Of a DNA stretch of 64,000 nt, positions 1 through 64,000 are shown piece by piece. Each line of letters starts with the position of its first letter. Within the stretch, counting starts at the first letter, position 1. The notes beneath the pieces were generated by a model. That model saw only the letters and a program-made list of their open reading frames with translations, made no database searches and was not told where the DNA came from. Source of the stretch: an uncultured virus (IMG/VR IMGVR_UViG_3300009161_006655) (Duplodnaviria; Heunggongvirae; Uroviricota; Caudoviricetes); IMG/VR virus record IMGVR_UViG_3300009161_006655. The stretch is one strand, 5' to 3'. The translations under genes were made by a program, and so were the position numbers.

Positions 1-204
1 TTATTCTCCTTTTTTCAATTGGTATAAATTAATCACGATCACCAGAAAGTTCATTATAACTACTGGATAGGTTTCGTGTGCTACTCCATAAATAATAAAC
101 ATTGCACAAGCAATAGAATTTGTTATTCTTAACTTCTTAATGTTTTTCATCATCATTGAAGCAAGTACTACTATCATTGATATATAACCCCAAATTTCTA
201 TCAT
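1..204 (-). CDS. small inner-membrane protein (YgjV-like)
   Basis: 67 aa with about three hydrophobic segments and a KKLRITNSIACAMFIIYG pattern. Confidence 0.55.
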   Translation of the reverse strand: MIEIWGYISMIVVLASMMMKNIKKLRITNSIACAMFIIYGVAHETYPVVIMNFLVIVINLYQLKKGE

Positions 205-317
205 ATTCCTAAATTTTCTAATTTTCTTCTTCTGACTTCTCTTTTGACCAGATTCTTCTTGTTCTATATATTTTTTTCTATCCTCAAGATATTGAAAAAT
301 GATTCGTTTAATTTCAT
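201..317 (-). pseudogene. 39-codon ORF with in-frame TAG (MKLNESFFNILRIEKNI*NKKNLVKREVRRRKLENLGI)
   Basis: ATGA overlaps with both neighbours; the C-terminus RRRKLENLGI matches the ends of the adjacent genes; TAG at codon 18. Confidence 0.45.
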
Positions 318-742
318 ATACCCAACTCTTTTAATTTTTCCTCACGAAATTCTGATAAAAATTCTACAGGATAAAACTGAACGATAAAACGATATCCTTG
401 ATTAGTCATATAATCAACTTTACTATTCTCAAATTTAACTTCATCTGAATCTGGTGTTGGCATAACCTCAACGGCTGGATCCCAAAACATCTTAGTAAAT
501 GTTTCTTCTAATTTTTTATGCCATTCATATCGGTTAGGATTAGAATGAGTACGACCATTACTAATACCATCTTTAAAGTTGAAATTAACTTTGTAACAAA
601 ACTCAATCTGAGGATAACCAGCGTAATATTTATCCATTCTAAAACAATCAACAGATTCTACTTTGCGTGAGTATCCATCAACATTGATAGACTCAATTAT
701 ATCCTTCCACTTATCGGTTAGTATTTTAGAAAATTCATACAT
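314..742 (-). CDS. hypothetical protein with C-terminal REEKLKELGI motif
   Basis: ORF track; coupled to neighbours. Confidence 0.7.
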   Translation of the reverse strand: MYEFSKILTDKWKDIIESINVDGYSRKVESVDCFRMDKYYAGYPQIEFCYKVNFNFKDGISNGRTHSNPNRYEWHKKLEETFTKMFWDPAVEVMPTPDSDEVKFENSKVDYMTNQGYRFIVQFYPVEFLSEFREEKLKELGI

Positions 743-1077
743 TATAATCCTAATTCTTTTAGTCTTTGTTGTCTAGCATCTTGAATAGTTGGTACTTCAA
801 CACGAGTTGCCTTACCTTTCGTACCATCTGATAAAGTAGGTGCATATCTTTTACGACTATTAAATTTATTCAAACGAGAGAATAGTTTCTTTTCTTTAAT
901 TGGAAGAAATCCTTTTATAGACTCAAATTGAGATTGAGTTAATTCAAGCATCTCATGTTTTAGATAGGTATTATAATCTCCATATTCACCAACCCATCTG
1001 GGTAATAAATGAAGTTTATAATCACCATTATCTTCTGTTATATAGTCACCACTATTTGAGTTTATCCAATAATCCAT
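742..1077 (-). CDS. hypothetical protein with C-terminal RQQRLKELGL motif
   Basis: ORF track; TACCTTTG (Bacteroidota -7 box) just upstream. Confidence 0.7.
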   Translation of the reverse strand: MDYWINSNSGDYITEDNGDYKLHLLPRWVGEYGDYNTYLKHEMLELTQSQFESIKGFLPIKEKKLFSRLNKFNSRKRYAPTLSDGTKGKATRVEVPTIQDARQQRLKELGL

Positions 1078-1174
1078 AATGACAAAGGTATGAAAAGATA
1101 ATGAGATTAAAAAAAAAATATATACATTTATGATTAAGAGTTTTAGTGAATTTAATAGAGACCCTTACGCTTAA

Positions 1175-1516
1175 TTATTTCCAAAGTATTTGAACACCAA
1201 GTATAGCCACTGCTAAACAAAGACAGATAATAGTTTTAGTATTAAATTCTTCATTCATTATGAAGTGTGAAAGAAGAGCAAAGACAATAGCACCAACAGC
1301 AAATCCAATTAATCTACCTGGCCAAACTTGACCATCAAATGCAATAGCACAATATTTAGTAAAGTAAATTAGTAAAATAGAAATTGGTAATCCAAACAAA
1401 GACATCATTAGGGGATGGTCTTTGGCCCAAGTCCAGAAGAATTGACTTTGTAATTGTAAGTAAGCGAGCGATTGTGCAATTGCTACAATTACCAAAGATA
1501 TAATTAAGTGCCTCAT
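1175..1516 (-). CDS. small multi-pass membrane protein (DMT/EamA-like)
   Basis: Four hydrophobic helices; start moved to MRHLII, just after a TATATTTG -7 box. Confidence 0.6.
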   Translation of the reverse strand: MRHLIISLVIVAIAQSLAYLQLQSQFFWTWAKDHPLMMSLFGLPISILLIYFTKYCAIAFDGQVWPGRLIGFAVGAIVFALLSHFIMNEEFNTKTIICLCLAVAILGVQILWK

Positions 1517-1559
1517 TTGACAAATATACAATTAATATTTTAATTTTAATATATAGTAT

Positions 1560-1979
1560 ATGAAAAAACTTAAAAGATTTAACGAACTTCTTAGTGAAGT
1601 ACCACACCAAGTTAGTGGAGATACAATGCAGGCATCTGGTTCAGATGTTAATTTTGAAAATGATAGTGTTATAAAATTTGAAGAGTTTGCTGAACATCGT
1701 TTAGATGGTGCGACTACAATTTCTAATAATGCAAAAGAAAAAGGAGGAGATGCTCTTTTAACACATCATCATTTTGTGGTTAAACTTCCTTTTTATGAAG
1801 AAGCTACTGATGGTAAATTTAATCCTACAAGAGCTCAAGCTCACTTTGAAGATTTAATGGATGAACTTATTGATAAAACATCTAATGGTATCAATTTAGA
1901 ACAAATTGAATTTCAAGAATTGGTTGGTAAGATAGAAGCTTTAGGTGAGCTTTTAATTAAATCAAGAGATTTAAAATAA
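1560..1979 (+). CDS. hypothetical protein with capsid-targeting-like N-terminus (MKKLKRFNE)
   Basis: N-terminal motif; TTAATATATA at 1546-1555. Confidence 0.7.
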   Translation: MKKLKRFNELLSEVPHQVSGDTMQASGSDVNFENDSVIKFEEFAEHRLDGATTISNNAKEKGGDALLTHHHFVVKLPFYEEATDGKFNPTRAQAHFEDLMDELIDKTSNGINLEQIEFQELVGKIEALGELLIKSRDLK

Positions 1980-2015
1980 AAAAGACCCAGCTAAAAGCTG
2001 AGTCTATATTATAAA

Positions 2016-2870
2016 ACGCTGAGATTACACGTTCATTTGACAGGTCTTTGGTTAGATTATGATTTCCCAAACTTATCCACCACCTTTTGAGTGATATCCT
2101 ATCAGTACCGGTTAGTTAGACTAACCACTTCTTGAGTTACTAAATACTCTCCATTTAATCCACTTACTCAGCCTTGCGAGCTAACACGAGGTTCGATCCT
2201 CTATAAGTTTTTCGATGAAATCACATCAGCCTTTCGAGCTTCAGTGGCCAAGAACAACTCTTGACTAAGTAGGTACCTTTCATCAGTAACTAGGTAACAC
2301 TTTCGATTTGTTTTTAGTTTTTGAATCTACTTTCAAATTTTAGTGCTTGTAGATTTATGTCGAAGTAGTGGTCACCTCTCAGCTCCCAAAGCTTTTGGCC
2401 TCAAGAATACTGGACTACTCCGTGTGATGCCTCCATCACAACTTTTTAAGATATCTTCACCACGACTCGCCTTGCGACTAATCTACACTCTTGGTAGAGT
2501 GATTGATGTTCATTAACAGCACCGCCTGTACAATGAATTGTCTTTCGACTTTGAGACACCTATCAAGTTGAAACTCACGATTGTAATAACTGGTTGGTCA
2601 CCACTTCTCGTAAAATCTCTACAGGTTATTCTTATTGGTCTTCCGACCTCAACTGAACAATCTACACTTGCCCAGTCACCAATCCATTTCCCTACGGAGT
2701 TACCCTCGGTACTTCAGGCTTAGTGATATCCTGCTTGCTTACTCGACCTCGGTTACCCAAGACGCAAACACATTTTGCAATTGTGTTCACTTTATCCCTC
2801 TTTCAAGGTTTATTTTACGACCATAAGCGGCCGTTACTTCCATCTATCCTAAGATAGGTTTCCGTATGTA
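2016..2870 (-). ncRNA. large structured ncRNA, GOLLD-like (ends approximate)
   Basis: About 850 nt, GC-enriched, no credible ORF; many minus-strand GNRA hairpins (gtc-GAAA-gac, ggtc-GGAA-gacc, cttgg-GTAA-ccgag, gtc-GCAA-ggc); downstream of co-oriented tRNAs. Confidence 0.65.
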
Positions 2871-3034
2871 ATTTTTTCAAAGAACTTACTTTATATCCGA
2901 CGTTTCGGAAAAAGTTTAGAAAAACTTTCATTTTTCTTTTTATTTTTTCTACCTCTCACACCTAACACTCACTCAAAGTGGTTTGTGTATAACAACCTTA
3001 ACATCACTATCTTATAGTCGAGTAGGTAAATTTG

Positions 3035-3106
3035 TAGCGGGGGAAGGATTCGAACCTCCGACCTCTAGGTTATGAGCCTAGCGAGCTACCCCTGCTCTAC
3101 CCCGCA
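3035..3106 (-). tRNA. tRNA-Met(CAT), initiator-like
   Basis: Cloverleaf TGCGGGG...CTAGG-CTCATAA-CCTAG...GGTTCGAATCC; 1:72 mismatch as in fMet tRNA; no encoded CCA. Confidence 0.9.
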
Positions 3107-3121
3107 ATATATCTTTTTTTG

Positions 3122-3222
3122 TAGCCCGTAGAGGATTCGAACACTCTGTTTTCTAACCGAAAAGTTAGACGTCCTAAACAGATAAATCTGTTTCTCTTGC
3201 GAGTCCAGTAGACGAACGGGCC
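3122..3222 (-). tRNA. atypical Glu-type tRNA: 8-nt anticodon loop (CTTTTCGG), ~28-nt D-loop insertion
   Basis: Acceptor GGCCCGT/ACGGGCT, D stem GTCT/GGAC, anticodon stem TCTAA/TTAGA, TTCGAAT T-loop with a bulged T-stem. Confidence 0.7.
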
Positions 3223-3227
3223 ATTTG

Positions 3228-3300
3228 TAGTTGGTAGAGGATTCGAACCTCTGTTTGATTTCTGAAAAGAAACCCGTCCTATCCAGTAGACGAACCGACC
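3228..3300 (-). tRNA. atypical Glu-type tRNA with 8-nt anticodon loop (CTTTTCAG)
   Basis: GGTCGGT..GTCT-ACTGGATA-GGAC G GGTTT-CTTTTCAG-AAATC AAAC AGAGG-TTCGAAT-CCTCT ACCAACT A. Confidence 0.75.
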
Positions 3301-3318
3301 ATTTTATTTTTCTTCTTA

Positions 3319-3350
3319 CAAAGATAAGTAAACTTTTTTAATCTACCAAA
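3319..3350 (-). promoter_or_regulatory. Bacteroidota primary-sigma promoter for the tRNA/ncRNA cluster
   Basis: TTTG-N20-TATCTTTG matches the -33 TTTG / -7 TAnnTTTG consensus. Confidence 0.75.
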
Positions 3351-3408
3351 TCTTTTTTTATTTTTTTTTAGATTTGTATCTGAATCGTTATCTATCTCTT
3401 TTGTCTTA

Positions 3409-3440
3409 CAAAGATAATATATCTTTTTTAATCTACCAAA
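3409..3440 (-). promoter_or_regulatory. second, tandem copy of the Bacteroidota-type promoter
   Basis: Near-identical direct repeat TTTGGTAGATTAAAAAAG...TATCTTTG. Confidence 0.7.
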
Positions 3441-3612
3441 TTATTTTTTCAATTTTTTTATTTCTTTCTTCATCAATTGGATAAAATAATTCTTTTGTAT
3501 ACCAATAGTTTCTTAACTCATTATCGAATATTTTAAAGCCGATTGAATCGGTATCAGTAACAACATATGACTTATCAATAATTTCCTGATTGTTATTATG
3601 TCTTTGATCATA
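3433..3612 (-). pseudogene. start-less gene remnant ending in ERNKKIEKIIW
   Basis: Open frame with the shared C-terminal motif; nearest ATG is out of frame. Confidence 0.4.
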
Positions 3613-3681
3613 TCAACAATTATATAGAATTTATTGTATTAGAAAAAACCCATACTAAGTGGGTTTTTTTATATATAATTT

Positions 3682-4308
3682 ATGAAAAAAAATCCAGAAG
3701 CTATTTTAGCAAAATCGGGAATTGATTATTTTGAATCACTTGGTTACACAACATACAAAGAAGTATCTCTTAAAGGTGGTGGATCCATAAGAGCTGATAT
3801 ATTTTGTAAGAAAGGAAATGAATCAATTGCGGTTGAAGTTAAAATGTCAATGTCCTTGAAAATAATTGAGCAAGGTTTCAAATGGAGAGAACATTCAAAT
3901 AAAACTTATATTCTGATTCCTAAAAAAAGAAAGTTTAATTTATTCGCTGAGCAAATTTGTAGAGACTATGGAATAGGACTTATTTATTATAAGGATGGTA
4001 TATTCACTGAACGAGTTCAACCATCAATAACTTTAGAGCCTAAAGAACCTCAGTTATATGAAGAACAATTATTATCAGATGCTTCTAATAACAGAGGTGA
4101 ATTTGTAACTCCTTTCAAATTAACTATTAATAGATTAATCGATTATGTAGGTGATAATAAATTACAATTATCTAATGTTATATCTAATATAGAACATCAC
4201 TATAAAGATAATTCATCAGCTGCTAACTCTATTAAATCAATGATTAAAATAGGTGTTATAAATCTTAAGTTAGTTAAAGAAAGTGGTAAAATATGGATAA
4301 GTAAATAA
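3682..4308 (+). CDS. PD-(D/E)XK nuclease-family protein
   Basis: EV...RADIF...AVEVK motif. Confidence 0.65.
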   Translation: MKKNPEAILAKSGIDYFESLGYTTYKEVSLKGGGSIRADIFCKKGNESIAVEVKMSMSLKIIEQGFKWREHSNKTYILIPKKRKFNLFAEQICRDYGIGLIYYKDGIFTERVQPSITLEPKEPQLYEEQLLSDASNNRGEFVTPFKLTINRLIDYVGDNKLQLSNVISNIEHHYKDNSSAANSIKSMIKIGVINLKLVKESGKIWISK

Positions 4309-4362
4309 CTACAAACAAAGTAATATTAAAATAATATACTTATAAAATAAAATTATATAAAA

Positions 4363-4866
4363 ATGAAAGTATTAAATATCATAGGATGTCCTAATAAAAA
4401 AGATTTTAACTTTGATATACACAATTCAGTTAAAGAATTCTGTAATAAAAATAAAGTTGAATATAAATTTGTTGACCTTTATTTAGACAAATTTGATCCA
4501 ATTGATCGCAGTGAAATAAAAACAAATGATTTAATTACATCTTATAGAAAAAGAATTGAATGGGCCGATGTTATTATTATAACTTCTCCTTCTAATTTAC
4601 ATAGATTGAGTATTATGACTGAAGGTTTCTTAGGTAAAGTTATTACTAAAGATACTCTTAAAAATAAAAAGGTTATTACTCTTTTAACACATGAAAAATC
4701 AGTATTTTCAATTAATTTATCAAAAATCAGATTATATCTTCTTTTGAGATCAAGAGTTTATCAATTCTGTAATATTTCATCTATTAAAGAAATAGACAGA
4801 AAAATATACTTAGAAAGTGTTAAAACTATAATGACTAAAAATATAACAACACCTAAAAAGAAATAA
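4363..4866 (+). CDS. flavodoxin-fold NAD(P)H-dependent oxidoreductase-like protein (divergent)
   Basis: MKVLNIIGCP...DLYLDKFDP...IEWADVIIITSP. Confidence 0.65.
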   Translation: MKVLNIIGCPNKKDFNFDIHNSVKEFCNKNKVEYKFVDLYLDKFDPIDRSEIKTNDLITSYRKRIEWADVIIITSPSNLHRLSIMTEGFLGKVITKDTLKNKKVITLLTHEKSVFSINLSKIRLYLLLRSRVYQFCNISSIKEIDRKIYLESVKTIMTKNITTPKKK

Positions 4867-4895
4867 AAAAACCCACTCAGTTGAGTGGGTTTTTT
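4866..4895. terminator. bidirectional intrinsic terminator
   Basis: aaaaaaacccactca-gt-tgagtgggtttttt between convergent units. Confidence 0.8.
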
Positions 4896-4896
4896 G

Positions 4897-5012
4897 TACA
4901 AGAGGATGGATTTGCACCAACACGATTTAGTTACCTATCAATCAACCTCTTTCAAGGTTTACGTCTGCTATCAATAATCATAAATAATTATCTCAATTTT
5001 CGCCACTCTTGT
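4897..5012 (-). ncRNA. tRNA-like RNA (class II/Leu-like scaffold) with GAAA tetraloop at the anticodon position and a large D-loop insertion
   Basis: Perfect 7-bp acceptor ACAAGAG/CTCTTGT plus A; TGGCGAAA...AGACG D-arm edges; AACCTT-GAAA-GAGGTT; long variable arm; GG-TGCAAAT-CC T-arm; directly 3' of tRNA-Ser. Confidence 0.6.
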
Positions 5013-5019
5013 GTTTTTG

Positions 5020-5106
5020 CGGAGGCTCAGGGATTCGAACCCCGGTTACAGTTTCCCGTAAAGCAGTTTTCAAGACTGCCGCATTCGACCGCTCTGCCAA
5101 ACCTCC
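5020..5106 (-). tRNA. tRNA-Ser(TGA)
   Basis: GGAGGTT...GCAGT-CTTGAAA-ACTGC, long variable arm, GGTTCGAATCC, G discriminator. Confidence 0.93.
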
Positions 5107-5144
5107 GTTACAATTATATATAAATCTGATGTTTTGTTGTATCT

Positions 5145-5300
5145 TCAAATGTTATCCATATCAATATCACTAGTGATGTGTTTCTTCCAAAATTTATACA
5201 ATTTAGAATTTGGAAATCTTTTAGAAAGAACATATCCCATTATGAATGTTGATATAACAACTGAAAATGAAATAATGTATATTATTAAAGCTAAACTCAT
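5145..5300 (-). CDS. small membrane protein (51 aa, MSLALIIYIISF...)
   Basis: Translated by hand; ATGA overlap with the upstream gene; N-terminal TM helix. Confidence 0.55.
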   Translation of the reverse strand: MSLALIIYIISFSVVISTFIMGYVLSKRFPNSKLYKFWKKHITSDIDMDNI

Positions 5301-5563
5301 TTTAATTTATAGATTGTATAAGGTTTTAACAAAGTTAATTTAGAACCATCTGTATTATAATACCAGATAGAATCCGCATTCTGACCATAAATTGTATCAG
5401 TGTAAGCGATTGCGGGTCTGAGTTCTTGGGTGACATTCACCTCATTCTGGCCAACTTGTCTTTTGATTAAGACTAAGACTTGGCCTTCAATTTTGTACTT
5501 ATGTTCTTTAAAATCACATGAGAAAAGAAAAGAAGATAGTAGTAGTAAAGTAATAAATTTCAT
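5297..5563 (-). CDS. putative lipoprotein
   Basis: Signal peptide with LFSC lipobox. Confidence 0.65.
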   Translation of the reverse strand: MKFITLLLLSSFLFSCDFKEHKYKIEGQVLVLIKRQVGQNEVNVTQELRPAIAYTDTIYGQNADSIWYYNTDGSKLTLLKPYTIYKLK

Positions 5564-5564
5564 A

Positions 5565-5918
5565 TTAATTGTTTTTAAATTTTAACATTGATTCTGCTAT
5601 TTTATCAACGTTGTTTTGGTCTAAATATCCCATCTTATTACAGATAGTCATAATAAATTCTTTAGATGGTTTTCCGTAGAATGTTCCCAAAACAACACCT
5701 GTTTTCGTGTGTTTGATTAAAGTAACATCTTCACAATAATCTAAGCTTGTTGTGAGTATAAAGTTACAACAAAATTCATTATCATTTTTTAGATTAACAA
5801 AGTGTGTTGTATCCGAGGCATTTGAATACTTACACTCAATTGTAATTATTGGTTTTGATTCTGCTTTAACTAATTGACTTCCTGTCAATAAAAGTAATAA
5901 TAGTATAATTTTTTTCAT
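5565..5918 (-). CDS. secreted hypothetical protein
   Basis: MKKIILLLLLL...VKA signal peptide; TATATTTG upstream. Confidence 0.65.
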   Translation of the reverse strand: MKKIILLLLLLTGSQLVKAESKPIITIECKYSNASDTTHFVNLKNDNEFCCNFILTTSLDYCEDVTLIKHTKTGVVLGTFYGKPSKEFIMTICNKMGYLDQNNVDKIAESMLKFKNN

Positions 5919-5946
5919 AATACAAATATAGTAATTTTTATTTAAA

Positions 5947-7059
5947 TTAAAAACTATTTACAGAATTAATTATTAAATCCACTTCTTCAGTTGTTAAGAA
6001 GGGGTGAATTGGTAAAGAAACTATTTTATCAGCCCACTCATCTGTTATCTTACTTGAATAAACAATATCCATAGAACTATCAAAGATAGAGGTTTTATGA
6101 ATTGGAATAGGATAATGAATAATTGTAGTAATACCATTAGAAGCCATATGTTTTTCAAATGACTGTCTATCATCAACCATTACACAGAAGATGTGATATG
6201 AGTGTGTGGTGCAATCCTGGTGTGATTTAGGTAAAGTAACTTTATCATTATTCATTTCATTTAGAAACCTTGTAACAATTTCATTTTTAGTCATTGTCCA
6301 AGAGTGTAAGTGCTTTAACTTCTCGGAAAGAACTATTGCTTGTATTGAATCTAATCTATGATTGTTACCAAGTTCATCGTAATAATATTTAACTTTAGAA
6401 CCATAATTTCTAAGTGATCTTAATCTTATATTTAATTCTTCTGAGTTTGTAGTGATAATACCAGCATCACCTGCAGCTCCTAAATTCTTACCAGGGTATA
6501 ATGAGTAAACAGCCATCTCACCATAAGATCCTAAGTGATTACCTTTGTATCTTGTTTCATGTGATTGAGAACAATCTTCTAAAATGCCAAAGTTATATTT
6601 CTTAGACAGCTCAACAATTTTATCCATATCACAAGCTTGTCCATATAAATGTACAGGAATTACAACAACTTTACCATAAACTGTTCTCCACTTTTCTAAA
6701 AAAGATTCTAAACTATTTACATCAATCGTAAAGTGCTCATTTTGATCGACTAAAGCAATTTTTGGTTTATCGCCTGGTAAATTTTTAACTGCTAAATAAT
6801 CAGCAATAAATGTATTAGATGGAATAATAACTAAATCATTTGATTTCAAATCATATGTTTGTAAAGCTAGTTTTAACCCATCGGTACCATTTGATACACC
6901 GATTGCGTATTTACTATTGAAATATTCAGCAAATTGTTGTTCAAATTCTGTTACTGATTTTCCATTTATATAAGAGCCTTCGTGTCCTAACTTGTCTATT
7001 TTCTCAAGAACTGATTCTCTAATTGTTTGCCATTGTTTTCCTAAATCGTTAAATTGCAT
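5947..7059 (-). CDS. DegT/DnrJ/EryC1/StrS family PLP sugar aminotransferase
   Basis: VSNGTDGL, PVHLYGQ, EDCSQSH, SLYPGKNLGAAGDAG. Confidence 0.92.
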   Translation of the reverse strand: MQFNDLGKQWQTIRESVLEKIDKLGHEGSYINGKSVTEFEQQFAEYFNSKYAIGVSNGTDGLKLALQTYDLKSNDLVIIPSNTFIADYLAVKNLPGDKPKIALVDQNEHFTIDVNSLESFLEKWRTVYGKVVVIPVHLYGQACDMDKIVELSKKYNFGILEDCSQSHETRYKGNHLGSYGEMAVYSLYPGKNLGAAGDAGIITTNSEELNIRLRSLRNYGSKVKYYYDELGNNHRLDSIQAIVLSEKLKHLHSWTMTKNEIVTRFLNEMNNDKVTLPKSHQDCTTHSYHIFCVMVDDRQSFEKHMASNGITTIIHYPIPIHKTSIFDSSMDIVYSSKITDEWADKIVSLPIHPFLTTEEVDLIINSVNSF

Positions 7060-7867
7060 ATTCTAAATTATTTGTTATTTTTAATGTTATATTCTTATTA
7101 TCTGTAAAGTTATCAGCTGTAAAAAAATAATTCATCGCTAAGTGTAAAGGTGATTTAGTGTTAGATAAATCTTCCAAACCTTTGCTACTAACAATAGTTT
7201 TCTTAACATCATCAAATACTATTATTTCATCATCTTCAGTTATAAATAAAGCAACTCTGTTTTTTGTTTTATGTTGCCAAGATGAATTAATAATAACTTG
7301 TAAACCATCTTTATAATACCAACTTATATTTGATCCAAATTCTTCATTTGACTTAATTGAAAATTCATTCCAAGTAAAATCAAAATTATCTAATCCAAAT
7401 ATGTAGTAAAGAATTGATAAGTCATGTGATGATAAATCAGGTATAGAACCACAATCATGTCTAACTGGACCATCATTGGTTCTATTAAGTATAACTTGTT
7501 TAATTTTCTTTTTTGATACAATTTTTTTAACTCTATCAATACAAGGATTAAAAGTATAAACCCAATCAACAAATAACATATTGTTATTTTTATCCATCAA
7601 TGAATAAATATCTTCAGATTCTTTTAAAGTTAAAGTAAGTGGCTTCTCACACCAAATTCTTTTATTTTTATATTGACCAATTTTATTTAAAACTTCATGA
7701 TGTGATGTGAATGGTGTTATTACAAAGTAATAATCATATGTATCATCTAACTCGTGAAAGTTATCTAAAACAATATCAATTATTTTAACATCTTCATATC
7801 CTAAAGACATTAAATTTTTATGGATTATCTTACCCCAGTATCCGTAACCTATTAAGCAAATTTTCAT
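7049..7867 (-). CDS. Gfo/Idh/MocA family oxidoreductase
   Basis: IGYGYWG Rossmann motif, CEKP, DLSSHD. Confidence 0.88.
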   Translation of the reverse strand: MKICLIGYGYWGKIIHKNLMSLGYEDVKIIDIVLDNFHELDDTYDYYFVITPFTSHHEVLNKIGQYKNKRIWCEKPLTLTLKESEDIYSLMDKNNNMLFVDWVYTFNPCIDRVKKIVSKKKIKQVILNRTNDGPVRHDCGSIPDLSSHDLSILYYIFGLDNFDFTWNEFSIKSNEEFGSNISWYYKDGLQVIINSSWQHKTKNRVALFITEDDEIIVFDDVKKTIVSSKGLEDLSNTKSPLHLAMNYFFTADNFTDNKNITLKITNNLEYAI

Positions 7868-8298
7868 AATTGTCTTGTAATTTTTGCTGGATTGCCATAA
7901 GCAACACAGTTGTCTGGTATGTCTTTTGTAACCACGGAACCAGCGCCGATTATTACATTATTTCCAATTTTAACAGGTAGTATAGTTGAATTAGATCCAA
8001 TTCTAACTCTATCACCTACTACTGTTTCCTTCATTTTCCAATCCTCAATTAAATCAGAATCAAATGTATCATTTGTAAACATAACACCGTGTCCGATGAA
8101 TGTGTTTTTACCAATTGTTATACCCGAACAAATGAAAGAGTGTGAACTTATTATTGAATTCTCACCAATAGTGACATCTTTTTGTATTTCTACAAATGGT
8201 CCAATTTTTACATTATCACCAATAGTACACCCATATAAGTTCGCTGGTTCTACAATTGATACATTTTCTCCTAATTTTACATTTTTAATTCCTGACAT
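7864..8298 (-). CDS. hexapeptide-repeat sugar N-acetyltransferase (WbpD/WlbB-like)
   Basis: Left-handed beta-helix repeats, FTND, GAGSVVTKD, GNPAK. Confidence 0.88.
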   Translation of the reverse strand: MSGIKNVKLGENVSIVEPANLYGCTIGDNVKIGPFVEIQKDVTIGENSIISSHSFICSGITIGKNTFIGHGVMFTNDTFDSDLIEDWKMKETVVGDRVRIGSNSTILPVKIGNNVIIGAGSVVTKDIPDNCVAYGNPAKITRQL

Positions 8299-8302
8299 AT
8301 TT

Positions 8303-9397
8303 TTATTTTATTTTTAAGTAAAGATTCTCATCATGTATTAACTGATTATCCTTTGTTACTTTTATATTTAAACCTTCAAATGTTTCATCTAAATCAAATT
8401 GTTTAGTTGATGGTATTATCCAATAATTAGAACCTTTTGATACAGTCAAATTACAATTATAGATGTGTTGTTTATTTATATCTGATATTTCAAATAAACA
8501 ATTTTCATTTGTTTCAAATGTTTCAATTGTTAACTTATTCTCAGCTCTGTTAAAATCTAATTTGAAATCAAATGTATAAGGACCGTCAGTCATTTGATGT
8601 AAAATAGGAACTTGCATTCCTCTTCCTGACCAAAATGTTGAGCTAAACTTAACAGCATCTTTTTCTTCATTCCACTCAAATCCACATCTTAAACCAAGAG
8701 GTACTTCGTGATTTATACCGTGATATCTTTTATTTTGATAAAGTATTTTATCTTTTGTTCTTGAATCATCGGATAACCAGGAGTAGTGATCTACATAAGC
8801 TATAGATTTTGGTATTGCAATAGAGTCTGAATATTTATATGTTGATTTACCATCAAAGTGGTCGCCATATTCAAATCTATTATCAAAAAAGAATCTTCTA
8901 ATACCACCGTGTCTATTCATCCAAAATATTCTATCATGTTCATAGTCATATGTAAATAAACCTTTATTAATCGTGTGATTCTTAAAGTTAATTCTATAAC
9001 CATCGTGGTCAGGATTTTTCATAACGAAATCTAAAATATCTCTAATATTTTGTTCTGTAAAAACTTCATCCCCATCAATTACAATTAATAAGTCACATTT
9101 GTTACCACGACCAAATCTACCACCGTTTAGAAAGTCTAAACTTATATCTCTGCTATAATCTTCATCGATTAAATTTTTACCAGATAAAGTTGTTAAACAA
9201 TCTAATCCTTTTTTAACCAATTTATTTGAAGTTCCTTCGTTTTTTTCAGAAATACCCATCTCTAAATAATCCTTAAACATTCCACTATTACATGCTATAA
9301 CAAAGTTATATTCTTCTCTTAGTTTTAACCAAGGTGCTAAACAATCATCTATATGTGATTCGCAGTTATATGCTGTTAGTAATACTCCTATTCTCAT
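8303..9397 (-). CDS. glycosyltransferase family 2-like protein
   Basis: LLTAYNCE N-terminus and IDGDE DxD motif. Confidence 0.7.
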   Translation of the reverse strand: MRIGVLLTAYNCESHIDDCLAPWLKLREEYNFVIACNSGMFKDYLEMGISEKNEGTSNKLVKKGLDCLTTLSGKNLIDEDYSRDISLDFLNGGRFGRGNKCDLLIVIDGDEVFTEQNIRDILDFVMKNPDHDGYRINFKNHTINKGLFTYDYEHDRIFWMNRHGGIRRFFFDNRFEYGDHFDGKSTYKYSDSIAIPKSIAYVDHYSWLSDDSRTKDKILYQNKRYHGINHEVPLGLRCGFEWNEEKDAVKFSSTFWSGRGMQVPILHQMTDGPYTFDFKLDFNRAENKLTIETFETNENCLFEISDINKQHIYNCNLTVSKGSNYWIIPSTKQFDLDETFEGLNIKVTKDNQLIHDENLYLKIK

Positions 9398-9413
9398 AAA
9401 TAATTTTTATTTT

Positions 9414-10178
9414 TTATTCTTTCCAAAAATTTACAGTTCTTAAATCTCCATTACCTAAAAAAAGTACAAAACTTTTAAAACCCAATCTATTCATTCTACT
9501 AATAAAGTTATCTTGGAAATCATCAAAGTGTTCATTTAGTTTATGAAACTCACAAGATAAACATCTAAGTGATTGTAAATTCTCATCTGTGATTGATGTT
9601 AAGACATCAACTTCACCACCTTCAATATCCATTTTCATAAAGTCAATTTTATCCGATACTTTACCAAATAATTCATTAATACCGACCATATAAGCTTTTT
9701 CTTGATGAATAACAGGTCTACTATTAACAGCCTCATCTTTAGATGAGCCACCACCAATATGTGTATAATCTGTGTGTATCATGAAGTCTATCCATTTATT
9801 TTGAGCACCAACTGCCATTTTATAAACTAAAGTTTTAGGACCTCTGTTTTTAATTAAACAGTTAAAAGTTGGAGTTAAAGGTTCAAATGATATAACTTTA
9901 GAAGCTCCTCTAAATTCAGCTCTGTGTGCGAATATACCAATGTTGCCACCGATATCCAATACAACATCACCTTCTTTAATAAAACAACCATATCTTTCAT
10001 AATCACAACCATTGTCATCATAAACAAAGTTTGTAAACATTTCATGCCACATGTAATTGTTACCATCAAAGTCACCAGAATAATACCTATCCATAGTGAA
10101 ACTTTCATTTTCTTTTGCTAAGTCTCTAAGAACTTCATTGCCTTCTTTGTCTAAAGTCCATATTTTTTTATTTCCCAT
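9414..10178 (-). CDS. FkbM family methyltransferase
   Basis: VLDIGGNIG, SFEP, MKMDIEGGE. Confidence 0.9.
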   Translation of the reverse strand: MGNKKIWTLDKEGNEVLRDLAKENESFTMDRYYSGDFDGNNYMWHEMFTNFVYDDNGCDYERYGCFIKEGDVVLDIGGNIGIFAHRAEFRGASKVISFEPLTPTFNCLIKNRGPKTLVYKMAVGAQNKWIDFMIHTDYTHIGGGSSKDEAVNSRPVIHQEKAYMVGINELFGKVSDKIDFMKMDIEGGEVDVLTSITDENLQSLRCLSCEFHKLNEHFDDFQDNFISRMNRLGFKSFVLFLGNGDLRTVNFWKE

Positions 10179-10179
10179 A

Positions 10180-10854
10180 TTATCTTTTTTTAATTATTAT
10201 TTTAATATTTTCACCTATTCTATAGTGATTTCCTATTAAATTCCAATCGGTATCATCTTTTTTACACCAATGATAGATTAATGAGCCTTTGCCAATTATA
10301 TCATAAGTTATATCAATTCTTTTATGTTCTCCTGTATAACTACCATTTTCTATTATATTCCAGGTGACCCAAGAATTTTTTAGAAAATTATCATCGATTA
10401 ATATAATTGAACCAGATGGCATTTTATCCCTTATAGCAACAAATTCTAACCAACCATGTAACATAGAAGGAACCGGATTTGTTATATCTAAGTCCCAAGA
10501 GTCTAAGTGAACTAAGTTTGGATTACCACTATACTCTTCTAAAAACTTAACTGAATCTGACACATAATGATTTACATTGAATCCTGGTATATATTTTTCA
10601 AATATTAATTTACTTTTATTTACTATATCTCCATAGATATCAACTGAGTGATATGAACCACTTTTTGATTGTGATATCTTAGCCAAGTATAATCCAAAAC
10701 AACCATCATCTAAATTTTGACTAGCTCCGGTTTCTATACATTCAATTCTTTCAAAATTGAAGTGTTCTTTTAATGCTAAATAAACATCTTGTGATTGATT
10801 TAACCTTCCTTCTGTTATTGATTGGTAGAAGTCTAATTCTTTTTTAGTATCCAT
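10180..10854 (-). CDS. class I SAM-dependent methyltransferase-like protein
   Basis: IETG, SVD, SDSVKFL, LVHLDS, ILIDD; start moved to MDTKK. Confidence 0.65.
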   Translation of the reverse strand: MDTKKELDFYQSITEGRLNQSQDVYLALKEHFNFERIECIETGASQNLDDGCFGLYLAKISQSKSGSYHSVDIYGDIVNKSKLIFEKYIPGFNVNHYVSDSVKFLEEYSGNPNLVHLDSWDLDITNPVPSMLHGWLEFVAIRDKMPSGSIILIDDNFLKNSWVTWNIIENGSYTGEHKRIDITYDIIGKGSLIYHWCKKDDTDWNLIGNHYRIGENIKIIIKKR

Positions 10855-12737
10855 TATATGTTGTAAAAATTTTCTATCTGTTCCATAACAGATTCTGGTG
10901 TAATTGCTTTTGTACAAATAAACCTTCTCGCTTCATCATTTCTATAAACTGGACACCATAACCAATCACCTGTGTTAAATGGATATTTATGGAAACAACC
11001 ATGACATACAGACTCTTCAAAAATTCTTAAAGTCTTATCATCAATGTATTCGTTGTCTTTAGAAGTCGCATTAGAAATAATAACAGTTGGTTTTCCTAAA
11101 CCTTGCGCAATCCAAGTTAAACCACTACTTAAACCAATAAACATTTCCGCGTGTTGAATGTAATTAAGAACTTCGTTGAAAGGTAGTCCAATTTTTTTAA
11201 CAGCTTTACTTGGTACTTCATTCATATGACCTGGTATACCAAATGAGAAATCTTTTTCAACAACAACTGGAGTCAAACCTTTCTTTCTCAACATCTTACA
11301 CAACTCATCCCAAGCACCTGGATGATTCCAATATTTACATTGAGTTGTGCTATGGACACCAATACAAACATACTTAGATTTGATTGGTCTTTCTCCGTTA
11401 ACACCATCTACTTTTAATACAACACCTTCAGAACTGATATTAAAATCCTTTGCATATCCAACTAACAAAGGAACATCAAATTTATAAGTTGCGTTTATTC
11501 TTTCAGTGTGAGGTACATTATTAACATGCCAAATTCCTTCTTCTGGTGCAAACTTAACATTAGTATCTGACTTTTTATAAATCATAATATCGCGGTAAGA
11601 TGATCTGAATAAGTCAGGATGGTTACAAATAACTGTAACTTTTTTACCAGTTTCTTTTCTCCACTTTTCTATAATAGACATAGCACCAACATTATCACCT
11701 AAGGCATCACTTACTATCTCAACCAATGTTCTTGGTTCAATTAATTCTTTTTCAACCTTAACTAAGTTAGTAGTTGTTACTTTACCCCAAATATTTTTAA
11801 CTTCTTCCAAAACCGGAACGTAAGACGGGTTACATTCAAAAGAGGGTTTCTTTTCTAAACAAGTTCCAATTAAAGTAACTGCTTGTATATGACCCCAATC
11901 TCTTAAAGAATATTTAAGATCTGAAGCACAGTGTAATTGACAACCTCCAACAATATAGGAATACTTATAACTTTGAGAATTTTTTCTCCAAGGTGATCTA
12001 TACTCTGGTTTAATAGAACTACCTAATTGAATTATATTTACATCTGTTGTTCCTGCTAAGTGAAGAACACCCGAATCCATTGTTATAACACATTGAGCTT
12101 TATTAATAATATGCCAAGATTGGTTTAATGTGGTTTGATTAGTTAGGTCTAAACCATTTTTAATATCTAATTTAAATACTGGTTTAAGAGTTGTTCCACT
12201 ATAATCAGACTCTTCTTTAGTATCTTTACCAATACTAACTACAGGTATACCTAACTCTTCAAGTGATATAATAAGTGATTGCCAATTATATTTACTCCAA
12301 GTTCTAGAATCCCAAGATTGAGCAGGATGAATAACAACATACTTTTCTGGTAAGTTAATTCCTGATAAACAAGAATCATTGCTTTGTGGAAAATAATCAC
12401 ATGTTAACTCTTCTGGTGTTAACATAAATCCAATATCTTTTGCGTGAAACTGACGAATATCACACATAGCGTGTTTGAATTCAATGCCACGAGAATCTGT
12501 TTTACCTAAAAGAAAGAATGTTTTATGAAGGTCATATTTCTCTGATAATTGTTCTTCTGTATAATCATTAAAGTTTAAACTTTCATCTACATAAGGACAG
12601 TTATTAAAAAGATATGGGTGGTTAGATATTACTGTTATAGTTGATTGATATATCTCAGCTAACTTTTTTATGGTTGGTGTAGCACATATGAGATCGCCCA
12701 TTGCCGCGGCTGATGAATAAAAAGCTTGTTTCTTCAT
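10854..12737 (-). CDS. double GT9 glycosyltransferase; C-terminal half Aah/TibC-like protein heptosyltransferase
   Basis: MGD/LGD starts, DSGVLHLAG, GLSSGLTWIA, Cys motif VCHGC...WCP...CTKAI. Confidence 0.8.
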   Translation of the reverse strand: MKKQAFYSSAAAMGDLICATPTIKKLAEIYQSTITVISNHPYLFNNCPYVDESLNFNDYTEEQLSEKYDLHKTFFLLGKTDSRGIEFKHAMCDIRQFHAKDIGFMLTPEELTCDYFPQSNDSCLSGINLPEKYVVIHPAQSWDSRTWSKYNWQSLIISLEELGIPVVSIGKDTKEESDYSGTTLKPVFKLDIKNGLDLTNQTTLNQSWHIINKAQCVITMDSGVLHLAGTTDVNIIQLGSSIKPEYRSPWRKNSQSYKYSYIVGGCQLHCASDLKYSLRDWGHIQAVTLIGTCLEKKPSFECNPSYVPVLEEVKNIWGKVTTTNLVKVEKELIEPRTLVEIVSDALGDNVGAMSIIEKWRKETGKKVTVICNHPDLFRSSYRDIMIYKKSDTNVKFAPEEGIWHVNNVPHTERINATYKFDVPLLVGYAKDFNISSEGVVLKVDGVNGERPIKSKYVCIGVHSTTQCKYWNHPGAWDELCKMLRKKGLTPVVVEKDFSFGIPGHMNEVPSKAVKKIGLPFNEVLNYIQHAEMFIGLSSGLTWIAQGLGKPTVIISNATSKDNEYIDDKTLRIFEESVCHGCFHKYPFNTGDWLWCPVYRNDEARRFICTKAITPESVMEQIENFYNI

Positions 12738-12845
12738 TAACTATTATAAAATTTATTAGTTATATGAAAATAACAATCAAATGTTATATAATAGAGTAAA
12801 AATATATCTAATTTTATTAAAAAAATATTATTAATATTGAATTGT

Positions 12846-13169
12846 TTAAACAGAAAATGATTCACCGCATCCACAACTTCTTGAGGCATTAGGATTGTTA
12901 AATGTGAAACCTTTGCCATTAAGACCACCTGAGTAATCTAACTCTGTTCCAAATAAATAAAGAAAACTTTTTCTATCACAGACAATCTTTACACCTTTGT
13001 CTTCAAATTCTTGGTCACCTTCATCTAATTTATCATCAAATGATAGATCATAGGAAAGGCCTGAACAACCACCACCTTTAACACCAACTCGAATGAATGG
13101 ATTAGTGAGGTTTTCCTCGTTCATTAATTTAATGGCTTGTTCTTTAGCCGATTCTGTTATTGTAATCAT
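12846..13169 (-). CDS. iscA: A-type Fe-S cluster carrier (IscA/HesB)
   Basis: GGGCSG and CGCGESF. Confidence 0.93.
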   Translation of the reverse strand: MITITESAKEQAIKLMNEENLTNPFIRVGVKGGGCSGLSYDLSFDDKLDEGDQEFEDKGVKIVCDRKSFLYLFGTELDYSGGLNGKGFTFNNPNASRSCGCGESFSV

Positions 13170-13231
13170 AATTGGTTATAATAAAAAAACCCCAAAAAGA
13201 TGGAGTTTTAATTTATTTTTTTGTTAAAAAA

Positions 13232-13594
13232 TTACATATTTTCTTTAGAACCGTCAACAATTTGTTTAGCAATTGTTTTTGGATCTGCTTGTGGATTTTC
13301 AGCAATTTTATCAGCAATCATTTTGTTAGTTGCTTCTTTTTGCTCTTTGTTAAATTTCAAGTAAGATGGAATAAAAGTACCACCAACTAAACCAATAGCA
13401 CCAAGAACACCAGCAACTGCTTCCCAGTTAGAATATAATTCACCAGTACCATCATAATTTGATTGTTGTAACCATTGTGTGAATTGATTGAATAATTCAG
13501 GAATTTGAGAGATTATACTAAAATCAAATTCTTCATTTACTTTTTTAGCATTTTCTGTTGTCGAATACGATTCAAATTTTTGAATATGTTTCAT
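13232..13594 (-). CDS. membrane protein with capsid-targeting-like N-terminus (MKHIQKFES)
   Basis: N-terminal motif, one TM helix, TTAATATATA at 13628-13637. Confidence 0.65.
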   Translation of the reverse strand: MKHIQKFESYSTTENAKKVNEEFDFSIISQIPELFNQFTQWLQQSNYDGTGELYSNWEAVAGVLGAIGLVGGTFIPSYLKFNKEQKEATNKMIADKIAENPQADPKTIAKQIVDGSKENM

Positions 13595-13706
13595 GATTAT
13601 TTAATATTTTTTTTAATTTTATACTATTATATATTAAGTTCTATTTATAGAAAATAAACTTTATCAATATATATAAGTATATTGATAAATATAACGAATA
13701 ACTAGA

Positions 13707-13961
13707 GTGAAAAAGACTTTATTAGGTAGTGTTTTAGTCACTACAATGATTATCACATCTTGTAAAAAAGATGATATAATTCTAAATCAACAGGAAAATA
13801 TCGAAGTTGATTCAACCAAGAAATCAAAAGTATATAACTTTGTTCATGCTGTTAATAAAATATCTAGCAAAAAAGAAGATCCTGTGAAGACTCAATCAAA
13901 GAAAAGTAAAAGGTTTAATAAATTTAAAGAATTTATAAAATCAAAATTCAAAAAGTGTTAA
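13707..13961 (+). CDS. putative surface lipoprotein
   Basis: ITSC lipobox followed by KKDD. Confidence 0.6.
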   Translation: MKKTLLGSVLVTTMIITSCKKDDIILNQQENIEVDSTKKSKVYNFVHAVNKISSKKEDPVKTQSKKSKRFNKFKEFIKSKFKKC

Positions 13962-14323
13962 TCTTTTATTATTTTATCTATTTTACTATCTCTATTTATC
14001 TCTTTATTACTTTTTAAGAAATTATTCCAAGCATTTGATAGACTTTCATTTTTTCTAATATTTACTTGTTTACTAATATTTCTTTTAATAAAGAAAAATA
14101 AGATTTTCAAAAAGAAGTTATTTATACCAATTGTTTTAAAGTCATAAAATTTTGAATCACCAGAACTCAAATTAAATTGCCATAAACCAGTATCAAAGTT
14201 CTTTTTAAATGAAACATATTTAGTCGAATAGAAATTTGACCTACCTTCAGTAGACCATTGTGAATCAATGCTAATGATTTCTTTAATAATAAACTTTCTT
14301 ATATCTTTTATTGAATTATCCAT
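13958..14323 (-). CDS. hypothetical protein with C-terminal RDSKIDKII motif
   Basis: ORF track. Confidence 0.6.
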   Translation of the reverse strand: MDNSIKDIRKFIIKEIISIDSQWSTEGRSNFYSTKYVSFKKNFDTGLWQFNLSSGDSKFYDFKTIGINNFFLKILFFFIKRNISKQVNIRKNESLSNAWNNFLKSNKEINRDSKIDKIIKD

Positions 14324-14368
14324 AGCTATTATAGATATTCATGTTTAATTTGTTTAATATATACATTT

Positions 14369-14614
14369 ATGGAGTATCTGAAATCATACAAAATATTTGA
14401 GTCTGAATCTTCTAGTCTAAAGTTTACAAAACAAACTAAGAAGAAGGGTGCTAAAACCGACACTTATAATGTAAGTAAAGGTGGCAATGTTATTGGACAA
14501 ATCAAATGGTACTCTAGAATGAGAGGATATGCTTTCTTACCAACTAATGACATAAGTGTTGAAATTAAAGATTTTGTTAAAGACTTAATGAAAAAGAGAA
14601 GAGAAGAAAAGTGA
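14369..14614 (+). CDS. hypothetical protein with capsid-targeting-like N-terminus
   Basis: MEYLKSYKIFES; TTAATATATA at 14354-14363. Confidence 0.65.
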   Translation: MEYLKSYKIFESESSSLKFTKQTKKKGAKTDTYNVSKGGNVIGQIKWYSRMRGYAFLPTNDISVEIKDFVKDLMKKRREEK

Positions 14615-15132
14615 AACATTTAAAATCATATAAAATATTTGAATCTCGTATTGAAAATCTCGAAGATGATGTTAGAGACATTTTACTTGAGTTAGAAGAT
14701 GAAGGATTTCAAATTGAAATTTCTAGAACTAGCAAAGATGTAGAGATTGAACACATGAAAAGGTGGCGACCAGAAAAAGTCAACAAGTTAAGAACAGATG
14801 TTTTCTTAGAAGTTCGTGTAATGAGACCGTGGGGTTCTCCAGATAGAGTTATACCAAATACACCAACTCCACCTGGTGGTACATATCCCGGTAATATACT
14901 TATATGGAGAGAAGTTAAAGATGCTATTATCAGATTAACTGAGTGGTATTATTCAGAATCAATATATGAACCAATAGATAAAGAAACGATATACAGAACA
15001 GAAAAAGATGATTCACCTTTAAGATTTTTTAATGGTGGAATAGAATTTGGAACTGGATGGTCTAAAGAAGAAGATTTTACGTTAGGTGACCTTATAAGTT
15101 TCACAAGTTTAAGAATGGAAATAAAATTATAA
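14611..15132 (+). CDS. hypothetical protein with capsid-targeting-like N-terminus
   Basis: MKHLKSYKIFES (GTG start). Confidence 0.65.
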   Translation: MKHLKSYKIFESRIENLEDDVRDILLELEDEGFQIEISRTSKDVEIEHMKRWRPEKVNKLRTDVFLEVRVMRPWGSPDRVIPNTPTPPGGTYPGNILIWREVKDAIIRLTEWYYSESIYEPIDKETIYRTEKDDSPLRFFNGGIEFGTGWSKEEDFTLGDLISFTSLRMEIKL

Positions 15133-15142
15133 TATATACGAT

Positions 15143-16063
15143 ATGAAAAATATTAAAAATTACAAAGAGTTCACTAAAACTTCTATCAATGAGGAAGAAG
15201 GCTGGAAAGACATAGCTCTTGGAACAGCTTTAGCCGCAGGTTCATTGATGCCTGGTCAATTAAAGGCTGGGAATACTGATTATACTAATAATAATCCAAC
15301 TGAAATATCATATGAGGCTCCTGCTGAGAAAGATGGTAAGTCTATTGATTGGCCTTGGAGTAAGAAAACTAAAACTATTCATAAAAAAGTTAAGACTGGA
15401 GCAGAAGCAGATAAGTTGATAAACAAAGGATGGTCTTTGGACTCAAGTCAAGTTGATACTCTTTGGAAAGAAGTTACTATACAAAAACCAGATACAACTG
15501 TACATATAGATGAAATAAAATTTGATAATAATCAATATTTTGCATCAGGTAAATACAACTTAAATGAAGATATGGGTGATTCTATTTCTTCAACTATTGA
15601 TGATATCTTAGCTCAAGGTGGTATTATATCAGGAATACAAGTTGAATCATCAACTGATAAACAAGGTCTTTCATTAAGACTCCAAAATGAACTTAAAGGT
15701 ATTGGATATTCTGGTGATAATACTGGTTTATCAAAAGCTAGATGTGGACAAATAACAGATTACTTAGTAGGATTAGGAGTTGATAGTTCATTGGTAACAT
15801 CTAATCAAGTAGTTGGTGGAGGTACTGGTACAGTTGATGCGTCTGCTAGATATGTAATTATTAAAATAGTTTATTTAGATAAAGAGATAGTTTCGACACC
15901 AGGGATTGTTGATAAAATTCCTCAACTAAAAGAACTTCATTATTTATCAAAAGAAGTTGAAATAACTAAATACAAAAAGACACGTCATAAAAAACATCAT
16001 GTTAGACACAAAAAAACACATATTAAAAAGTGTAGTAACATTAATAAATGTTTTGTATTTTAA
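15143..16063 (+). CDS. OmpA-like domain protein with capsid-targeting-like N-terminus
   Basis: FASGKYNL...VESSTD...NTGLSKAR...RYVII; leader MKNIKNYKEF...INE then a hydrophobic segment. Confidence 0.6.
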   Translation: MKNIKNYKEFTKTSINEEEGWKDIALGTALAAGSLMPGQLKAGNTDYTNNNPTEISYEAPAEKDGKSIDWPWSKKTKTIHKKVKTGAEADKLINKGWSLDSSQVDTLWKEVTIQKPDTTVHIDEIKFDNNQYFASGKYNLNEDMGDSISSTIDDILAQGGIISGIQVESSTDKQGLSLRLQNELKGIGYSGDNTGLSKARCGQITDYLVGLGVDSSLVTSNQVVGGGTGTVDASARYVIIKIVYLDKEIVSTPGIVDKIPQLKELHYLSKEVEITKYKKTRHKKHHVRHKKTHIKKCSNINKCFVF

Positions 16064-16064
16064 C

Positions 16065-16096
16065 AAAAAACCCACTCAATTTGAGTGGGTTTTTTT
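16065..16096. terminator. bidirectional intrinsic terminator
   Basis: aaaaaacccactcaa-t-ttgagtgggttttttt. Confidence 0.8.
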
Positions 16097-16099
16097 ATT

Positions 16100-16720
16100 T
16101 TAGAAAATTTTGATTAAGAATTCTCGAATTTTATTAAAGAATCTTTTGATTCCTTTAACCTTTTTAGGTTGAATGTCAGTAACGATTTCTTTATTGACTT
16201 TTTTCAAATCAGTGGTGAATACCATAGTAGCTTTAACTTCATAGTTTTTCCAATTTTTAACACCAACACTTCTAGTTTTTACTTTAGTACTCACGCCGGT
16301 AAATTTATATTTATCAGTAATTAAAACTTTATTATGATCAAGACTTTTCTTCCAAACATCAACAATTAAAGTAGCTAACTTGTCTAAATAATCAGTATCA
16401 TTGACTTTGAAGTTCATACTAACACTGTTACAAACTTCAGCAGTACTAGCGTTTTTGTTACCACCGAAGTAGATGTATCTTTTACCAGGAGTTTCAAAAC
16501 CAATGTTATTTTGGTCGTGACCAACAACACTATCGTTTTTATACAAATAACTAGCTTGATTATCAGCCGCTAAGAAAGAAACAGTATCAAATTGAACTTT
16601 ATTTAATCCTAAAGAAGTTCTGTATTCGTTTACTTTAACAAGTACTAAACTATCTAATTTACTTTGAGCGAAAACACTCACAGACAAGAATAAGAATAAT
16701 ATGCTGATGATTTTTTTCAT
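16100..16720 (-). CDS. secreted CAP/SCP-domain protein
   Basis: Signal peptide; VNEYRTSLGL...AEV...WKKSLDHNKVL. Confidence 0.8.
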   Translation of the reverse strand: MKKIISILFLFLSVSVFAQSKLDSLVLVKVNEYRTSLGLNKVQFDTVSFLAADNQASYLYKNDSVVGHDQNNIGFETPGKRYIYFGGNKNASTAEVCNSVSMNFKVNDTDYLDKLATLIVDVWKKSLDHNKVLITDKYKFTGVSTKVKTRSVGVKNWKNYEVKATMVFTTDLKKVNKEIVTDIQPKKVKGIKRFFNKIREFLIKIF

Positions 16721-16736
16721 AGTGTAAATATACAAC

Positions 16737-17006
16737 TTATTTTGATTTTTTCAAAGTTTTTTCTTTTTTTGCTGCCATTTTTAATTTAAGATTAAAAATT
16801 TCATGGTCAGTTAAACCAGTGAATGGTGTTACTTTTATTGTTTCTTCCTGACCTTGAAAAGGACGCTCTGTGTATATGTCATCGGATTCATCACCTTCGG
16901 TGTTAATTATATCAATTTTTGATTTAGAGGTATCAACTTTAACAGTTTGTGAAAAACCGAATAAAGGAAGTAAGAATAGAAATGCGATAGTGGTTATTTT
17001 TTTCAT
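16737..17006 (-). CDS. secreted hypothetical protein
   Basis: Signal peptide ending FSQ; TATATTTG upstream. Confidence 0.6.
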   Translation of the reverse strand: MKKITTIAFLFLLPLFGFSQTVKVDTSKSKIDIINTEGDESDDIYTERPFQGQEETIKVTPFTGLTDHEIFNLKLKMAAKKEKTLKKSK

Positions 17007-17072
17007 ACTTCAAATATACGGATTTTATTTCAATAAATGAATTTTATATATAAAAATAAATTAAAAATAACT

Positions 17073-17357
17073 ATGGAAAATAAAACAGAAAATAATTCTA
17101 GTGGATTTTTTGATGTCTTCTTATCAAAGCTGAAGGAACAATCATTTATAATAGTACTTATGTTAGGTGTTGTTTACTTTCAAAATAAAATGTTTACTGA
17201 AAGAATAACAAATCATAGAGAAACTGAAAAAAAACAACAAGAGTATATAGATAAATTAGTTGATGATGAAAGAGCTAGATTAATTGAAAGAGAAAAGTAT
17301 CTTGTCCAACAAAGAGATAAATATATAGAAGATGCTATAAATGAGTTAAGAAAATAA
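17073..17357 (+). CDS. single-TM coiled-coil protein (possibly holin-like)
   Basis: One TM helix followed by a charged coiled coil. Confidence 0.45.
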   Translation: MENKTENNSSGFFDVFLSKLKEQSFIIVLMLGVVYFQNKMFTERITNHRETEKKQQEYIDKLVDDERARLIEREKYLVQQRDKYIEDAINELRK

Positions 17358-17358
17358 T

Positions 17359-17565
17359 CTATCTTCTTTTCAACATTGGATCGTAATTAACATCAATATC
17401 ATCTTCATATATTTGAAGCTCTTGTAGTATATGTCTTAATTTTGAAACTTCATCAAGTCTATCAAACTCTTTCCAGTTTCTATTTCTTCTAGCATATATC
17501 ATTTGTTCAGTTGATAACTGGTCACATATTTTTATTAAATTATAATTTAGTAAATCTTTATTCAT
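17359..17565 (-). CDS. hypothetical protein
   Basis: ORF track. Confidence 0.5.
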   Translation of the reverse strand: MNKDLLNYNLIKICDQLSTEQMIYARRNRNWKEFDRLDEVSKLRHILQELQIYEDDIDVNYDPMLKRR

Positions 17566-17613
17566 AATTTTTTTATATATTTAAACTTAAATACTAAAAC
17601 TTATATAAATTAT

Positions 17614-17751
17614 ATGAAAAATAAATTCAAAAGATTTGAAAAATGGCTTGACCTACATATAGGTTGGTTCTTTATTAATGGTCATAAGCAAGAAGCATGG
17701 TCTGAACGTCTAAAAGAAAAGTATCCAGAAGAATATAAATCTTCTAAGTAA
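17614..17751 (+). CDS. small hypothetical protein (MKNKFKRFEKWLDLHIGWFF...)
   Basis: Translated by hand, 45 aa, fills the intergenic gap. Confidence 0.5.
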   Translation: MKNKFKRFEKWLDLHIGWFFINGHKQEAWSERLKEKYPEEYKSSK

Positions 17752-17753
17752 GA

Positions 17754-18050
17754 TTATCTAGGTATCTTAACTTCAGCTTTTGCTTTAGGATGTTTGTAAA
17801 TGATATAATCTACTAATTTATCACACATCTGGTCGGCTCCTCCATTTATCTTCTCTACAGAAATTTCTAAAGTTTTTCTACCACGGTAGTATTCATATTC
17901 TACTCTTAGAAATTTTGCAACATAATTTCCTTCATACAAAATAGAATCACCTTTTACTGAAAACTTAGCAACTTCTTGTTTAGAAATTTTACTTTGTGTA
18001 TGACACGCCACCATCAAAGTTAAAAACATTATTAATAATATATTTCTCAT
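17754..18050 (-). CDS. putative lipoprotein
   Basis: MVAC lipobox. Confidence 0.65.
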   Translation of the reverse strand: MRNILLIMFLTLMVACHTQSKISKQEVAKFSVKGDSILYEGNYVAKFLRVEYEYYRGRKTLEISVEKINGGADQMCDKLVDYIIYKHPKAKAEVKIPR

Positions 18051-18210
18051 AAATTATATATTCATGTTCTTTGTCTCATTTTGATGAAATATTAAAACCT
18101 TAACATTAAAAATTAAAATTAAGTGTTAACTAAAGGCTAAGTAAAGGTTTTATTACTGCTATACTAATTGAATTTATTGATATTTTTTAATAATTAAAAA
18201 TATATAATTT

Positions 18211-18387
18211 ATGAAAAAAATAATTATATTTTTAGGTATTATCTTGACTTCTTGTCAATCAGAAAGACTTGTTGTTAAAGTCACAGTTAAAACAACATTA
18301 ACACAAGACATAAATCAATCTATTGTAGATGGATTTTATAATAATGATACCGTTGGATTAACTAGTAAGATTTATTTAGTTAAATAA
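18211..18387 (+). CDS. small putative lipoprotein (58 aa)
   Basis: Translated by hand: MKKIIIFLGIILTSCQSE... Confidence 0.55.
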   Translation: MKKIIIFLGIILTSCQSERLVVKVTVKTTLTQDINQSIVDGFYNNDTVGLTSKIYLVK

Positions 18388-18533
18388 ATTTCACCCACAT
18401 ACCTATTTCAAAAATGAGCAGTATTCTTTTTCTGTTCTCATATTACGTTTCTGTTAATAAACTTATTGTTTATTTTTTTTAATCAAAAATTAAATATATA
18501 GATAATACACGAAACATAGATGAACAAAAGGAC

Positions 18534-18860
18534 ATGAACGAAATCAGAATAACACATTTAAAACCAAACTCTCAAAAAACTGAAGCTTGGGTAGCTTTAC
18601 TTGAAGGTGAAGTTGTTGGCCATATTTATATGGAAAAAGAAATAGGCAATAAGATTAAATTCTTAGATGCTTGGGTTCACGATGATCACAGAAGAAAAGG
18701 AATATTTAGAATGTTATGGGACACTAGATGGGATTATGTTTCAGAACAATATTCTGGTTATTTAGTTTACGCTTGGTGTAAAGAAAATTCACTTCCTCTT
18801 TTAAAAGAGAAAGGATTTGAATTAGGTGAGATATGTACCTATGTAGAAAAAGTTATTTAA
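18534..18860 (+). CDS. GNAT family acetyltransferase
   Basis: VHDDHRRKGIF acetyl-CoA motif and KGF. Confidence 0.85.
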   Translation: MNEIRITHLKPNSQKTEAWVALLEGEVVGHIYMEKEIGNKIKFLDAWVHDDHRRKGIFRMLWDTRWDYVSEQYSGYLVYAWCKENSLPLLKEKGFELGEICTYVEKVI

Positions 18861-18946
18861 TTTTTCTTATGTTTTATTGCTAAAATTAAAATTATCAAAC
18901 AGATAATAATTGGTACACAAAAAGCTAAAACTATTTTTGATTCCAT
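18857..18946 (-). CDS. 29-aa single-TM peptide
   Basis: MESKIVLAFCVPIIICLIILILAIKHKKN; TAATATATA upstream. Confidence 0.35.
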   Translation of the reverse strand: MESKIVLAFCVPIIICLIILILAIKHKKN

Positions 18947-18968
18947 AACTGTGTTTTACTTTTATATA

Positions 18969-19370
18969 TTAGTTATTAAATTCTGACTTCTTACTATCAC
19001 CATTTTTTTTCAAATAACTAACGACACATTTAGCAGTTGAATAGTTTGTCGCCAATGGTACATCATGTACATTACACAATCTCATTAACATCTGAACATC
19101 AACTTCATGTGGGTGTGAAAATAAAGGATCGATAAAGAAAAGAACTGCGTCTATATTTCCTTCTACCAACTTAGCCGCAATTTGAGCATCACCTCCCATT
19201 GGACCTGATAGTAAACAATTTACATGTAAACCAGCATTTTCAATGTGATTACCGGTTGTTCCGGTTGCGTATAAGAAAACATCTTCTCTTTTGAAGAACT
19301 CCATTCTTTTCATTACAAAAGCTACCATATCGGCTTTTTTATTATCGTGTGCTACAATTGCTATATTCAT
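18969..19370 (-). CDS. mgsA: methylglyoxal synthase
   Basis: IAIVAHDNKK, ATGTTG, SGPMGGDAQI, FFIDP, HEVD. Confidence 0.93.
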   Translation of the reverse strand: MNIAIVAHDNKKADMVAFVMKRMEFFKREDVFLYATGTTGNHIENAGLHVNCLLSGPMGGDAQIAAKLVEGNIDAVLFFIDPLFSHPHEVDVQMLMRLCNVHDVPLATNYSTAKCVVSYLKKNGDSKKSEFNN

Positions 19371-19567
19371 AAGTAATTATTTTATATTAACATATACAAT
19401 AAGTTTAAAAAAACACATCAGTTGATGTGTTTTTTATTTTAAATAATTTTTTATTTTATCTAGAAATCCTATATTGGTTCAGGGATATCAAGACATCCGT
19501 CATTTATAAAGCCATTTTTTTCAATTTTTGATTTAATATATAATAAAAAATAAGATTAACCACTACT

Positions 19568-21472
19568 ATGAAAATTTTTAAATTAATAAGCAGCATTGCG
19601 TTGCTTTTGGCGGTATCACTACCGGCTTTTTCACAAACGGCCCCACCAGCACCATCGTCTGGAATCTGGGCAATTATCGATACTAACTACACAGTTGGTA
19701 CAAGTACACTAAATGTTACTAAAGCAAGACTTACTCTTCAGAACACAACAACTAACAAAACAACCGGTGTTCAGTTTAGAGTATTTTATGACAAAGTAGC
19801 ATTCTCTTCTGCGTCAGTCGCTTTAGTAGGATCATCAACAAACCTTTATCTACAATCAGTAGATAACAACACAAATGGTTATGTTACTATTACACTTGTT
19901 TACACAGGTTCAAGTAATACCTACTCATTAGCAAATGGTGAGACATTTGAAATTACCTTTGGACACGTTACGTCTACGGTCTTTCAAGCGTTAACATCAA
20001 TCACAGCATTGTCTTGGTCAGGTGCTTATCCTTACTCACAAGTTGCCGCTGAGCAACCAGGTAACGATATCGCTTTATCATTACATAGTTATGGAGGTAT
20101 TTTTTACTTACCTCACTTACAGTACCATGGTACATTTACAAACGTAACTGGATCGGGTGCTAAAAACTTAACTTTGGCTTTACAGAAAAAACCTAAAACA
20201 GGTTCTACTTGGTCACAAGTTAATACTTACACAACAAACATCAACGGTAAATTTTCTTTCAATGAGATATTAGACACAACTTACTTTGATGTAAGATTAG
20301 CGGTTCAAGGTGATACGATGGGTGTAGGTAACGTAATTTCTGTTGCCGATGCACAACAAATCAACCAGTGGACAATCGGTGGTGCTACACCAGCTGGTTG
20401 GGACTTTTATCACGCAGATGTAAATGGTGACAATAGTGTTTCTATATCAGATGCTTATGGTGTATTTGGTAGAATCGCTGGTCGTTTCGCAGTTTGGCCA
20501 AACTCAGTTAAAGATGTTAAATTCTTTACAGCTTCAGAGTATACAACTGTAGTAGGATCACCAACAACAAATATGACCGGTACAATTACTGGTAATACAA
20601 ACTTTACATTTAATATCTTACCAGGTCAACCTGATTCGGTAACATTCTATGTAATGGTACCTGGAGATGCTAATAGCACTGGTTATCATATGGCTCGTTT
20701 AACACCAATTGAAATATTGAATCCAACAAATGCTCCTAATCACTTAATTGACGAAGCAGTTGAATATGATTTCGTTGCTCCAACAATCGAGATAAACGTT
20801 CCTAGTCTAACTGTAGATGAGGGTAACTTAGTAAAACTTCCTGTTAAAGTATTCACAGGTAGTAATAAAATAGGCGCTTTACAATTAGCTCTTAAATTTG
20901 ATGGAGAATTATTAGAATTCAAACAAGTTCTAAATAGTGCGAAAGCAATGAACTGGATGTCTTTTGTTAATTCAATGGATTCAGTTATTGAATGGGGTGG
21001 ATATGATAGAACTAATGGTGAGAATTTATTCATCGATGGTGAAACAGTATTCACATTAACATTCTTAGCTAAAAAACCACAAGGTGAGTGGGCACAATCA
21101 CCATTATACACAACAAGAAAATTTGTTGGAGCTGAAGACGCTGGTGATATGAATTGTATTCCCACAAACGGTCTTTACCAGGTTAAAATGGTTAGAGGTA
21201 TAACATTAAAAGAAAGTGAAATTCTAGTTTACCCTAATCCAACAACAGGTGAAGTTACAATTAAGTTTAACGTTCCAGTAGATGGAAATGTTAGTCTATC
21301 ATTTGTTGATGTTAATGGTAGAGTAGTAACAAATATATTAAACGAGTATATGCCAAGTGGTAACTATACTTACAGAGCTAGTTTAAGTGGTTTCGCACCA
21401 GGTAGTTATTATACAACAATGACATCAAGTACTGCGATTTCGGTTAACAAAACGATTTTAATTAATCAATAA
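19568..21472 (+). CDS. T9SS type A cargo with cohesin-like and dockerin-like domains
   Basis: Signal peptide; two cohesin-like sandwiches; DVNGDNSVSISD EF-hand; C-terminal VYPNP...G.Y...K CTD. Confidence 0.8.
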   Translation: MKIFKLISSIALLLAVSLPAFSQTAPPAPSSGIWAIIDTNYTVGTSTLNVTKARLTLQNTTTNKTTGVQFRVFYDKVAFSSASVALVGSSTNLYLQSVDNNTNGYVTITLVYTGSSNTYSLANGETFEITFGHVTSTVFQALTSITALSWSGAYPYSQVAAEQPGNDIALSLHSYGGIFYLPHLQYHGTFTNVTGSGAKNLTLALQKKPKTGSTWSQVNTYTTNINGKFSFNEILDTTYFDVRLAVQGDTMGVGNVISVADAQQINQWTIGGATPAGWDFYHADVNGDNSVSISDAYGVFGRIAGRFAVWPNSVKDVKFFTASEYTTVVGSPTTNMTGTITGNTNFTFNILPGQPDSVTFYVMVPGDANSTGYHMARLTPIEILNPTNAPNHLIDEAVEYDFVAPTIEINVPSLTVDEGNLVKLPVKVFTGSNKIGALQLALKFDGELLEFKQVLNSAKAMNWMSFVNSMDSVIEWGGYDRTNGENLFIDGETVFTLTFLAKKPQGEWAQSPLYTTRKFVGAEDAGDMNCIPTNGLYQVKMVRGITLKESEILVYPNPTTGEVTIKFNVPVDGNVSLSFVDVNGRVVTNILNEYMPSGNYTYRASLSGFAPGSYYTTMTSSTAISVNKTILINQ

Positions 21473-21480
21473 TAAATTCC

Positions 21481-21520
21481 TAACCAACTTCTCAGGAATG
21501 GGTAGATGGTTAGCTAAAAA
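21481..21520 (+). promoter_or_regulatory. conserved intergenic RNA hairpin, copy 1
   Basis: TAACCA-ACTTCTCAGGAATGGGTAG-ATGGTTAGCTAAAAA; repeated at 21889 with compensatory stem changes. Confidence 0.6.
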
Positions 21521-21543
21521 ATAAAAAATAAAACAATAACAAA

Positions 21544-21882
21544 ATGGCAAAGAAAAAAGTAGAAGAAGTAGAAGAACAAGAATCATCTTGGTCTGGTCTT
21601 AAAAAAACTTTAATCGGAACATTAACAACAGTTATTTTAGGTGGTGGTACTTATCTAACAACAACTTTGTTTGGTGGACACGAAGATAAGGAAGAAACAA
21701 AAACAGAACAAGTTCAACAAGCACCGGCTGCGGCTCCAGTTGTGATTAACTTATCAAACAACAATGAGCAAAAACAACAAAACAATGGTGGTACTAACAC
21801 TATTATCAAAGAAAGAGTTGTTGAAAAAGCGGTTGAAAAGAAAGAAGAAAAGAAAAAGGACGAAACTGATTCTCCTTGGTAA
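21544..21882 (+). CDS. single-TM membrane protein
   Basis: TM segment at about aa 22-44. Confidence 0.7.
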   Translation: MAKKKVEEVEEQESSWSGLKKTLIGTLTTVILGGGTYLTTTLFGGHEDKEETKTEQVQQAPAAAPVVINLSNNNEQKQQNNGGTNTIIKERVVEKAVEKKEEKKKDETDSPW

Positions 21883-21888
21883 TATCTT

Positions 21889-21928
21889 TAATTGACTTCT
21901 CAGGAATGGGTAGTCAATTAGCTAAAAA
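21889..21928 (+). promoter_or_regulatory. conserved intergenic RNA hairpin, copy 2
   Basis: TAATTGACT-TCTCAGGAATGGGT-AGTCAATTA-GCTAAAAA. Confidence 0.6.
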
Positions 21929-21947
21929 TAAAAAATAAATTAAAATT

Positions 21948-22610
21948 ATGGGACTAGGTAAATTCTTTAGTAGTAAAACAGATTATGTAAAAGTGGAGGA
22001 CAAAAATAGATTCTACTACATGCTTCAACAAATGCAAGCAAACAGATGGAGAATCACAGCAATCGTATTAGGATTGTTTACATTAATTATTGTGGGTATA
22101 AATGCTGGTGTATTCTTAGGTAAAACTATTGGTGAGGATTGGAAAGAGATGTTATTAATTCTATTAGGTGCTTTTGTTGGTAACTTAAATAAAGTTGTTG
22201 ATTATTGGTTCAATTCTGAAGACAGAGATAAAATGTTAATTCAAAAAGTTGACGAAGAAGATGGTACTACACTTTCTAATGTTGGTGAATATCCTGACGA
22301 ACCTAAGAAAGAAACTGTTATGCCAGACTACACATCTTCTATGAAAAAAAAAGCTGAACCAGTAGCAGTTTACACACCAGTTGTTGAATCACCTGTAGTT
22401 GAAGAAGTTATTGAGACTCCAGTATTTGAGAAAGTTGAAGTTGATGAAGATGGAGATGGCGTTAATGATGGATATGATACTGATGGAGATGGTGACATCG
22501 ATGAGTATTTCGAACACAGAAATTGCCAACACACTTGGGGAGATGCTGATGGTGATGGATTTGAAGAATGTCAAATCTGTGGATTATTAAGAAGTGAATC
22601 AGGAGAATAA
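21948..22610 (+). CDS. two-TM membrane protein with acidic DxDGDG Ca-binding-like repeats
   Basis: Two TM helices, VVDYWFNS, DEDGDG/DTDGDG/DADGDG, terminal CxxC. Confidence 0.65.
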   Translation: MGLGKFFSSKTDYVKVEDKNRFYYMLQQMQANRWRITAIVLGLFTLIIVGINAGVFLGKTIGEDWKEMLLILLGAFVGNLNKVVDYWFNSEDRDKMLIQKVDEEDGTTLSNVGEYPDEPKKETVMPDYTSSMKKKAEPVAVYTPVVESPVVEEVIETPVFEKVEVDEDGDGVNDGYDTDGDGDIDEYFEHRNCQHTWGDADGDGFEECQICGLLRSESGE

Positions 22611-22631
22611 ATTATAAAAATAAAAATTAAG

Positions 22632-23363
22632 ATGAAACCACTACAAACTCTAATATCAATATTTGCCTTTGTTTTTTGTTTAGTTCAATCAGCTAACGCA
22701 CAAATAGGTACAATAAAAACGGAAGAATATAAAGCTTCTTTTGAAAAAACACAATCTATTGATAGTGTGTCAGATTACACCGATACGATTAAAGTTCCTA
22801 TTCAATTATTAAAAATTGGATTTACACAAGAATTATATGAAATGTATCCAGAGCTTAAAGAGAAAAGAGTTGGTTTAGGCGTTACAAACATTGTTATTGA
22901 ATTTTTAGAAATAACTAACCGATTTGTTTTCACTGAAGATAAATTAGAAATCAAAGAAAGAATGGTTTCTCAATTCAAAGCTTCTGATAAAGGATTTACT
23001 GAAAATAAAGTAGATGGTAGAGGTAAAATTAAACTCGCTAAATACTTTGTTTATATTGAAGTTTATGACTTCTCTGTATCTGAAGATGAGGTTGTTAAAG
23101 TTAATGGACAATCAAAAACAACACAAACTACTAGATTGGGTTTACAAGTTAAATTTGTAGATGCTGAGACTGGTGAAGTTATTGTTGGATCTGGTTTAGG
23201 TGAGGCATCAACTATTAAGACTGTTTCTATTTTAGATGGAATTGACGAAGATGGTGTGAAATTTAATCAATCTACAATTGGTATTACGACTAAAAAAGCT
23301 TTAGAAACGGCAAGTTCAAGAATAGTTACTAGGCTTATAAAAAAGGGTATTTTTAAATCGTAA
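22632..23363 (+). CDS. CsgG/HfaB-like secreted protein
   Basis: Signal peptide; GLGVTNIVIEFL..TNRF, YDFS, VKFVDAETGEVI. Confidence 0.65.
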   Translation: MKPLQTLISIFAFVFCLVQSANAQIGTIKTEEYKASFEKTQSIDSVSDYTDTIKVPIQLLKIGFTQELYEMYPELKEKRVGLGVTNIVIEFLEITNRFVFTEDKLEIKERMVSQFKASDKGFTENKVDGRGKIKLAKYFVYIEVYDFSVSEDEVVKVNGQSKTTQTTRLGLQVKFVDAETGEVIVGSGLGEASTIKTVSILDGIDEDGVKFNQSTIGITTKKALETASSRIVTRLIKKGIFKS

Positions 23364-25511
23364 ATGTATGTCAAGAATCTTATATTCGCAATCTTATTAT
23401 TTATTCTACCGACCCTAGTAAAGGCACAGTCTTATGCTTATTCATATGTTGATCCTTGTACTGGTATTTTAAAAACTATTAATGTGCCAACTAATGGTGT
23501 TACTGTTACTTATTTTGGACAGATGAGCACTTTTAGTCCAGCTGATTTTAATAACGGCAATTTCAACAACTGGGCCAATGGTGTTTATAGTTCATTTGGT
23601 GGTAATAATCCTTGTGGATCTACTATAGGTATTAGTACTAGTATAAATATGGCTCAGAATACCGCTATGAACGTATTAGGTATTATGAACACGCTAGATG
23701 CTTTAAGTAGTATATCTGGTGGTGGATTGAACACAAATGGTGTTACTGAGAGTAGTAAAACCGAAAGTAAATCATCTAAGAAAAATAATAAAAAGAATAA
23801 CTCTGACGGATCAACTACCGGTGGAACAACCGGTGGATCGACAACAACTGGTGTGACAACTGAAGGAAGTGGATCTACAACCGGTGGAACAACTGGTTCA
23901 AATACTGGTTCAAGTGGATCGACAACAACTGAAGGATCAACTACTGGTTCAAGTGGATCTACTACTGGATCAAATGGATCGACAACTGGTGGATCAACTA
24001 CTGGATCAAACGGATCAACAACAACTGGTGGATCAACTACTGGATCAACTACTGGATCAAACGGATCAACAACAACTGGTGGATCAACTACTGGATCAAC
24101 AACTGGTGGATCAACTACTGGATCAAACGGATCAACAACAACTGGTGGATCAACAACTGGATCAACAACTGGTGGATCAACTACTGGATCAACAAATGGA
24201 TCGACAACAACTGGCGGAACAACTAGTGGATCAAACGGATCAACTACAACTGGCGGAACAACTAGTGGATCAAACGGATCAACTACAACTGGTGGATCAA
24301 CTAGTGGATCAAACGGATCAACTACAACTGGTGGATCAACTACTGGATCAAACGGATCAACTACAACTGGTGGATCAACTACTGGATCAAACGGATCAAC
24401 AACAACTGGTGGATCAACTACTGGATCAAACGGATCAACAACAACTGGTGGATCAACTACAACTGGTGGATCAACTACAACTGGTGGATCAACTACAACT
24501 GGTGGATCAACTACAACTGGTGGATCAACTACTGAAGGGTCAAATGGAACAACTACATCAGGTGGATCAACAACATCGGAAGGTTCTACTGGAGGATCAA
24601 CTACATCAGGTGGATCAACAACATCGGAAGGTTCTACTGGAGGATCAACTACAAATGGTGGAACAGGAAACGGATCAGGAAGTGGATCAACTACAAATGG
24701 TGGATCTGGAAATGGATCAACACCAAATAACAACTCAACTGGATCGGATGCTGCTACAAGTGAAGAGAAAAAGTCATCTAATATATTAGGTGGATCTATT
24801 GGGTCTATTCAAAATGCAACAAGTACTAGTACAACAAGTTCTAAAGGCGGTGGTAGTTCTCCTACGAAAGGCAATGCTCCTACAATTGTTTTAAGTTCTG
24901 ACTTTGCTGGATTTAACTTTAAGAGTGGTGATGCAACTTATGGTGGTAAAGGAACTGCTGGTTGGACATCTCTTAACTGGGATGGTACTAGATCTCACGG
25001 GTTTATGTTAGATTATACATCAGCAAATAAAGGACCTAACCTCACAGCTTTTTATGCTTCAATTAAGAAAAGAAGAATTGATTTAATATCAGTTACAGGA
25101 ACAACAAGTTTTTATGGTAAAGGTTCTTTATATGGAACATTTGCTCTTGGTCAAATGTGGAGTTTCCCTAAAGTTAAAAATCTAAAAGCTATTTATATGG
25201 CTACATCATCATATGGTAATGTTTACGGTACTAAATTTATTGGAACAGCTTTCATTGCTGGTGGTATGTATGACTTTAAGGTTGGTAAAAGAACTCAAAT
25301 TAAACTTACGAATTTATTTATATACGCTCCTTACATTAGCTATTACAATGACATGGTTTTAAAATCCCCATATGTCATCATGCCTATTATCGGTACAAAC
25401 ATAGGTGTAACAAAAAAATTCAAACTAAACGTGAACTTAGGTGGAACATACGCCTTAGGTGAGAATGTTCTTAACTTCACGGTTATGATGGGAACAAGAT
25501 TTGCATTATGA
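23364..25511 (+). CDS. secreted protein with long Gly/Ser/Thr repeat stalk and C-terminal outer-membrane beta-barrel-like region
   Basis: Signal peptide; about 300 aa of GSTT/GSNG repeats; amphipathic strands ending GTRFAL. Confidence 0.7.
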   Translation: MYVKNLIFAILLFILPTLVKAQSYAYSYVDPCTGILKTINVPTNGVTVTYFGQMSTFSPADFNNGNFNNWANGVYSSFGGNNPCGSTIGISTSINMAQNTAMNVLGIMNTLDALSSISGGGLNTNGVTESSKTESKSSKKNNKKNNSDGSTTGGTTGGSTTTGVTTEGSGSTTGGTTGSNTGSSGSTTTEGSTTGSSGSTTGSNGSTTGGSTTGSNGSTTTGGSTTGSTTGSNGSTTTGGSTTGSTTGGSTTGSNGSTTTGGSTTGSTTGGSTTGSTNGSTTTGGTTSGSNGSTTTGGTTSGSNGSTTTGGSTSGSNGSTTTGGSTTGSNGSTTTGGSTTGSNGSTTTGGSTTGSNGSTTTGGSTTTGGSTTTGGSTTTGGSTTTGGSTTEGSNGTTTSGGSTTSEGSTGGSTTSGGSTTSEGSTGGSTTNGGTGNGSGSGSTTNGGSGNGSTPNNNSTGSDAATSEEKKSSNILGGSIGSIQNATSTSTTSSKGGGSSPTKGNAPTIVLSSDFAGFNFKSGDATYGGKGTAGWTSLNWDGTRSHGFMLDYTSANKGPNLTAFYASIKKRRIDLISVTGTTSFYGKGSLYGTFALGQMWSFPKVKNLKAIYMATSSYGNVYGTKFIGTAFIAGGMYDFKVGKRTQIKLTNLFIYAPYISYYNDMVLKSPYVIMPIIGTNIGVTKKFKLNVNLGGTYALGENVLNFTVMMGTRFAL
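23808..24725 (+). repeat. coding tandem repeats (ggatcaac(a/t)ac / ggtggatca units)
   Basis: Dozens of imperfect 12-33 bp units. Confidence 0.9.
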
Positions 25512-27796
25512 GAAAATTAATATCACTATTACTAACAACATTATTGTTTTTAATTCCAAACTTAGTATCAGCACAAGCCACTTCAATATCAATGGTTGGT
25601 ACATCATCAACATTAAGTGCTACTTATAACACAGCAACTGTTGTTGATCCAAACCTTACAATTACTTCCAATGGTACAATAACAAACTTCCGTGTTCAGA
25701 TATCACAGACATATACATCGGGTGATGTTTTAGATTTCACAGGAACATTAAGTGGTGTTACTGGTTCTTTTAACACAACAACAGGTGTTTTAGTATTTAC
25801 TGGGTCAGCAACTGCTGCTAATTGGCAAACACTTTTAAGAACTGTAAGATTCAAATCTACAACTTCAACTTGTTATGCAAATCAAAGAAGAGTAACTTTT
25901 ACAGCTGGTTCTGTTTATTACAATCCTTTAACATCTCACTTTTATGAATATGTTTCAGGTAGTACATCATGGACTAATGCGTATAATGTATCAACTGCAA
26001 AATCATATTTTGGAAGAGCTGGTTATTTAGCAACTATTTTATCTTCAGCAGAAAATAACTTTATTTGGAAGTTAATGTCAAGTGATGCTTGGATGGGTGC
26101 TTCTGATGATTTTAATTATATTAATACGTCAAAAGGAACTACATTCTACGCTTCACAAGCAGCGGCTGAAGGAAAATGGCATTGGGTTACTGGTCCAGAA
26201 AAAGGACAAAACTTTACAAACAATAATAACTCACCAGTTACAGTATCTGGTATGTATGGAAACTGGGCTGGTGGTGAACCAAATGGCACATCTGAATATT
26301 ACGGTCAGTTTTATTCATCAAATGGTGGTATGTGGAATGACTTAGCAAACTCAACATTAGGCGGATATATTTGTGAATATGGTGATATGCCAGGTGATTT
26401 AACAACAAGTGTTCCAATTTCAACTAGAAACATTACAATATCAAATGGATCTAGTGGGTATATAACGGGAGGTGATATAAATGTGTGCTCTGGTTCAAAT
26501 AGCACAACACTTACTTTAAATGGATTAACAGGATCTGTAGTTAGGTGGGAATCTTCTTTTGATAACTTCTTTACAGCAGGTACTACAATATCAAGCATAT
26601 CTACTAGTATAGTAGTTACTAACTTAACCAGAACAACTTATTATAGAGCTATTGTTAATTCATCATCACCAGTTAGTTGTTCTAACCTAGCGTCATCAAG
26701 TGTCTTTTTATCTGTTAAGCCAACTATGTCTGGTTCTATATTTGCTGAAAATAACTCAGTTTGTTCAGGTGGTATTGTTGAACTTACTTTATCTGGTCAA
26801 CAAGGTAATGTAAATAAATGGCAAAAATCAACTGATAATGTAAACTGGACTGATATAAGTAATACAACAACTTCATTATCAGAAACTCTTAGTGGATCAG
26901 GTAATGTTTATTATCGTGTTGAAGTTCAAACACCAAGTTGTGGTGCTGCTGTATATTCTTCATCTAAGCTAATTACTATAACATCCGGAACTCCTCCAAC
27001 TGGTGGTTCTGTTTCATCAGCCGTTCATGCAACTACAACAAACTCAGGCACATTAACATTAAGTGGTTACACAGGAACGGTTGTCAAATGGCAAAGATCT
27101 ACAAATAGTGGTGTAACTTGGACTGATATTGTAAATACATCAACTACATATAATTACTCAAATCAAACAGATGGTACTTTATTCAGAGCTCAATTAACTA
27201 GTGGAACTTGTGGTAATGCTTATTCACAACCAGGTATGATTGTAGTAGCTCCCTTTGCTTATTCTGGTTACATATATAATTCAGATGGGTTTGGTGTTTC
27301 TGGTTTACCGGTTAAATTTTATTATAAACTTAAAACACAATCAACATATAGTTTAGTTAGTACATTCACAACTGATGCTAGTGGTAAATATACAATAACT
27401 TCAAGTCTTAGTGTTAATCTAAATGATTTTAGAGTTATTGTTGACAATTTATCAGTGGCTGCTCCAACTACAATTGATGCTCAGTATTTTAATCAAAAAG
27501 TTTTATCACAAACATTCAATGCTAAAGATTATTACAGAATGGATGCTAATGGTAATAGTAATTTAACAATTACTGATGTTTATCAAATTTATTATAAATT
27601 AGCGGGTGGTATTGCAAATTGGCAATTCTCTGTACCTACTTATAGATTATTTACTACATCACAATGGTCTACTATAAACACATCAAGTGTTAATTTAACT
27701 TCTACTATAAGCGGCACTCAATCAATTACTCTTGATTCTTTGATATCTAATGATACAACAAACTTATACTTAATTAGAACAGGATATCGACAATAA
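25508..27796 (+). CDS. secreted adhesin: C-type lectin-like, Ig-like repeats and dockerin-like C-terminus
   Basis: GYLATI..AEN, WMG, EGKWHW, WAGGEPN, WND, YICEY; WQ.STD repeats; DANGNSNLTITD. Confidence 0.8.
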   Translation: MRKLISLLLTTLLFLIPNLVSAQATSISMVGTSSTLSATYNTATVVDPNLTITSNGTITNFRVQISQTYTSGDVLDFTGTLSGVTGSFNTTTGVLVFTGSATAANWQTLLRTVRFKSTTSTCYANQRRVTFTAGSVYYNPLTSHFYEYVSGSTSWTNAYNVSTAKSYFGRAGYLATILSSAENNFIWKLMSSDAWMGASDDFNYINTSKGTTFYASQAAAEGKWHWVTGPEKGQNFTNNNNSPVTVSGMYGNWAGGEPNGTSEYYGQFYSSNGGMWNDLANSTLGGYICEYGDMPGDLTTSVPISTRNITISNGSSGYITGGDINVCSGSNSTTLTLNGLTGSVVRWESSFDNFFTAGTTISSISTSIVVTNLTRTTYYRAIVNSSSPVSCSNLASSSVFLSVKPTMSGSIFAENNSVCSGGIVELTLSGQQGNVNKWQKSTDNVNWTDISNTTTSLSETLSGSGNVYYRVEVQTPSCGAAVYSSSKLITITSGTPPTGGSVSSAVHATTTNSGTLTLSGYTGTVVKWQRSTNSGVTWTDIVNTSTTYNYSNQTDGTLFRAQLTSGTCGNAYSQPGMIVVAPFAYSGYIYNSDGFGVSGLPVKFYYKLKTQSTYSLVSTFTTDASGKYTITSSLSVNLNDFRVIVDNLSVAAPTTIDAQYFNQKVLSQTFNAKDYYRMDANGNSNLTITDVYQIYYKLAGGIANWQFSVPTYRLFTTSQWSTINTSSVNLTSTISGTQSITLDSLISNDTTNLYLIRTGYRQ

Positions 27797-27813
27797 AAAA
27801 TAATATATAAACT

Positions 27814-28269
27814 ATGAAAAATTTACTATTAACATTAATATTTTTATTTCCTATTTTGACATTTGCACAACAAAATTGTGTAGTTGTTGATTCCGTATAT
27901 TCTACTTGTAAAGCAAAAGACTTAGGTAGAAGAGATATCAGATTTGGTATCAAACAAATTGTAGAAGACGAGATGTCCAATAAATACTGTTTATCAGATT
28001 CTGGTGAATCAGTTAAAGTAGAAATATTTTACTTTGGAACTCCTAAGACATCACTTAGAGTAATGGGTGTTGAAAAAACAAATCAACTAACTCAAGTTGG
28101 TGTTAGGGTTTATTACAAAGATCAAAAATATGAAGGCGTCGGAGAATCAGAAGTTGAAGTAAGAGCAGTTCTAATTGAACTTGTAGATGGTAAAGTACCA
28201 TTTAGTCAAACCGCTGTTTCCTCTGCCATCAAGAAAGGAATAATAATATGCGTATCAAAAATGCCTTAA
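27814..28269 (+). CDS. secreted protein, possibly a short CsgG-like fold
   Basis: Signal peptide; GVGES...FSQTAVSSAIKK parallels GLGEA...FNQSTIGITTKK in the 22632 protein. Confidence 0.5.
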   Translation: MKNLLLTLIFLFPILTFAQQNCVVVDSVYSTCKAKDLGRRDIRFGIKQIVEDEMSNKYCLSDSGESVKVEIFYFGTPKTSLRVMGVEKTNQLTQVGVRVYYKDQKYEGVGESEVEVRAVLIELVDGKVPFSQTAVSSAIKKGIIICVSKMP

Positions 28270-28700
28270 TAACAATTGCATTGTTATTAACAACAACAGT
28301 GTTCTCACAGATTCAAATAGATGACGTTGGAGATGGTTGGAAACTAAAAGTAGACTCAGCTCTCACTTTGATAAAAAAGACCAGTCCAGGTCATTACAAA
28401 GAGGTCTCTGAGTATTGTAATCACATTACATATTGGATGGGTAGTTTTTCAACTACACAAGATTCTTCAACTGTTGTAATATCTGTTAAAGATATGAAAA
28501 TAGGATCGGTTAATAATATAGCTTGTATCATAGTTCATGAGTCACATCATTTACTTCTTCGAAAGAAACATATAAAATTAGAACCTAAAAAAGAAGAGTT
28601 AGAATGTTATGAATATGAATATACTTTTCTTCAGATGGTGTCAAATGCTGAAGACTGGTTAACAATTCATGTTATTAAAAACATTATCAATAATAAATAA
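28248..28700 (+). CDS. secreted zincin-like metallopeptidase
   Basis: Signal peptide; IVHESHH (HExxH) and downstream EE. Confidence 0.65.
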   Translation: MRIKNALITIALLLTTTVFSQIQIDDVGDGWKLKVDSALTLIKKTSPGHYKEVSEYCNHITYWMGSFSTTQDSSTVVISVKDMKIGSVNNIACIIVHESHHLLLRKKHIKLEPKKEELECYEYEYTFLQMVSNAEDWLTIHVIKNIINNK

Positions 28701-28732
28701 AGAAACCCACCTAATTGGTGGGTTTCTTTTTT
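28700..28732. terminator. bidirectional intrinsic terminator
   Basis: aagaaacccacc-taatt-ggtgggtttctttt. Confidence 0.8.
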
Positions 28733-29093
28733 AAGATAAGATATTTTTAATAATTTTTTGTATCTCTGTTTTATCAGTTTTATCTTTAATATCCTCTGAT
28801 ATAATTGAATACTTTTCTTTAGCTAATTTATAATTAGGAATAGTTTTAATAGGTTTATTATAATATCTCGGTATTAAAAATAATTGATGTTTGATAACAC
28901 ATTTGGTATTATCTCCATAATATCCAATCATAGTTTTTATATCGGTAACCGATACAGTATTACCATTAATCACAATATAAAAGTCACCTTCTAATAAAAT
29001 TTTGTGTTCAACATCACCAATTGTAAATAAGTGATTTGATGTTTTTGTTAAGTAATTTAATACTTCTGTTTTGATTTGTTCTGTTGTTTTCAT
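28731..29093 (-). CDS. hypothetical protein
   Basis: ORF track. Confidence 0.6.
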   Translation of the reverse strand: MKTTEQIKTEVLNYLTKTSNHLFTIGDVEHKILLEGDFYIVINGNTVSVTDIKTMIGYYGDNTKCVIKHQLFLIPRYYNKPIKTIPNYKLAKEKYSIISEDIKDKTDKTEIQKIIKNILS

Positions 29094-29104
29094 AATATTA
29101 GTTT

Positions 29105-29794
29105 TTATTTTTTAATTTTCTTTTTTAATTCTTTACATAAGTGTGGATGAACCCACTTTTCATTTTGAATATTTACTTCTTCTACCAAGTTTTCAACTAT
29201 TAAGTTATTAAATAATTGGTATCTATCATGGTAATTCATTCCAGACGTTTGGTCTTTTATTGATCTGACATTACCATCTTCCATTTGAATAAATAAAGTT
29301 CCCTTTTTGTATTTGAATGTGTTTTTTGTTCTTTCATAAAATATCTCACAATCTTCTTTTACTTTCCAAGCTTTAATCTCATATATCTTTGGATTTTTAT
29401 TTGGTGTGGATGATAATAACTGGTCAATTTTATAATCTCTATATTCCGGTTCAGTCATTTTATAAATAGGCACAATTCTCCACTCATATCCATCATGAAA
29501 ACTTGGATATATTTTAGTAGCAGCATCTAAAGCAGACGATCTACTTGTGTAGATGCGATGATTCCAATATGTTGTCCAACTGTAAAACTCACCTTTTGAA
29601 TCTTTCCATCTAACTTCAAGTGACCAGCCGTATAGATGAACATCATCAGCGACTGCTTGAATTTTAATTAGTTGACTATCAGCGATAGCATACACTTTGT
29701 TATTGATTGTGTAAGTCATTACATCACTTTTAAAGTGATTTTTAATTGGTTCTACTATTGTAGATTTCTTTTTGAATAAATTAAATAGTTTCAT
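29105..29794 (-). CDS. hypothetical protein with internal RDYKIDQLL motif
   Basis: ORF track. Confidence 0.65.
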   Translation of the reverse strand: MKLFNLFKKKSTIVEPIKNHFKSDVMTYTINNKVYAIADSQLIKIQAVADDVHLYGWSLEVRWKDSKGEFYSWTTYWNHRIYTSRSSALDAATKIYPSFHDGYEWRIVPIYKMTEPEYRDYKIDQLLSSTPNKNPKIYEIKAWKVKEDCEIFYERTKNTFKYKKGTLFIQMEDGNVRSIKDQTSGMNYHDRYQLFNNLIVENLVEEVNIQNEKWVHPHLCKELKKKIKK

Positions 29795-30140
29795 TTTCTT
29801 TAGTTTTATTTTTTAGAGCCAATGGTAAGTGAGAAAGGCTTTTACGGATTTTAGGTGTACCATATAAGCATACAGAGGTAAACTGATTTACATCAGGTTC
29901 AAAAAAAATAACTGATTCAGTTAAGTCTTTATACTTATGGTAAAGTTTTTGGAGTTCAAATTCATTTTTAACTGATAGACAGATGATAGAATTTGATTCA
30001 GATTTCCATTTAGAAAATGTTTCTGAAAATTCAAAAGCGAAGTCAGCAATTGAATGTGTTGATTGTACTACTTGGTACCCATTTGAGATATCACTTCTTG
30101 TGATAATAATTAATTTTGTTTCGTTAATCTAGTTGTTCAT
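29781..30140 (-). CDS. peptidyl-tRNA hydrolase (Pth2 family) with in-frame TAG at codon 4
   Basis: MNN*INETKLIIITRSDISNGYQVVQSTHSIADF...W...SIICLSVKNEFEL...FFEPDVNQFTSVCL...LSHLPLAL; 120 codons; A-rich leader before the ATG; absent from the ORF track. Confidence 0.8.
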
Positions 30141-30162
30141 AATTGTTTTTGTTTTTTGTTTT

Positions 30163-30238
30163 AAAATAAAAATACCCCCATTATAGTTTTCTAACCGAGT
30201 GCTTATTAGCTGGTCGGTCAGATTCCTATTATGGAGGT
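30163..30238 (-). terminator. long leader hairpin with U-rich tail (attenuator-like)
   Basis: ACCTCCAT-A-ATAG/CTAT-A-ATGGGGGT, TCTGACCGA/TCGGTTAGA, GCT-AATA-AGC, then ATTTTTATTTT. Confidence 0.6.
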
Positions 30239-30273
30239 CTCTCAAAAAATTTATATGTGTTAATCTACATCAT
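30229..30273 (-). promoter_or_regulatory. leader uORF MM*INTYKFFERPP* with in-frame TAG
   Basis: ATG ATG TAG ATT AAC ... AGA CCT CCA TAA; the last codons form the 5' arm of the hairpin. Confidence 0.6.
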
Positions 30274-30330
30274 TGTCTTGAATTATTATATTATAAATAT
30301 ATATCAAAAGTTTTACTTCTCCCTAAATAT

Positions 30331-30549
30331 TTAAATTAAATTTATTATTAAACTACCAGGATTGAAATACATTTCATTTACAACAAATCCATAGTCTTTA
30401 CAATTTTCAATAACTATTTCTTTCATTCTCGAACTAATACCAGTTATCACCTCTACTTGGTGTTTATCATTTCGCATCATTTCCCAAAAGAAAACATCAA
30501 GTTTTCTAGGAACATCTTCGTGTTTAATACCATGTAAGTCTAGTTTCAT
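30331..30549 (-). CDS. stand-alone Smr/MutS2-C domain protein
   Basis: LDLHG...VITG...NPG. Confidence 0.8.
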   Translation of the reverse strand: MKLDLHGIKHEDVPRKLDVFFWEMMRNDKHQVEVITGISSRMKEIVIENCKDYGFVVNEMYFNPGSLIINLI

Positions 30550-30569
30550 TTTAATATATATAATATATT

Positions 30570-30800
30570 ATGAAATATCTAAAAAGATTTAACGAATCGG
30601 ATTCTTGGGCTGGATCTTTATATGCTTATCACAATCCAATACCACCATCAAGAGGAGTTGACCAAGTTACTATTCCAAGTCACGAAGCACATCCATATAA
30701 GTGTAAAGATTGTGATATGAAATTTTATTCATTAGATGATGATATAGTTTGTTTGAATTGTGGTTCTACTGACTATGAAGATTTACCTTATGGTAATTAA
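30570..30800 (+). CDS. zinc-ribbon protein with capsid-targeting-like N-terminus
   Basis: MKYLKRFNES; CKDC...CLNCGS. Confidence 0.7.
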   Translation: MKYLKRFNESDSWAGSLYAYHNPIPPSRGVDQVTIPSHEAHPYKCKDCDMKFYSLDDDIVCLNCGSTDYEDLPYGN

Positions 30801-30811
30801 TATATAGTTCA

Positions 30812-31792
30812 ATGAAGTATCTTAAAAAATATAAAACCTTTAACGAAGACGGAACTGCTACTGTAGGTGCTACAACAGCGGGAATGGGAGCTGTTTCAAA
30901 TGCTCAACCAGGTGCTTTAGCTGGCACAACTGGTACATCCGGGTCAGGCGACGTTACCTTTACATTTAAGAAAGAGAAAAGAAAGAAAGGTGGTCCAAGT
31001 CAAGTAACTGATTTAAGAGACTTAAAATACGTTGAAACAGATAAGGTTGAAGATATAAAAGAATCATATAGATTAACTGAAGAGGAAACTTCATTAGTTG
31101 AAGATTGTTTAGTTGAGTTGATTGATATGGGATTTGAAATGAAAGATTACAAAATCGATAGTGAAGATGAAGAGTATGATATTGATGATGATACACAAGG
31201 TAATTTTAAGTCTCAGGAAATAAGAATATCTTTATTTAAACAAGTTGAAAAAATATGGAGAGGCAATCTAATCTTAGGATATTCATTTGATAAAAATGAA
31301 GTTTATAAAAAAAACATATCAACACTTAGACCCAATAGAGAATTAGAAGATTATGAATCTGAAATTGTAGATGGTGTTGAGGAAGCTTCTTATAAATTAA
31401 TAAACCATTTAGAATACACATCCGGTGACTTAATGGTTGAATTCTCAGTAGCTGGGTCTGCGATGCCTTATAGCACACTTAGATATATTAATGTTAATGT
31501 TCACATAATTCTTAGAAGAAATTTATACCCAGTTGATGAAGCTTATAATAATGAACAAGAATATATCAATGATATAATTGACCAGTTCAAAGATTATAAT
31601 ATAAGACCACTTGTTCTTAATGATATACTAGATTTCTACAATGATGAAATAACAGATAACTATAATAATGATAAACAACCAAAAGAATTTGTTGATATGA
31701 TTGTTAAAGATATGGAATTGGATTCTGGTGGATTTATGTCACAAAGAATGGGTTCTGCTGGTTGGAATAATAAAGTTATAAAATATCTTTAA
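30812..31792 (+). CDS. acidic hypothetical protein with capsid-targeting-like N-terminus
   Basis: MKYLKKYKTFNE; TTAATATATA at 30797-30806. Confidence 0.7.
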   Translation: MKYLKKYKTFNEDGTATVGATTAGMGAVSNAQPGALAGTTGTSGSGDVTFTFKKEKRKKGGPSQVTDLRDLKYVETDKVEDIKESYRLTEEETSLVEDCLVELIDMGFEMKDYKIDSEDEEYDIDDDTQGNFKSQEIRISLFKQVEKIWRGNLILGYSFDKNEVYKKNISTLRPNRELEDYESEIVDGVEEASYKLINHLEYTSGDLMVEFSVAGSAMPYSTLRYINVNVHIILRRNLYPVDEAYNNEQEYINDIIDQFKDYNIRPLVLNDILDFYNDEITDNYNNDKQPKEFVDMIVKDMELDSGGFMSQRMGSAGWNNKVIKYL

Positions 31793-31796
31793 AATA

Positions 31797-32052
31797 AAAA
31801 AGAGACCAAAGTTCACACTGTGCGATCAATGTGTCTTTAGTCTCTATGGTTTCAGAACTTCGCAACTTCATCCACCTTGTTATACACCTTTTAATTCAAT
31901 AGTGTTGGTATAACGTAACACTAATCTACTGCGGGACCAACAGATTTTTCATCCCATAGACTCGGCAAAGTCTATCTCAATTTTCACCACATTTTGCCGA
32001 TGTGACTTATATGAGAATATTTGTTAATTTTGGTTTCGGTTAACTCAATAAC
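31797..32052 (-). ncRNA. candidate structured ncRNA with kissing-loop hairpins
   Basis: No ORF; own promoter; hairpin loops CGGCAAA and TTGCCG are complementary; 3' hairpin plus U tract. Confidence 0.55.
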
Positions 32053-32059
32053 CTTAATA

Positions 32060-32091
32060 CAAAGATAGGATAAAATCCTAAATAAACCAAA
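32060..32091 (-). promoter_or_regulatory. Bacteroidota primary-sigma promoter
   Basis: TTTG-N20-TATCTTTG. Confidence 0.7.
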
Positions 32092-32346
32092 TTAATTTTT
32101 AATTTTCTTAAAATATTCTGCTTTTTCTTTGATATCATCTATTGACGATCCAAAAATTAAAGCAACTATTACAATAACTATTGCTATACAAGCGATTGAT
32201 ATCCCCAAAGCGACTGGTATCCAAAGAGGTGAAGTTACCCACCACCAAGACCAATCAATATTTCCTGTTAGTTTAAGAACTAAGAATACAATGAAAAGAA
32301 CTGCTGTTAAGCTAAGTCCACTACTTGAATTACTTTTTGATGTCAT
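32092..32346 (-). CDS. small phage membrane protein
   Basis: FLVLKLTGNIDWSWWWVTSPLWIP. Confidence 0.75.
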   Translation of the reverse strand: MTSKSNSSSGLSLTAVLFIVFLVLKLTGNIDWSWWWVTSPLWIPVALGISIACIAIVIVIVALIFGSSIDDIKEKAEYFKKIKN

Positions 32347-32437
32347 ATCTATTTTAATATTTTAGTTTATACCAATTTTGTTTAATAAAGTTTCATATAA
32401 TAAACATTTTCACAAATATAAAAAAAATATATACTTT

Positions 32438-32617
32438 GTGGAAAATATTTTAACATTTGAATCATTTATTAACGAATCTTATAACAAACCAAGAGCTGGT
32501 GGTAAAAAACGTTGGTCTGTTAAGTATAAAAAGAAAATCAATTGTTCTAATCCAAAGGGGTTCAGTCAAAAACAATTTTGTAAAAGAAAACGTAAAGGCG
32601 GTGCTTACAAAAGTTGA
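32438..32617 (+). CDS. small basic protein with capsid-targeting-like N-terminus
   Basis: GTG start after AATATATA; MENILTFESFINE...KWSVKYKKKINCSNPKGFSQKQFC. Confidence 0.6.
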   Translation: MENILTFESFINESYNKPRAGGKKRWSVKYKKKINCSNPKGFSQKQFCKRKRKGGAYKS

Positions 32618-32892
32618 TGCTTGGCTTGATAAAGTTTTGCATTTTCCACTAGTGAAGTTGTTAAGTCTCTAGTTGTTAGATTATGAAATATAGAATAAAC
32701 TCTTTCAAACAACTCATCATTTAATAAAATTTCATAATCAGTTGTGTTTAACTCAGCACAATAGGCCTCTATATAACTTGTAAATTTTTGAAGTGTAACT
32801 TCATCGTCTTTATCTTTTACTAAAGATTCTCCTCTAAGTAAAGAAGCTTTCGCCAATTCTCTTAGGTATTCAGCAGTTATTCCAGGTCCCAT
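32605..32892 (-). CDS. hypothetical protein
   Basis: ORF track. Confidence 0.6.
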   Translation of the reverse strand: MGPGITAEYLRELAKASLLRGESLVKDKDDEVTLQKFTSYIEAYCAELNTTDYEILLNDELFERVYSIFHNLTTRDLTTSLVENAKLYQAKHQLL

Positions 32893-33023
32893 ATGTGAAA
32901 GTTTATTTTATGTAAATTATTTATTAAGTTAGTATTATCAATAAAGGTTATAAAAATATCAAAAAAATTAATAAAGCCTTATATACAAAAGGTTTCTTAA
33001 TTTTTTACAAATATAAAAATAAA

Positions 33024-33473
33024 TTAAATATTTTTCAAATTTCTGTTAGAAATTTTTGCAATTCTATCTGAGTGTCTTCCACCTTCGAATCCAGTATTTA
33101 AAAACTCATCAACACATTTGAAAGCTTCTTCTTCAGAAATATATCTACCTGGTAAAGTTAAGATATTAGCATCATTATGTAAACGAGCCATATTAGCAAT
33201 TTCTGAATTCCAACAAAGAGCTGAGCGAACACCTGACCATTTATTAGCAGTCATATTAATTCCGTTACCGGAACCACACATTAAGATACCAAAGTCACAT
33301 TTTTGATTATTAACATCTTCAGCAACTGCGTGTCCAAAATCTGGATAATCACATCTTTCTTCAGAGTAACATCCCCAATCATTTAGTTCTATACCCCTTT
33401 TAGTAGAAAGATATTGTTTTACTTTTTCTTTAAGTTCAAATGCTGCGTGGTCACAACCAATAGATATTCTCAT
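33024..33473 (-). CDS. rpiB: ribose-5-phosphate isomerase B
   Basis: GCDHA, DYPD, CGSGNG, RLHNDAN, FEGGRH. Confidence 0.95.
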   Translation of the reverse strand: MRISIGCDHAAFELKEKVKQYLSTKRGIELNDWGCYSEERCDYPDFGHAVAEDVNNQKCDFGILMCGSGNGINMTANKWSGVRSALCWNSEIANMARLHNDANILTLPGRYISEEEAFKCVDEFLNTGFEGGRHSDRIAKISNRNLKNI

Positions 33474-33479
33474 AAAATT

Positions 33480-33589
33480 ATTATTTTTATGAGTTATATG
33501 TTATTTTATAAATTTGGTTGATAACTGTTTGGATTATTTTTATGAGTTATATGTTATTTTATAAATTTGGTTGATAACTGTTTGGATTA
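33480..33589. repeat. exact 53-bp tandem duplication
   Basis: attatttttatgagttatatgttattttataaatttggttgataactgtttgg twice. Confidence 0.9.
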
Positions 33590-35043
33590 GAATCTAAGAA
33601 AGTGAAGTCTTTTGGTGTTAATTGATAATCATCAAATCTATTAAAGAATTCAACTAAATCTTTTATAGTATCATCTGAGAAATAGAATGTTGATTCTGGA
33701 TCATATTTAGAATTTATTCCGTCATAATGATGTACGTTCAGTCCATTATCTTTATCAATAGTAAATGAGAACATCATTGCATCACCATAAGTTATATCTA
33801 TATTCAATCTTAAAGTATTGGGATTGGCTTTAGTTCCATCATTGTCTTTTAGAGTATGTATATCAATTTCTAAATAGTCTGGTTCACCATCTGATAAAGC
33901 GTCACCAGATTTTTCAAATGTATTTTGATAATAAACAATTTGTATTAAATCACCATTTAACATAACATCTTTTAACTCTAATTCAAATTGTCCGTTTGTT
34001 GTTATGAGGTTTAGATTTTCAGGAAGTAATGATTTTATATCCTGTGAAAAAGTACTTACATTCGACTCGTCTAACTTACTAACATCCTTTACTAAACCAA
34101 TTACAAAAGATTTTAATTCAGAATCACCATTTAAATTTGATAACTCGTTCTTAGTAAACATAGTTCTGTGTTCATGAGATTGACCACCGTTATACCAATC
34201 AGAAGAGTTGAGTTGAGAAATTCCATATAAATAATCAATGCTCCAATTTTCTTCTATTATAGATATAAATCTTAAAACTTCTTCTTCTATTTCAGACCAT
34301 GTAAATCCTATACAGTTATTAAAAGTATATGGTTTACTTGTATCTTTTTGTTTCCAAATTCTAATGTAGTAATTATTTCTAATAGGATTTCCAATAAGTT
34401 GACTACCCGCAACTTCTATTTCGAAATCATCATTTAGATGTGCTAAATAATCTTCTACATTATTTTTAAGATCATCATAAGAAGCCGACTCTTTTACAAT
34501 TCTATCAGCCTTAAATTGAACCAATTCCTCTTTATCCATTATTTTAATTTGGATTTTATCCAATCCTAAAATTAAGGCTTTTTCTAATCTATGGGTACCA
34601 TCTAACATTGCAAATATCTTTCCTTCTTCATTTTGAACAACTACTATTGGATAAGATAAATCAGCATTCATTACTCTTTGTTTTGTTTCAGTAGGATCTT
34701 CTTGTCTACCACTAAAATCATAGTTTATAGATTTTGGATCTACTTCTTCAACTGGTTTATTTTTAGCTAGTTCAATGATATCACTTACCCTAAATTTAAT
34801 TTTGAAATCATCGCCATCTTCAAATTTCTCATTGGTGTCCCAAACTCCAGCTATCTTATCAATTGATTCTTTTACAATTCTATATTTAAGAAGAGGTTTA
34901 CCATTTATAGTAATATCACCTTTATCATTCTTACCAATCTTCTTAACTAAAGTTTTCTTGTTTTTAAAACGACCACCTAATACCGTATCACCAACTTTGA
35001 TAGGTACCTTAATCATCTCATTGAATGTCTTTAAATATCTCAT
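33559..35043 (-). CDS. multi-domain protein with ParB-like domain and capsid-targeting-like N-terminus
   Basis: MRYLKTFNE; ADLSYPIVV...LDGTHRLEKA; internal VKES/LDES junctions. Confidence 0.65.
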   Translation of the reverse strand: MRYLKTFNEMIKVPIKVGDTVLGGRFKNKKTLVKKIGKNDKGDITINGKPLLKYRIVKESIDKIAGVWDTNEKFEDGDDFKIKFRVSDIIELAKNKPVEEVDPKSINYDFSGRQEDPTETKQRVMNADLSYPIVVVQNEEGKIFAMLDGTHRLEKALILGLDKIQIKIMDKEELVQFKADRIVKESASYDDLKNNVEDYLAHLNDDFEIEVAGSQLIGNPIRNNYYIRIWKQKDTSKPYTFNNCIGFTWSEIEEEVLRFISIIEENWSIDYLYGISQLNSSDWYNGGQSHEHRTMFTKNELSNLNGDSELKSFVIGLVKDVSKLDESNVSTFSQDIKSLLPENLNLITTNGQFELELKDVMLNGDLIQIVYYQNTFEKSGDALSDGEPDYLEIDIHTLKDNDGTKANPNTLRLNIDITYGDAMMFSFTIDKDNGLNVHHYDGINSKYDPESTFYFSDDTIKDLVEFFNRFDDYQLTPKDFTFLDSNPNSYQPNL

Positions 35044-36110
35044 ACTTTATCTGTTGTTGTTTCTGATGGAGAATAACTTATATTATCTAATCTATTTAAC
35101 CAACCTTCTCCGTGTCTATCAAATGTGTCGGAATCTTTATATCTTGATTCTCTGAATTTCTTAATTGAGTTGAATAGTTCAACCGGATCAATACCATTTG
35201 CTTTTGTTAAAACTTCTTTAGAAAAGATAACATCATTATCACTTATCTCAATTCCATTATCTTCTAAAGCGTCTCTAACAATACTTCTCATAGCATCGAC
35301 TCCTTGATTAACACAACCATCATAAATAACATTGGCTACATTTTGATCAGAAATTTCACTTAGATTCTGAGCATTCCAATAGTTTGCTTTGTATATTTTT
35401 AGGGCTGTTTTATATGATAAGTTCATCATATCATCTTTAGTAAGAAGTCTTTTGACTCCTTGTTCTTTGAAATACTCTGCTAAGATAGGAGCCGATATAC
35501 CGTGGTTAGTTCCAATAAATCTTTTACCACCCATTACATCAATAAAGTTTCCATTATCACCTCTATCATCTGAGTAACCAGCTTCTGCTAGTTTAACCAA
35601 ACCTTGTGCTTTTTCAAATGATGCGTGACTTGAAAATTCTTTTTTATCTTTAGTAAGTTGAATAATTTCTTCTGTTTGATTAGCGTCTAATCCACCTTTG
35701 AATATGTGGTTGTTTGAACCAGTAGATGGTGACAATAAATAAGTAAGACTTACAAATGTTAAGAAAACGCCTGTAACACCACCTATAAGCTTTCTTCTTA
35801 GAGTTTCTGGCAATGATTTGAATTTATTAATCATCTTAACATAATACTCTTTAATCTTTTCTTTAGGTATTTTCTGTAAGAAGTCACGAAGTTTATTCAA
35901 AGCTTTTTCACCAAAGTCAATAATCTTATCCGTTAATTCATCAACGTCATTTTTATCTTTTTCAGGTTCTTCATTTGAATAGTCCCATTCTATAGTGGTT
36001 GGACTTGTCCATTTACCTTCTACTTCTTCAACTATTCTAAAAATATCATCTATTATAGAATTAAATTGTTTTTCTAAAAGAAAGTCATTATATTTGCTAA
36101 TCTTATTCAT
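35040..36110 (-). CDS. GH108-family lysozyme with TM anchor and capsid-targeting-like N-terminus
   Basis: EAGYSDDRGD..TNHGI..IYKANYW..DGCVNQG..GWLNR; start moved to MNKISKYNDFLLE. Confidence 0.8.
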   Translation of the reverse strand: MNKISKYNDFLLEKQFNSIIDDIFRIVEEVEGKWTSPTTIEWDYSNEEPEKDKNDVDELTDKIIDFGEKALNKLRDFLQKIPKEKIKEYYVKMINKFKSLPETLRRKLIGGVTGVFLTFVSLTYLLSPSTGSNNHIFKGGLDANQTEEIIQLTKDKKEFSSHASFEKAQGLVKLAEAGYSDDRGDNGNFIDVMGGKRFIGTNHGISAPILAEYFKEQGVKRLLTKDDMMNLSYKTALKIYKANYWNAQNLSEISDQNVANVIYDGCVNQGVDAMRSIVRDALEDNGIEISDNDVIFSKEVLTKANGIDPVELFNSIKKFRESRYKDSDTFDRHGEGWLNRLDNISYSPSETTTDKV

Positions 36111-36131
36111 TAAAGTATATATTAAAATCAT

Positions 36132-36698
36132 ATGACATTTTTTATAATCTTATTAACTATTTCGCAGATAGTCGGATTTTATCTTATTTTTAATAAGGTT
36201 AAACCTATAATCAAACCTAAAACCGAAGGAATTATTCTTAAAGTAATTCCGGATAAACCAACCTATGAAAGTTTAGATCCGGAAAATAAATTAGTTTATG
36301 ATATTATGGAAAGTGCCAAGTTAGAAAATTGGAAAGTAGAAGTAGAAGCTGATATATCACATCACTCAAAAACTTGGACAATAAATTTTGAATCAAATAC
36401 TGGAATTCGTATTAGATCGAGAGTGAGAGATAGTGGCGAAATGTATTTATCTGCTTTCACTATATTAACTGGAGAAAGAGGACCAGTAGTCCGTGGTCAT
36501 AGTGGTTCTATATCAATTGATGATAAATCTAAAATATCCAATGATGTTATAATTTTTCTTTGGGATTATATTATAGAACATCACCAGAATGAAAATGAAG
36601 AAACTAGAATATACTATCAATCAACTATTGATGATATTTCTTCTAAATTGAAAACATTAAGACGTAGTGAGAAATTAAATAACATTTTAGAATTGTAA
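36132..36698 (+). CDS. membrane-anchored hypothetical protein with C-terminal RSEKLNNIL motif
   Basis: ORF track. Confidence 0.65.
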   Translation: MTFFIILLTISQIVGFYLIFNKVKPIIKPKTEGIILKVIPDKPTYESLDPENKLVYDIMESAKLENWKVEVEADISHHSKTWTINFESNTGIRIRSRVRDSGEMYLSAFTILTGERGPVVRGHSGSISIDDKSKISNDVIIFLWDYIIEHHQNENEETRIYYQSTIDDISSKLKTLRRSEKLNNILEL

Positions 36699-36699
36699 T

Positions 36700-37005
36700 A
36701 TGTTTAAGATAAAAGCAAAATTCATTGGTAAAAATTCGTTAGGGTTTGTCAATGGTCGTGTTTATGAAATGTACTTAATCAGTATGCCTCATATTGGTAA
36801 AGGCATGATAGAGATTGAGACTAAGAATCTTGAACCTAAGTTAAGATGTGAATATGGTTCTTGGGAAAAATTTATTCTTAATTGGGAAATTTTACATTAT
36901 GATAATATGAATAATCTTCACGATGCGGAAGTTCATCATACTAAGGTAAATAATGGATTGAAACAATCTGTTAGAGATTCTAAAATAAATAAAGTTCTAT
37001 CATGA
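36700..37005 (+). CDS. hypothetical protein with C-terminal RDSKINKVL motif
   Basis: ORF track. Confidence 0.65.
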   Translation: MFKIKAKFIGKNSLGFVNGRVYEMYLISMPHIGKGMIEIETKNLEPKLRCEYGSWEKFILNWEILHYDNMNNLHDAEVHHTKVNNGLKQSVRDSKINKVLS

Positions 37006-37197
37006 GGTGACGGTGATAAAGTTGTTGAATTTACTTACGGTGGTGTTAATTTATTTGCTTCTCACAAGTTAAAATATTTAGATTTTACAACTTTATACAC
37101 AGAATTGAATAAAATATTGTGTTACGATCCAAAGTTCATAGAATGGTCTAAGATCGAACTAAGAAATTATAAAATTAATTTACTACATGAAGTCTAA
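37006..37197 (+). pseudogene. start-less or frameshifted ORF ending RNYKINLLHEV
   Basis: 63 open codons continuing in frame after the upstream TGA; ATG at 37002 is out of frame. Confidence 0.45.
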
Positions 37198-37702
37198 AAA
37201 ATTAAAAAAACTAGCTAAACTTATACACGAAGAGGTTAGAAATTGCGACAGAGAATCTAGACCAATTAAAATGTCTGAAGAAATATCAGGTGGCGATTGG
37301 TCAGAATACGATCCAGAAGTTAGTGAAAAATTCAAGAAGATGGTTTTAAACCTATCTACTTATAAAAATAATATTAATATCAGTGTTGATAATAATAGAG
37401 TTTCTATAAATGTTGGTGACATAACAACTGTTAAGAAATCTATAAAAAGAAGTAATGTTCTTTATAGTGAAGACAATTATGTTGAAATGTGTTTACATAA
37501 AGGTTTAGGTTTTACTATTAACTATGGTTATAAAGTCAGAAGTAACTACAAAGATGAAAAATTATTTGATGAACTTCAACCAATTCTCACACAAAAGCTT
37601 AAAGAAATAAACGCTGAAAACTTTAATGAAATCTGGACAGATTTAATGAAAGAGTCTGGTGTTTTAAGAGATAGTAATTTAGACGATATTTTAAATGGAT
37701 AG
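37187..37702 (+). CDS. hypothetical protein with C-terminal RDSNLDDIL motif
   Basis: ORF track. Confidence 0.65.
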   Translation: MKSKKLKKLAKLIHEEVRNCDRESRPIKMSEEISGGDWSEYDPEVSEKFKKMVLNLSTYKNNINISVDNNRVSINVGDITTVKKSIKRSNVLYSEDNYVEMCLHKGLGFTINYGYKVRSNYKDEKLFDELQPILTQKLKEINAENFNEIWTDLMKESGVLRDSNLDDILNG

Positions 37703-38090
37703 TATTTATATAGTTCGTTCTCACTTTGAGAACTATGACTCGACAAGTTGGAAAATTATTGGTTTATTTACTAATAAGAAAATAGCGGAAGAAATTGCCA
37801 AAAAATGGGAAGACTTCTATGAAGAAAAAATGTATAATATTTTCAATGAACCAAAAGATTGGAAACCAACATCAGAGGATTTACAATATGGTGGCGAGTG
37901 GTATGAGTCTGAAGAATACTCTCAAAGAACCGCTAGATACTCTGAAGTAATGGACTTTCGAGAAATTGTTATTGAAGAATTTGAATTAAATAAAGATAGG
38001 TCTTTAGAAGATACATCCGTAAATGAATACCTTTTGAGTTTAATGACACAGTGGGATAGAAACCATAAATTAGAAAAAATAATCAAATAA
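37695..38090 (+). CDS. hypothetical protein with C-terminal RNHKLEKII motif
   Basis: ORF track. Confidence 0.65.
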   Translation: MDSIYIVRSHFENYDSTSWKIIGLFTNKKIAEEIAKKWEDFYEEKMYNIFNEPKDWKPTSEDLQYGGEWYESEEYSQRTARYSEVMDFREIVIEEFELNKDRSLEDTSVNEYLLSLMTQWDRNHKLEKIIK

Positions 38091-39421
<1,331 letters not shown>

Positions 39422-39422
<1 letters not shown>

Positions 39423-39622
39423 TGATAAATTTGGAATTGTTGACTGAATTCACACATGAAGATTTGAGATATAAATCTGTTATAAAGGTTGTATCTTATA
39501 GAATAAATGTTAACTGGATAGAACTACAATTTCAAAATGTGATGGGAGAGGTTGTTAAGTTAGAAAGATATTATAACTGGTTACAATCAAGGAGAGAAGA
39601 AAAAATAAATCAAATTTTATGA
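39422..39622 (+). CDS. hypothetical protein with C-terminal REEKINQIL motif
   Basis: ORF track. Confidence 0.6.
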
Positions 39623-39667
39623 TACAAGATAAAATAAAAATAATAAAAAAATCCGTATATTTGTAGT

Positions 39668-40120
39668 ATGAAATTTTCAGATAAAAAGAGAGTGTATGTT
39701 GATATGGATGGTGTTCTTTGTAACTTTTACAAAGCCGCTAAACAAGCTCTTACTGATAATCCAAAACAAAAATATCCACAATCACAATGGGGATTCTTTT
39801 TGAAACTGGAAGAAATTCCCGGTGCTATTGAAGGCTTCAGAAAACTTGAAGAAAAATATGACTTGTGGATTTTAACACGTCCTTCATTTAGAAACGTAAA
39901 TTGTTATACTGAAAAGGCTCAATGGATTTGGGACCACTTAGGTTTTGATATCGTTGAGAAAACAATTATGGCACCAAATAAATCTTTCTTAAAAGGTGAT
40001 TATCTTATTGATGATATGGGTAATGCTGGTCAAGAAGAATTTGAAGGAGAATGGATCCACTTTAAAACAGAAAAGTTCCCCAATTGGGAAACTGTTGTAG
40101 AATATTTGATGAGTAAATAA
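39668..40120 (+). CDS. 5'(3')-deoxyribonucleotidase (NT5C, HAD family)
   Basis: VDMDGVL, EK..W, K..LKGDYLIDD. Confidence 0.88.
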   Translation: MKFSDKKRVYVDMDGVLCNFYKAAKQALTDNPKQKYPQSQWGFFLKLEEIPGAIEGFRKLEEKYDLWILTRPSFRNVNCYTEKAQWIWDHLGFDIVEKTIMAPNKSFLKGDYLIDDMGNAGQEEFEGEWIHFKTEKFPNWETVVEYLMSK

Positions 40121-40510
40121 TTACTCTTCTATTGGCTTATCTTCATCATCTTTTAATAACCCTCTATGGTCTTTAGGTAAAAAATCAAATCCATATTTCT
40201 TTCCAAGCATTATTAATAAAGGTGTTATTGGTAGTGGGATTGGAATTCCAGCAATAGCAACTAGTGGTAAAATCCTAACAATATCCATAGATTGAGCTCT
40301 TAAAAAAGTTTTTTCTTTTTCAGATACTTCTTCTCCTTTTATCATTCTTGATAATATATTCACAGCTATCTTAGTTTCTTCTCCTTCAACTTTGGTAGCT
40401 GTCCAAGTATCAGAAGCCATTTTACCACCTTTCTTAATTAAATCATTAAGATAAGCTCCAACTTTTTCCATCCCTTCATTGAAAGTCTTGAATTTTTTTA
40501 TTTTTTTCAT
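40121..40510 (-). CDS. membrane protein (LETM1-like hairpin) with capsid-targeting-like N-terminus
   Basis: MKKIKKFKTFNE; DIVRILPLVAIAGIP...FLP. Confidence 0.55.
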   Translation of the reverse strand: MKKIKKFKTFNEGMEKVGAYLNDLIKKGGKMASDTWTATKVEGEETKIAVNILSRMIKGEEVSEKEKTFLRAQSMDIVRILPLVAIAGIPIPLPITPLLIMLGKKYGFDFLPKDHRGLLKDDEDKPIEE

Positions 40511-40640
40511 ATAAACTTATATATTAAATATAGTAAAATACTATATGTGTTATTTTGGTGTGCTTTTCATGCAACATCATGATGATACTATATAAATAAT
40601 AAATTTGGAAAGTCCGAATTTATTTAATATATTTGTGATT

Positions 40641-41393
40641 ATGAGAATTTTTTATTTAGGAGACATACATGGAAATTTTAATTTGATACATCAATATGTA
40701 AAGAAGTATGATATTAATGACGCTCATATAATTCAAATAGGTGACTTTGGTGTTGGATTTACAACATTTGAAAAAGAAAAACGAATGCTTGAAATGTATC
40801 ACACACAACTTGTTAAGAACAATGTTCATGTGTGGGCTATTCGTGGTAATCATGACTACAAACCTTACTTTGATAATGACCCTTTTGGATTTACTAACAT
40901 TCACTTAGTAGCAGATTATACTGTACTTAACTTAGCTGATAAAAATATTCTTTGTATTGGTGGAGCTGTCAGTGTTGATCGTGAGTGGCGTTACACAAAG
41001 AAACAAAAACTAGGTATATTTGAAAATCATACTTTAGGAGTTGAAAGCTGGTGGCCTGATGAAGTTTTTGTTTTAGAGGAAAACAAACTTAAAGACTTGC
41101 GAGATATTAATATCATGGTAACACATACTTGTCCGGACTATTGCCCACCTGATAATACATTTGGCTTGGGTCCATTTGTAGAAGGTATAATTAAAGACAC
41201 TGGTGATACTGAATTAAGAACTGATTTACTTTTTGAACGTAATCAAGTTACTCAAGCTTTCAGTATTGTTAAAATGAATAATGATATTGAGTATGCTTAC
41301 TATGGACACTTTCATAGAAGTGATGATATAACAATGTATGGAACTAAACACCGATTACTAGGAGTCGGGGAACTTTGGGAAGAGAGAGATTAA
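40641..41393 (+). CDS. calcineurin-like metallophosphoesterase
   Basis: GDIHG, GDFG, RGNHD, THTCP, GHFH. Confidence 0.9.
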   Translation: MRIFYLGDIHGNFNLIHQYVKKYDINDAHIIQIGDFGVGFTTFEKEKRMLEMYHTQLVKNNVHVWAIRGNHDYKPYFDNDPFGFTNIHLVADYTVLNLADKNILCIGGAVSVDREWRYTKKQKLGIFENHTLGVESWWPDEVFVLEENKLKDLRDINIMVTHTCPDYCPPDNTFGLGPFVEGIIKDTGDTELRTDLLFERNQVTQAFSIVKMNNDIEYAYYGHFHRSDDITMYGTKHRLLGVGELWEERD

Positions 41394-41419
41394 CTCTCTC
41401 TTCTTTTTAATTTTTTATT

Positions 41420-41614
41420 ATGAGAAGTCAAACTGTAATTTGTATTCGTTGGAAACTAACCGGTAGGATTGAGGTATTCGTCAATCTAGGAAAACTGTTT
41501 ACAAGTTATTCAGGTAATCAATTAGGTGTAAGTCGTTCAACTTTAGATAGAAAGAATTTATTTGACGGGTATCAAAACGATACTATTGAAATTTTTAAAT
41601 CCTACGTTAGGTAG
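41420..41614 (+). CDS. hypothetical protein (possible HTH)
   Basis: QLGVSRSTL. Confidence 0.5.
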   Translation: MRSQTVICIRWKLTGRIEVFVNLGKLFTSYSGNQLGVSRSTLDRKNLFDGYQNDTIEIFKSYVR

Positions 41615-42257
41615 TAATAACTTCTATATAAGCTTTTTCTTCATTCGGATAGATAACAACACTATCACCTTGAGTTCTTACTTGATATTCTCTATCCTCT
41701 CTAAAAGGATTTAATTCAGCCATAATTAAATTATAAAATTCAGCAGTAACTTGATTATCTCTTTTATTTAAAACTATTTCTAAATCATTAGTTTCGTTAT
41801 ATTCATTATAACTAGATTCATTATCCCATTTAATCACTCTAAGTCCTCTTGAATTAAAAAATCTTTCAACTTCGTTCATTCTAACAGTAAGTTGTCTACT
41901 TTCATAACCTTTAATAAATTTGAATGTATCATCACCAGTATCTTTAGGTACTAATTCAATTCTAAGTTCATCAGTTAAACTCATATTGATATTATAATTT
42001 TCTAATCTATCAGCTGCTGAAAGAACGTCATCAATTTCTTCTACAATATCTTTTAACTTTTGAATAAGTTGAGTAGCTTCTTGTAAAACAGAAAGATTTA
42101 ATTTAATATCCCAAGATATGTTCCACTTTGTTCCTGTTCCATAATTTGATGAATTTATACTAGGTTCGCCAAACTTATCAGTTATATAAGCAAAGTTTTC
42201 TAAGATGTCTAATTTTTCATCTTCTTTGGACTCATTAAATCTTTTTAAATGTTTCAT
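41607..42257 (-). CDS. hypothetical protein with capsid-targeting-like N-terminus
   Basis: MKHLKRFNES; TAATATATA upstream. Confidence 0.7.
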   Translation of the reverse strand: MKHLKRFNESKEDEKLDILENFAYITDKFGEPSINSSNYGTGTKWNISWDIKLNLSVLQEATQLIQKLKDIVEEIDDVLSAADRLENYNINMSLTDELRIELVPKDTGDDTFKFIKGYESRQLTVRMNEVERFFNSRGLRVIKWDNESSYNEYNETNDLEIVLNKRDNQVTAEFYNLIMAELNPFREDREYQVRTQGDSVVIYPNEEKAYIEVITT

Positions 42258-42309
42258 TATAGTATATATATTATTTGGTAGAATTGAAAAAAATTTCTAT
42301 CTTTATATT

Positions 42310-42726
42310 ATGAAATTTATTAAAATAGAAACAGAACATACAATGGCTCAATTAGATTCTATATCTGATTCTATTTTAGGAGCTGATTCTAATATCTTAA
42401 CTGATATTTATAATAAACATGATTATATTAACTTAAAAAATGATATTGGTAATACTTACACATATATAATTATTGATTCTAAATTAGATGAATTAATAGA
42501 AATCTATAACAAATACAATGTTAAGTTTATTACACAAGATATAACTAAAGAAGTTTTATTTAATTTGGTTAAGTCTGATGGTTTTGTTTATGATAGTTTT
42601 ATCAATAAATTCATAGACAATTATATTAACAGTAATATAGATGTTGATGTTGTCTTAGATAAGATAAATGAGTTGGGCATTAGTTCATTAAATGAAAGAG
42701 ATAATTCAGTATTAAAAAATATTTAA
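42310..42726 (+). CDS. hypothetical protein
   Basis: Start moved to MKFIK; C-terminal VDVVLDKINELGISSL. Confidence 0.6.
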   Translation: MKFIKIETEHTMAQLDSISDSILGADSNILTDIYNKHDYINLKNDIGNTYTYIIIDSKLDELIEIYNKYNVKFITQDITKEVLFNLVKSDGFVYDSFINKFIDNYINSNIDVDVVLDKINELGISSLNERDNSVLKNI

Positions 42727-42760
42727 AATGAAAAAAGAGTGATTTCTCACTCTTTTTTAA

Positions 42761-43051
42761 TTAATTCCAGTTTCCACTATTAGCTCCACTTGATACTACA
42801 TATTTACCATCTTTGTCAGAATAAGAAAGGTTTTGTAGGATTAAATCATCTTTTACATATTTGGGGTTTTCTTTGAGAAAATTCATTAAAGCTGTTTTTT
42901 TAACTTCATCATCTTGAATACTTTTTAGTAACATTTTACGAGTTGGGTGAGAAGTTAAATATTTATTAATTTCTTCATCTGTTAGTGGTTTTGAGAACCA
43001 ACCCTCATTTATATCTGTTGAATATTGTTCAAATGTTTTAACGTATTTCAT
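42761..43051 (-). CDS. hypothetical protein with capsid-targeting-like N-terminus
   Basis: MKYVKTFEQYSTDINE. Confidence 0.65.
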   Translation of the reverse strand: MKYVKTFEQYSTDINEGWFSKPLTDEEINKYLTSHPTRKMLLKSIQDDEVKKTALMNFLKENPKYVKDDLILQNLSYSDKDGKYVVSSGANSGNWN

Positions 43052-43216
43052 AGTTAATTTATAATTTTTATAATGTATATATTATATATTAAAATTGATT
43101 TTTTATATATACATCATAACTGCGTCTCAAGTGTGTATGGTATTTTGAGTTTGAGAGACGTAAGTCAAAACCTATTAACAATATGGAACCTGGTCCCACG
43201 ATAAACAAAAATAAAA

Positions 43217-43498
43217 ATGACAAAAACAAAATTAGCAACATTGTTCCTAATGTTGGGGATGTTTTTCAACCCCTTTGGATTCGACGCTATTCAGATAATG
43301 CTGATGAAATTAACTGGTTCTTACTTAGGAGCCAATTTAGTATTATATTGCCTTGCGGGATCCTGTTTTGGATTTTACTTTTACTTCTCTGGTAACAATC
43401 CATTTTTAATGATGAAGGATATTATAGTAAGTATCTATCAAGACAAGATTAAACACCACTACGAAAAAATTAAAATAAAAAAAGAGAGTCAAAAATGA
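43217..43498 (+). CDS. small membrane protein
   Basis: Two hydrophobic segments, FNPFGFD. Confidence 0.6.
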   Translation: MTKTKLATLFLMLGMFFNPFGFDAIQIMLMKLTGSYLGANLVLYCLAGSCFGFYFYFSGNNPFLMMKDIIVSIYQDKIKHHYEKIKIKKESQK

Positions 43499-43527
43499 CT
43501 CTCTTTTTTTTGTATCCGTTTCAGTTA

Positions 43528-44364
43528 TTATACTAATTCTTCAACTTCTTTTTCTGTTGTTAGTAACTCCCAAGCTCTTGCCATTCTAGTTAATCCAATT
43601 CCTCCACCAAATCTTGGGAAGAAATTATAAGATAAGAATAGTTCTAATTCAGACTCAACTCTTTCTTTACCGAATAGTTCAAATAACTTAGCAGCATATT
43701 TACCATTTTCGATTGTATAGAAATTATGTTTCATTTCTTCTACATCACAGCTTCTTTCTGCTGATCCAATTGTTTCTTGACCATAAAGAATAACATCTAC
43801 TTTATTAAAGATGTTAGTTTCATTGTGTTTCATATTCCAAAAAGGATTAGTTCTTAATGGGAAATTTTGTAAAGAAACTACAGATCCTTTTTCTTTCCAC
43901 ATTCTACTTTCGTGTTCATCTTCTAAGATTTCAACACCACCATATTCTTGACAAACTTCATCGTAGTTTACTTCTACTGGTGAATCAAAACCTAAATGTG
44001 CTAATAGTTCAGATTCTAGTTTAAGTAATTCTTTCATTCCACCTTTTGATTCGAATTCAAACATAGGGAAGATTAATTCGTGTCTTCCAGGAATAGGATT
44101 TTTTTCTTGACGATAAGATGTTGAAATACAAAAACATCCTTCCCAATGAGGATTCTTTAATAGTTCGTGTTCTAACCACATTTGTCCTGTTTGGGGAAGA
44201 GGCCAAATTTCACCGTTGTAGTTAAAAGTGGCAATTGAGTGAGGGTTTTCACAAGCTGCTAAGATTGACAGTCTTGATTGTGTCGGTACTTCGTAGAAGT
44301 TTTTTGACAAAAAAAATTCTCTCATTTTTTGAACGAGAGAGTTGTACGCTAAAGTGTTATTCAT
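43528..44364 (-). CDS. class II aaRS catalytic-domain paralogue (AsnRS-related asparagine synthetase type)
   Basis: LPQTGQMWLE, STSYRQE..RH..F.MFEFE, ETIGSAER, RFGGGIGLTR; no anticodon-binding domain. Confidence 0.8.
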   Translation of the reverse strand: MNNTLAYNSLVQKMREFFLSKNFYEVPTQSRLSILAACENPHSIATFNYNGEIWPLPQTGQMWLEHELLKNPHWEGCFCISTSYRQEKNPIPGRHELIFPMFEFESKGGMKELLKLESELLAHLGFDSPVEVNYDEVCQEYGGVEILEDEHESRMWKEKGSVVSLQNFPLRTNPFWNMKHNETNIFNKVDVILYGQETIGSAERSCDVEEMKHNFYTIENGKYAAKLFELFGKERVESELELFLSYNFFPRFGGGIGLTRMARAWELLTTEKEVEELV

Positions 44365-44452
44365 AGGATTTTTTTTTTGAGCCAAGAAATGAATCCTGAC
44401 CCTAATTTAATTATATATCATGAAACGTGTCTTTTGTTTAGCGAAAAATGAA

Positions 44453-45160
44453 TTATTTTACAATTTTTTTAACAAATTTATAAGCAATTCCAAAAGTTAA
44501 ATTGTTAATCATCTGAACATCACTGATGCTCCTAAAGTTCATCTGATCTTGTATAATAAAGTTAAGAGGTTTACCTGGAAATAAAGTTAATTTAGTAGTA
44601 CCATAAATAATACAATCATTGAAATCTTTAATATTCGGTTGATAGTAATATTCGGTTGATAATCCAAATGACTTCTTTTCTATTTTTATTTTAGCTCTAA
44701 TAGAATGTCTTAATTTATTTGTAGTTAGATTAACCATATAGTCAGTATTCTGATAAAGAAAAGCATATGATAAAGAAACTTTACCCCAATTAAACTTTTC
44801 TTTAACACCACCACCAATACCTAACCAGTTGTCTGCTTGGATACTTCTAACCAGTGAATAGTTATATTGATATGTTGTGAATAAATCCCAATGCTCTTTG
44901 TTATATCCAAAGTTTGCTTTTTGAATTAATTCATTTTGTGATAATTGTGGTGTATATTGAACGTTATAATTTGTTCCTAAATCCAAAGCAATGTGTTTGC
45001 CAAAATCAAATGAGTTATTGCCTGTAAAGTTGATTCCAACTATATTTGATTTTCCTTGATTTAAACTTCCTGATAAGCTATTATCTAGAGTAATTTCAGT
45101 TTGTGCTCCAACTGAAATCGATAAAAGTAAAGATGATATTATGATTATTAATTTCTTCAT
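44453..45160 (-). CDS. outer-membrane beta-barrel protein (DUF481-like)
   Basis: Signal peptide, amphipathic strands, YYQP, GIAYKF. Confidence 0.65.
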   Translation of the reverse strand: MKKLIIIISSLLLSISVGAQTEITLDNSLSGSLNQGKSNIVGINFTGNNSFDFGKHIALDLGTNYNVQYTPQLSQNELIQKANFGYNKEHWDLFTTYQYNYSLVRSIQADNWLGIGGGVKEKFNWGKVSLSYAFLYQNTDYMVNLTTNKLRHSIRAKIKIEKKSFGLSTEYYYQPNIKDFNDCIIYGTTKLTLFPGKPLNFIIQDQMNFRSISDVQMINNLTFGIAYKFVKKIVK

Positions 45161-45237
45161 GTGTAGTGGTTTTTTTGTTAACATATATATAAAAATCAAT
45201 TTAGAATAAAAATATATAAAAATAAAAATTAATCACT

Positions 45238-45384
45238 ATGGCTAAGGCAAAAACAACATCCGTATCATCAAATTTTCTTTCTAAGTCTAAAGTAAAAAGA
45301 CCGGGAATACATTCTAAAAAGAAATCATCAAAGGGTAAAAATACCACTAACTATAAAAAGGCTTATAGAGGACAAGGTAAATAG
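45238..45384 (+). CDS. small basic protein (48 aa, ends YKKAYRGQGK)
   Basis: Translated by hand. Confidence 0.6.
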   Translation: MAKAKTTSVSSNFLSKSKVKRPGIHSKKKSSKGKNTTNYKKAYRGQGK

Positions 45385-45399
45385 TGAATATATATCTAT

Positions 45400-45735
45400 A
45401 TGGATATTATATTACAGATTTTTTGGGTGAATATTTTGTTATTTATTTGGTTTGAAACAGATGCTTTTGTTGAGTATATCAAGCTTTTGAAATTAAATAT
45501 TTTCAAAATAAAACAATTTGAAGAGTATAAATTAATCAATCCAAAGATATCTTACCATTCCTACATTAGACAAAAACATGCAAGTTTTTTCACAAGGTTA
45601 TTAACTTGTGTTCCTTGTATGTGCTTTTGGGTCGTTGTTATAATTTGTTTAATGTTTAATAGTTTTTATTTTTATCCTATAATATACATATCAAGTTATG
45701 TGCTATATAAATTATTAAGAAAGTATGTCTATTAA
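45400..45735 (+). CDS. membrane protein with CxxC
   Basis: LLTCVPCMCFW. Confidence 0.6.
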   Translation: MDIILQIFWVNILLFIWFETDAFVEYIKLLKLNIFKIKQFEEYKLINPKISYHSYIRQKHASFFTRLLTCVPCMCFWVVVIICLMFNSFYFYPIIYISSYVLYKLLRKYVY

Positions 45736-45991
45736 AGTATCAAAGATTCTACAAATAAATTCTATTGATTATCTTTACAAAATATTGAGAGATGATGATG
45801 TGTTGATAAGTAAAAATAATATTTTTCAGATATTTTTAGACCACATGACAGATTATTACTTCGGTTGTAAATGTATGGAAGAAGAGTATTTATCTCTTTG
45901 TAAGTTAGAATACAACAATATATCTAAAAACGAAGATGTAATTTATTCTATTAGAGAACACTTTGAATGTGATGATGTTATATTTTCATAA
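45725..45991 (+). CDS. hypothetical protein
   Basis: ORF track. Confidence 0.55.
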   Translation: MSIKVSKILQINSIDYLYKILRDDDVLISKNNIFQIFLDHMTDYYFGCKCMEEEYLSLCKLEYNNISKNEDVIYSIREHFECDDVIFS

Positions 45992-45994
45992 AAT

Positions 45995-46024
45995 AAAAAA
46001 CCCACTCAATGAGTGGGTTTTTTT
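45995..46024. terminator. bidirectional intrinsic terminator
   Basis: aaaaacccactca-a-tgagtgggttttttt. Confidence 0.8.
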
Positions 46025-46050
46025 GTAATCTAATATTTCAATAATTGAAA

Positions 46051-46467
46051 TTATACAACTTCAACAACTTCGATATCAAAGATTAACTCTTTTCCAGCGA
46101 ATGGGTGATTACCATCAATGACAACGTGGTCTTCATTAACTTCTTTAACCATAACATTAATTGGAGCTCCTTGTTCTCCCTGTGCTTGAAGAGATTGACC
46201 TACTTCAACTGGACCAGGTAATTGGTCATTTGGAACTTTTACTAATAAGTCTTCTCTGATTTGGCCATAAGCTTCTTCAGGTTGAATATTTACTGTAACT
46301 TTATCCCCAACTTTTTTACCAATTAACGCACTTTCGAATCCTGGAATAATCTGACCAGAACCTACGGTAAATGTTAATGGTGCTTTTCCTTCAGAAGAGT
46401 CGAACACTTCTCCGTCTGTAAGTCTTCCTGTGTAATGTACGTTTACCGTACTTCCGTCTTGAATCAT
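46051..46467 (-). CDS. slyD: FKBP-type peptidyl-prolyl isomerase, SlyD-like without His-rich tail
   Basis: VHYTGRL.DGEVFDSS, IIPGFE, PEEAYG, DGNHP.AGK. Confidence 0.88.
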   Translation of the reverse strand: MIQDGSTVNVHYTGRLTDGEVFDSSEGKAPLTFTVGSGQIIPGFESALIGKKVGDKVTVNIQPEEAYGQIREDLLVKVPNDQLPGPVEVGQSLQAQGEQGAPINVMVKEVNEDHVVIDGNHPFAGKELIFDIEVVEVV

Positions 46468-46511
46468 TTTGAATAGTTTTTTTTATTTGTATATCTAAAT
46501 ATAATAAAAGT

Positions 46512-47507
46512 TTAATCTATTCTAGTCATTCTAAATGATTCAAATGTTTTAATCCATTTTTTAGATTCCATAGTTAAATCAGGATTTCCTAAAACTCTCT
46601 TAATAATTTCAAATGCTTCTTCTTTAGTTTTTCCAGATATTTCTTTATTAATCTGACCAATTTGAGGTCCTTTTGCTCCAAATTTCATAATCTCTTGAGC
46701 AGTAAACAAAACAGGCGCTTTTTCGGCTTTAATCTCAACCAATTCTGACCTTTTGAATTGGTCTCTTAGTGGACATTCCTCATCCCATTTATCATAAGAT
46801 GGATTATCCCATTTTAAAGATTCTGCATTAAAATCATTACCCATATTATCCATTTTAGAAAATACACATAGTTTCCAAAAAGCTTTTGATTTTTCATTAT
46901 TATCAGTACCTGGTGATTCAGCAAATATTTTAAACTTTGTATTTGGATTTAATTCACCACCTTCTGATGGTCCACCAGTTGCACTTGCTAACCAACCTTT
47001 AATAACCATATGTTTAGAACATATATAAACAACTAACTCATTAGCACCACCAGCAGAAGCTGACTCAGCACCTGCTTTATCATGACCTAAAGAAGTTGGC
47101 CATCCTGCCTTATTAAAAGAAACCGTATCAAACTTTGCAATATCGTGATAAAGAGCAGCTGTAATCAAATCTTGATCACCAGTTTCAATTCCTCTACTCA
47201 TAACTATCTTAATATGAACTAATGAGTTTCTTTCAGCATGCCATTTAGGATTCTCATTGATATAAACATTTCTAAGCAATTGTTTTTTTAAATCATCACC
47301 TAATCCTTTTATAAGAGAGTCACAAACTGAAAAATTAGAGTTGTATTTATTTTCAAGATCCATACTAACTGGCTTTTCAGTTCTCATAGATTCAGCATTA
47401 CCTAACGCCTCATCAACTATTGTTTTTTGAACATCATTCAAAGTAACACCTTCAAGTGGATCAATTCCCCATTGGTCTTTTATTGTTTTAGCACTATCAT
47501 TCTCCAT
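46512..47507 (-). CDS. HD-domain phosphohydrolase resembling the HD/tail part of CCA-adding enzymes
   Basis: NPKWHAE...H, AALYHDIAK, GHDKAG, KHM, GPQIGQI; C-terminal KWIKTFESF. Confidence 0.65.
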   Translation of the reverse strand: MENDSAKTIKDQWGIDPLEGVTLNDVQKTIVDEALGNAESMRTEKPVSMDLENKYNSNFSVCDSLIKGLGDDLKKQLLRNVYINENPKWHAERNSLVHIKIVMSRGIETGDQDLITAALYHDIAKFDTVSFNKAGWPTSLGHDKAGAESASAGGANELVVYICSKHMVIKGWLASATGGPSEGGELNPNTKFKIFAESPGTDNNEKSKAFWKLCVFSKMDNMGNDFNAESLKWDNPSYDKWDEECPLRDQFKRSELVEIKAEKAPVLFTAQEIMKFGAKGPQIGQINKEISGKTKEEAFEIIKRVLGNPDLTMESKKWIKTFESFRMTRID

Positions 47508-47558
47508 AGAGATTATTTAATTTTTATTATATATTAAAATAATTTATGAAAAACATTA

Positions 47559-48278
47559 TTAACAATATAATAATTCAATATCACCGTCTAAAGTTTCAAT
47601 CAAATAAGAACACGACTCACAGAAATCCCCACAGTTATAGTATCTCTCCTCAATAGCTGGTGTATGTATGTGTCCTATCATAATAGAATCACAATTAACT
47701 TCTTCTATTTTTTTAACTGCTAAGAATTTAAAATCATTTATAAAAGATATTGCATTCTTAACTTTATATTTTAAGTATTGAGATAGTGACCAATATTCCA
47801 TTCCAAATAATCTTCTTATAAAGTTATAAATTTTATTAATCTTAAAACTTAACTCATATGCCCAGTCTCCTAATATGTAAAGAAATGGATGTAGTCTTAT
47901 AAACCCGTCAAATTGATCACCGTGACATATGTATATCTTTTCACCTTTTAGTGTTTCATAATACATCTCATCACAAAGAGTAATATCACCTATATTCATA
48001 TCCTCTTCTTTAATTAAACCTCTTAGATAAAAATCATGATTACCTAGTATGTAAGTTACTTTAACTCCTTTTCTAGATGACCTTAATATCTTCTGTATTA
48101 CTGTAGAGTGATCTTGATTCCAATAAAATTTCTTTTTTAATGATGTTAAATCAATGAAGTCTCCGACAATTACTAAATTTTCATACTCATAGTTTTTTAA
48201 AACTTCAAGTAGTTTATCAGCTTGTGATTTGCTACTACCTAAGTGAACATCTGATATAAATAATGTTCTAATTTCCAT
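47559..48278 (-). CDS. LpxH-like metallophosphoesterase (UDP-2,3-diacylglucosamine diphosphatase family)
   Basis: FISDVHLG, GDFID, GNHD, HGDQFD, GHIH. Confidence 0.85.
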   Translation of the reverse strand: MEIRTLFISDVHLGSSKSQADKLLEVLKNYEYENLVIVGDFIDLTSLKKKFYWNQDHSTVIQKILRSSRKGVKVTYILGNHDFYLRGLIKEEDMNIGDITLCDEMYYETLKGEKIYICHGDQFDGFIRLHPFLYILGDWAYELSFKINKIYNFIRRLFGMEYWSLSQYLKYKVKNAISFINDFKFLAVKKIEEVNCDSIMIGHIHTPAIEERYYNCGDFCESCSYLIETLDGDIELLYC

Positions 48279-49242
48279 ATGTTTTAATTATTTTTTCTAC
48301 AATATTATAAATAGGATTTTCCCACTTATAATCTATTTTATCATATGATATTAACCAACTTCCTAAATTTACAATATTAAAATCTTTTGTATAAATTCCC
48401 ATTTCTTTAAGAGATATTGAATTTGATAATTGTTCATATTGATCTTTTAATGGTATAGACCAAAGTTTTTTACCAAGAATTAAAGCTTCTGATGTTGTTG
48501 AAAATCCAGATGCTGTAATTACACCTGTGCAATCTAAAATGTCTTTTTGAAAAGATGATTTGTTTAATTTTTTAATTTCAATATTATCAAAATTAGCATC
48601 TTCTTTAACCTCATCACTATAAATTTTAAAATTAATTTTTTTATATAAATTAACTTGTTTTATTATAAAATCTAAATTTAGAGATGGTAGATAAATTAAA
48701 TAAAAGTTTTTATCACTTGTTTTATTTTCTAGAAAAAATCTAGATATAAACGGAAGTTGAATATAATCATCATATGATTGATAGTGTAGTCCAATATAAT
48801 CATCACACTTAGCAAAATACTTTATGAATAATTTTGATATAAATTTTCTTTTATACTTTGGAGTATTTTTTGATATTAAAGAACATTGATTTGATATACC
48901 AATAGATTTAACTTTACATATTTTAGCTGACCAAGCACTGACCGGTTCAAAATCCGATATAACTAAATCATACTCAGATACATCATATTTTATATCTTTT
49001 AGTAATCTAATTAATTTAGATGATGAAATTGATTTTATCCAATCAATAGATCCAAATTTATTATAATAGATTGAAAATCCTTGAAAATGTTTTTTAACTT
49101 TAAATGGAATTTCTAAATTAGAATTGTTTCCAGATGTTATAATATCTACCTCACATCCTCTTTCTTTAAGAATTGAAATGAGTTCTATTGATCTTGTTAT
49201 GTGTCCATTTCCATTTAATTGTATACCATATAGTATCTTCAT
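48268..49242 (-). CDS. MJ1255/VC2487-type GT-B glycosyltransferase
   Basis: ILYGIQLNGNGHITRS, ISDFEP, GFSTTSEAL, QYEQ..N. Confidence 0.85.
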   Translation of the reverse strand: MKILYGIQLNGNGHITRSIELISILKERGCEVDIITSGNNSNLEIPFKVKKHFQGFSIYYNKFGSIDWIKSISSSKLIRLLKDIKYDVSEYDLVISDFEPVSAWSAKICKVKSIGISNQCSLISKNTPKYKRKFISKLFIKYFAKCDDYIGLHYQSYDDYIQLPFISRFFLENKTSDKNFYLIYLPSLNLDFIIKQVNLYKKINFKIYSDEVKEDANFDNIEIKKLNKSSFQKDILDCTGVITASGFSTTSEALILGKKLWSIPLKDQYEQLSNSISLKEMGIYTKDFNIVNLGSWLISYDKIDYKWENPIYNIVEKIIKTYGN

Positions 49243-49380
49243 ATTGTTTATATATGATATAAGTCAAATAGATTAAAAAAAGTTGTTAAAAAAAATAAGA
49301 AAATCATCGCTTTTCTTATATTAAGTTTTGGCTAATTAATTTAAAATTAAACTTTTCAACAAAAATCACTAATAATATGT

Positions 49381-50055
49381 GTGAGGGAATCTTTTACGGA
49401 ATATAAAAAAACATTAGAACAAAATCTAATGAGCATCAGCTATTTATATAATGGTGATGTTATTTCATCTCATGATTCCTGTTATATTGAAATTAAAAAC
49501 TCACCTCTCACATCGCCTAGTTTTATAATCAATAGTATAGTTAACGTATACCAAGAAAGTTTTGATATAATGGTGAGTAAATCAAAAGAATTTATTATTC
49601 CTCTTGAGTCTATAAATGATATAGGCAAAGATGTAAATATTTTTGATAAAATATCAGAATTAGGTATAAACCCTCTTTATGTTTTTTGTTCAGATAAAAG
49701 TAGAAAACTTTTTGGCATATCTAAAAATTTAAATAACACAAGTGCTTTCCCATCTTATTTTTATAACATAGATAAGTATATTGGAATAAATGTAGAAGTT
49801 TTTTATTCGCCCTTGGTAAAAGAGGAATCAGATGAGATGGTTTTGTATGTAGTTGATAAATCTATACAAAGTTTGGTTTATTCAATTCAAAATATGGATT
49901 ATAAAATAGAACAAAATGATAAAGATAATATAGAATGGAAACACACAATGGAATATAACTTATATGATTGTAGATTTAATTCTTATAGATTATCTGTTAA
50001 GAATTTATCTAAACTAAGAAATGATAAAATTAATAAAATACTAGATGGTAATTGA
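49381..50055 (+). CDS. hypothetical protein with C-terminal RNDKINKIL motif
   Basis: ORF track. Confidence 0.6.
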   Translation: MRESFTEYKKTLEQNLMSISYLYNGDVISSHDSCYIEIKNSPLTSPSFIINSIVNVYQESFDIMVSKSKEFIIPLESINDIGKDVNIFDKISELGINPLYVFCSDKSRKLFGISKNLNNTSAFPSYFYNIDKYIGINVEVFYSPLVKEESDEMVLYVVDKSIQSLVYSIQNMDYKIEQNDKDNIEWKHTMEYNLYDCRFNSYRLSVKNLSKLRNDKINKILDGN

Positions 50056-50425
50056 TATTTCTAAAGAGTCTTCTGGTTATTCTGAAAGTTACAAAGATGA
50101 TTATAAGTTAAAAAGTGGTAAGATATTTAATGAAATTAAAAATATCAATCAAAATATGAATAAAAAATATAATTATATTATAATTCCTGTTTCAATTTAT
50201 AATATAATTGAGTGTGATGATAGATTTAAACCTTATTCATTCGATATAGAGTCTGATTTAAGAAAGATTGGTGTGTTGGGTGATATAGAATGTTATTTAG
50301 ATATACACCTTCCTCCTGACCAAATATTAATATCTTGGGATAAACAAACAGCTCGTGATGTTAAAATTGATAATATATTAAACGGTATAGATGAAAAAGA
50401 AAAAAGAGTTAAGATTATATCTTAA
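50045..50425 (+). CDS. small protein resembling a T4 gp23 capsid C-terminal fragment, with RDVKIDNIL motif
   Basis: NYIII...IGVLGDIECYLD...DQILISW. Confidence 0.45.
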   Translation: MVIDISKESSGYSESYKDDYKLKSGKIFNEIKNINQNMNKKYNYIIIPVSIYNIIECDDRFKPYSFDIESDLRKIGVLGDIECYLDIHLPPDQILISWDKQTARDVKIDNILNGIDEKEKRVKIIS

Positions 50426-50435
50426 CTCTTTTTAG

Positions 50436-52280
50436 TTATTTATTTTTATAACTTTCAAACTTAGCTATTATCTTCTTGTTTGTGTTATCTATTGTCATTA
50501 AACTTTTTCTATCAGTTTTCATACCTTTAGAGGCTCCTGCTTTAAGAAACTCATCTCTTGTTACTTGAGTTGATTGTCCTTTTTTATTGACTAAATTATA
50601 TTCATAATTTTCATTTGTGTCTTGTCCTAATAATTCGACTCCTTTAGTATCATACTCAACTTGACCACCTTCTTTAGCAATATCAATCTTAGTCTTTAAA
50701 ACATTTACAAAGTCTTTAGCTAATATTTTAAGAACATCAACATACTTCTCTGTGTCATAAGCCATTTTAAGAGCTGCTTTATTATATTTTAGGAAGTTTA
50801 ATCCTGTTATATTAGTAATTGATGGATGACCACCTGAGTTTCTAATAATAAGTTCCCATGCTTGAATTTTAATATTACTTAAATAGAATTTTTGATCTGG
50901 AGTAAGATCATTGAATAAAGTATTCATATCAACTCTTAACTCAGGTTCATTGATATTAACATTAACAATTTTACTATCTTTCTTAGCATATAAACAATCT
51001 TTATAAAAAGCTTCTAAATCACTAAACTTAAATCCAACACCTTCATAGTCATCACCTTCAGCCTTAGCCATTGCTTTCCAATCTTGAGATGTTTCAAATT
51101 CTTTTTTAATTGATTCTAATGAAACATAAAATTTTTTAAGAATTGATTCGTGTTTAGCTAAAACTTCTTTAGCGATTTCACCTAAGTGAATTTCTTTCAA
51201 TACTTTTTCTTTGAACGGATTACAAGAAACTTGTAATAAACCCATTGGCCAAGCGATGCAATTAAAGTCAGCTTCAGGATTGTTTTTGAATACAACATAT
51301 CTATCATAAGAACCTGGCTTAATCATTGAACCACCACCATATTGAGTAACAATTTTATAATCCTCGTCAAAGTGAACACCTTTGCCAATTTGAGCACCTG
51401 TGTCTAACATTTTTTTATGTCTCCAGTTTGTTGGATCATAATCACTTACTTCACCGGTGCTTGGATCTTCAATAAATTTATAATTCTTCATTTTATCAAT
51501 GTAAGCATTTAAGTTATCGGTAATTTCTTCTGGTGTTGCCAATCTTCCTAACTTATCATTAGTTTTAGCATTGTTAATATAATTTTTAAGGTTATTAAAC
51601 ATTGAGTATAAACTACCAGTTGAATCTAAAGTTAAAGCTTCAAGTATATTTCTATTGATATGATTTCTTTTACCATCTAAAGATTTAGTTGTTATTCTTT
51701 TATTCTTGTAAGCTAATAATAATCTATTAACTACAAATCCCATCATAAATCTATTCTTAGTTGGAGAAACACTTCTGTCTGGAGAGAAGATTGCATTTTG
51801 AACATCTTCTGGTTTAATATTATTTGCTATAAAGTTAGCAGAGTCAACAGTTTTAATTAATTCAATATCTTCGTGTGTAAAAATATCTGAGTAAGATATC
51901 TCACCTGAAATAGTTTCAACATTTGAACGAGTTTGTTTGAAATAAGTAGATTGAGTTTCTTCAGCACCTGATTGTTTGTCATGATGGTCAGTTGCAATAT
52001 GGAACATTGGCTTACCGTGAGCAAAGTCAACAAGTACACAAAGATTTCCTTCTTTATGATGTTTAATAGCGTATTCTAAACCACCATATTGAATGATGTG
52101 ACAATCAACAGTTTCTATTTGATAGTAATTCTTTAAGAATTCTTTCATAGCGATAGCAGATGTAACACCATCTAAATCTTTGTGGAAATAAATTTCCGCA
52201 GTTTTGTAAAGCTTAGCTATCTTAGAAATGTTTTTAAGACCTACTTCTTCGTTTAGAAAGTTTTGATATTTTTTAATCAT
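50436..52280 (-). CDS. DHH-family phosphoesterase with capsid-targeting-like termini
   Basis: FHKDLDG, VDF, TDHH, SGGH; MIKKYQNFLNE and C-terminal IAKFESY. Confidence 0.8.
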   Translation of the reverse strand: MIKKYQNFLNEEVGLKNISKIAKLYKTAEIYFHKDLDGVTSAIAMKEFLKNYYQIETVDCHIIQYGGLEYAIKHHKEGNLCVLVDFAHGKPMFHIATDHHDKQSGAEETQSTYFKQTRSNVETISGEISYSDIFTHEDIELIKTVDSANFIANNIKPEDVQNAIFSPDRSVSPTKNRFMMGFVVNRLLLAYKNKRITTKSLDGKRNHINRNILEALTLDSTGSLYSMFNNLKNYINNAKTNDKLGRLATPEEITDNLNAYIDKMKNYKFIEDPSTGEVSDYDPTNWRHKKMLDTGAQIGKGVHFDEDYKIVTQYGGGSMIKPGSYDRYVVFKNNPEADFNCIAWPMGLLQVSCNPFKEKVLKEIHLGEIAKEVLAKHESILKKFYVSLESIKKEFETSQDWKAMAKAEGDDYEGVGFKFSDLEAFYKDCLYAKKDSKIVNVNINEPELRVDMNTLFNDLTPDQKFYLSNIKIQAWELIIRNSGGHPSITNITGLNFLKYNKAALKMAYDTEKYVDVLKILAKDFVNVLKTKIDIAKEGGQVEYDTKGVELLGQDTNENYEYNLVNKKGQSTQVTRDEFLKAGASKGMKTDRKSLMTIDNTNKKIIAKFESYKNK

Positions 52281-52696
52281 ATTAAATTTTGATCTGTTTT
52301 TCTATATATTAATATATTAAATGTATTATTTACATACGATTGTTTTTGTATATAAAGTTCTAATTCATCTAATCTTAAAGAAGCAACTTCAATTATTTCT
52401 TTAAATTCATTTGATTCCACAAATGATTGCAACTCTTGAGATTCATTCCACGGCGAACGATTAAATCTTTGTTCATGTGGTGTTGGTTTGCTAATTGAAA
52501 CTTGTATGTAAGGAATTAAACTAAAATACTTAAAAATAGATTTATTTGTGTCTTTGAAATCAAATAACTTTCTTAAAAATGAAACATCTACTTGCCAACC
52601 GTTGTCTGATATATCAGTGAATAAATATTCAATATCTTCTGGTGTTACACCGAACTCTAGTTCTTCACTACTTTCAAATGTTTTTAAGTATTTCAT
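52277..52696 (-). CDS. hypothetical protein with capsid-targeting-like N-terminus
   Basis: MKYLKTFES. Confidence 0.7.
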   Translation of the reverse strand: MKYLKTFESSEELEFGVTPEDIEYLFTDISDNGWQVDVSFLRKLFDFKDTNKSIFKYFSLIPYIQVSISKPTPHEQRFNRSPWNESQELQSFVESNEFKEIIEVASLRLDELELYIQKQSYVNNTFNILIYRKTDQNLI

Positions 52697-54087
52697 TATT
52701 TCTTACCAAATGGTTGTTTACCATATCCTTTTATGTCACCTTTACCATCACCTTTAGTTTCAGTTTCAAACTTAGTATCAAAGAAGTTATTATCATCTGT
52801 GATTACTTTAACTTCAGAATCTAAAGTAGCATAAGGTCCTAATTTACCAGAACGGAAAACACCACTAAACATATCACCATTTAAGTAACCATCTACAAAG
52901 TAACAATTTGTCAAATCAGATGATTCAACATTACAGTTAAGTATTTTTGAATTTAAACCAGATGATTGTTGTAATTTACATTTTGACAATTGTGAATTTT
53001 TAATTTCTGATGCAATAAAGAAACAATTTTCAAATATACCTTCACATTGACAATTTATCAAATCATATCCTTTAATAGTAGATGTTGATTTAATATTAGC
53101 ATCTACAACTTCTATTGTTTGTGTTGATGTAACATAGTTTATAATACACTCTTTTAATTCAGATGTTGAATCAATTATATTATAAAGTTTTAAATAAATA
53201 TTTGGATAGTAGGCAGTTATTAAATCATAAGAACTTGTTTGGTCAATTTGTAATTGAATAGTTGGAAAATCAACAATAAAGTTATCATATTTAGAAAAGT
53301 TCTTAAATACTGATATATTTTTTTCTAAGTGCTCTTCTAACTTATTAACATCTTCTGAGTCAAACTCAGCATCAACTGAATCAAATACATTAATAATAAA
53401 TCTATCCATAAAATAAATTAAATTACCTATATTCTTTTCATAGTCTTTACCACCAATATATCTTAACTCTAATCTTTGAGATTCCTTTTCGTTATTAATA
53501 TTCATGAAGTTTATACCATAATACTTATCATTTGGTGTTCTCAAGTTGTTTTTAACAACATTAATTGGAATATTAAAAAAATCATACTCTTTATAAGGAA
53601 TCATTTTCTTTACAGATTTAGCATAAACATTATCTTTTCTAGATGGGAATATTCTGTATATCTCATCTTCGTCTGTATTTAAAACTAGTTTAAGTATGTT
53701 TAGATCATTCAAATCTTTCTCACCATTAAATGATAAGTTAAAGTGAATAGATGATTTTTCATTTGTGTATCCATAAGTTTGAATAAACTTAATTATTTTA
53801 ACTAAATAATATTTAGCATCATAATAGTCTAATGGTCCAGTTACCAACTCAACCATGTTTGACCCACCTGATAAATCTGGTTCTATCTTAAAGTTCTTCT
53901 CATCTGGTGTAAAGTCAGAGTGATATTGTCTAAACCCCCACATTTTAACCGGAGTTAATTCTATGTTTAGCAGTTCTAATGTTTTATAATAGGATAAATC
54001 CTTCATATAAAACTCAAACTCAAAACCAACTCTGGCGAATTTTAACTTGTTTGATTGGTTTAGAAACTTATCTGAATATTTCTTCAT
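52696..54087 (-). CDS. amidoligase (COOH-NH2 ligase)-like protein with C-terminal beta-helix-like repeats
   Basis: GFEFEF, IEPDLS, ELVTGP, SIHFNLS, KYYGIN, LELR. Confidence 0.7.
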   Translation of the reverse strand: MKKYSDKFLNQSNKLKFARVGFEFEFYMKDLSYYKTLELLNIELTPVKMWGFRQYHSDFTPDEKNFKIEPDLSGGSNMVELVTGPLDYYDAKYYLVKIIKFIQTYGYTNEKSSIHFNLSFNGEKDLNDLNILKLVLNTDEDEIYRIFPSRKDNVYAKSVKKMIPYKEYDFFNIPINVVKNNLRTPNDKYYGINFMNINNEKESQRLELRYIGGKDYEKNIGNLIYFMDRFIINVFDSVDAEFDSEDVNKLEEHLEKNISVFKNFSKYDNFIVDFPTIQLQIDQTSSYDLITAYYPNIYLKLYNIIDSTSELKECIINYVTSTQTIEVVDANIKSTSTIKGYDLINCQCEGIFENCFFIASEIKNSQLSKCKLQQSSGLNSKILNCNVESSDLTNCYFVDGYLNGDMFSGVFRSGKLGPYATLDSEVKVITDDNNFFDTKFETETKGDGKGDIKGYGKQPFGKK

Positions 54088-54206
54088 ATCCTTATATATT
54101 AAAGTTTGTAGTTCAAAATTAAAATACTTTAAAAATAAAAGATATAAGGGATAATATGTTGTTTTATATATATTTCTAAGTAACTAAAAAATTAATATGT
54201 ATCTAA

Positions 54207-54596
54207 GTGGAATTCTTTTGCGTCTATTGTAAAACTAGGAAAAAGGTTGATAAATTTATCAAGGTTAACCGCATAAAAAATAAATACATTATCGATATTA
54301 AAAAGATAATGGAAGAAGAAGAGGTTAGCTTTGAAGATGATAAGATGTATCTTAAAGTTTTAATCTTTCAAAAGATACAACAAGCAATAGACAAAAAGAA
54401 AGATATCTACTACATACCCGACTTTGATAATGAGTTCTCAATCGAAAAGTTACTTAATCTTAAAAAAATACTTGGTGAAAACAATTTTAATGTTTTAATA
54501 TTCTACAATGAATTTAGAAAAAATCCCGAAGTAATTGATGATGTTTTTTCAAATCTTTCCAAATTTAGCAACAGTCAAATTATCCGCGATTATTAG
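54207..54596 (+). CDS. hypothetical protein
   Basis: ORF track (GTG start). Confidence 0.6.
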   Translation: MEFFCVYCKTRKKVDKFIKVNRIKNKYIIDIKKIMEEEEVSFEDDKMYLKVLIFQKIQQAIDKKKDIYYIPDFDNEFSIEKLLNLKKILGENNFNVLIFYNEFRKNPEVIDDVFSNLSKFSNSQIIRDY

Positions 54597-54648
54597 TTAA
54601 TTAGAGATAAACTAACATTTAATATATAATAAAAATTAAATTATTAAC

Positions 54649-56643
54649 ATGGCTAATAGAGCTCGTTTAGGTGGATCCCCATTAGGTCTTATTGGATTGA
54701 AGAGTTCGCCAGATATTAATGGCAATTCAACATTTAATGGTGGTAATTCACGAAATGTCAATGTGGCCAATTATAATAAGTCTATCGGTCCTAATGGTAA
54801 GGGTGGGGCTGTTTCTTTATTTACAGGTAAAAGAATAGTAAGAGCTTGGCCTAATATAGTGCCAAAACCTGCGACAATAATTGATGGTACTGGCATCGAA
54901 GTTTCCGTAAGTTCTTACGACACAAAAGGTCTTGGTGATGTTGATTATCCCGTATTAAATGATAAAGCTGCAACAAAAACAGAGGAGGCGGGCGATGGTA
55001 CAGTAAATAATGTTCCAGCGCCAATAGAAGCAAAAGGTGGTGCTGATAACTACATGCCTAAAGCTACTCTTCATAATAACACTATTTATGATACAAGTAT
55101 ATTGAATATAATTGAACAACTGGCTCCAACAAAAGCCGCTTTAAGACCTGCTGATTTTGCTTATTTAAAAAATGTTGGAGTTTATCCAAATAATCGACTT
55201 ATGATAGCAAGAAGATTTGCTGCTCCGTCGAATGATAATATAATGGTACCTAAAGGTGCAAATGAGATAGGTTCAATGGCGACTTTAATAAGTTGGTCAC
55301 CCGAAGGTACAGATTTTTTGGATTTTAATTTTGGTGAAGAGTGGGAAAACGCTGAAGCAGATTTCAAGGGAATTCTAAACTCTTTAGGTGAAGATATAGG
55401 ATTAGGTAATTTAGGAGGAATAGGCGGTGCAGCTGGTAATATTCTACCACTACCGGGATTTAGTGAAATTTTTCAAAGAGCATTCTTGGCAAAACTAGGA
55501 TTATTAGAAGAGACTTCTGCGAATGCTATCCCAGCAGGTAATCCAAACTTAATTAAGGCAGCTAAAATGAGGAAAACTATTGGGTACTCTCAAGCAGGAG
55601 CTGGTTTAAAAGCAACTTTTAATATAAAAATGTTATGTGAGTATGAATTAAAATACATATCTGGAATTGACCCATCTATTGTTTGGATGGACTTACTTGG
55701 TATGATATTAAGATTTGGTACTTCAAGTAGTGAAACTTATGGACTGAAGCCGGGTATTGCTGCAAAATTAATAGGATGGGCAAATAATCCAGACACTTTA
55801 ATTAGAGATGTTGTTAAATCTATCACCGATGCTTTGAAAAATGTTATAAAAAAGGTTGGGGATAAAATAAAAGAAATTTATAAAGCAGCTACTGAAGCTG
55901 TAGCAGAAGCGGCAAAAAAAGAAAAAGAAGAAGACCTTAAACCAAAAGAAAACGAAGACGGTTATGTAACACCATCTTCTCCAAAAGAAAGTGAATTGCT
56001 TCAACAAGCTGCCGATGCTGCAAAAAAGTTAAGCGAGGGTGCTCTTAAATCGTTAAGTGCGGTTGCTGGTAAAATAACAAGTGGTTTAGTTCAAAAGTAT
56101 AGAGTAAAGATAATAGGTATTGTTAATGCTTTATCAGGACTACCCTCTACACCATGGCACATAACTATTGGTAATCCAATGAGGCCAATGTTTTGTAGTG
56201 GTGATATGTTAGTAGATACTGTTACGGTAAAACTAGGACCTCAATTAGGTTTTAATGATTTGCCTTCAACTATAACGGTTGATTTTTCATTAACTAATGC
56301 TAGACCATTAGGTCTTCAAGAAATAATGGCTAAGTTTAATAGTGGATATCTTAGAACAGTTGACGTTCAGAAATCATTTTATGAAACTAAAACATTACCA
56401 GGAACCGGTAATTCAAAAACTGAACCTCTTGGTTTATTACCACTTGAAATTACACAAGATAATGTATTTAAACCTGGAAGTGCTTCGAATACAGGTGGTG
56501 CGAAGACGGAGGGTACTACGGGTGCTTCAACTAATACAGCAGGAGCGGCATCAGGATCAAGTGGTACAAGTGGATCTTCAGGTACAAGTGGTCTAAATAA
56601 AACAATAGTTGGTAATCCTGCCGATTTGGGTAATGTTGGCTAA
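54649..56643 (+). CDS. putative baseplate/tail structural protein
   Basis: WHITIGNP.RP...V.V..GP.LGFNDLP..I.V.F.L resembles a tube-initiator-type fold; next to a LysM-like wedge gene. Confidence 0.5.
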   Translation: MANRARLGGSPLGLIGLKSSPDINGNSTFNGGNSRNVNVANYNKSIGPNGKGGAVSLFTGKRIVRAWPNIVPKPATIIDGTGIEVSVSSYDTKGLGDVDYPVLNDKAATKTEEAGDGTVNNVPAPIEAKGGADNYMPKATLHNNTIYDTSILNIIEQLAPTKAALRPADFAYLKNVGVYPNNRLMIARRFAAPSNDNIMVPKGANEIGSMATLISWSPEGTDFLDFNFGEEWENAEADFKGILNSLGEDIGLGNLGGIGGAAGNILPLPGFSEIFQRAFLAKLGLLEETSANAIPAGNPNLIKAAKMRKTIGYSQAGAGLKATFNIKMLCEYELKYISGIDPSIVWMDLLGMILRFGTSSSETYGLKPGIAAKLIGWANNPDTLIRDVVKSITDALKNVIKKVGDKIKEIYKAATEAVAEAAKKEKEEDLKPKENEDGYVTPSSPKESELLQQAADAAKKLSEGALKSLSAVAGKITSGLVQKYRVKIIGIVNALSGLPSTPWHITIGNPMRPMFCSGDMLVDTVTVKLGPQLGFNDLPSTITVDFSLTNARPLGLQEIMAKFNSGYLRTVDVQKSFYETKTLPGTGNSKTEPLGLLPLEITQDNVFKPGSASNTGGAKTEGTTGASTNTAGAASGSSGTSGSSGTSGLNKTIVGNPADLGNVG

Positions 56644-56661
56644 AAAATAAAATAAAATAAA

Positions 56662-57159
56662 ATGAATATTACAAGTATAGTTGATGTAAATGATGATGGT
56701 ACTAATTATTGGAATCTTTTTTCACCTAATATTGGATTTAACACAAATGCTGATTTATATGAATATACTGTTCAAAAATATGAAGAAATGAGAATTGATT
56801 CTGTTATGTTATCTATGTACCCAGATTACAATGCTGTTCTTTCTGATTCTGATGTTATTTTATATATTAATGGAATAGACAATCCTCTTAATATAGTTGA
56901 AGGAATGACTATAAAATATCCACAATTTGAAATGTTAGATTCATTTAGAATATTTATTAGCAGTGATGTCAAAGTAGGTAAAAAAATTAGAGATATGCTA
57001 GCTGTTGCCGCTCCTAATAAGGGTACTAGAAAAGATAGTAGTAGACAAAAATTTGTTGAAAATAATTATCTATTACCTCCAGTTGTGTTGGATAAAACTA
57101 GAGATCCTGTTAGAACTGAAGATGGTAAAATTCTAATTGGTGGTATGAATAATAATTAA
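56662..57159 (+). CDS. baseplate wedge protein (T4 gp53/LysM-like)
   Basis: YTVQ..EEMRID...Y....D.ILYINGIDNPLNI.EG..I.YP. Confidence 0.65.
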   Translation: MNITSIVDVNDDGTNYWNLFSPNIGFNTNADLYEYTVQKYEEMRIDSVMLSMYPDYNAVLSDSDVILYINGIDNPLNIVEGMTIKYPQFEMLDSFRIFISSDVKVGKKIRDMLAVAAPNKGTRKDSSRQKFVENNYLLPPVVLDKTRDPVRTEDGKILIGGMNNN

Positions 57160-57168
57160 TTATAAAAA

Positions 57169-59538
57169 ATGGCAGATACTCCTAAAAAAGTTATTAGATT
57201 AATAGACAATATTAAATTAGAGCTTTACGAAGAAGGTAAGAAGAAGTATGCTCAAATCTGGGACCCTACTGGAAACAATACTTATAATGAAGGTGATGGC
57301 GGACCATCTGGTATTAAAAGTCCAGAAAGAAGTAAGAAGCTGTCGAGCGCCGATCCCGATGAAAATGTTATTCACTTGGCTATAGAAGAATCTCAAATAG
57401 TAGAATATTACAGATTAAAAGCAAAGAGAACAACTGCTGGTAAACTTGTAGATATAAAACCATATTTTACTTATTTACAAGATCCATTTAGTGAAACTCC
57501 TCCTCCTAAAAGAATATATGGTGGTGGTGGATTAGGAACTCCTGAAGTTGATAATGTTGGACCAACTCCTTATTATTTAAATAATGGATGTAAAGTAAAT
57601 ATAAAATGGACAGGAAGGGTTCCTAATCCGGATTTTAAATTAGGTAATTTTTCTACACCAACTGAGGCTGAGAGATATAATAAATCTTTAAAACCTGAAG
57701 GACCACCTAGATATTTATCTGATAGACCTATATTATCAGATATAGATAATATACATTCTAAACAAAGTTTAGATTCATATGGTGCTGTGGAAGAAGAAGG
57801 AAATCAAACACTAAGACCACAATCTGAATGGGTTTTAGAGACAGGTGGTTATGATCCAAGTTATTCAGAGTTAGGCGCAAGCGGTCAACAAATTATTGGT
57901 ATTACTTTTTCTGCTAAATATAGAGACACACCTATTGTTGAAAATAAGTTTGTCTCAATTACACTACCGACCGGATTTACTGAGAATGATGGTAAAGGAT
58001 ATTTAGAGTGTGTTGGTTTTTATGGTGGTAAAATACCTTTGATGTACAGTACTGTTCCAAAAGGAACAAGGTCTTTTCAGACTGAAACGAGGAATGTTAG
58101 TGTTTTGAAAAATTTTCCGGAATATCAAAAAGATGAAGATATTTTAAAGGATGTTATTAGGGGATATCAAGTTCAAGTTAGTAATCTTTATAATAATTCT
58201 TCTCCAAATGATTATGATTTAAAAGTTTGTTTTCCAGATACCGAACCATGTTCTTTAATACCTTATAAAAGTCCAATAGTGAGTTTATCAGAAGTTGGTG
58301 TCACGCCTAGTGCTGCGGTTAATACTCCAATTTTAACACCTAAAAAAGTTAAATTAAATGTTTTTGGATTACCAGGTGTCACCAGTCTTTCTGGTGAAAC
58401 TGATGGAACTATTAAAGTTAAAGTTAAAGTTAGTCTTCCTGATTTCACAGTTTATCTTGGTGATCCTCCAGGATCTACTAATTCTAATGCTAGTGGTCTT
58501 AATCCATTTGGATTAATTGAAGATGATGTTGAAAATCCAGATCCATACGAGGAAACTCCATTTATAGGATTAGAAGATGGTGGTCAAAACGCCATTCCAT
58601 TGATAACTCAAGATGAACAAACAGCTAATCAAAAACAACAAGAGGAAGTAGCTCAAAAACAAAATACAGAAGAAGCAGTTGCCTCGGGCACGGAAAAACT
58701 ACCAGATGGTTTAAAATCACTTGGAAAGTACAATTCAGAGTGTCCGGCTGACAGTGCTAAAGGCGGAGAGGTGAAACCAGGATTTAACAATGTTCCTTAT
58801 TATCAACAATTTGATTATCGATGGGCAAATGTTATATATGGTACGTCAGATGGTGGTGTTTTTATAGAAGCAAAAATACTACCAAGAATTTACCCAAAGC
58901 AAAACCCAAAGGGTTTAAGAGTTTCCGTTAATTGGGAGGGTAAACAACATATTGTTTACTGTGACCACTCTAAAGGTGATAACGGATGGTCTGATATACA
59001 TGGAGGTGGATGTGGTATAACAAGTTTTTCAATGGTGATAAACTATTGGGCTAAAAAGGGGAAAACGGGAGGCAAATTCACATCACCTGTTAAAATGGCA
59101 AAAATGGCTTGTGAGACCGGAGCTAGACCACCTTTACAAAATCGAGCGGCTAAGGGTCAGCCACCGAATATGGCAACAAGTGGTACAGGTCCAAATGGTG
59201 CGTTTTACAAAGCTATAAAGGAACATTTTAATTTAACAGCAAAAGGTCCGGTGACGACTGAGGTTGCTAAAAAACTAATACAAGGAGGAAATCCTGTTGT
59301 TTGGTGTGGATCTACTTTTGAAGGTATAACTGCTAATAATAAGAAAAGTCATACCTATCCGGGTCACTTTATAGTATTTACCGGATATGACTCAGGTAAA
59401 TGGAGAGTGAATGATCCGGGAGCAAATGTGGAAAGTGGTGGTATTTCATATTTTGATAAATTTGTAGGAGAAAGCGGATTTAAAAGCGCCAATGAAGGTA
59501 GATTCTATGTAGTCGGGCCACCTGATGTGGTTGTATAA
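57169..59538 (+). CDS. virion-associated protein with C-terminal C39-like peptidase domain
   Basis: VPYYQQ.D.RW, GCGITSFSMV, GHFIV, VNDP. Confidence 0.7.
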   Translation: MADTPKKVIRLIDNIKLELYEEGKKKYAQIWDPTGNNTYNEGDGGPSGIKSPERSKKLSSADPDENVIHLAIEESQIVEYYRLKAKRTTAGKLVDIKPYFTYLQDPFSETPPPKRIYGGGGLGTPEVDNVGPTPYYLNNGCKVNIKWTGRVPNPDFKLGNFSTPTEAERYNKSLKPEGPPRYLSDRPILSDIDNIHSKQSLDSYGAVEEEGNQTLRPQSEWVLETGGYDPSYSELGASGQQIIGITFSAKYRDTPIVENKFVSITLPTGFTENDGKGYLECVGFYGGKIPLMYSTVPKGTRSFQTETRNVSVLKNFPEYQKDEDILKDVIRGYQVQVSNLYNNSSPNDYDLKVCFPDTEPCSLIPYKSPIVSLSEVGVTPSAAVNTPILTPKKVKLNVFGLPGVTSLSGETDGTIKVKVKVSLPDFTVYLGDPPGSTNSNASGLNPFGLIEDDVENPDPYEETPFIGLEDGGQNAIPLITQDEQTANQKQQEEVAQKQNTEEAVASGTEKLPDGLKSLGKYNSECPADSAKGGEVKPGFNNVPYYQQFDYRWANVIYGTSDGGVFIEAKILPRIYPKQNPKGLRVSVNWEGKQHIVYCDHSKGDNGWSDIHGGGCGITSFSMVINYWAKKGKTGGKFTSPVKMAKMACETGARPPLQNRAAKGQPPNMATSGTGPNGAFYKAIKEHFNLTAKGPVTTEVAKKLIQGGNPVVWCGSTFEGITANNKKSHTYPGHFIVFTGYDSGKWRVNDPGANVESGGISYFDKFVGESGFKSANEGRFYVVGPPDVVV

Positions 59539-59548
59539 TATACTTTAC

Positions 59549-59580
59549 AAAAAAACCCACTCAAAATTGAGTAGGTTTTT
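59549..59580. terminator. bidirectional intrinsic terminator
   Basis: aaaaaacccactcaa-aa-ttgagtaggttttt. Confidence 0.75.
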
Positions 59581-59598
59581 ATTTCTAATTATTTCTAA

Positions 59599-59934
59599 TT
59601 ATTTCTTTGGTTCAGCCTTTTTACGAGGTTTTGAAACTGGTTTAGTTTCAACTTTCTCAGTAGCTGATTTAGTCTTAGCAGGTTTAGCTTTAACTGGTTT
59701 AGCAGTATCAGGTGTTTTTACCTTAGCTTTGATTTCCTTAGCTGTAACTTTTTTCTCAGTTGCTATTTCAGCAAGTCTAGTTTCGATTGCTTTTGTTGCT
59801 TTTTCAACATCAATTTTATCAATCTCAGCTTTTACCACTGCTTTAACAATAGGCTCAACCTTAGTTTCAATAACAGTTTCAATAGTTTCTTCAGCTTTAC
59901 CGAACCACTTTTTAAGTAATGATTTAATACTCAT
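59599..59934 (-). CDS. Lys/Ala/Pro-rich basic protein (histone H1-like tail)
   Basis: AKPVKAKPAKTK composition. Confidence 0.6.
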   Translation of the reverse strand: MSIKSLLKKWFGKAEETIETVIETKVEPIVKAVVKAEIDKIDVEKATKAIETRLAEIATEKKVTAKEIKAKVKTPDTAKPVKAKPAKTKSATEKVETKPVSKPRKKAEPKK

Positions 59935-60054
59935 AGTTTAGATTATTTTTTATTATATATACACTTCTTTAATCTCCCTCCATAAAAAACCTCAAAAAAA
60001 CCTCAAAATTCCCATTATTTAAACATAAGTTGTTATTTTATATATAATAGGAAG

Positions 60055-61665
60055 ATGAAATTTAGATATGATAAAGACACTGAAGAATTAGTTGTATCAG
60101 AGGCTACAAGAATAGAATATCATCAAGTAAGTCTTTGGTTAACCCGTCATGTAAAGGGTTATAGATATATGCCTGCCTTTAAAATGGGTGTGTGGAATGG
60201 ACAGCAAACATATTTCAAAAATGGTAGAATCAATCTAGGTCTTTGGAAAGAAGCTATGAGAGGTTGTAAAGAAATTGAAACTAGTTTTGTAATGGAAAAC
60301 AAAGATGAGTTTCCTTTAAACAGAGATGTTACTTTACAAGGTGTTAGAGATTTCTGTGATGATTTTTTTAAAACTCATAAAGTTAGAACAAAGTCTGGTG
60401 AGTGGGTTCCTTTTGTTCCATATGATCATCAAATCGAAGCCGCTTATAAAATTCTAAAGAATAGATATTGTATGGCTGAGGTTGCGACATCAGGTGGTAA
60501 ATCTTTAATCATATCAATTGTTCTTTTTTATACTCTAAATAAAATAGACACCAAAGCTAAATTCCTTATTATAGTTCCTTCTATTACATTAGTAACTCAG
60601 TTCTATGATAATATCATAGAATATAATATTGGGTTTAATAATATTTTAGAAATGAGAGACCAAAAGTCTGATCATATTCTAAACACTTCTCACAGACCTT
60701 GTGATATTAGAATTGAAGAAGTAATGTCTGAAAGACCTCGTAAGTGGTCTGGTACTTTAGATGCTAATGTTTATATTGGAACATATCAATCTTTAGAAAA
60801 ATGGCCAAAAGAATTCTTCAAACAATTTCATACAGTTGTAACAGATGAAGCACACGGTGCCAAAGCCAAAACAATTACAACTATTTTAGGTCATACATTC
60901 AAATCGGCTTATTCAAGATTTGGTGTATCTGGTACATTTCCAGAAGATGATACTTGTGAAATATTAACTATTCAATCCGTATTGGGCCCAAAGATAACTG
61001 AAGTTTCTGCCAATGAATTAAAAGAAAAAGGTATCATTACTCCAATGGATGTTAAGGTTGTAATCATGAATCATGAAGATTTAGAATTTGATGGTAGAAT
61101 GACAGAGATTAGAAGAGGTGGGAATGGTAAAGATGCTTTTGATTTAGAAAAAGATTACATACATCAATCTGATAAGAGATTAGAGTTTATTAAAAAGATT
61201 GCAGATAAATGTGATTCAAATACTTTATTATTATTTCACACAATCGAATATGGTCAAAAGATATTTAATAAACTTAAAAATGAATTACCTAATAAAGACT
61301 TTTACTATATTGATGGTGAAGTAAGTGGTAAGAAAAGGGAAGTTATTAAGAAAGAAATGGAGAACACTAGTGATAAAGTTAAAGTTCTTGTGGCTTCTTA
61401 CGGCACCTTGAGCACTGGTGTCTCGATAAATGCCATCTTTAATGTTATATTTGCGGACTCATTTAAATCTGAACAAATTATTATACAATCAATAGGTCGT
61501 GCTCTTCGTTTACATGATGATAAAAAGAAAGCCAATATATTTGATTTAGTTGATGTTTTCTCAAGTAAGGAAATGTCAAATATTCTTTTCCGACATTTTA
61601 AGGAAAGAGAAAAATTCTACATAAAAAGAGGATATCCCTATAAAATTACAAAAATAAATATTTAA
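60055..61665 (+). CDS. uvsW: UvsW-like SF2 DNA helicase
   Basis: PYDHQ, ATSGGKS, DEAH, GVSGT, STGVSI, QSIGRALR. Confidence 0.9.
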   Translation: MKFRYDKDTEELVVSEATRIEYHQVSLWLTRHVKGYRYMPAFKMGVWNGQQTYFKNGRINLGLWKEAMRGCKEIETSFVMENKDEFPLNRDVTLQGVRDFCDDFFKTHKVRTKSGEWVPFVPYDHQIEAAYKILKNRYCMAEVATSGGKSLIISIVLFYTLNKIDTKAKFLIIVPSITLVTQFYDNIIEYNIGFNNILEMRDQKSDHILNTSHRPCDIRIEEVMSERPRKWSGTLDANVYIGTYQSLEKWPKEFFKQFHTVVTDEAHGAKAKTITTILGHTFKSAYSRFGVSGTFPEDDTCEILTIQSVLGPKITEVSANELKEKGIITPMDVKVVIMNHEDLEFDGRMTEIRRGGNGKDAFDLEKDYIHQSDKRLEFIKKIADKCDSNTLLLFHTIEYGQKIFNKLKNELPNKDFYYIDGEVSGKKREVIKKEMENTSDKVKVLVASYGTLSTGVSINAIFNVIFADSFKSEQIIIQSIGRALRLHDDKKKANIFDLVDVFSSKEMSNILFRHFKEREKFYIKRGYPYKITKINI

Positions 61666-61719
61666 CTGCTCCCTGTAAAGTAAGTGTTTTAATATATAAT
61701 AATATTAAAATTATTTATC

Positions 61720-64000
61720 ATGGCAACAACAATAGTTAAACAAGTAAGAATAAGAGGTAGGGAATCCAGTGCCAGAAATATCGCGCCATATAATTTGGTT
61801 GGTGGGTTAGATATTAAGCTATCTTTAGAAATTGTAAGTAAGGAATACTATGTTATACCCTATCATACCGACTCTGATAAGTTATATGCTGGTTTATACG
61901 CGCCTTCCTTTGGAAAGAAAAAGGGTGATTATGCTACTTTCTCTGATGATGATTATATACAAAAATATTTAAATGCTTTAAATAGTGGAAAAAGAGGAGC
62001 TAATTTAATCTACTATTCTGTTCCAACGGATAGACCGGTTTATCCCGGAGACGGTGATAGCAGAGAGTATCGAGAGGGAAAAGAATCTAAAAACGTATTT
62101 ACTATAATACAAGATCCATTTAATCCGTCGGTAATACCTGAAGAAGATGAAGATTTAAAAACTAGAAGAAAATTATGGGAAGATTATAATGCGGCTCAAG
62201 AAGTTGCAGATTCTAAAAAACCTATTACTGGAAGTGCATCAAACTCAGAAAATGCTACCGCTCCGGTGTCTGAAGAACCAAGAATTGATCCTTTAAGTGT
62301 TACTGGTAAATTGTTTGTTAAAAAGAAAAGTGGACCTGGTGAACTAACCGGTGAAGTCGAAATTGAGATAGTAAATGCTAATGTTGTATTCAAAGATTTA
62401 CAATTTACTGATCCTGGATTTTATGTAATAACAATATCTCATGGTGAGTCTTCTACACTTGTAGATCCTATTGATGTGGCCATTGAGGTTTTAGCTGAGG
62501 AAGTTGTAGTACCACAGGAAGAAAGTAAAGGAGTTGAAACAGATGCTAAAGTAACTGGAAATAGACCTATTATTGCTCAAATTGATAAACCAAAGATTGT
62601 TATAAATCCGATAGTGCAAAAACAAGATAAAGGAGCTGGTAGCAATCAAGAATCCATCACACAAGATTTAGGATTTAAACCACTGATACACTATCAGGCG
62701 GATTCATTAAATGAGAGAGATATAAAATCGCTAACTTTATATCATGAAGGAATTGTACCTAAGATACAATTCCGATTTTCAGATACAACGGGTATAATAT
62801 CTTTACACCCACCAAAAGCTGATACAACAATGGAATTATTTCTTAATCCTGGTTCCTCAAATTTAAAACCAATTCATTTTGTTTTTAATGTAGTTGAATG
62901 TGCTCAAGTACAAGGTTCTAAAGAATGGGATATATCCGGGACTATTTATGTTCCTGATTTATATAAAGTTAATGACCATTCTTATAAGAGAACCTCATTT
63001 GAGACTATAAGAAAAATTTGTAAAGAGTTAAAACTAGGTTTTAATTCGAATATTAATGAAACCGATGATAAAATGCCTTGGAGAAATCCAAATACTAAAC
63101 CATATGAATTTATAGAAGAAATTATCGCACATTCTTATATAGACGATGAGGCATATATGGGTGGTTATATAGATTATTACTATTGTTTTAATTACGTTGA
63201 TATTGAAAAAGAGATGAAACGTGATATATCAAAAGATATTGGAATAGACACTGCTGGTATTTCTAAAGCCACTACAACAGATGAATCCACTAGAATGCGC
63301 GCTATGTTATTATCAAATGATAAATCTTTAAAAGAATCCGCTTTTTATTTTGAAAAGTACATAACTAGAAATGATTCTACCAAAAAAGCTCAAAAGGATG
63401 GACTATTGACTGTAACAAAAGCTTATGATAGTGGAACAAAATCATTTCTAATATTTAATGTCGATTCAACAACATCAGATGGTAGTAAAACAATTCCTTT
63501 GAAAGGAGCTGAAAATGACAAAACTGAGTTTGATACGAATATTAGAACTAAATATACTGGTAAAATAGATACGGATAATGTTCATAAAAATTATAACTAT
63601 GCTATTACTCAAAATAGAATAAATTTAAATGAGTTGAATAAAATAGTATTGGAAGTTTCTATGCCTAATCCAAATTTTAATTTATATAAATTTCAAAAAG
63701 TTAATGTGCTAATAACAAATCCAACTACTACTCCGGCAAACACCGAAGAAATTAACTTTAGATATTCCGGTGAGTATATAATACTTAATATAACATATAT
63801 ATGGTTAGGTGGTAAATTATCTCAAAAGGTTGAACTTGTTAGAAAAGAAATGGGTAAAAAACCCGAAGAGATTAACAATCCAAAACCACTTGAAAAGAAA
63901 AAAGAGACTAAAGAGATTAATGAAAATCCAGTTGGCGGAACACCATCTGTTGTTTTGCCAAATAGTATTTACACACCTGGTGAATCTTATGTTGTAAAGG
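61720..64000 (+). CDS. large structural protein, probable baseplate hub-like; truncated by the window end
   Basis: ATG after TTAATATATA (61689-61698); frame MATTIVKQ... appears open for about 760 codons to the window end; missed by the ORF track because it has no stop. Confidence 0.6.
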   Translation, partial: MATTIVKQVRIRGRESSARNIAPYNLVGGLDIKLSLEIVSKEYYVIPYHTDSDKLYAGLYAPSFGKKKGDYATFSDDDYIQKYLNALNSGKRGANLIYYSVPTDRPVYPGDGDSREYREGKESKNVFTIIQDPFNPSVIPEEDEDLKTRRKLWEDYNAAQEVADSKKPITGSASNSENATAPVSEEPRIDPLSVTGKLFVKKKSGPGELTGEVEIEIVNANVVFKDLQFTDPGFYVITISHGESSTLVDPIDVAIEVLAEEVVVPQEESKGVETDAKVTGNRPIIAQIDKPKIVINPIVQKQDKGAGSNQESITQDLGFKPLIHYQADSLNERDIKSLTLYHEGIVPKIQFRFSDTTGIISLHPPKADTTMELFLNPGSSNLKPIHFVFNVVECAQVQGSKEWDISGTIYVPDLYKVNDHSYKRTSFETIRKICKELKLGFNSNINETDDKMPWRNPNTKPYEFIEEIIAHSYIDDEAYMGGYIDYYYCFNYVDIEKEMKRDISKDIGIDTAGISKATTTDESTRMRAMLLSNDKSLKESAFYFEKYITRNDSTKKAQKDGLLTVTKAYDSGTKSFLIFNVDSTTSDGSKTIPLKGAENDKTEFDTNIRTKYTGKIDTDNVHKNYNYAITQNRINLNELNKIVLEVSMPNPNFNLYKFQKVNVLITNPTTTPANTEEINFRYSGEYIILNITYIWLGGKLSQKVELVRKEMGKKPEEINNPKPLEKKKETKEINENPVGGTPSVVLPNSIYTPGESYVVK

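What the first reader, a model, noticed from the sequence alone, without database searches (positions are those of the whole stretch)
3122..3300. Two tandem Glu-type tRNAs both have 8-nt anticodon loops (UUUC)
The loops read CUUUUCGG and CUUUUCAG, one base longer than normal (alternatively a 6-bp stem with a 6-nt loop). Their anticodon stems differ completely (TCTAA/TTAGA vs GGTTT/AAATC) yet both still pair, which suggests selection rather than decay. Expanded loops are classic +1 frameshift suppressors (here GAAA). They could instead be anticodon-nuclease decoys or non-ribosomal Glu donors. They are the first RNAs after tandem consensus promoters.
Basis: partly seen in the sequence, partly recalled or inferred. 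Interest (0 to 1): 0.75.

Follow-up and report, generated by a model that had tools for sequence, protein, structure and literature searches.

The report
Phage tRNA-Glu mimics beside GOLLD RNA
Two glutamate-tRNA look-alikes with a remodelled, one-base-longer anticodon arm open a giant freshwater phage's operon for an initiator-like tRNA and the cage-forming GOLLD RNA, and they most likely imitate a tRNA instead of reading codons.

Summary
On the minus strand, 3300-3228 (A) and 3222-3122 (B) are two tRNA-Glu-type genes with loops CUUUUCAG and CUUUUCGG behind two Bacteroidota-type promoters. B carries a 27-nt two-hairpin insert in its D loop and a bulged U in its T stem. The pair is followed by a tRNA-Met and a GOLLD RNA (Rfam, 269 bits). 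The window is a relative of 634-642 kb uncultured phages.

The design is conserved and is not an assembly error. I collected 79 distinct family sequences from phage and metagenome DNA. The anticodon stems covary, and the first and last loop bases form a Watson-Crick pair in 69 of 79 (C:G, U:A, G:C, A:U). The arm is therefore better read as a 6-bp stem closing a hexaloop UUUUCR. Half of the members (39 of 79) carry D-loop inserts of up to about 155 nt. A related phage has four ordinary tRNA-Glu genes as well.

In the window GAA-A is not avoided (310 of 918 GAA codons) and no gene needs a +1 shift. My best reading (0.5) is non-decoding tRNA-Glu mimics that are cut out of the GOLLD operon transcript. 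A frameshift suppressor like SufJ remains possible (about 0.12).

Earlier notes of this scan describe similar tRNA mimics beside GOLLD on other DNA.

The parts
3409..3440 (-). Distal Bacteroidota-type promoter (TTTG, spacer, TAnnTTTG)
   Evidence: Pattern match (13 matches against 4.6 expected in the window). It is nearly identical to the proximal copy. The consensus itself is recalled knowledge.
3319..3350 (-). Proximal Bacteroidota-type promoter, about 10-19 nt upstream of tRNA-like A
   Evidence: The same promoter-to-tRNA-like layout is seen in relatives L001, L010 and L170.
3228..3300 (-). tRNA-Glu-like A, 73 nt. The body is clean. The anticodon arm is GGUUU-C-UUUUCA-G-AAAUC. There is a C-A mismatch at acceptor pair 4:69, G1.U72 and A73, and no encoded CCA.
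   Evidence: ARAGORN, Rfam 38.1 bits, parse, fold.
3262..3269 (-). 8-nt loop of A (CUUUUCAG), read either as a C:G closing pair plus the hexaloop UUUUCA or as a true 8-nt loop
3122..3222 (-). tRNA-Glu-like B, 101 nt. The acceptor stem pairs 7 of 7. The anticodon arm is UCUAA-C-UUUUCG-G-UUAGA.
   Evidence: Parse and fold. It is missed by ARAGORN and Rfam. An identical arm occurs in L010, L620, L643 and L674.
3177..3203 (-). 27-nt insert in the D loop of B. It forms a 3-bp hairpin with a GCAA tetraloop followed by a 7-bp hairpin.
   Evidence: Comparison with A and RNAfold. In relatives the first hairpin changes CUC/GAG to CCC/GGG with a GUAA loop, and the second hairpin changes on both sides or grows to about 86 nt.
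3157..3164 (-). 8-nt loop of B (CUUUUCGG)
3143..3143 (-). Bulged U in the 5' strand of B's T stem (AGAG-U-G against CCUCU)
   Evidence: Sequence. A bulge is scored in 26 of 79 family sequences.
3034..3106 (-). tRNA-Met (CAT) with a normal 7-nt loop, a U1/U72 mismatch and A11-U24 (initiator-like)
   Evidence: ARAGORN, Rfam 64.7 bits, fold
2016..2900 (-). GOLLD RNA. The 3' domain is 2422..2016 by Rfam. The 5' domain extends to about 2857-2912 by RNA contigs.
   Evidence: RF02032, 268.9 bits, E 2.7e-76. RNA contigs of three studies cover 2018 to 2845-2912.
1973..2005 (-). Intrinsic terminator of the operon
   Evidence: 10-bp stem followed by a T run

Best explanation
A and B are tRNA-Glu-derived mimics that do not read codons. 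They are the first two RNAs of a phage non-coding operon: two promoters, A, B, an initiator-like tRNA-Met, GOLLD RNA, then a terminator.

Shown:
- They keep the tRNA-Glu body. This includes the acceptor stem, the GUCU/GGAC D stem, G18-G19, the 4-nt variable loop and the UUCGAAU T loop.
- The anticodon arm has been rebuilt with one extra base, so that a Watson-Crick pair closes a conserved hexaloop U-U-U-U-C-R that still holds UUC.
- Half of the family also carries hairpin inserts at D-loop position 20.

Inferred:
- The operon transcript is cut by RNase P and RNase Z at these tRNA shapes, which frees tRNA-Met and helps to define GOLLD's ends. In relatives a family member starts 9-15 nt after GOLLD's 3' end.
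- In two relatives that post-GOLLD member has shrunk to an acceptor/T-arm minihelix, which is the minimal substrate shape of those enzymes.
- The released mimics stay off the ribosome and act through the conserved hexaloop and tRNA-Glu core. They would serve as a ligand or decoy for something that reads tRNA-Glu (GluRS, or a host anticodon nuclease or modification enzyme), or as a partner of the GOLLD cage. Which of these applies is not shown.
For: - Operon anatomy.
- Same family and layout in relatives of the 634-642 kb phages.
- Selection on the arm: 93.9% of cells pair against 63.9% in shuffles (0 of 500), and the closing pair is CG 21, GC 1, UA 1 with none unpaired.
- In all fetched DNA there are 79 distinct members. 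The closing pair is Watson-Crick in 69 of 79. The hexaloop is UUUUCG in 49, UUUUCA in 24 and UAUUCR in 6. Position 32 is U and position 37 is R in 79 of 79, so U32 can pair with R37.
- RNAfold closes the arm to 7 bp plus a UUUC tetraloop.
- Features not expected in a decoding tRNA: a D-loop insert of 10 nt or more in 39 of 79 members (up to about 155 nt), and a T-stem bulge in 26 of 79.
- Not needed for decoding: LR745206 has 58 ARAGORN tRNAs, including 4 canonical tRNA-Glu with 7-nt loops, and its mimics sit only in the GOLLD locus.
- GOLLD link: GOLLD lies within 1.5 kb in 6 contigs of the first viral scan, plus L001, L002 and the window. It lies within the fetched flank in 16 of 40 metagenome loci, and in 12 of the 19 loci of 2.5 kb or more.
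- A tRNA gene starting 9-23 nt after GOLLD's end is general (25 of 70 GOLLD loci by ARAGORN; Met, Phe, Ser, Leu, Trp). Only the high-scoring huge-phage clade has the Glu mimic there.
- Minihelix remnants occur in L147 and L176.
- A tRNA-Tyr-like RNA in relatives has the same arm design, G-UUGUAA-C.
- GOLLD is transcribed: RNA contigs of 3 studies, one of which ends at 2018 next to adapter sequence.
- No support for frameshifting.
Against: - No direct data on processing, CCA addition, charging or ribosome binding.
- A has a clean body, and only its arm differs from a working tRNA.
- The anticodon UUC, R37 and mostly U33 are exactly what a decoding tRNA keeps.
- An insertion at 31.5 is what makes tRNA-SufJ a +1 frameshifter that still binds the A site well.
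- Family members also occur in ordinary phage tRNA arrays without GOLLD nearby. One carries an encoded CCA like its neighbours (L014, L018), which looks like a working tRNA gene.
- 10 of 79 closing positions are not Watson-Crick.
- The scans that fixed C..G inflate the C:G count.
- In the window GOLLD ends at a terminator and not at a mimic, so the 3'-end processing role does not apply to this copy.
Confidence: 0.5

Rival explanations
1. They are working tRNA-Glu variants that read GAA/GAG as triplets. The extra closing pair alters the loop so that a host anticodon nuclease or other tRNA-directed defence no longer recognises them, and they keep phage translation going.
For: - UUC, R37 and the tRNA-Glu core are conserved.
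- Clean members sit in ordinary phage tRNA arrays, one with an encoded CCA like its neighbours.
- Phage tRNAs are proposed to evade tRNA-targeting defences through anticodon-loop changes (PMC10264068; abstract seen).
- tRNA-SufJ with C31.5 pairs normally with a triplet in the A site.
Against: - 39 of 79 members have D-loop inserts and 26 of 79 have T-stem bulges.
- B in the window has both.
- The arm is predicted to close to a tetraloop.
- The related phage has four canonical tRNA-Glu genes.
- PMC10264068 does not mention insertions or Glu.
- No tRNA-Glu nuclease of these hosts is known to me.
Confidence: 0.2
2. They are natural +1 frameshift suppressors of the SufJ type. UUC pairs with GAA in the A site, and the extra base at 31.5 makes the ribosome move four bases (GAA-N).
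For: - The arm has exactly the SufJ geometry, with one base inserted 5' of position 32 and a strengthened 31.5:38 interaction.
- The design is conserved across many phages.
- The genes have strong promoters.
Against: - GAA is 5.2% of codons, and 310 of 918 GAA codons are followed by A (expected 337, z -1.9), about 5 per gene, so there is no avoidance.
- All 15 ORF pairs in +1 relation are ordinary start/stop overlaps, each second ORF having its own start codon (one at the window's edge only 42 codons in), and only one overlap holds GAAA.
- The ornate members are unlikely to pass through a ribosome.
- The Watson-Crick closing pair and the U32-R37 pairing favour a closed loop.
- Only 64 kb of a genome of probably several hundred kb could be examined.
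Confidence: 0.12
3. They are charged with glutamate but kept off the ribosome, and they donate Glu to a non-ribosomal reaction. The model is the special tRNAs used for cell-wall or tetrapyrrole chemistry.
For: - The tRNA-Glu features that I recall as GluRS identity elements (U11-A24, U13.G22, 4-nt variable loop, U34 U35 C36 A37) are invariant or nearly so, even in ornate members.
- The closed loop, inserts and bulges would keep them out of translation.
- A class-II synthetase-like catalytic core without an anticodon-binding domain is encoded at 43528-44385.
Against: - No Glu-tRNA-using enzyme (GluTR, LanB-type dehydratase or the like) was seen in the window.
- Half of the members have G37 and not A37.
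- The link to GOLLD is not explained.
- The identity elements are recalled for E. coli and were not tested for these hosts.
Confidence: 0.1
4. They are decaying tRNA pseudogenes, or the extra U is an assembly error.
For: A has one acceptor mismatch. Some relatives have weak anticodon stems or a degenerate arm (L037, L003a, L013b).
Against: - Stems covary strongly.
- The loop is conserved in 79 distinct sequences from many samples.
- An independent DNA contig has the same loops.
- The genes sit behind consensus promoters.
Confidence: 0.02

Closest known systems
tRNA-SufJ (Salmonella +1 frameshift suppressor derived from tRNA-Thr; PMC4238358, passages read)
   Same: One base is inserted on the 5' side of the anticodon loop (C31.5), giving an 8-membered loop. 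The inserted C takes over the 32-38 interaction.
   Different: SufJ is a laboratory suppressor mutant with C31.5 opposite A38. Here the partner is Watson-Crick (C:G, U:A, G:C, A:U) and covaries. The family is natural, widespread in phages, often ornate, and no suppressible gene was found.
tRNAs beside or inside GOLLD RNA (RF02032; PMC12286853 and PMC12990946, passages read)
   Same: GOLLD lies in phage tRNA islands. GOLLD env-38 lies downstream of a Met-tRNA, as in this window. Some GOLLD RNAs carry a tRNA in the linker.
   Different: Those texts describe ordinary tRNAs near GOLLD or a tRNA in linker J13/15. They do not describe a dedicated family of Glu-type mimics with a rebuilt anticodon arm and D-loop hairpins flanking GOLLD.
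Canonical phage and Bacteroidota-type tRNA-Glu(UUC)
   Same: They share the acceptor type (G1.U72, A73), D arm, variable loop and T loop. The canonical loops are UUUUCAU, UUUUCAA and CUUUCAC (87 of the matches in 119 loci), so the hexaloop equals positions 32-37 of the canonical loop.
   Different: The arm has one extra base and a closing pair. Inserts and bulges are present. The 87 canonical genes were not tabulated for CCA: some in other viral contigs encode it (e.g. L082, L106, L109), whereas the four of LR745206 do not, nor do these mimics or their phage neighbours.
tRNA-like processing signals such as mascRNA at the 3' end of MALAT1, and tRNA punctuation of mitochondrial transcripts (recalled, not read here)
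   Same: A tRNA shape next to a long stable non-coding RNA would let RNase P or RNase Z make that RNA's end. In relatives the mimic starts 9-15 nt after GOLLD.
   Different: Cleavage is not shown here. A pure processing signal would not need the conserved hexaloop.
Phage tRNAs with anticodon-loop changes that evade host tRNA-targeting defences (PMC10264068; abstract seen, term search)
   Same: These are phage-borne tRNA genes whose loop departs from the host's.
   Different: That work concerns substitutions in 7-nt loops. Searches of its text for insertion, eight and Glu gave no hit.

Membership tests
Canonical elongator tRNA-Glu (Rfam RF00005 tRNA) | Cloverleaf with a 7-bp acceptor stem, D arm with G18-G19, 5-bp T stem and UUCGAAU-type T loop | tested here: met
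   A meets all of these, except for one C-A mismatch in the acceptor stem. B has the cloverleaf but also a 27-nt D-loop insert and a T-stem bulge.
Canonical elongator tRNA-Glu (Rfam RF00005 tRNA) | 5-bp anticodon stem with a 7-nt loop (U33, anticodon 34-36, purine 37) | tested here: not met
   Both have 18 nt in the arm where 17 is normal. The arm reads as 5 bp + 8 nt or as 6 bp + 6 nt.
Canonical elongator tRNA-Glu (Rfam RF00005 tRNA) | Score at or above the Rfam gathering cut-off (29 bits) | tested here: inconclusive
   A scores 38.1 bits and passes. B is not reported at all, even at E up to 1.
Canonical elongator tRNA-Glu (Rfam RF00005 tRNA) | Aminoacylation with Glu, CCA end, use on the ribosome | not testable with these tools
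   No tRNA-seq data. RNA contigs do not inform on small structured RNAs.
+1 frameshift suppressor tRNAs (SufJ, SufA6, SufD type) | An extra nucleotide in the anticodon loop of an otherwise functional tRNA | tested here: inconclusive
   The extra base is present at 31.5. The body of A is plausible, but the body of B is not. The closing bases pair.
+1 frameshift suppressor tRNAs (SufJ, SufA6, SufD type) | Genes or sites that need, or suffer from, a +1 shift at the cognate codon | tested here: not met
   No candidate among 15 ORF pairs in +1 relation. GAA-A is not avoided (310 of 918). Only the 64-kb window was examined.
GOLLD-associated tRNA genes | Same-strand tRNA or tRNA-like gene within the GOLLD transcription unit | tested here: met
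   The order promoters, A, B, tRNA-Met, GOLLD, terminator lies on one strand with no terminator in between. The layout is the same in L010.
GOLLD-associated tRNA genes | tRNA gene starting within about 25 nt of GOLLD's 3' end | tested here: not met
   In the window GOLLD is followed by a terminator. The feature is met in relatives L001, L002, L150, L160, L169 and L170.
tRNA-like processing signals (RNase P/Z substrates next to a long RNA) | Cleavage at the 5' and 3' ends of the tRNA-like fold | not testable with these tools
   There are only hints. The acceptor/T-arm minihelix is kept where the rest is lost (L147, L176). One low-depth RNA contig spans 3389-3220 and ends 2 nt inside B. Contigs cannot prove ends.

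The most novel reading that the evidence does not exclude
The Glu-type mimics are dedicated working partners of the GOLLD nanocage, together with the Tyr-type mimic seen in relatives. In this reading a giant phage makes a cage RNA plus a set of disarmed tRNA look-alikes from one operon. The look-alikes are the cage's cargo or adaptors, for instance to capture host tRNA-binding proteins (GluRS, TyrRS, anticodon nucleases) or to dock on ribosomes. The GNRA-capped D-loop hairpins would serve as docking handles.
Probability: 0.2. Interest if true: 0.85.

Novelty: new variant of a known kind. Interest (0 to 1): 0.62.

Why it matters
GOLLD is one of the largest bacterial or phage RNAs of unknown function, and it was recently shown to build a 14-mer cage (PMC12286853). 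Its neighbourhood of tRNAs has been noted but not explained.

This locus shows that one clade of giant freshwater phages has replaced the ordinary neighbouring tRNAs by a selected family of tRNA-Glu mimics. The anticodon arm of these mimics is rebuilt in one fixed way, and the elbow carries hairpins.

That gives concrete, testable reagents. One can co-transcribe GOLLD with its mimics, test RNase P processing, GluRS binding and cage loading, and test directly whether a natural 31.5-type loop shifts the reading frame.

If the frameshift reading were right instead, this would be a widespread natural family of +1 frameshifting (four-base-reading) tRNAs.

Tried and rejected
1. Whole-genome searches: no genome is held for the window. 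Canonical tRNA-Glu genes and frameshifted genes could therefore be sought only in the 64-kb window and in relative LR745206.

2. Kissing between the hexaloop and GOLLD: a GAAAA segment about 195 nt before GOLLD's end could pair with UUUUC. The base opposite position 37 does not covary, since CGAAAA, UGAAAA and AGAAAA occur regardless of A37 or G37. The UAUUCA variant has no complement in its GOLLD. The idea is unsupported but not excluded.

3. RNA evidence for the mimics: RNA contigs of runs X15 and X16 do not cover 3122-3300. X17 has one contig of depth 5 (3220-3389). Such libraries under-represent tRNAs and contigs show no ends, so this says nothing either way.

Only one is tRNA-like (L341, a Pirellulaceae MAG). 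The rest are chance matches, mostly in GC-rich DNA. This is not quantitative.

5. A viral scan with a wrongly computed gap found nothing relevant. It was repeated correctly.

6. My first full-length finder had a faulty pattern. It was fixed.

7. Literature: searches found no description of Glu-type phage tRNAs with 8-nt or closed loops, nor of tRNA mimics flanking GOLLD. Weinberg 2009 (PMC4140389) and Morgado 2020 (PMC7549688) are not held, so they may say more on GOLLD-adjacent tRNAs than I could see.

8. The sigma-70 promoter scan is uninformative for this host type (6 sites against 5.5 expected).

Full report
**What is there**

All features lie on the minus strand. Reading 5' to 3', the order is:
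- two nearly identical promoters of the Bacteroidota type (TTTG, spacer, TAnnTTTG) at 3440..3409 and 3350..3319. This pattern occurs 13 times in the window against 4.6 expected, and 0 of 100 shuffles reach 13. The consensus is recalled knowledge.
- tRNA-like A, 3300..3228
- a 5-nt spacer
- tRNA-like B, 3222..3122
- tRNA-Met(CAT), 3106..3034
- about 120-175 nt of conserved spacer
- GOLLD RNA. The Rfam RF02032 match is at 2422..2016, 268.9 bits, E 2.7e-76.
- an intrinsic terminator at 2005..1983 followed by a T run.

ARAGORN reports A as 'tRNA-???' and misses B. The Rfam tRNA model gives A 38.1 bits (cut-off 29) and misses B.

**Anatomy of A and B**

Both have the tRNA-Glu body:
- acceptor stem with G1.U72 and A73
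- U8-C9
- D stem GUCU/GGAC
- G18-G19
- 4-nt variable loop AAAC
- T loop UUCGAAU
- no encoded CCA. The neighbouring tRNA-Met lacks it too, as do all 58 tRNAs of the related phage.

A is 73 nt and clean, apart from a C-A mismatch at pair 4:69. Relatives have G at that 3' position.

B is 101 nt. It has 27 extra nucleotides in the D loop after G19 (3203..3177). These fold into a 3-bp hairpin with a GCAA tetraloop and a 7-bp hairpin. B also has a bulged U in the 5' strand of the T stem (3143).

RNAfold gives cloverleaves for both: A at -19.6 kcal/mol (z -1.7) and B at -30.7 kcal/mol (z -2.2).

**Not an artefact**

The 8-mer alone is at chance level in the window (5 matches against 4.3 expected). 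Three results rule out an error:
- A DNA contig from another study (run X9, 3061-3500) shows no indel in either loop. It differs only by 3207 A>T and a 1-nt deletion at 3114.
- Relatives at 75-81% identity carry the same loops.
- A pattern scan of viral contigs gave 19 loci, of which 16 are tRNA-Glu-like and 3 are chance hits in GC-rich coding DNA.

**What organism**

- The 1.6 kb around the finding matches uncultured phage records LR745206.1 (634,780 bp; 61% of the query at 80.7%) and LR756502.1 (642,428 bp; 55% at 75.2%).
- Other relatives lie on viral contigs of 150-483 kb.
- The window is about 30% G+C.
- It encodes a protein with a type-IX-secretion sorting domain (Por_Secre_tail, 19568-21472), a GH108 lysozyme-like protein, purA, rpiB and sugar-modifying enzymes.
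- The runs that hold the stretch are freshwater and lake metagenomes.

I read it as part of a giant phage of a freshwater Bacteroidota host. The host inference rests on the promoter type and the sorting domain, both of which are recalled associations.

**The arm is selected, and how it is best read**

I aligned the 3' halves of 26 family sequences (A1). On that alignment:
- The six proposed pairs of the arm form standard pairs in 91.9% of cells.
- All eight pairs counted pair in 93.9% of cells, against 63.9% in shuffles. None of 500 shuffles reaches this, and slid controls give 26-47%.
- Every one of the five stem pairs has changes on both sides.
- The first and last bases of the '8-nt loop' are C:G in 21, G:C in 1 and U:A in 1. 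They are never unpaired.

Scans that left these two bases free added more members. Over everything fetched I count 79 distinct full-length members:
- The closing bases are Watson-Crick in 69 (C:G 54, U:A 11, G:C 2, A:U 2), G.U in 4 and unpaired in 6.
- The C:G count is inflated because two scans required C..G.
- The six bases inside are UUUUCG in 49, UUUUCA in 24 and UAUUCR in 6.
- The first is always U and the last always a purine, so they too can pair. RNAfold indeed closes the arm to 7 bp with a UUUC tetraloop.

The hexaloop therefore equals positions 32-37 of the canonical loop. The novelty is one inserted base at 31.5 that pairs with position 38.

**Ornamentation**

- 39 of 79 members have D-loop inserts of 10 nt or more (up to about 155 nt), and 26 of 79 are scored with a T-stem bulge.
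- In B-type relatives the first insert hairpin changes CUC/GAG to CCC/GGG while keeping a GNRA loop.
- The second hairpin changes on both sides, or grows to about 86 nt in L010.
- I know of no decoding tRNA with such inserts at the elbow.

**Context in relatives**

- L010 has the window's layout exactly, and its A-equivalent has a G:C closing pair.
- In L001, L002, L150, L160, L169 and L170 a family member starts 9-15 nt after GOLLD's 3' end. It is often followed by a conserved spacer of about 85 nt and a second, ornate member.
- In L147 and L176 the first post-GOLLD member is reduced to an acceptor stem plus one T-arm-like hairpin. The second member has a 7-nt loop CUUUUCA.
- L037 has a degenerate arm.
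- An independent scan for GOLLD gave 91 loci, of which 70 had a GOLLD 3' domain by my HMM. In 25 of the 70, an ARAGORN tRNA starts 9-23 nt after GOLLD (Met, Phe, Ser, Leu, Trp, or the Glu mimic). The Glu mimic occurs only in the highest-scoring clade.
- A tRNA directly after GOLLD is therefore general, and the Glu mimic is this clade's version.
- In metagenome loci GOLLD lies within the fetched flank in 16 of 40, and in 12 of the 19 loci of 2.5 kb or more.
- Family members also occur without GOLLD nearby, in ordinary phage tRNA arrays (L003, L013, L014, L018, L019). L018 has an encoded CCA like its neighbours.

**Is it needed for decoding?**

- LR745206 has 61 Rfam tRNA matches and 58 ARAGORN genes.
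- These include three tRNA-Glu(UUC) and one tRNA-Glu(CUC) with normal 7-nt loops at 365267-365818.
- Its three mimics lie only in the GOLLD locus.

**Frameshift test in the window**

- In 65 ORFs (17,613 codons) GAA is used 918 times and is followed by A 310 times (33.8%). The expectation from the overall first-base frequency is 337 (z -1.9), and other NNA codons are followed by A in 38.9% of cases. That is about five GAA-A sites per gene, which is no real avoidance.
- All 15 ORF pairs in +1 relation are short start/stop overlaps, and each second ORF has its own start codon (within 0-13 codons in 14 pairs; 42 codons in for the pair cut by the window's edge). Only one overlap holds an in-frame GAAA.
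- An efficient GAAA reader would hit nearly every protein. A weak one cannot be excluded.

**Transcription**

- RNA contigs from three studies cover 2018 to 2845-2912, at contig depths of hundreds to thousands.
- One contig ends at 2018 next to adapter sequence, matching GOLLD's modelled 3' end.
- What the same runs show over the mimic region is uninformative and is given under tried and rejected.

**Comparison with what is known**

- The passages read from the cryo-EM paper and a review say that GOLLD lies near tRNA islands, that env-38 lies downstream of a Met-tRNA, and that some GOLLDs hold a tRNA in the linker.
- tRNA-SufJ shows that a C31.5 insertion gives a +1 frameshifter that still binds the A site with a triplet pairing. 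This is the closest structural analogue.
- I recall, without having read it here, that a yeast mitochondrial tRNA-Thr with an 8-nt loop reads triplets.
- Six literature searches found no description of this family.
- Two likely relevant papers are not held.
- Earlier notes of this scan on other DNA describe a tRNA-Phe mimic with an elbow hairpin and a closed anticodon loop beside GOLLD, and similar cases. They agree with my reading but are not independent evidence.

**Verdict**

The most likely reading is a selected family of non-decoding tRNA-Glu mimics belonging to the GOLLD operon of giant freshwater phages.

Processing by tRNA enzymes is inferred. An off-ribosome role through the conserved hexaloop and tRNA-Glu core is proposed.

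Decoding readings (a nuclease-evading triplet reader, or a SufJ-like +1 shifter) remain possible, mainly for the clean copy A.

Noticed in passing
window 2016-2900 (-): A full GOLLD RNA. The Rfam 3' domain is 2422..2016. RNA contigs from three lake or freshwater metatranscriptome studies cover 2018 to 2845-2912 at high contig depth, and one contig ends at 2018 next to adapter sequence.
   Followed up: partly
window 3034-3106 (-): The tRNA-Met has an unpaired U1/U72 and A11-U24, which are two of the three classic bacterial initiator features as I recall them. It has only two G-C pairs at the foot of the anticodon stem. The same U1/U72 occurs in L001 and L020.
   Followed up: partly
window 2913-3033 (-): The roughly 100 nt after tRNA-Met are conserved with relative L160 and look like a long hairpin. 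In L160 and L150 extra promoters sit between tRNA-Met and GOLLD. A motif GUUCUUUGA near 2886..2878 is conserved at the start of GOLLD's 5' domain.
   Followed up: no
L001 1307-1394; also L147, L150, L169, L176: Relatives carry a class-II, tRNA-Tyr-like RNA upstream of the operon. Its anticodon arm has the same design, a closing pair plus a hexaloop holding GUA: G-UUGUAA-C, or G-UAGUAA-C in L150. L150's Glu mimic shows the same U-to-A change at the second loop base. This RNA is not present in the window.
   Followed up: partly
L001 2857-2940; L150, L160, L169, L170 after the first post-GOLLD mimic: A conserved spacer of about 85 nt lies between the two post-GOLLD mimics. It begins with a hairpin whose loop again holds UUUUCG and continues with a GGGUCUGUC...GACAG hairpin. 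It is not in the window.
   Followed up: no
L147 and L176, directly after GOLLD: The first post-GOLLD mimic is reduced to an acceptor stem plus one hairpin with a 5-bp stem and a 7-nt loop (a minihelix).
   Followed up: partly
window 43528-44385 (-): A 285-aa class-II aminoacyl-tRNA-synthetase catalytic core (Pfam tRNA-synt_2, E 1.6e-12) without an anticodon-binding domain. It has weak likeness to AspRS/AsnRS, EpmA and AsnA, far below their cut-offs.
   Followed up: partly
LR745206.1 343293-343558, 388398-388484, 407961-408042: The related phage has Lys, Asn and Gln tRNAs with long variable arms (82-87 nt), which is unusual for these identities. It also has a tRNA with an odd loop at 407364-407437.
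   Followed up: no
window 3100-3343 and 3316-3369: DNA run X9 shows a low-depth joint that skips 3101-3342, which would be a variant without both mimics. It shows another joint that goes back 54 nt in the promoter repeat. Both are weak (one contig each).
   Followed up: no
window 19568-21472 (+): A phage ORF with a type-IX-secretion C-terminal sorting domain (Por_Secre_tail, E 3.3e-10).
   Followed up: no

Follow-up and report, generated by a model that had tools for sequence, protein, structure and literature searches.

Why should a phage gene open with a stop codon, and do so twice? The window analysed here, a 64-kb stretch of the virus record IMGVR_UViG_3300009161_006655, contains a Pth2-like reading frame whose fourth codon is TAG and, about 130 nt upstream of its start, a short leader reading frame (uORF) whose third codon is also TAG. 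Below we argue that this arrangement probably constitutes a two-level switch, in which amber suppression gates translation of the Pth2-like gene and a suppression-sensing attenuator gates its transcription. The argument draws on features that can be read from the DNA itself, namely the conserved TAGs, the in-frame ATGs, the uORF frame and the hairpin, together with the use of the standard code elsewhere and the presence of CUA tRNAs in relatives.

All features of the locus lie on the minus strand, and the positions originally predicted for both TAGs, the uORF, a hairpin of ~65 nt and its U-rich tail fit the sequence, as do the remaining coordinates. Following the direction of transcription, a promoter-like box (TATATTTA, 30294..30301), one base off the motif TAnnTTTG, precedes the 15-codon uORF (30229..30273; MM*INTYKFFERPP), which reads ATG ATG TAG ATT AAC ACA TAT AAA TTT TTT GAG AGA CCT CCA TAA. 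Its two ATGs occupy 30273-30271 and 30270-30268, its amber codon 30265..30267 and the ensuing ATT AAC 30264-30259. The final CCT CCA TAA (Pro-Pro-stop, 30229..30237) falls within the 5' arm of a long hairpin with an intrinsic-terminator-like stem (30174..30238; MFE -31.3 kcal/mol, z -7.1), at the base of which CCUCC faces GGGGG. The U-run (TTTTTATTTT, 30163..30172) begins, as UUUUUAUUUU, 2 nt past the stem and gives way to an A-rich spacer (30141..30162) that carries no promoter-like box. The Pth2-like ORF (29781..30140) follows. It starts ATG AAC AAC TAG ATT, with the ATG at 30140-30138, the amber codon at 30129..30131 and ATT AAC at 30128-30123, and it ends in a TAA at 29783-29781, which makes 119 residues if the TAG is counted as one. 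The ATG of the next gene (29105..29794; 229 aa, no family) overlaps the end of this ORF by 14 nt, an arrangement also seen in the related locus L001, and because of this overlap the next gene is probably co-transcribed behind the leader.

The arrangement exceeds what chance would produce. The sequence of an ATG, zero to four codons, TAG ATT and then a long ORF occurs once, at the Pth2-like locus, and the pattern ATG..TAG..Pro-Pro-stop is found in the window only at this locus and in three related genomes only at the homologous one.

Amber codons at the start of two gene families

The identity of the gated protein rests on profile and fold matches. The window protein reaches 22.6 bits against Pfam PTH2 (PF01981), for which the cut-off is 23, and its orthologue in phage pT24 reaches 32 bits; the NCBIfam Pth2 models give the window protein 23-24 bits, far under their cut-offs of 82-126. 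A profile of the family matches solved Pth2 chains with E-values of 5.3e-5 and 3.8e-4. The AlphaFold2 model (pLDDT 71.1, pTM 0.66) is predicted to have the Pth2 fold: the best 12-13 listed Foldseek matches are all archaeal Pth2 or human Bit1 (TM 0.46-0.56), only one of them with an E-value of at most 0.001. In an alignment of 21 family members K9, D83 and T88 are invariant, residues that we take to resemble the Lys/Asp/Thr of archaeal Pth2; E7, which like K9 sits a few codons past the TAG, is invariant as well. PTH2 genes also occur in jumbo phages, where, according to the accessible part of one report, ribosome rescue after tRNA damage has been proposed as their role (PMC7824862).

The related phages are large and belong to AT-rich communities of Bacteroidota type in fresh and marine waters; the virus of the window is itself a giant freshwater phage. 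We examined 132 loci (the window, L001-L010 and L075-L195), of which 131 gave a match, yielding 102 distinct start contexts on contigs of phages and metagenomes. Going upstream in frame, the first stop reached is TAG in 96 of these contexts, the six exceptions being one fragment and five distant homologues. Every TAG start has an in-frame ATG one to six codons upstream and a purine right after the TAG, and no specific codon ahead of the TAG is kept across the family. The early TAG is thus not the random nonsense mutation against which the original prediction had argued. Should it nevertheless be a nonsense mutation or assembly error in a dead gene, or else a sense codon throughout the phage (genetic code 15)? 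Database gene callers print Q at the TAG position of the Pth2-like frame, and Lak phages, distant relatives of the phages studied here, are reported as TAG-recoded in the accessible part of PMC8346664. Yet the TAG recurs across independent assemblies, the window stretch is present in 17 DNA runs from 16 studies, long window ORFs contain no internal TAG and three of 41 of them end in one, so that we find this explanation scarcely credible in either form.

The count of ORF ends can be extended to relatives. Long ATG-ORFs end in TAG in 3/41 cases in the window, 32/458 in LR745206, 15/172 in pT24, 28/276 in G001 and 90/488 in LR756502, that is, in 7-18% of long ORFs across the five sequences. ORFs of at least 150 codons that are bounded by TAA or TGA and split by TAG into two pieces of at least 60 codons number 2/51 in the window, 11/566 in LR745206, 3/199 in pT24 and 8/315 in G001; the two in the window we judge to be off-frame or antisense stretches. 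Elsewhere in the window and in the four related phage genomes TAG serves as a normal stop, in keeping with the standard code, and global recoding was rejected on the strength of the uninterrupted long window ORFs and the share of ORFs that TAG ends. True stops show no avoidance of the TAG-ATT context (26/168 TAG stops versus 123/1088 TAA stops). Given this lack of avoidance and the number of long ORFs ending in TAG, suppression would also extend other proteins.

If the TAG is a genuine stop codon at the head of a genuine gene, the enzyme might still be made without the TAG ever being read. Imagine that the short ORFs closed by the TAG, two to seven codons long, act as start-stop minigenes and that ribosomes re-initiate at the codon next door. 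Table 11 permits ATT as a rare start, and across the 96 contexts the codon after TAG is ATT in 82, GTA in 7, GTT in 2, ATA in 2 and ATC, AAC and ACA in one each, so that 5 contexts beyond the 82 have ATA, ATC or, loosely, other A-initial codons. However, 12 distinct starts carry GTA, GTT, ACA or AAC after the TAG with no ATG, GTG or TTG ahead of E7 and K9, and a restart at ATT therefore cannot explain the family; the same starts contradict initiation at the ATT irrespective of readthrough, which had been named at the outset as an outcome that would refute the prediction. In addition, one homologue (L004) contains another in-frame TAG, located within the conserved domain, and re-initiation leaves the linkage to CUA tRNAs described below unexplained. 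We accordingly rate re-initiation as very unlikely. Because the codons after the TAG vary and E7 and K9 lie just a few codons further on, translation must pass through the TAG. In the window, no ATG-, GTG- or TTG-initiated ORF of at least 30 aa is listed in the Pth2-like frame 3' of the TAG, the first such codon lying 102 codons on.

Two more exotic routes past the TAG were considered and rejected. Ribosome hopping between matched codons, as the AAC TAG ATT AAC of the window might suggest, fails at most loci, which have no matching take-off and landing codons. Quadruplet decoding of UAGA cannot make the protein, because the frame of the ORF would be lost.

The Pth2-like gene does not stand alone. 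In relatives it neighbours a gene encoding an HD-domain protein, to which the Pth2-like domain is fused in pT24 and L166, and the HD-domain family has the same amber start in all 25 distinct cases. This second amber gene, like the standard code of the remaining genome, lay beyond the observations of the original prediction. Beyond these two families, 'ATG x TAG ATT' was dismissed as a general gene-start signal, the window, pT24, LR745206 and G001 offering a few unconvincing candidates other than Pth2-like and HD-domain genes. An Smr-domain gene, which adjoins the locus only in the closest relatives, was likewise dropped as a part of the module.

CUA tRNAs in related phages

Among 20 related phage records, 15 encode a tRNA, or a tRNA-like RNA, whose anticodon is CUA; it is canonical in five (pT24, G001, LR756501 with two in tandem, G006 and G011) and atypical in ten. 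One atypical type forms a cloverleaf with a 9-nt loop, CCUCUAAAA (G004, G005, G008, G009 and G010, with a pattern match in G007 as well); its predicted fold comprises 22 pairs, 5 of them compensatory. The second has the loop UUCUAAC (LR745206, LR756502, LR756504 and G013) and shows compensatory changes in the D-stem and acceptor between LR745206 and LR756502; RNAalifold, run on these four genes, returned a poor alignment and no usable structure. Both odd types score under the default thresholds of ARAGORN and Rfam and are treated here as putative suppressors. As the CUA tRNAs resemble different isoacceptors (Glu-like, Lys-like or none), we assign no amino acid to them. In 10 of the 15 records the CUA tRNA lies within ~3.5 kb of the gated gene, and in G013 the tRNA-like gene is found ~50 nt upstream of it on the same strand. 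No CUA tRNA was found in the 64-kb window, nor, with patterns running from anticodon to T-loop, in the other 5 of the 20 records (LR756500, G002, G003, G014 and G012, the last rated 100% complete).

The original prediction had listed a suppressor tRNA among several possible triggers of readthrough and had pointed to a CUA tRNA as something to look for in the genome. That search came up empty in the window itself and succeeded in the relatives, and among the triggers listed the suppressor tRNA is the one with evidence, in the form of these putative and canonical tRNA genes. The list also contained a trigger on the host side: the signal might be the capacity of the host to terminate at UAG (RF1 level or inhibition, near-cognate readthrough), which would suit the window and the five records in which we find no CUA tRNA. 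We consider a host signal improbable, since it leaves unexplained why CUA tRNAs should be present in most records and linked to the gated gene.

We infer instead that suppression by a phage tRNA is the signal. At the first level of the proposed switch, ribosomes would start at the ATG at 30140, reach the UAG at codon 4 and, if no suppressor is present, release a tripeptide. With the phage tRNA(CUA) present, the UAG would be read through and the enzyme made. Because the TAG sits at the start of both gene and leader, expression of the gene is probably confined to times at which a UAG-reading phage tRNA is active.

The leader as a candidate attenuator

While amber gating of the Pth2-like gene is family-wide, the leader is limited to one subclade, where we find it in 32 distinct forms following the pattern M(M)*I.TY...PP-stop. 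The aligned leaders never vary at the T, A or G of the amber codon, and the columns of the U-run are nearly invariant. Among the 32 leaders, which were selected by regular expression, the uORF is 15, 16 or 17 codons long and the frame from TAG to Pro-Pro-stop is kept in every case, so the uORF frame survives indels. When MM*I-type leaders are collected without that selection, 31/32 still end in PP-stop.

The hairpin is conserved along with the frame. CCTCC is invariant (32/32), its pairing partner being the GGRGG on the 3' side of the stem base; z, computed against 100 mononucleotide shuffles, is -3 or lower in 30/32 leaders; and 4/9 consensus pairs of the outer stem show compensatory changes on both sides. 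Inner stems differ and are unrelated between lineages. Conservation of the uORF with its early TAG and Pro-Pro-stop, and covariation in the hairpin, were both anticipated by the original prediction. By eye, the inner stem of the window leader shares 13 bases with an odd tRNA-like sequence of the window; we attribute this likeness to chance, since it is not shared by relatives. A Rfam scan at gathering thresholds assigns the leader to no family.

Upstream of the uORF ATG, an exact TAnnTTTG occurs at a distance of 17-35 nt in 25/32 distinct leaders, compared with a background rate of 0.066 per 70 nt; the boxes of the window and of L075 are a TTTA variant, one base off. TAnnTTTG is the Bacteroidota -7 consensus, and in relatives the motif also stands ahead of the CUA tRNA genes. 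From the U-run to the gene, by comparison, none of the 32 leaders has a promoter box, and no minus-strand sigma-70-type site is called in this stretch of the window. For want of such a box, the Pth2-like gene would need read-through of the hairpin to be transcribed. The leader thus has the structure expected of an attenuator, as far as sequence can tell: a conserved, translatable uORF overlapping a terminator-like hairpin, positioned between promoter and gene.

The same elements might have another purpose. Translation could be amber-gated while the leader hairpin closes a separate small RNA, serves RNA processing or stability, or terminates transcription partially and constitutively, and the uORF-like start could be a mere duplicate of the 5' end of the gene. 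The leader start does look like a copy of the gene start, with a promoter box followed by ATG x TAG ATT AAY, and leaderless homologues have the promoter box directly before the gene. In one lineage (L009, L010, L157 and L158) CTCC-TTAA is out of frame, and the uORF runs on into the hairpin with no Pro-Pro-stop. A simple terminator scan, moreover, called no site at the hairpin, a miss that we ascribe to the internal loops and long span of the stem. Against this reading stand the maintenance of the TAG to Pro-Pro-stop frame across indels, with or without regex selection, the invariance of CCTCC, and the lack of a promoter box from U-run to gene. On balance, a leader that does not sense suppression seems unlikely, if still the most serious competitor.

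At the second level of the switch, which would operate only in the subclade that includes the window, termination at the UAG of the promoter-proximal uORF would leave the ribosome ~27 nt short of the hairpin, and hairpin and U-run would end the transcript. Readthrough of the UAG would take the ribosome to the Pro-Pro-TAA, the codons that form the 5' base of the stem. Translation termination after Pro-Pro is slow. A ribosome held there would keep the stem open, and RNA polymerase would go on to transcribe the Pth2-like gene together with the next gene that overlaps it. Readthrough-gated Pth2 with an attenuator is what had been predicted, and it came through every comparative test proposed with it, the mechanism being deduced from sequence alone. 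RNA runs contain 0.05-0.08 of the sampled words of the window and provide no evidence either way on expression.

As to the reason for gating, one conceivable answer is that a tRNA-recycling or repair pair, the Pth2-like and HD-domain proteins, would be made in proportion to suppressor activity. The pair could clear by-products of readthrough or feed back on the suppressor tRNA. The latter idea can be taken further, in a version that we regard as rather doubtful: the two enzymes would act on the amber-suppressor tRNA of the phage itself, for example stripping it of an aminoacyl or peptidyl group or trimming its 3' end, and gated synthesis and attenuator would form a closed feedback loop that sets the strength of UAG readthrough in an infected cell otherwise on the standard code. 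Such a loop, if true, would amount to a natural circuit, complete in itself, that changes the code in part. On the same view, the anticodon loops of 8-9 nt in the odd CUA tRNAs and the invariant purine after the gated TAG may reflect a dedicated mode of site recognition.

Relation to known systems

To our knowledge, stop-codon recoding in phages has until now been regarded as a code change affecting the whole genome. In Lak and crAss-like phages TAG is read as Gln (code 15), which is proposed to time the translation of late genes, and some standard-code relatives carry suppressor tRNAs, according to the available portion of a preprint (bioRxiv 10.1101/2021.08.26.457843), in which neither 'hydrolase' nor 'attenuator' occurs. 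As in recoded phages, to go by that portion, a phage-borne suppressor tRNA and in-frame TAGs would tie the translation of chosen genes to a change in decoding. Unlike there, the code is standard, TAG is still a stop and two gene families only are affected, by one positionally conserved TAG (codon 3-8) in tRNA-related rather than structural or lysis genes. The locus thereby points to a minimal form, with the standard code, a CUA tRNA and one amber codon starting two tRNA-related genes. These amber starts have been kept across deep divergence, and in one lineage the attenuator would tie transcription to the same readthrough.

The leader invites comparison with trp, his and pyrBI attenuation, where an intrinsic terminator follows a small ORF close to the promoter and forms or not depending on where the ribosome stands in the leader. 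Like pyrBI, the locus would use the ribosome itself to block the hairpin. What would be sensed here, however, is readthrough of a stop at codon 3 and not charged tRNA or nucleotide supply; we see no alternative antiterminator hairpin, and the leader ends in Pro-Pro-stop inside the stem. The gene for release factor 2, prfB, is autoregulated by an early in-frame UGA and a +1 frameshift, by which it senses its own product. The present genes share with it an early in-frame stop as a sensor of its own decoding but keep the frame. Lambda bar minigenes, which are toxic to Pth-deficient hosts, provide another parallel, with ORFs of two to three codons ending in a stop and a link to peptidyl-tRNA hydrolase. 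Here, in contrast, the mini-ORF is the hydrolase gene itself in an abortive form, and no specific codon before the TAG is kept.

The jumbo-phage PTH2 belongs to the same protein family, and the available portion of that report (PMC7824862) mentions neither an in-frame amber codon nor a leader for it and contains no occurrence of 'suppressor'. More broadly, the main texts of the literature searched, as far as accessible, describe no amber-gated Pth2 gene and no suppression-sensing attenuator, in agreement with the original prediction, whose author knew of no described phage system of the kind.

Confirmation would make this the first leader-peptide attenuator to sense the suppression of a stop codon, and the module might then represent an early step on the road to recoding or a stable alternative to it. 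Direct testing is possible, as pT24 and its Tenacibaculum host are in culture. Confirmation would also explain why standard gene callers truncate or miss amber-start genes: the pT24 annotation begins at a later ATG, and the code-11 calls of one source begin downstream of the TAG.

The early TAG of the Pth2-like gene

The original prediction described two ATG..TAG starts, a hairpin and a U-run at this locus, and all of these are borne out on the minus strand. A uORF (ATG ATG TAG ATT AAC ... CCT CCA TAA, 30273-30229) runs into a long hairpin (30238-30174; fold -31.3 kcal/mol, z -7.1), which is followed by the U-run TTTTTATTTT (30172-30163) and, after an A-rich spacer, by a Pth2-like ORF that starts ATG AAC AAC TAG ATT AAC and stays open until the TAA at 29783-29781. 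With the TAG counted as a residue this ORF has 119 residues; in the window no in-frame ATG, GTG or TTG follows the TAG for 102 codons, and the next gene overlaps the stop by 14 nt. The gene directly upstream of the leader, at 30331-30549 (minus strand), encodes 72 aa that weakly match the Smr domain (23.1 bits vs a cut-off of 25.7). It has this neighbouring position in the closest relatives alone; in the large-phage record LR745206 it lies ~245 kb away from the Pth2-like gene.

The product is, as judged from profiles and a structure model, a divergent Pth2-fold protein and a predicted hydrolase. It scores 22.6 bits against Pfam PTH2 (cut-off 23) and far below the cut-offs of the NCBIfam Pth2 models; a profile of the family finds solved Pth2 chains at E 5.3e-5, and the model (pLDDT 71, pTM 0.66) has only Pth2 or Bit1 among its matches listed at ranks 1-13 (TM 0.46-0.56). 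The window itself is AT-rich (G+C about 30%), carries a GOLLD RNA and tRNA genes, and is present in 17 DNA runs from freshwater or lake metagenomes (16 studies). Related sequences come from uncultured phages of 462-735 kb, from IMG/VR contigs and, among cultured phages, from pT24 of Tenacibaculum.

Is the early TAG a property of the family? Among 132 loci (the window, L001-L010 and L075-L195; tblastn match in 131) we distinguish 102 start contexts, and in 96 of them the first in-frame stop met going upstream is TAG, with an in-frame ATG 1-6 codons upstream of it in every TAG row tabulated. Of the remaining six, one is a fragment of the gene (L186), and five come from distant homologues that begin at an ordinary ATG (L188, L189, L191, L192, L193/L194; 26-38% identity). 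The codon after the gated TAG is ATT in 82 cases, GTA in seven, GTT and ATA in two each, and ATC, AAC and ACA in one each, so that the next base is always a purine (A 87, G 9). One might suppose that translation simply starts at the ATT. Since GTA, GTT, ACA and AAC do not serve as start codons, and the invariant residues E7 and K9 come only a few codons after the TAG, this is contradicted, and translation must pass the TAG from the upstream ATG. The copy in a 735-kb phage (L004) has a second in-frame TAG inside the conserved domain, again followed by ATT. Database gene callers print Q at the gated TAG, code-11 calls of the gene are shortened, and the deposited pT24 annotation (L006, 1582-2400) begins at an internal ATG and thereby misses the Pth2-like domain upstream, behind the TAG.

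Genome-wide recoding of TAG would be an alternative explanation, and it is ruled out by the scarcity of long ORFs divided by TAG and by the use of TAG as a stop. Counting ORFs of at least 150 codons that TAG divides into two pieces of at least 60 codons, we find 2/51 in the window (both off-frame or antisense by inspection), 11/566 in LR745206, 3/199 in pT24 and 8/315 in G001, the closest large relative of the window (90% identity in the Pth2-like protein). Long ATG-ORFs end in TAG in 3/41, 32/458, 15/172 and 28/276 cases, respectively, and in 90/488 cases in LR756502. The long ORFs of the window contain no internal TAG, and wherever a TAG lies upstream of another window gene, an ordinary start follows it. 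Nor is the context avoided at real stops: a TAG-ATT-type context occurs at 26/168 TAG stops vs 123/1088 TAA stops.

A second family behaves in the same way. An HD-domain gene of 192 codons (Pfam HD 20.8 bits vs a cut-off of 22; phrog_14850) lies ~1 kb downstream of the Pth2-like gene both in G001, where it starts ATG TTG TAG ATT, and in LR745206, where it starts ATG AAT ACT TAG ATT; in pT24 and L166 a single gene carries the HD and Pth2-like domains as a fusion. No HD homologue occurs in the window. Homologues are found in 34 loci; leaving aside one with its N-terminus uncovered, they give 25 distinct starts, and 25/25 are amber-gated. Going by these comparisons, large phages with the standard code have two linked gene families for which an amber start is characteristic. 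ATG AAA TAG ATT also opens the gene that follows the Pth2-like gene in LR756500 (L005, about 1846-1860).

The leader and its predicted role

The leader, M(M)*I.TY...PP-stop followed by hairpin and U-run, occurs in 32 distinct forms, collected from homologues of at least 72% identity plus L002, L111 and L181. The uORF has 15 codons in 21 leaders, 16 in nine and 17 in two, so indels preserve the frame; across the alignment of all 32, CCTCC, the uORF TAG and the U-run show little or no variation. The hairpin has z <= -3 in 30/32, the other two being mis-cut by the T-run rule used. Its outer stem comprises nine consensus pairs, four of which are changed on both sides (for example A-U 13 vs U-A 10), and the inner stems of different lineages are unrelated in sequence, yet each folds. 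A promoter box TAnnTTTG lies 17-35 nt upstream of the uORF in 25/32 leaders (TATATTTA in the window); in leaderless homologues the box stands directly before ATG-x-TAG. In the lineage of the L009 group CTCC-TTAA is out of frame and the uORF continues into the hairpin. Within the window, LR745206, G001 and LR756502, no other locus shows the leader arrangement.

The original prediction read this arrangement as an attenuator that senses readthrough, and every comparative test, from the early TAGs to the Pro-Pro-stop and the covarying stem, argues in its favour. All functional claims about the locus are, of course, drawn from sequence. A ribosome stopped at the uORF TAG would leave 27 nt between its A site and the stem, and the terminator could then form. 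Termination after Pro-Pro is slow; a readthrough ribosome would reach the Pro-Pro-TAA at the base of the 5' arm and hold the stem open. The gene's own TAG would repeat the readthrough test at the level of translation, with the overlapping next gene carried along.

Phage tRNA(CUA) genes

As a refinement, the comparisons suggest that a phage tRNA(CUA) is the likely trigger. A suppressor tRNA was one of several sources of readthrough originally considered, and a CUA tRNA or tRNA-like gene is indeed found in 15/20 related records; none lies within the 64-kb window, and a pattern search found none in LR756500, G012, G002, G003 and G014. Canonical genes occur in pT24 (2.5 kb upstream of the gated gene; ARAGORN; Rfam tRNA 65 bits), G001 (370132-370204; 59.5 bits), LR756501 (two in tandem, 2.1 kb from the gated gene), G006 and G011 (one each). 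A first odd type, a cloverleaf with the 9-nt loop CCUCUAAAA called only at relaxed ARAGORN settings, lies 0.2-3.5 kb from the gene in G004, G005, G008, G009 and G010, with a pattern match in G007; five of the 22 pairs in its consensus fold are changed on both sides (three distinct sequences).

A second odd type comprises G+C-rich tRNA-like genes with 8-9-nt anticodon loops containing UUCUAAC, of the form (A/C)UUCUAAC(C). It occurs in LR745206 (L036, 7340-7421), LR756502 (L256, about 9680-9760), LR756504 (L289, near 281,000, minus strand) and G013 (L274; ~50 nt upstream of the gated gene, same strand), and the first two differ, by inspection, by compensatory changes in the 6-bp D-stem and the acceptor stem. 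For the LR756504 copy ARAGORN gives a four-base anticodon, UCUA, complementary to UAGA; four-base decoding at the gated TAGs, each of which precedes a purine, was rejected, since it would leave the ORF frame. The putative suppressors resemble different isoacceptors, which is consistent with a site that tolerates any inserted residue.

Why these genes should be gated is a matter of conjecture: the demand for a putative tRNA-acting hydrolase and an HD phosphohydrolase may scale with suppressor activity, and the two enzymes might either clear readthrough products or feed back on the suppressor. In the accessible part of PMC7824862, the PTH2 of jumbo phages is described as a ribosome-rescue factor; the word 'suppressor' is absent from that part and 'amber' appears once, in a reference title. 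What is available of the pT24 genome note lists 4 tRNAs and says nothing on codons. The accessible text of bioRxiv 10.1101/2021.08.26.457843 puts forward the idea that recoding regulates late genes and mentions that relatives with the standard code carry suppressor tRNAs; it has 0 occurrences of 'hydrolase' or 'attenuat'.

Other RNA features were seen along the way. In the window, the GOLLD RNA (2016-2422, minus strand; Rfam RF02032, 268.9 bits vs a cut-off of 150) sits beside tRNA genes. The window also has an odd tRNA at 3227-3300 (minus strand), whose 6-nt loop contains the two-base anticodon 'tt' (ARAGORN; Rfam tRNA 38.1 bits), a type also called in LR756502 and G011. Inspection by eye shows another tRNA-like sequence, whose D region carries an insert, at about 3110-3222 (minus strand). 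Several of these phages have Pth2-like genes close to tRNA clusters; in G017 (L218, ~0.45 kb from L193) a cluster that includes a canonical tRNA(CUA) adjoins a distant Pth2 homologue whose start is an ordinary ATG.
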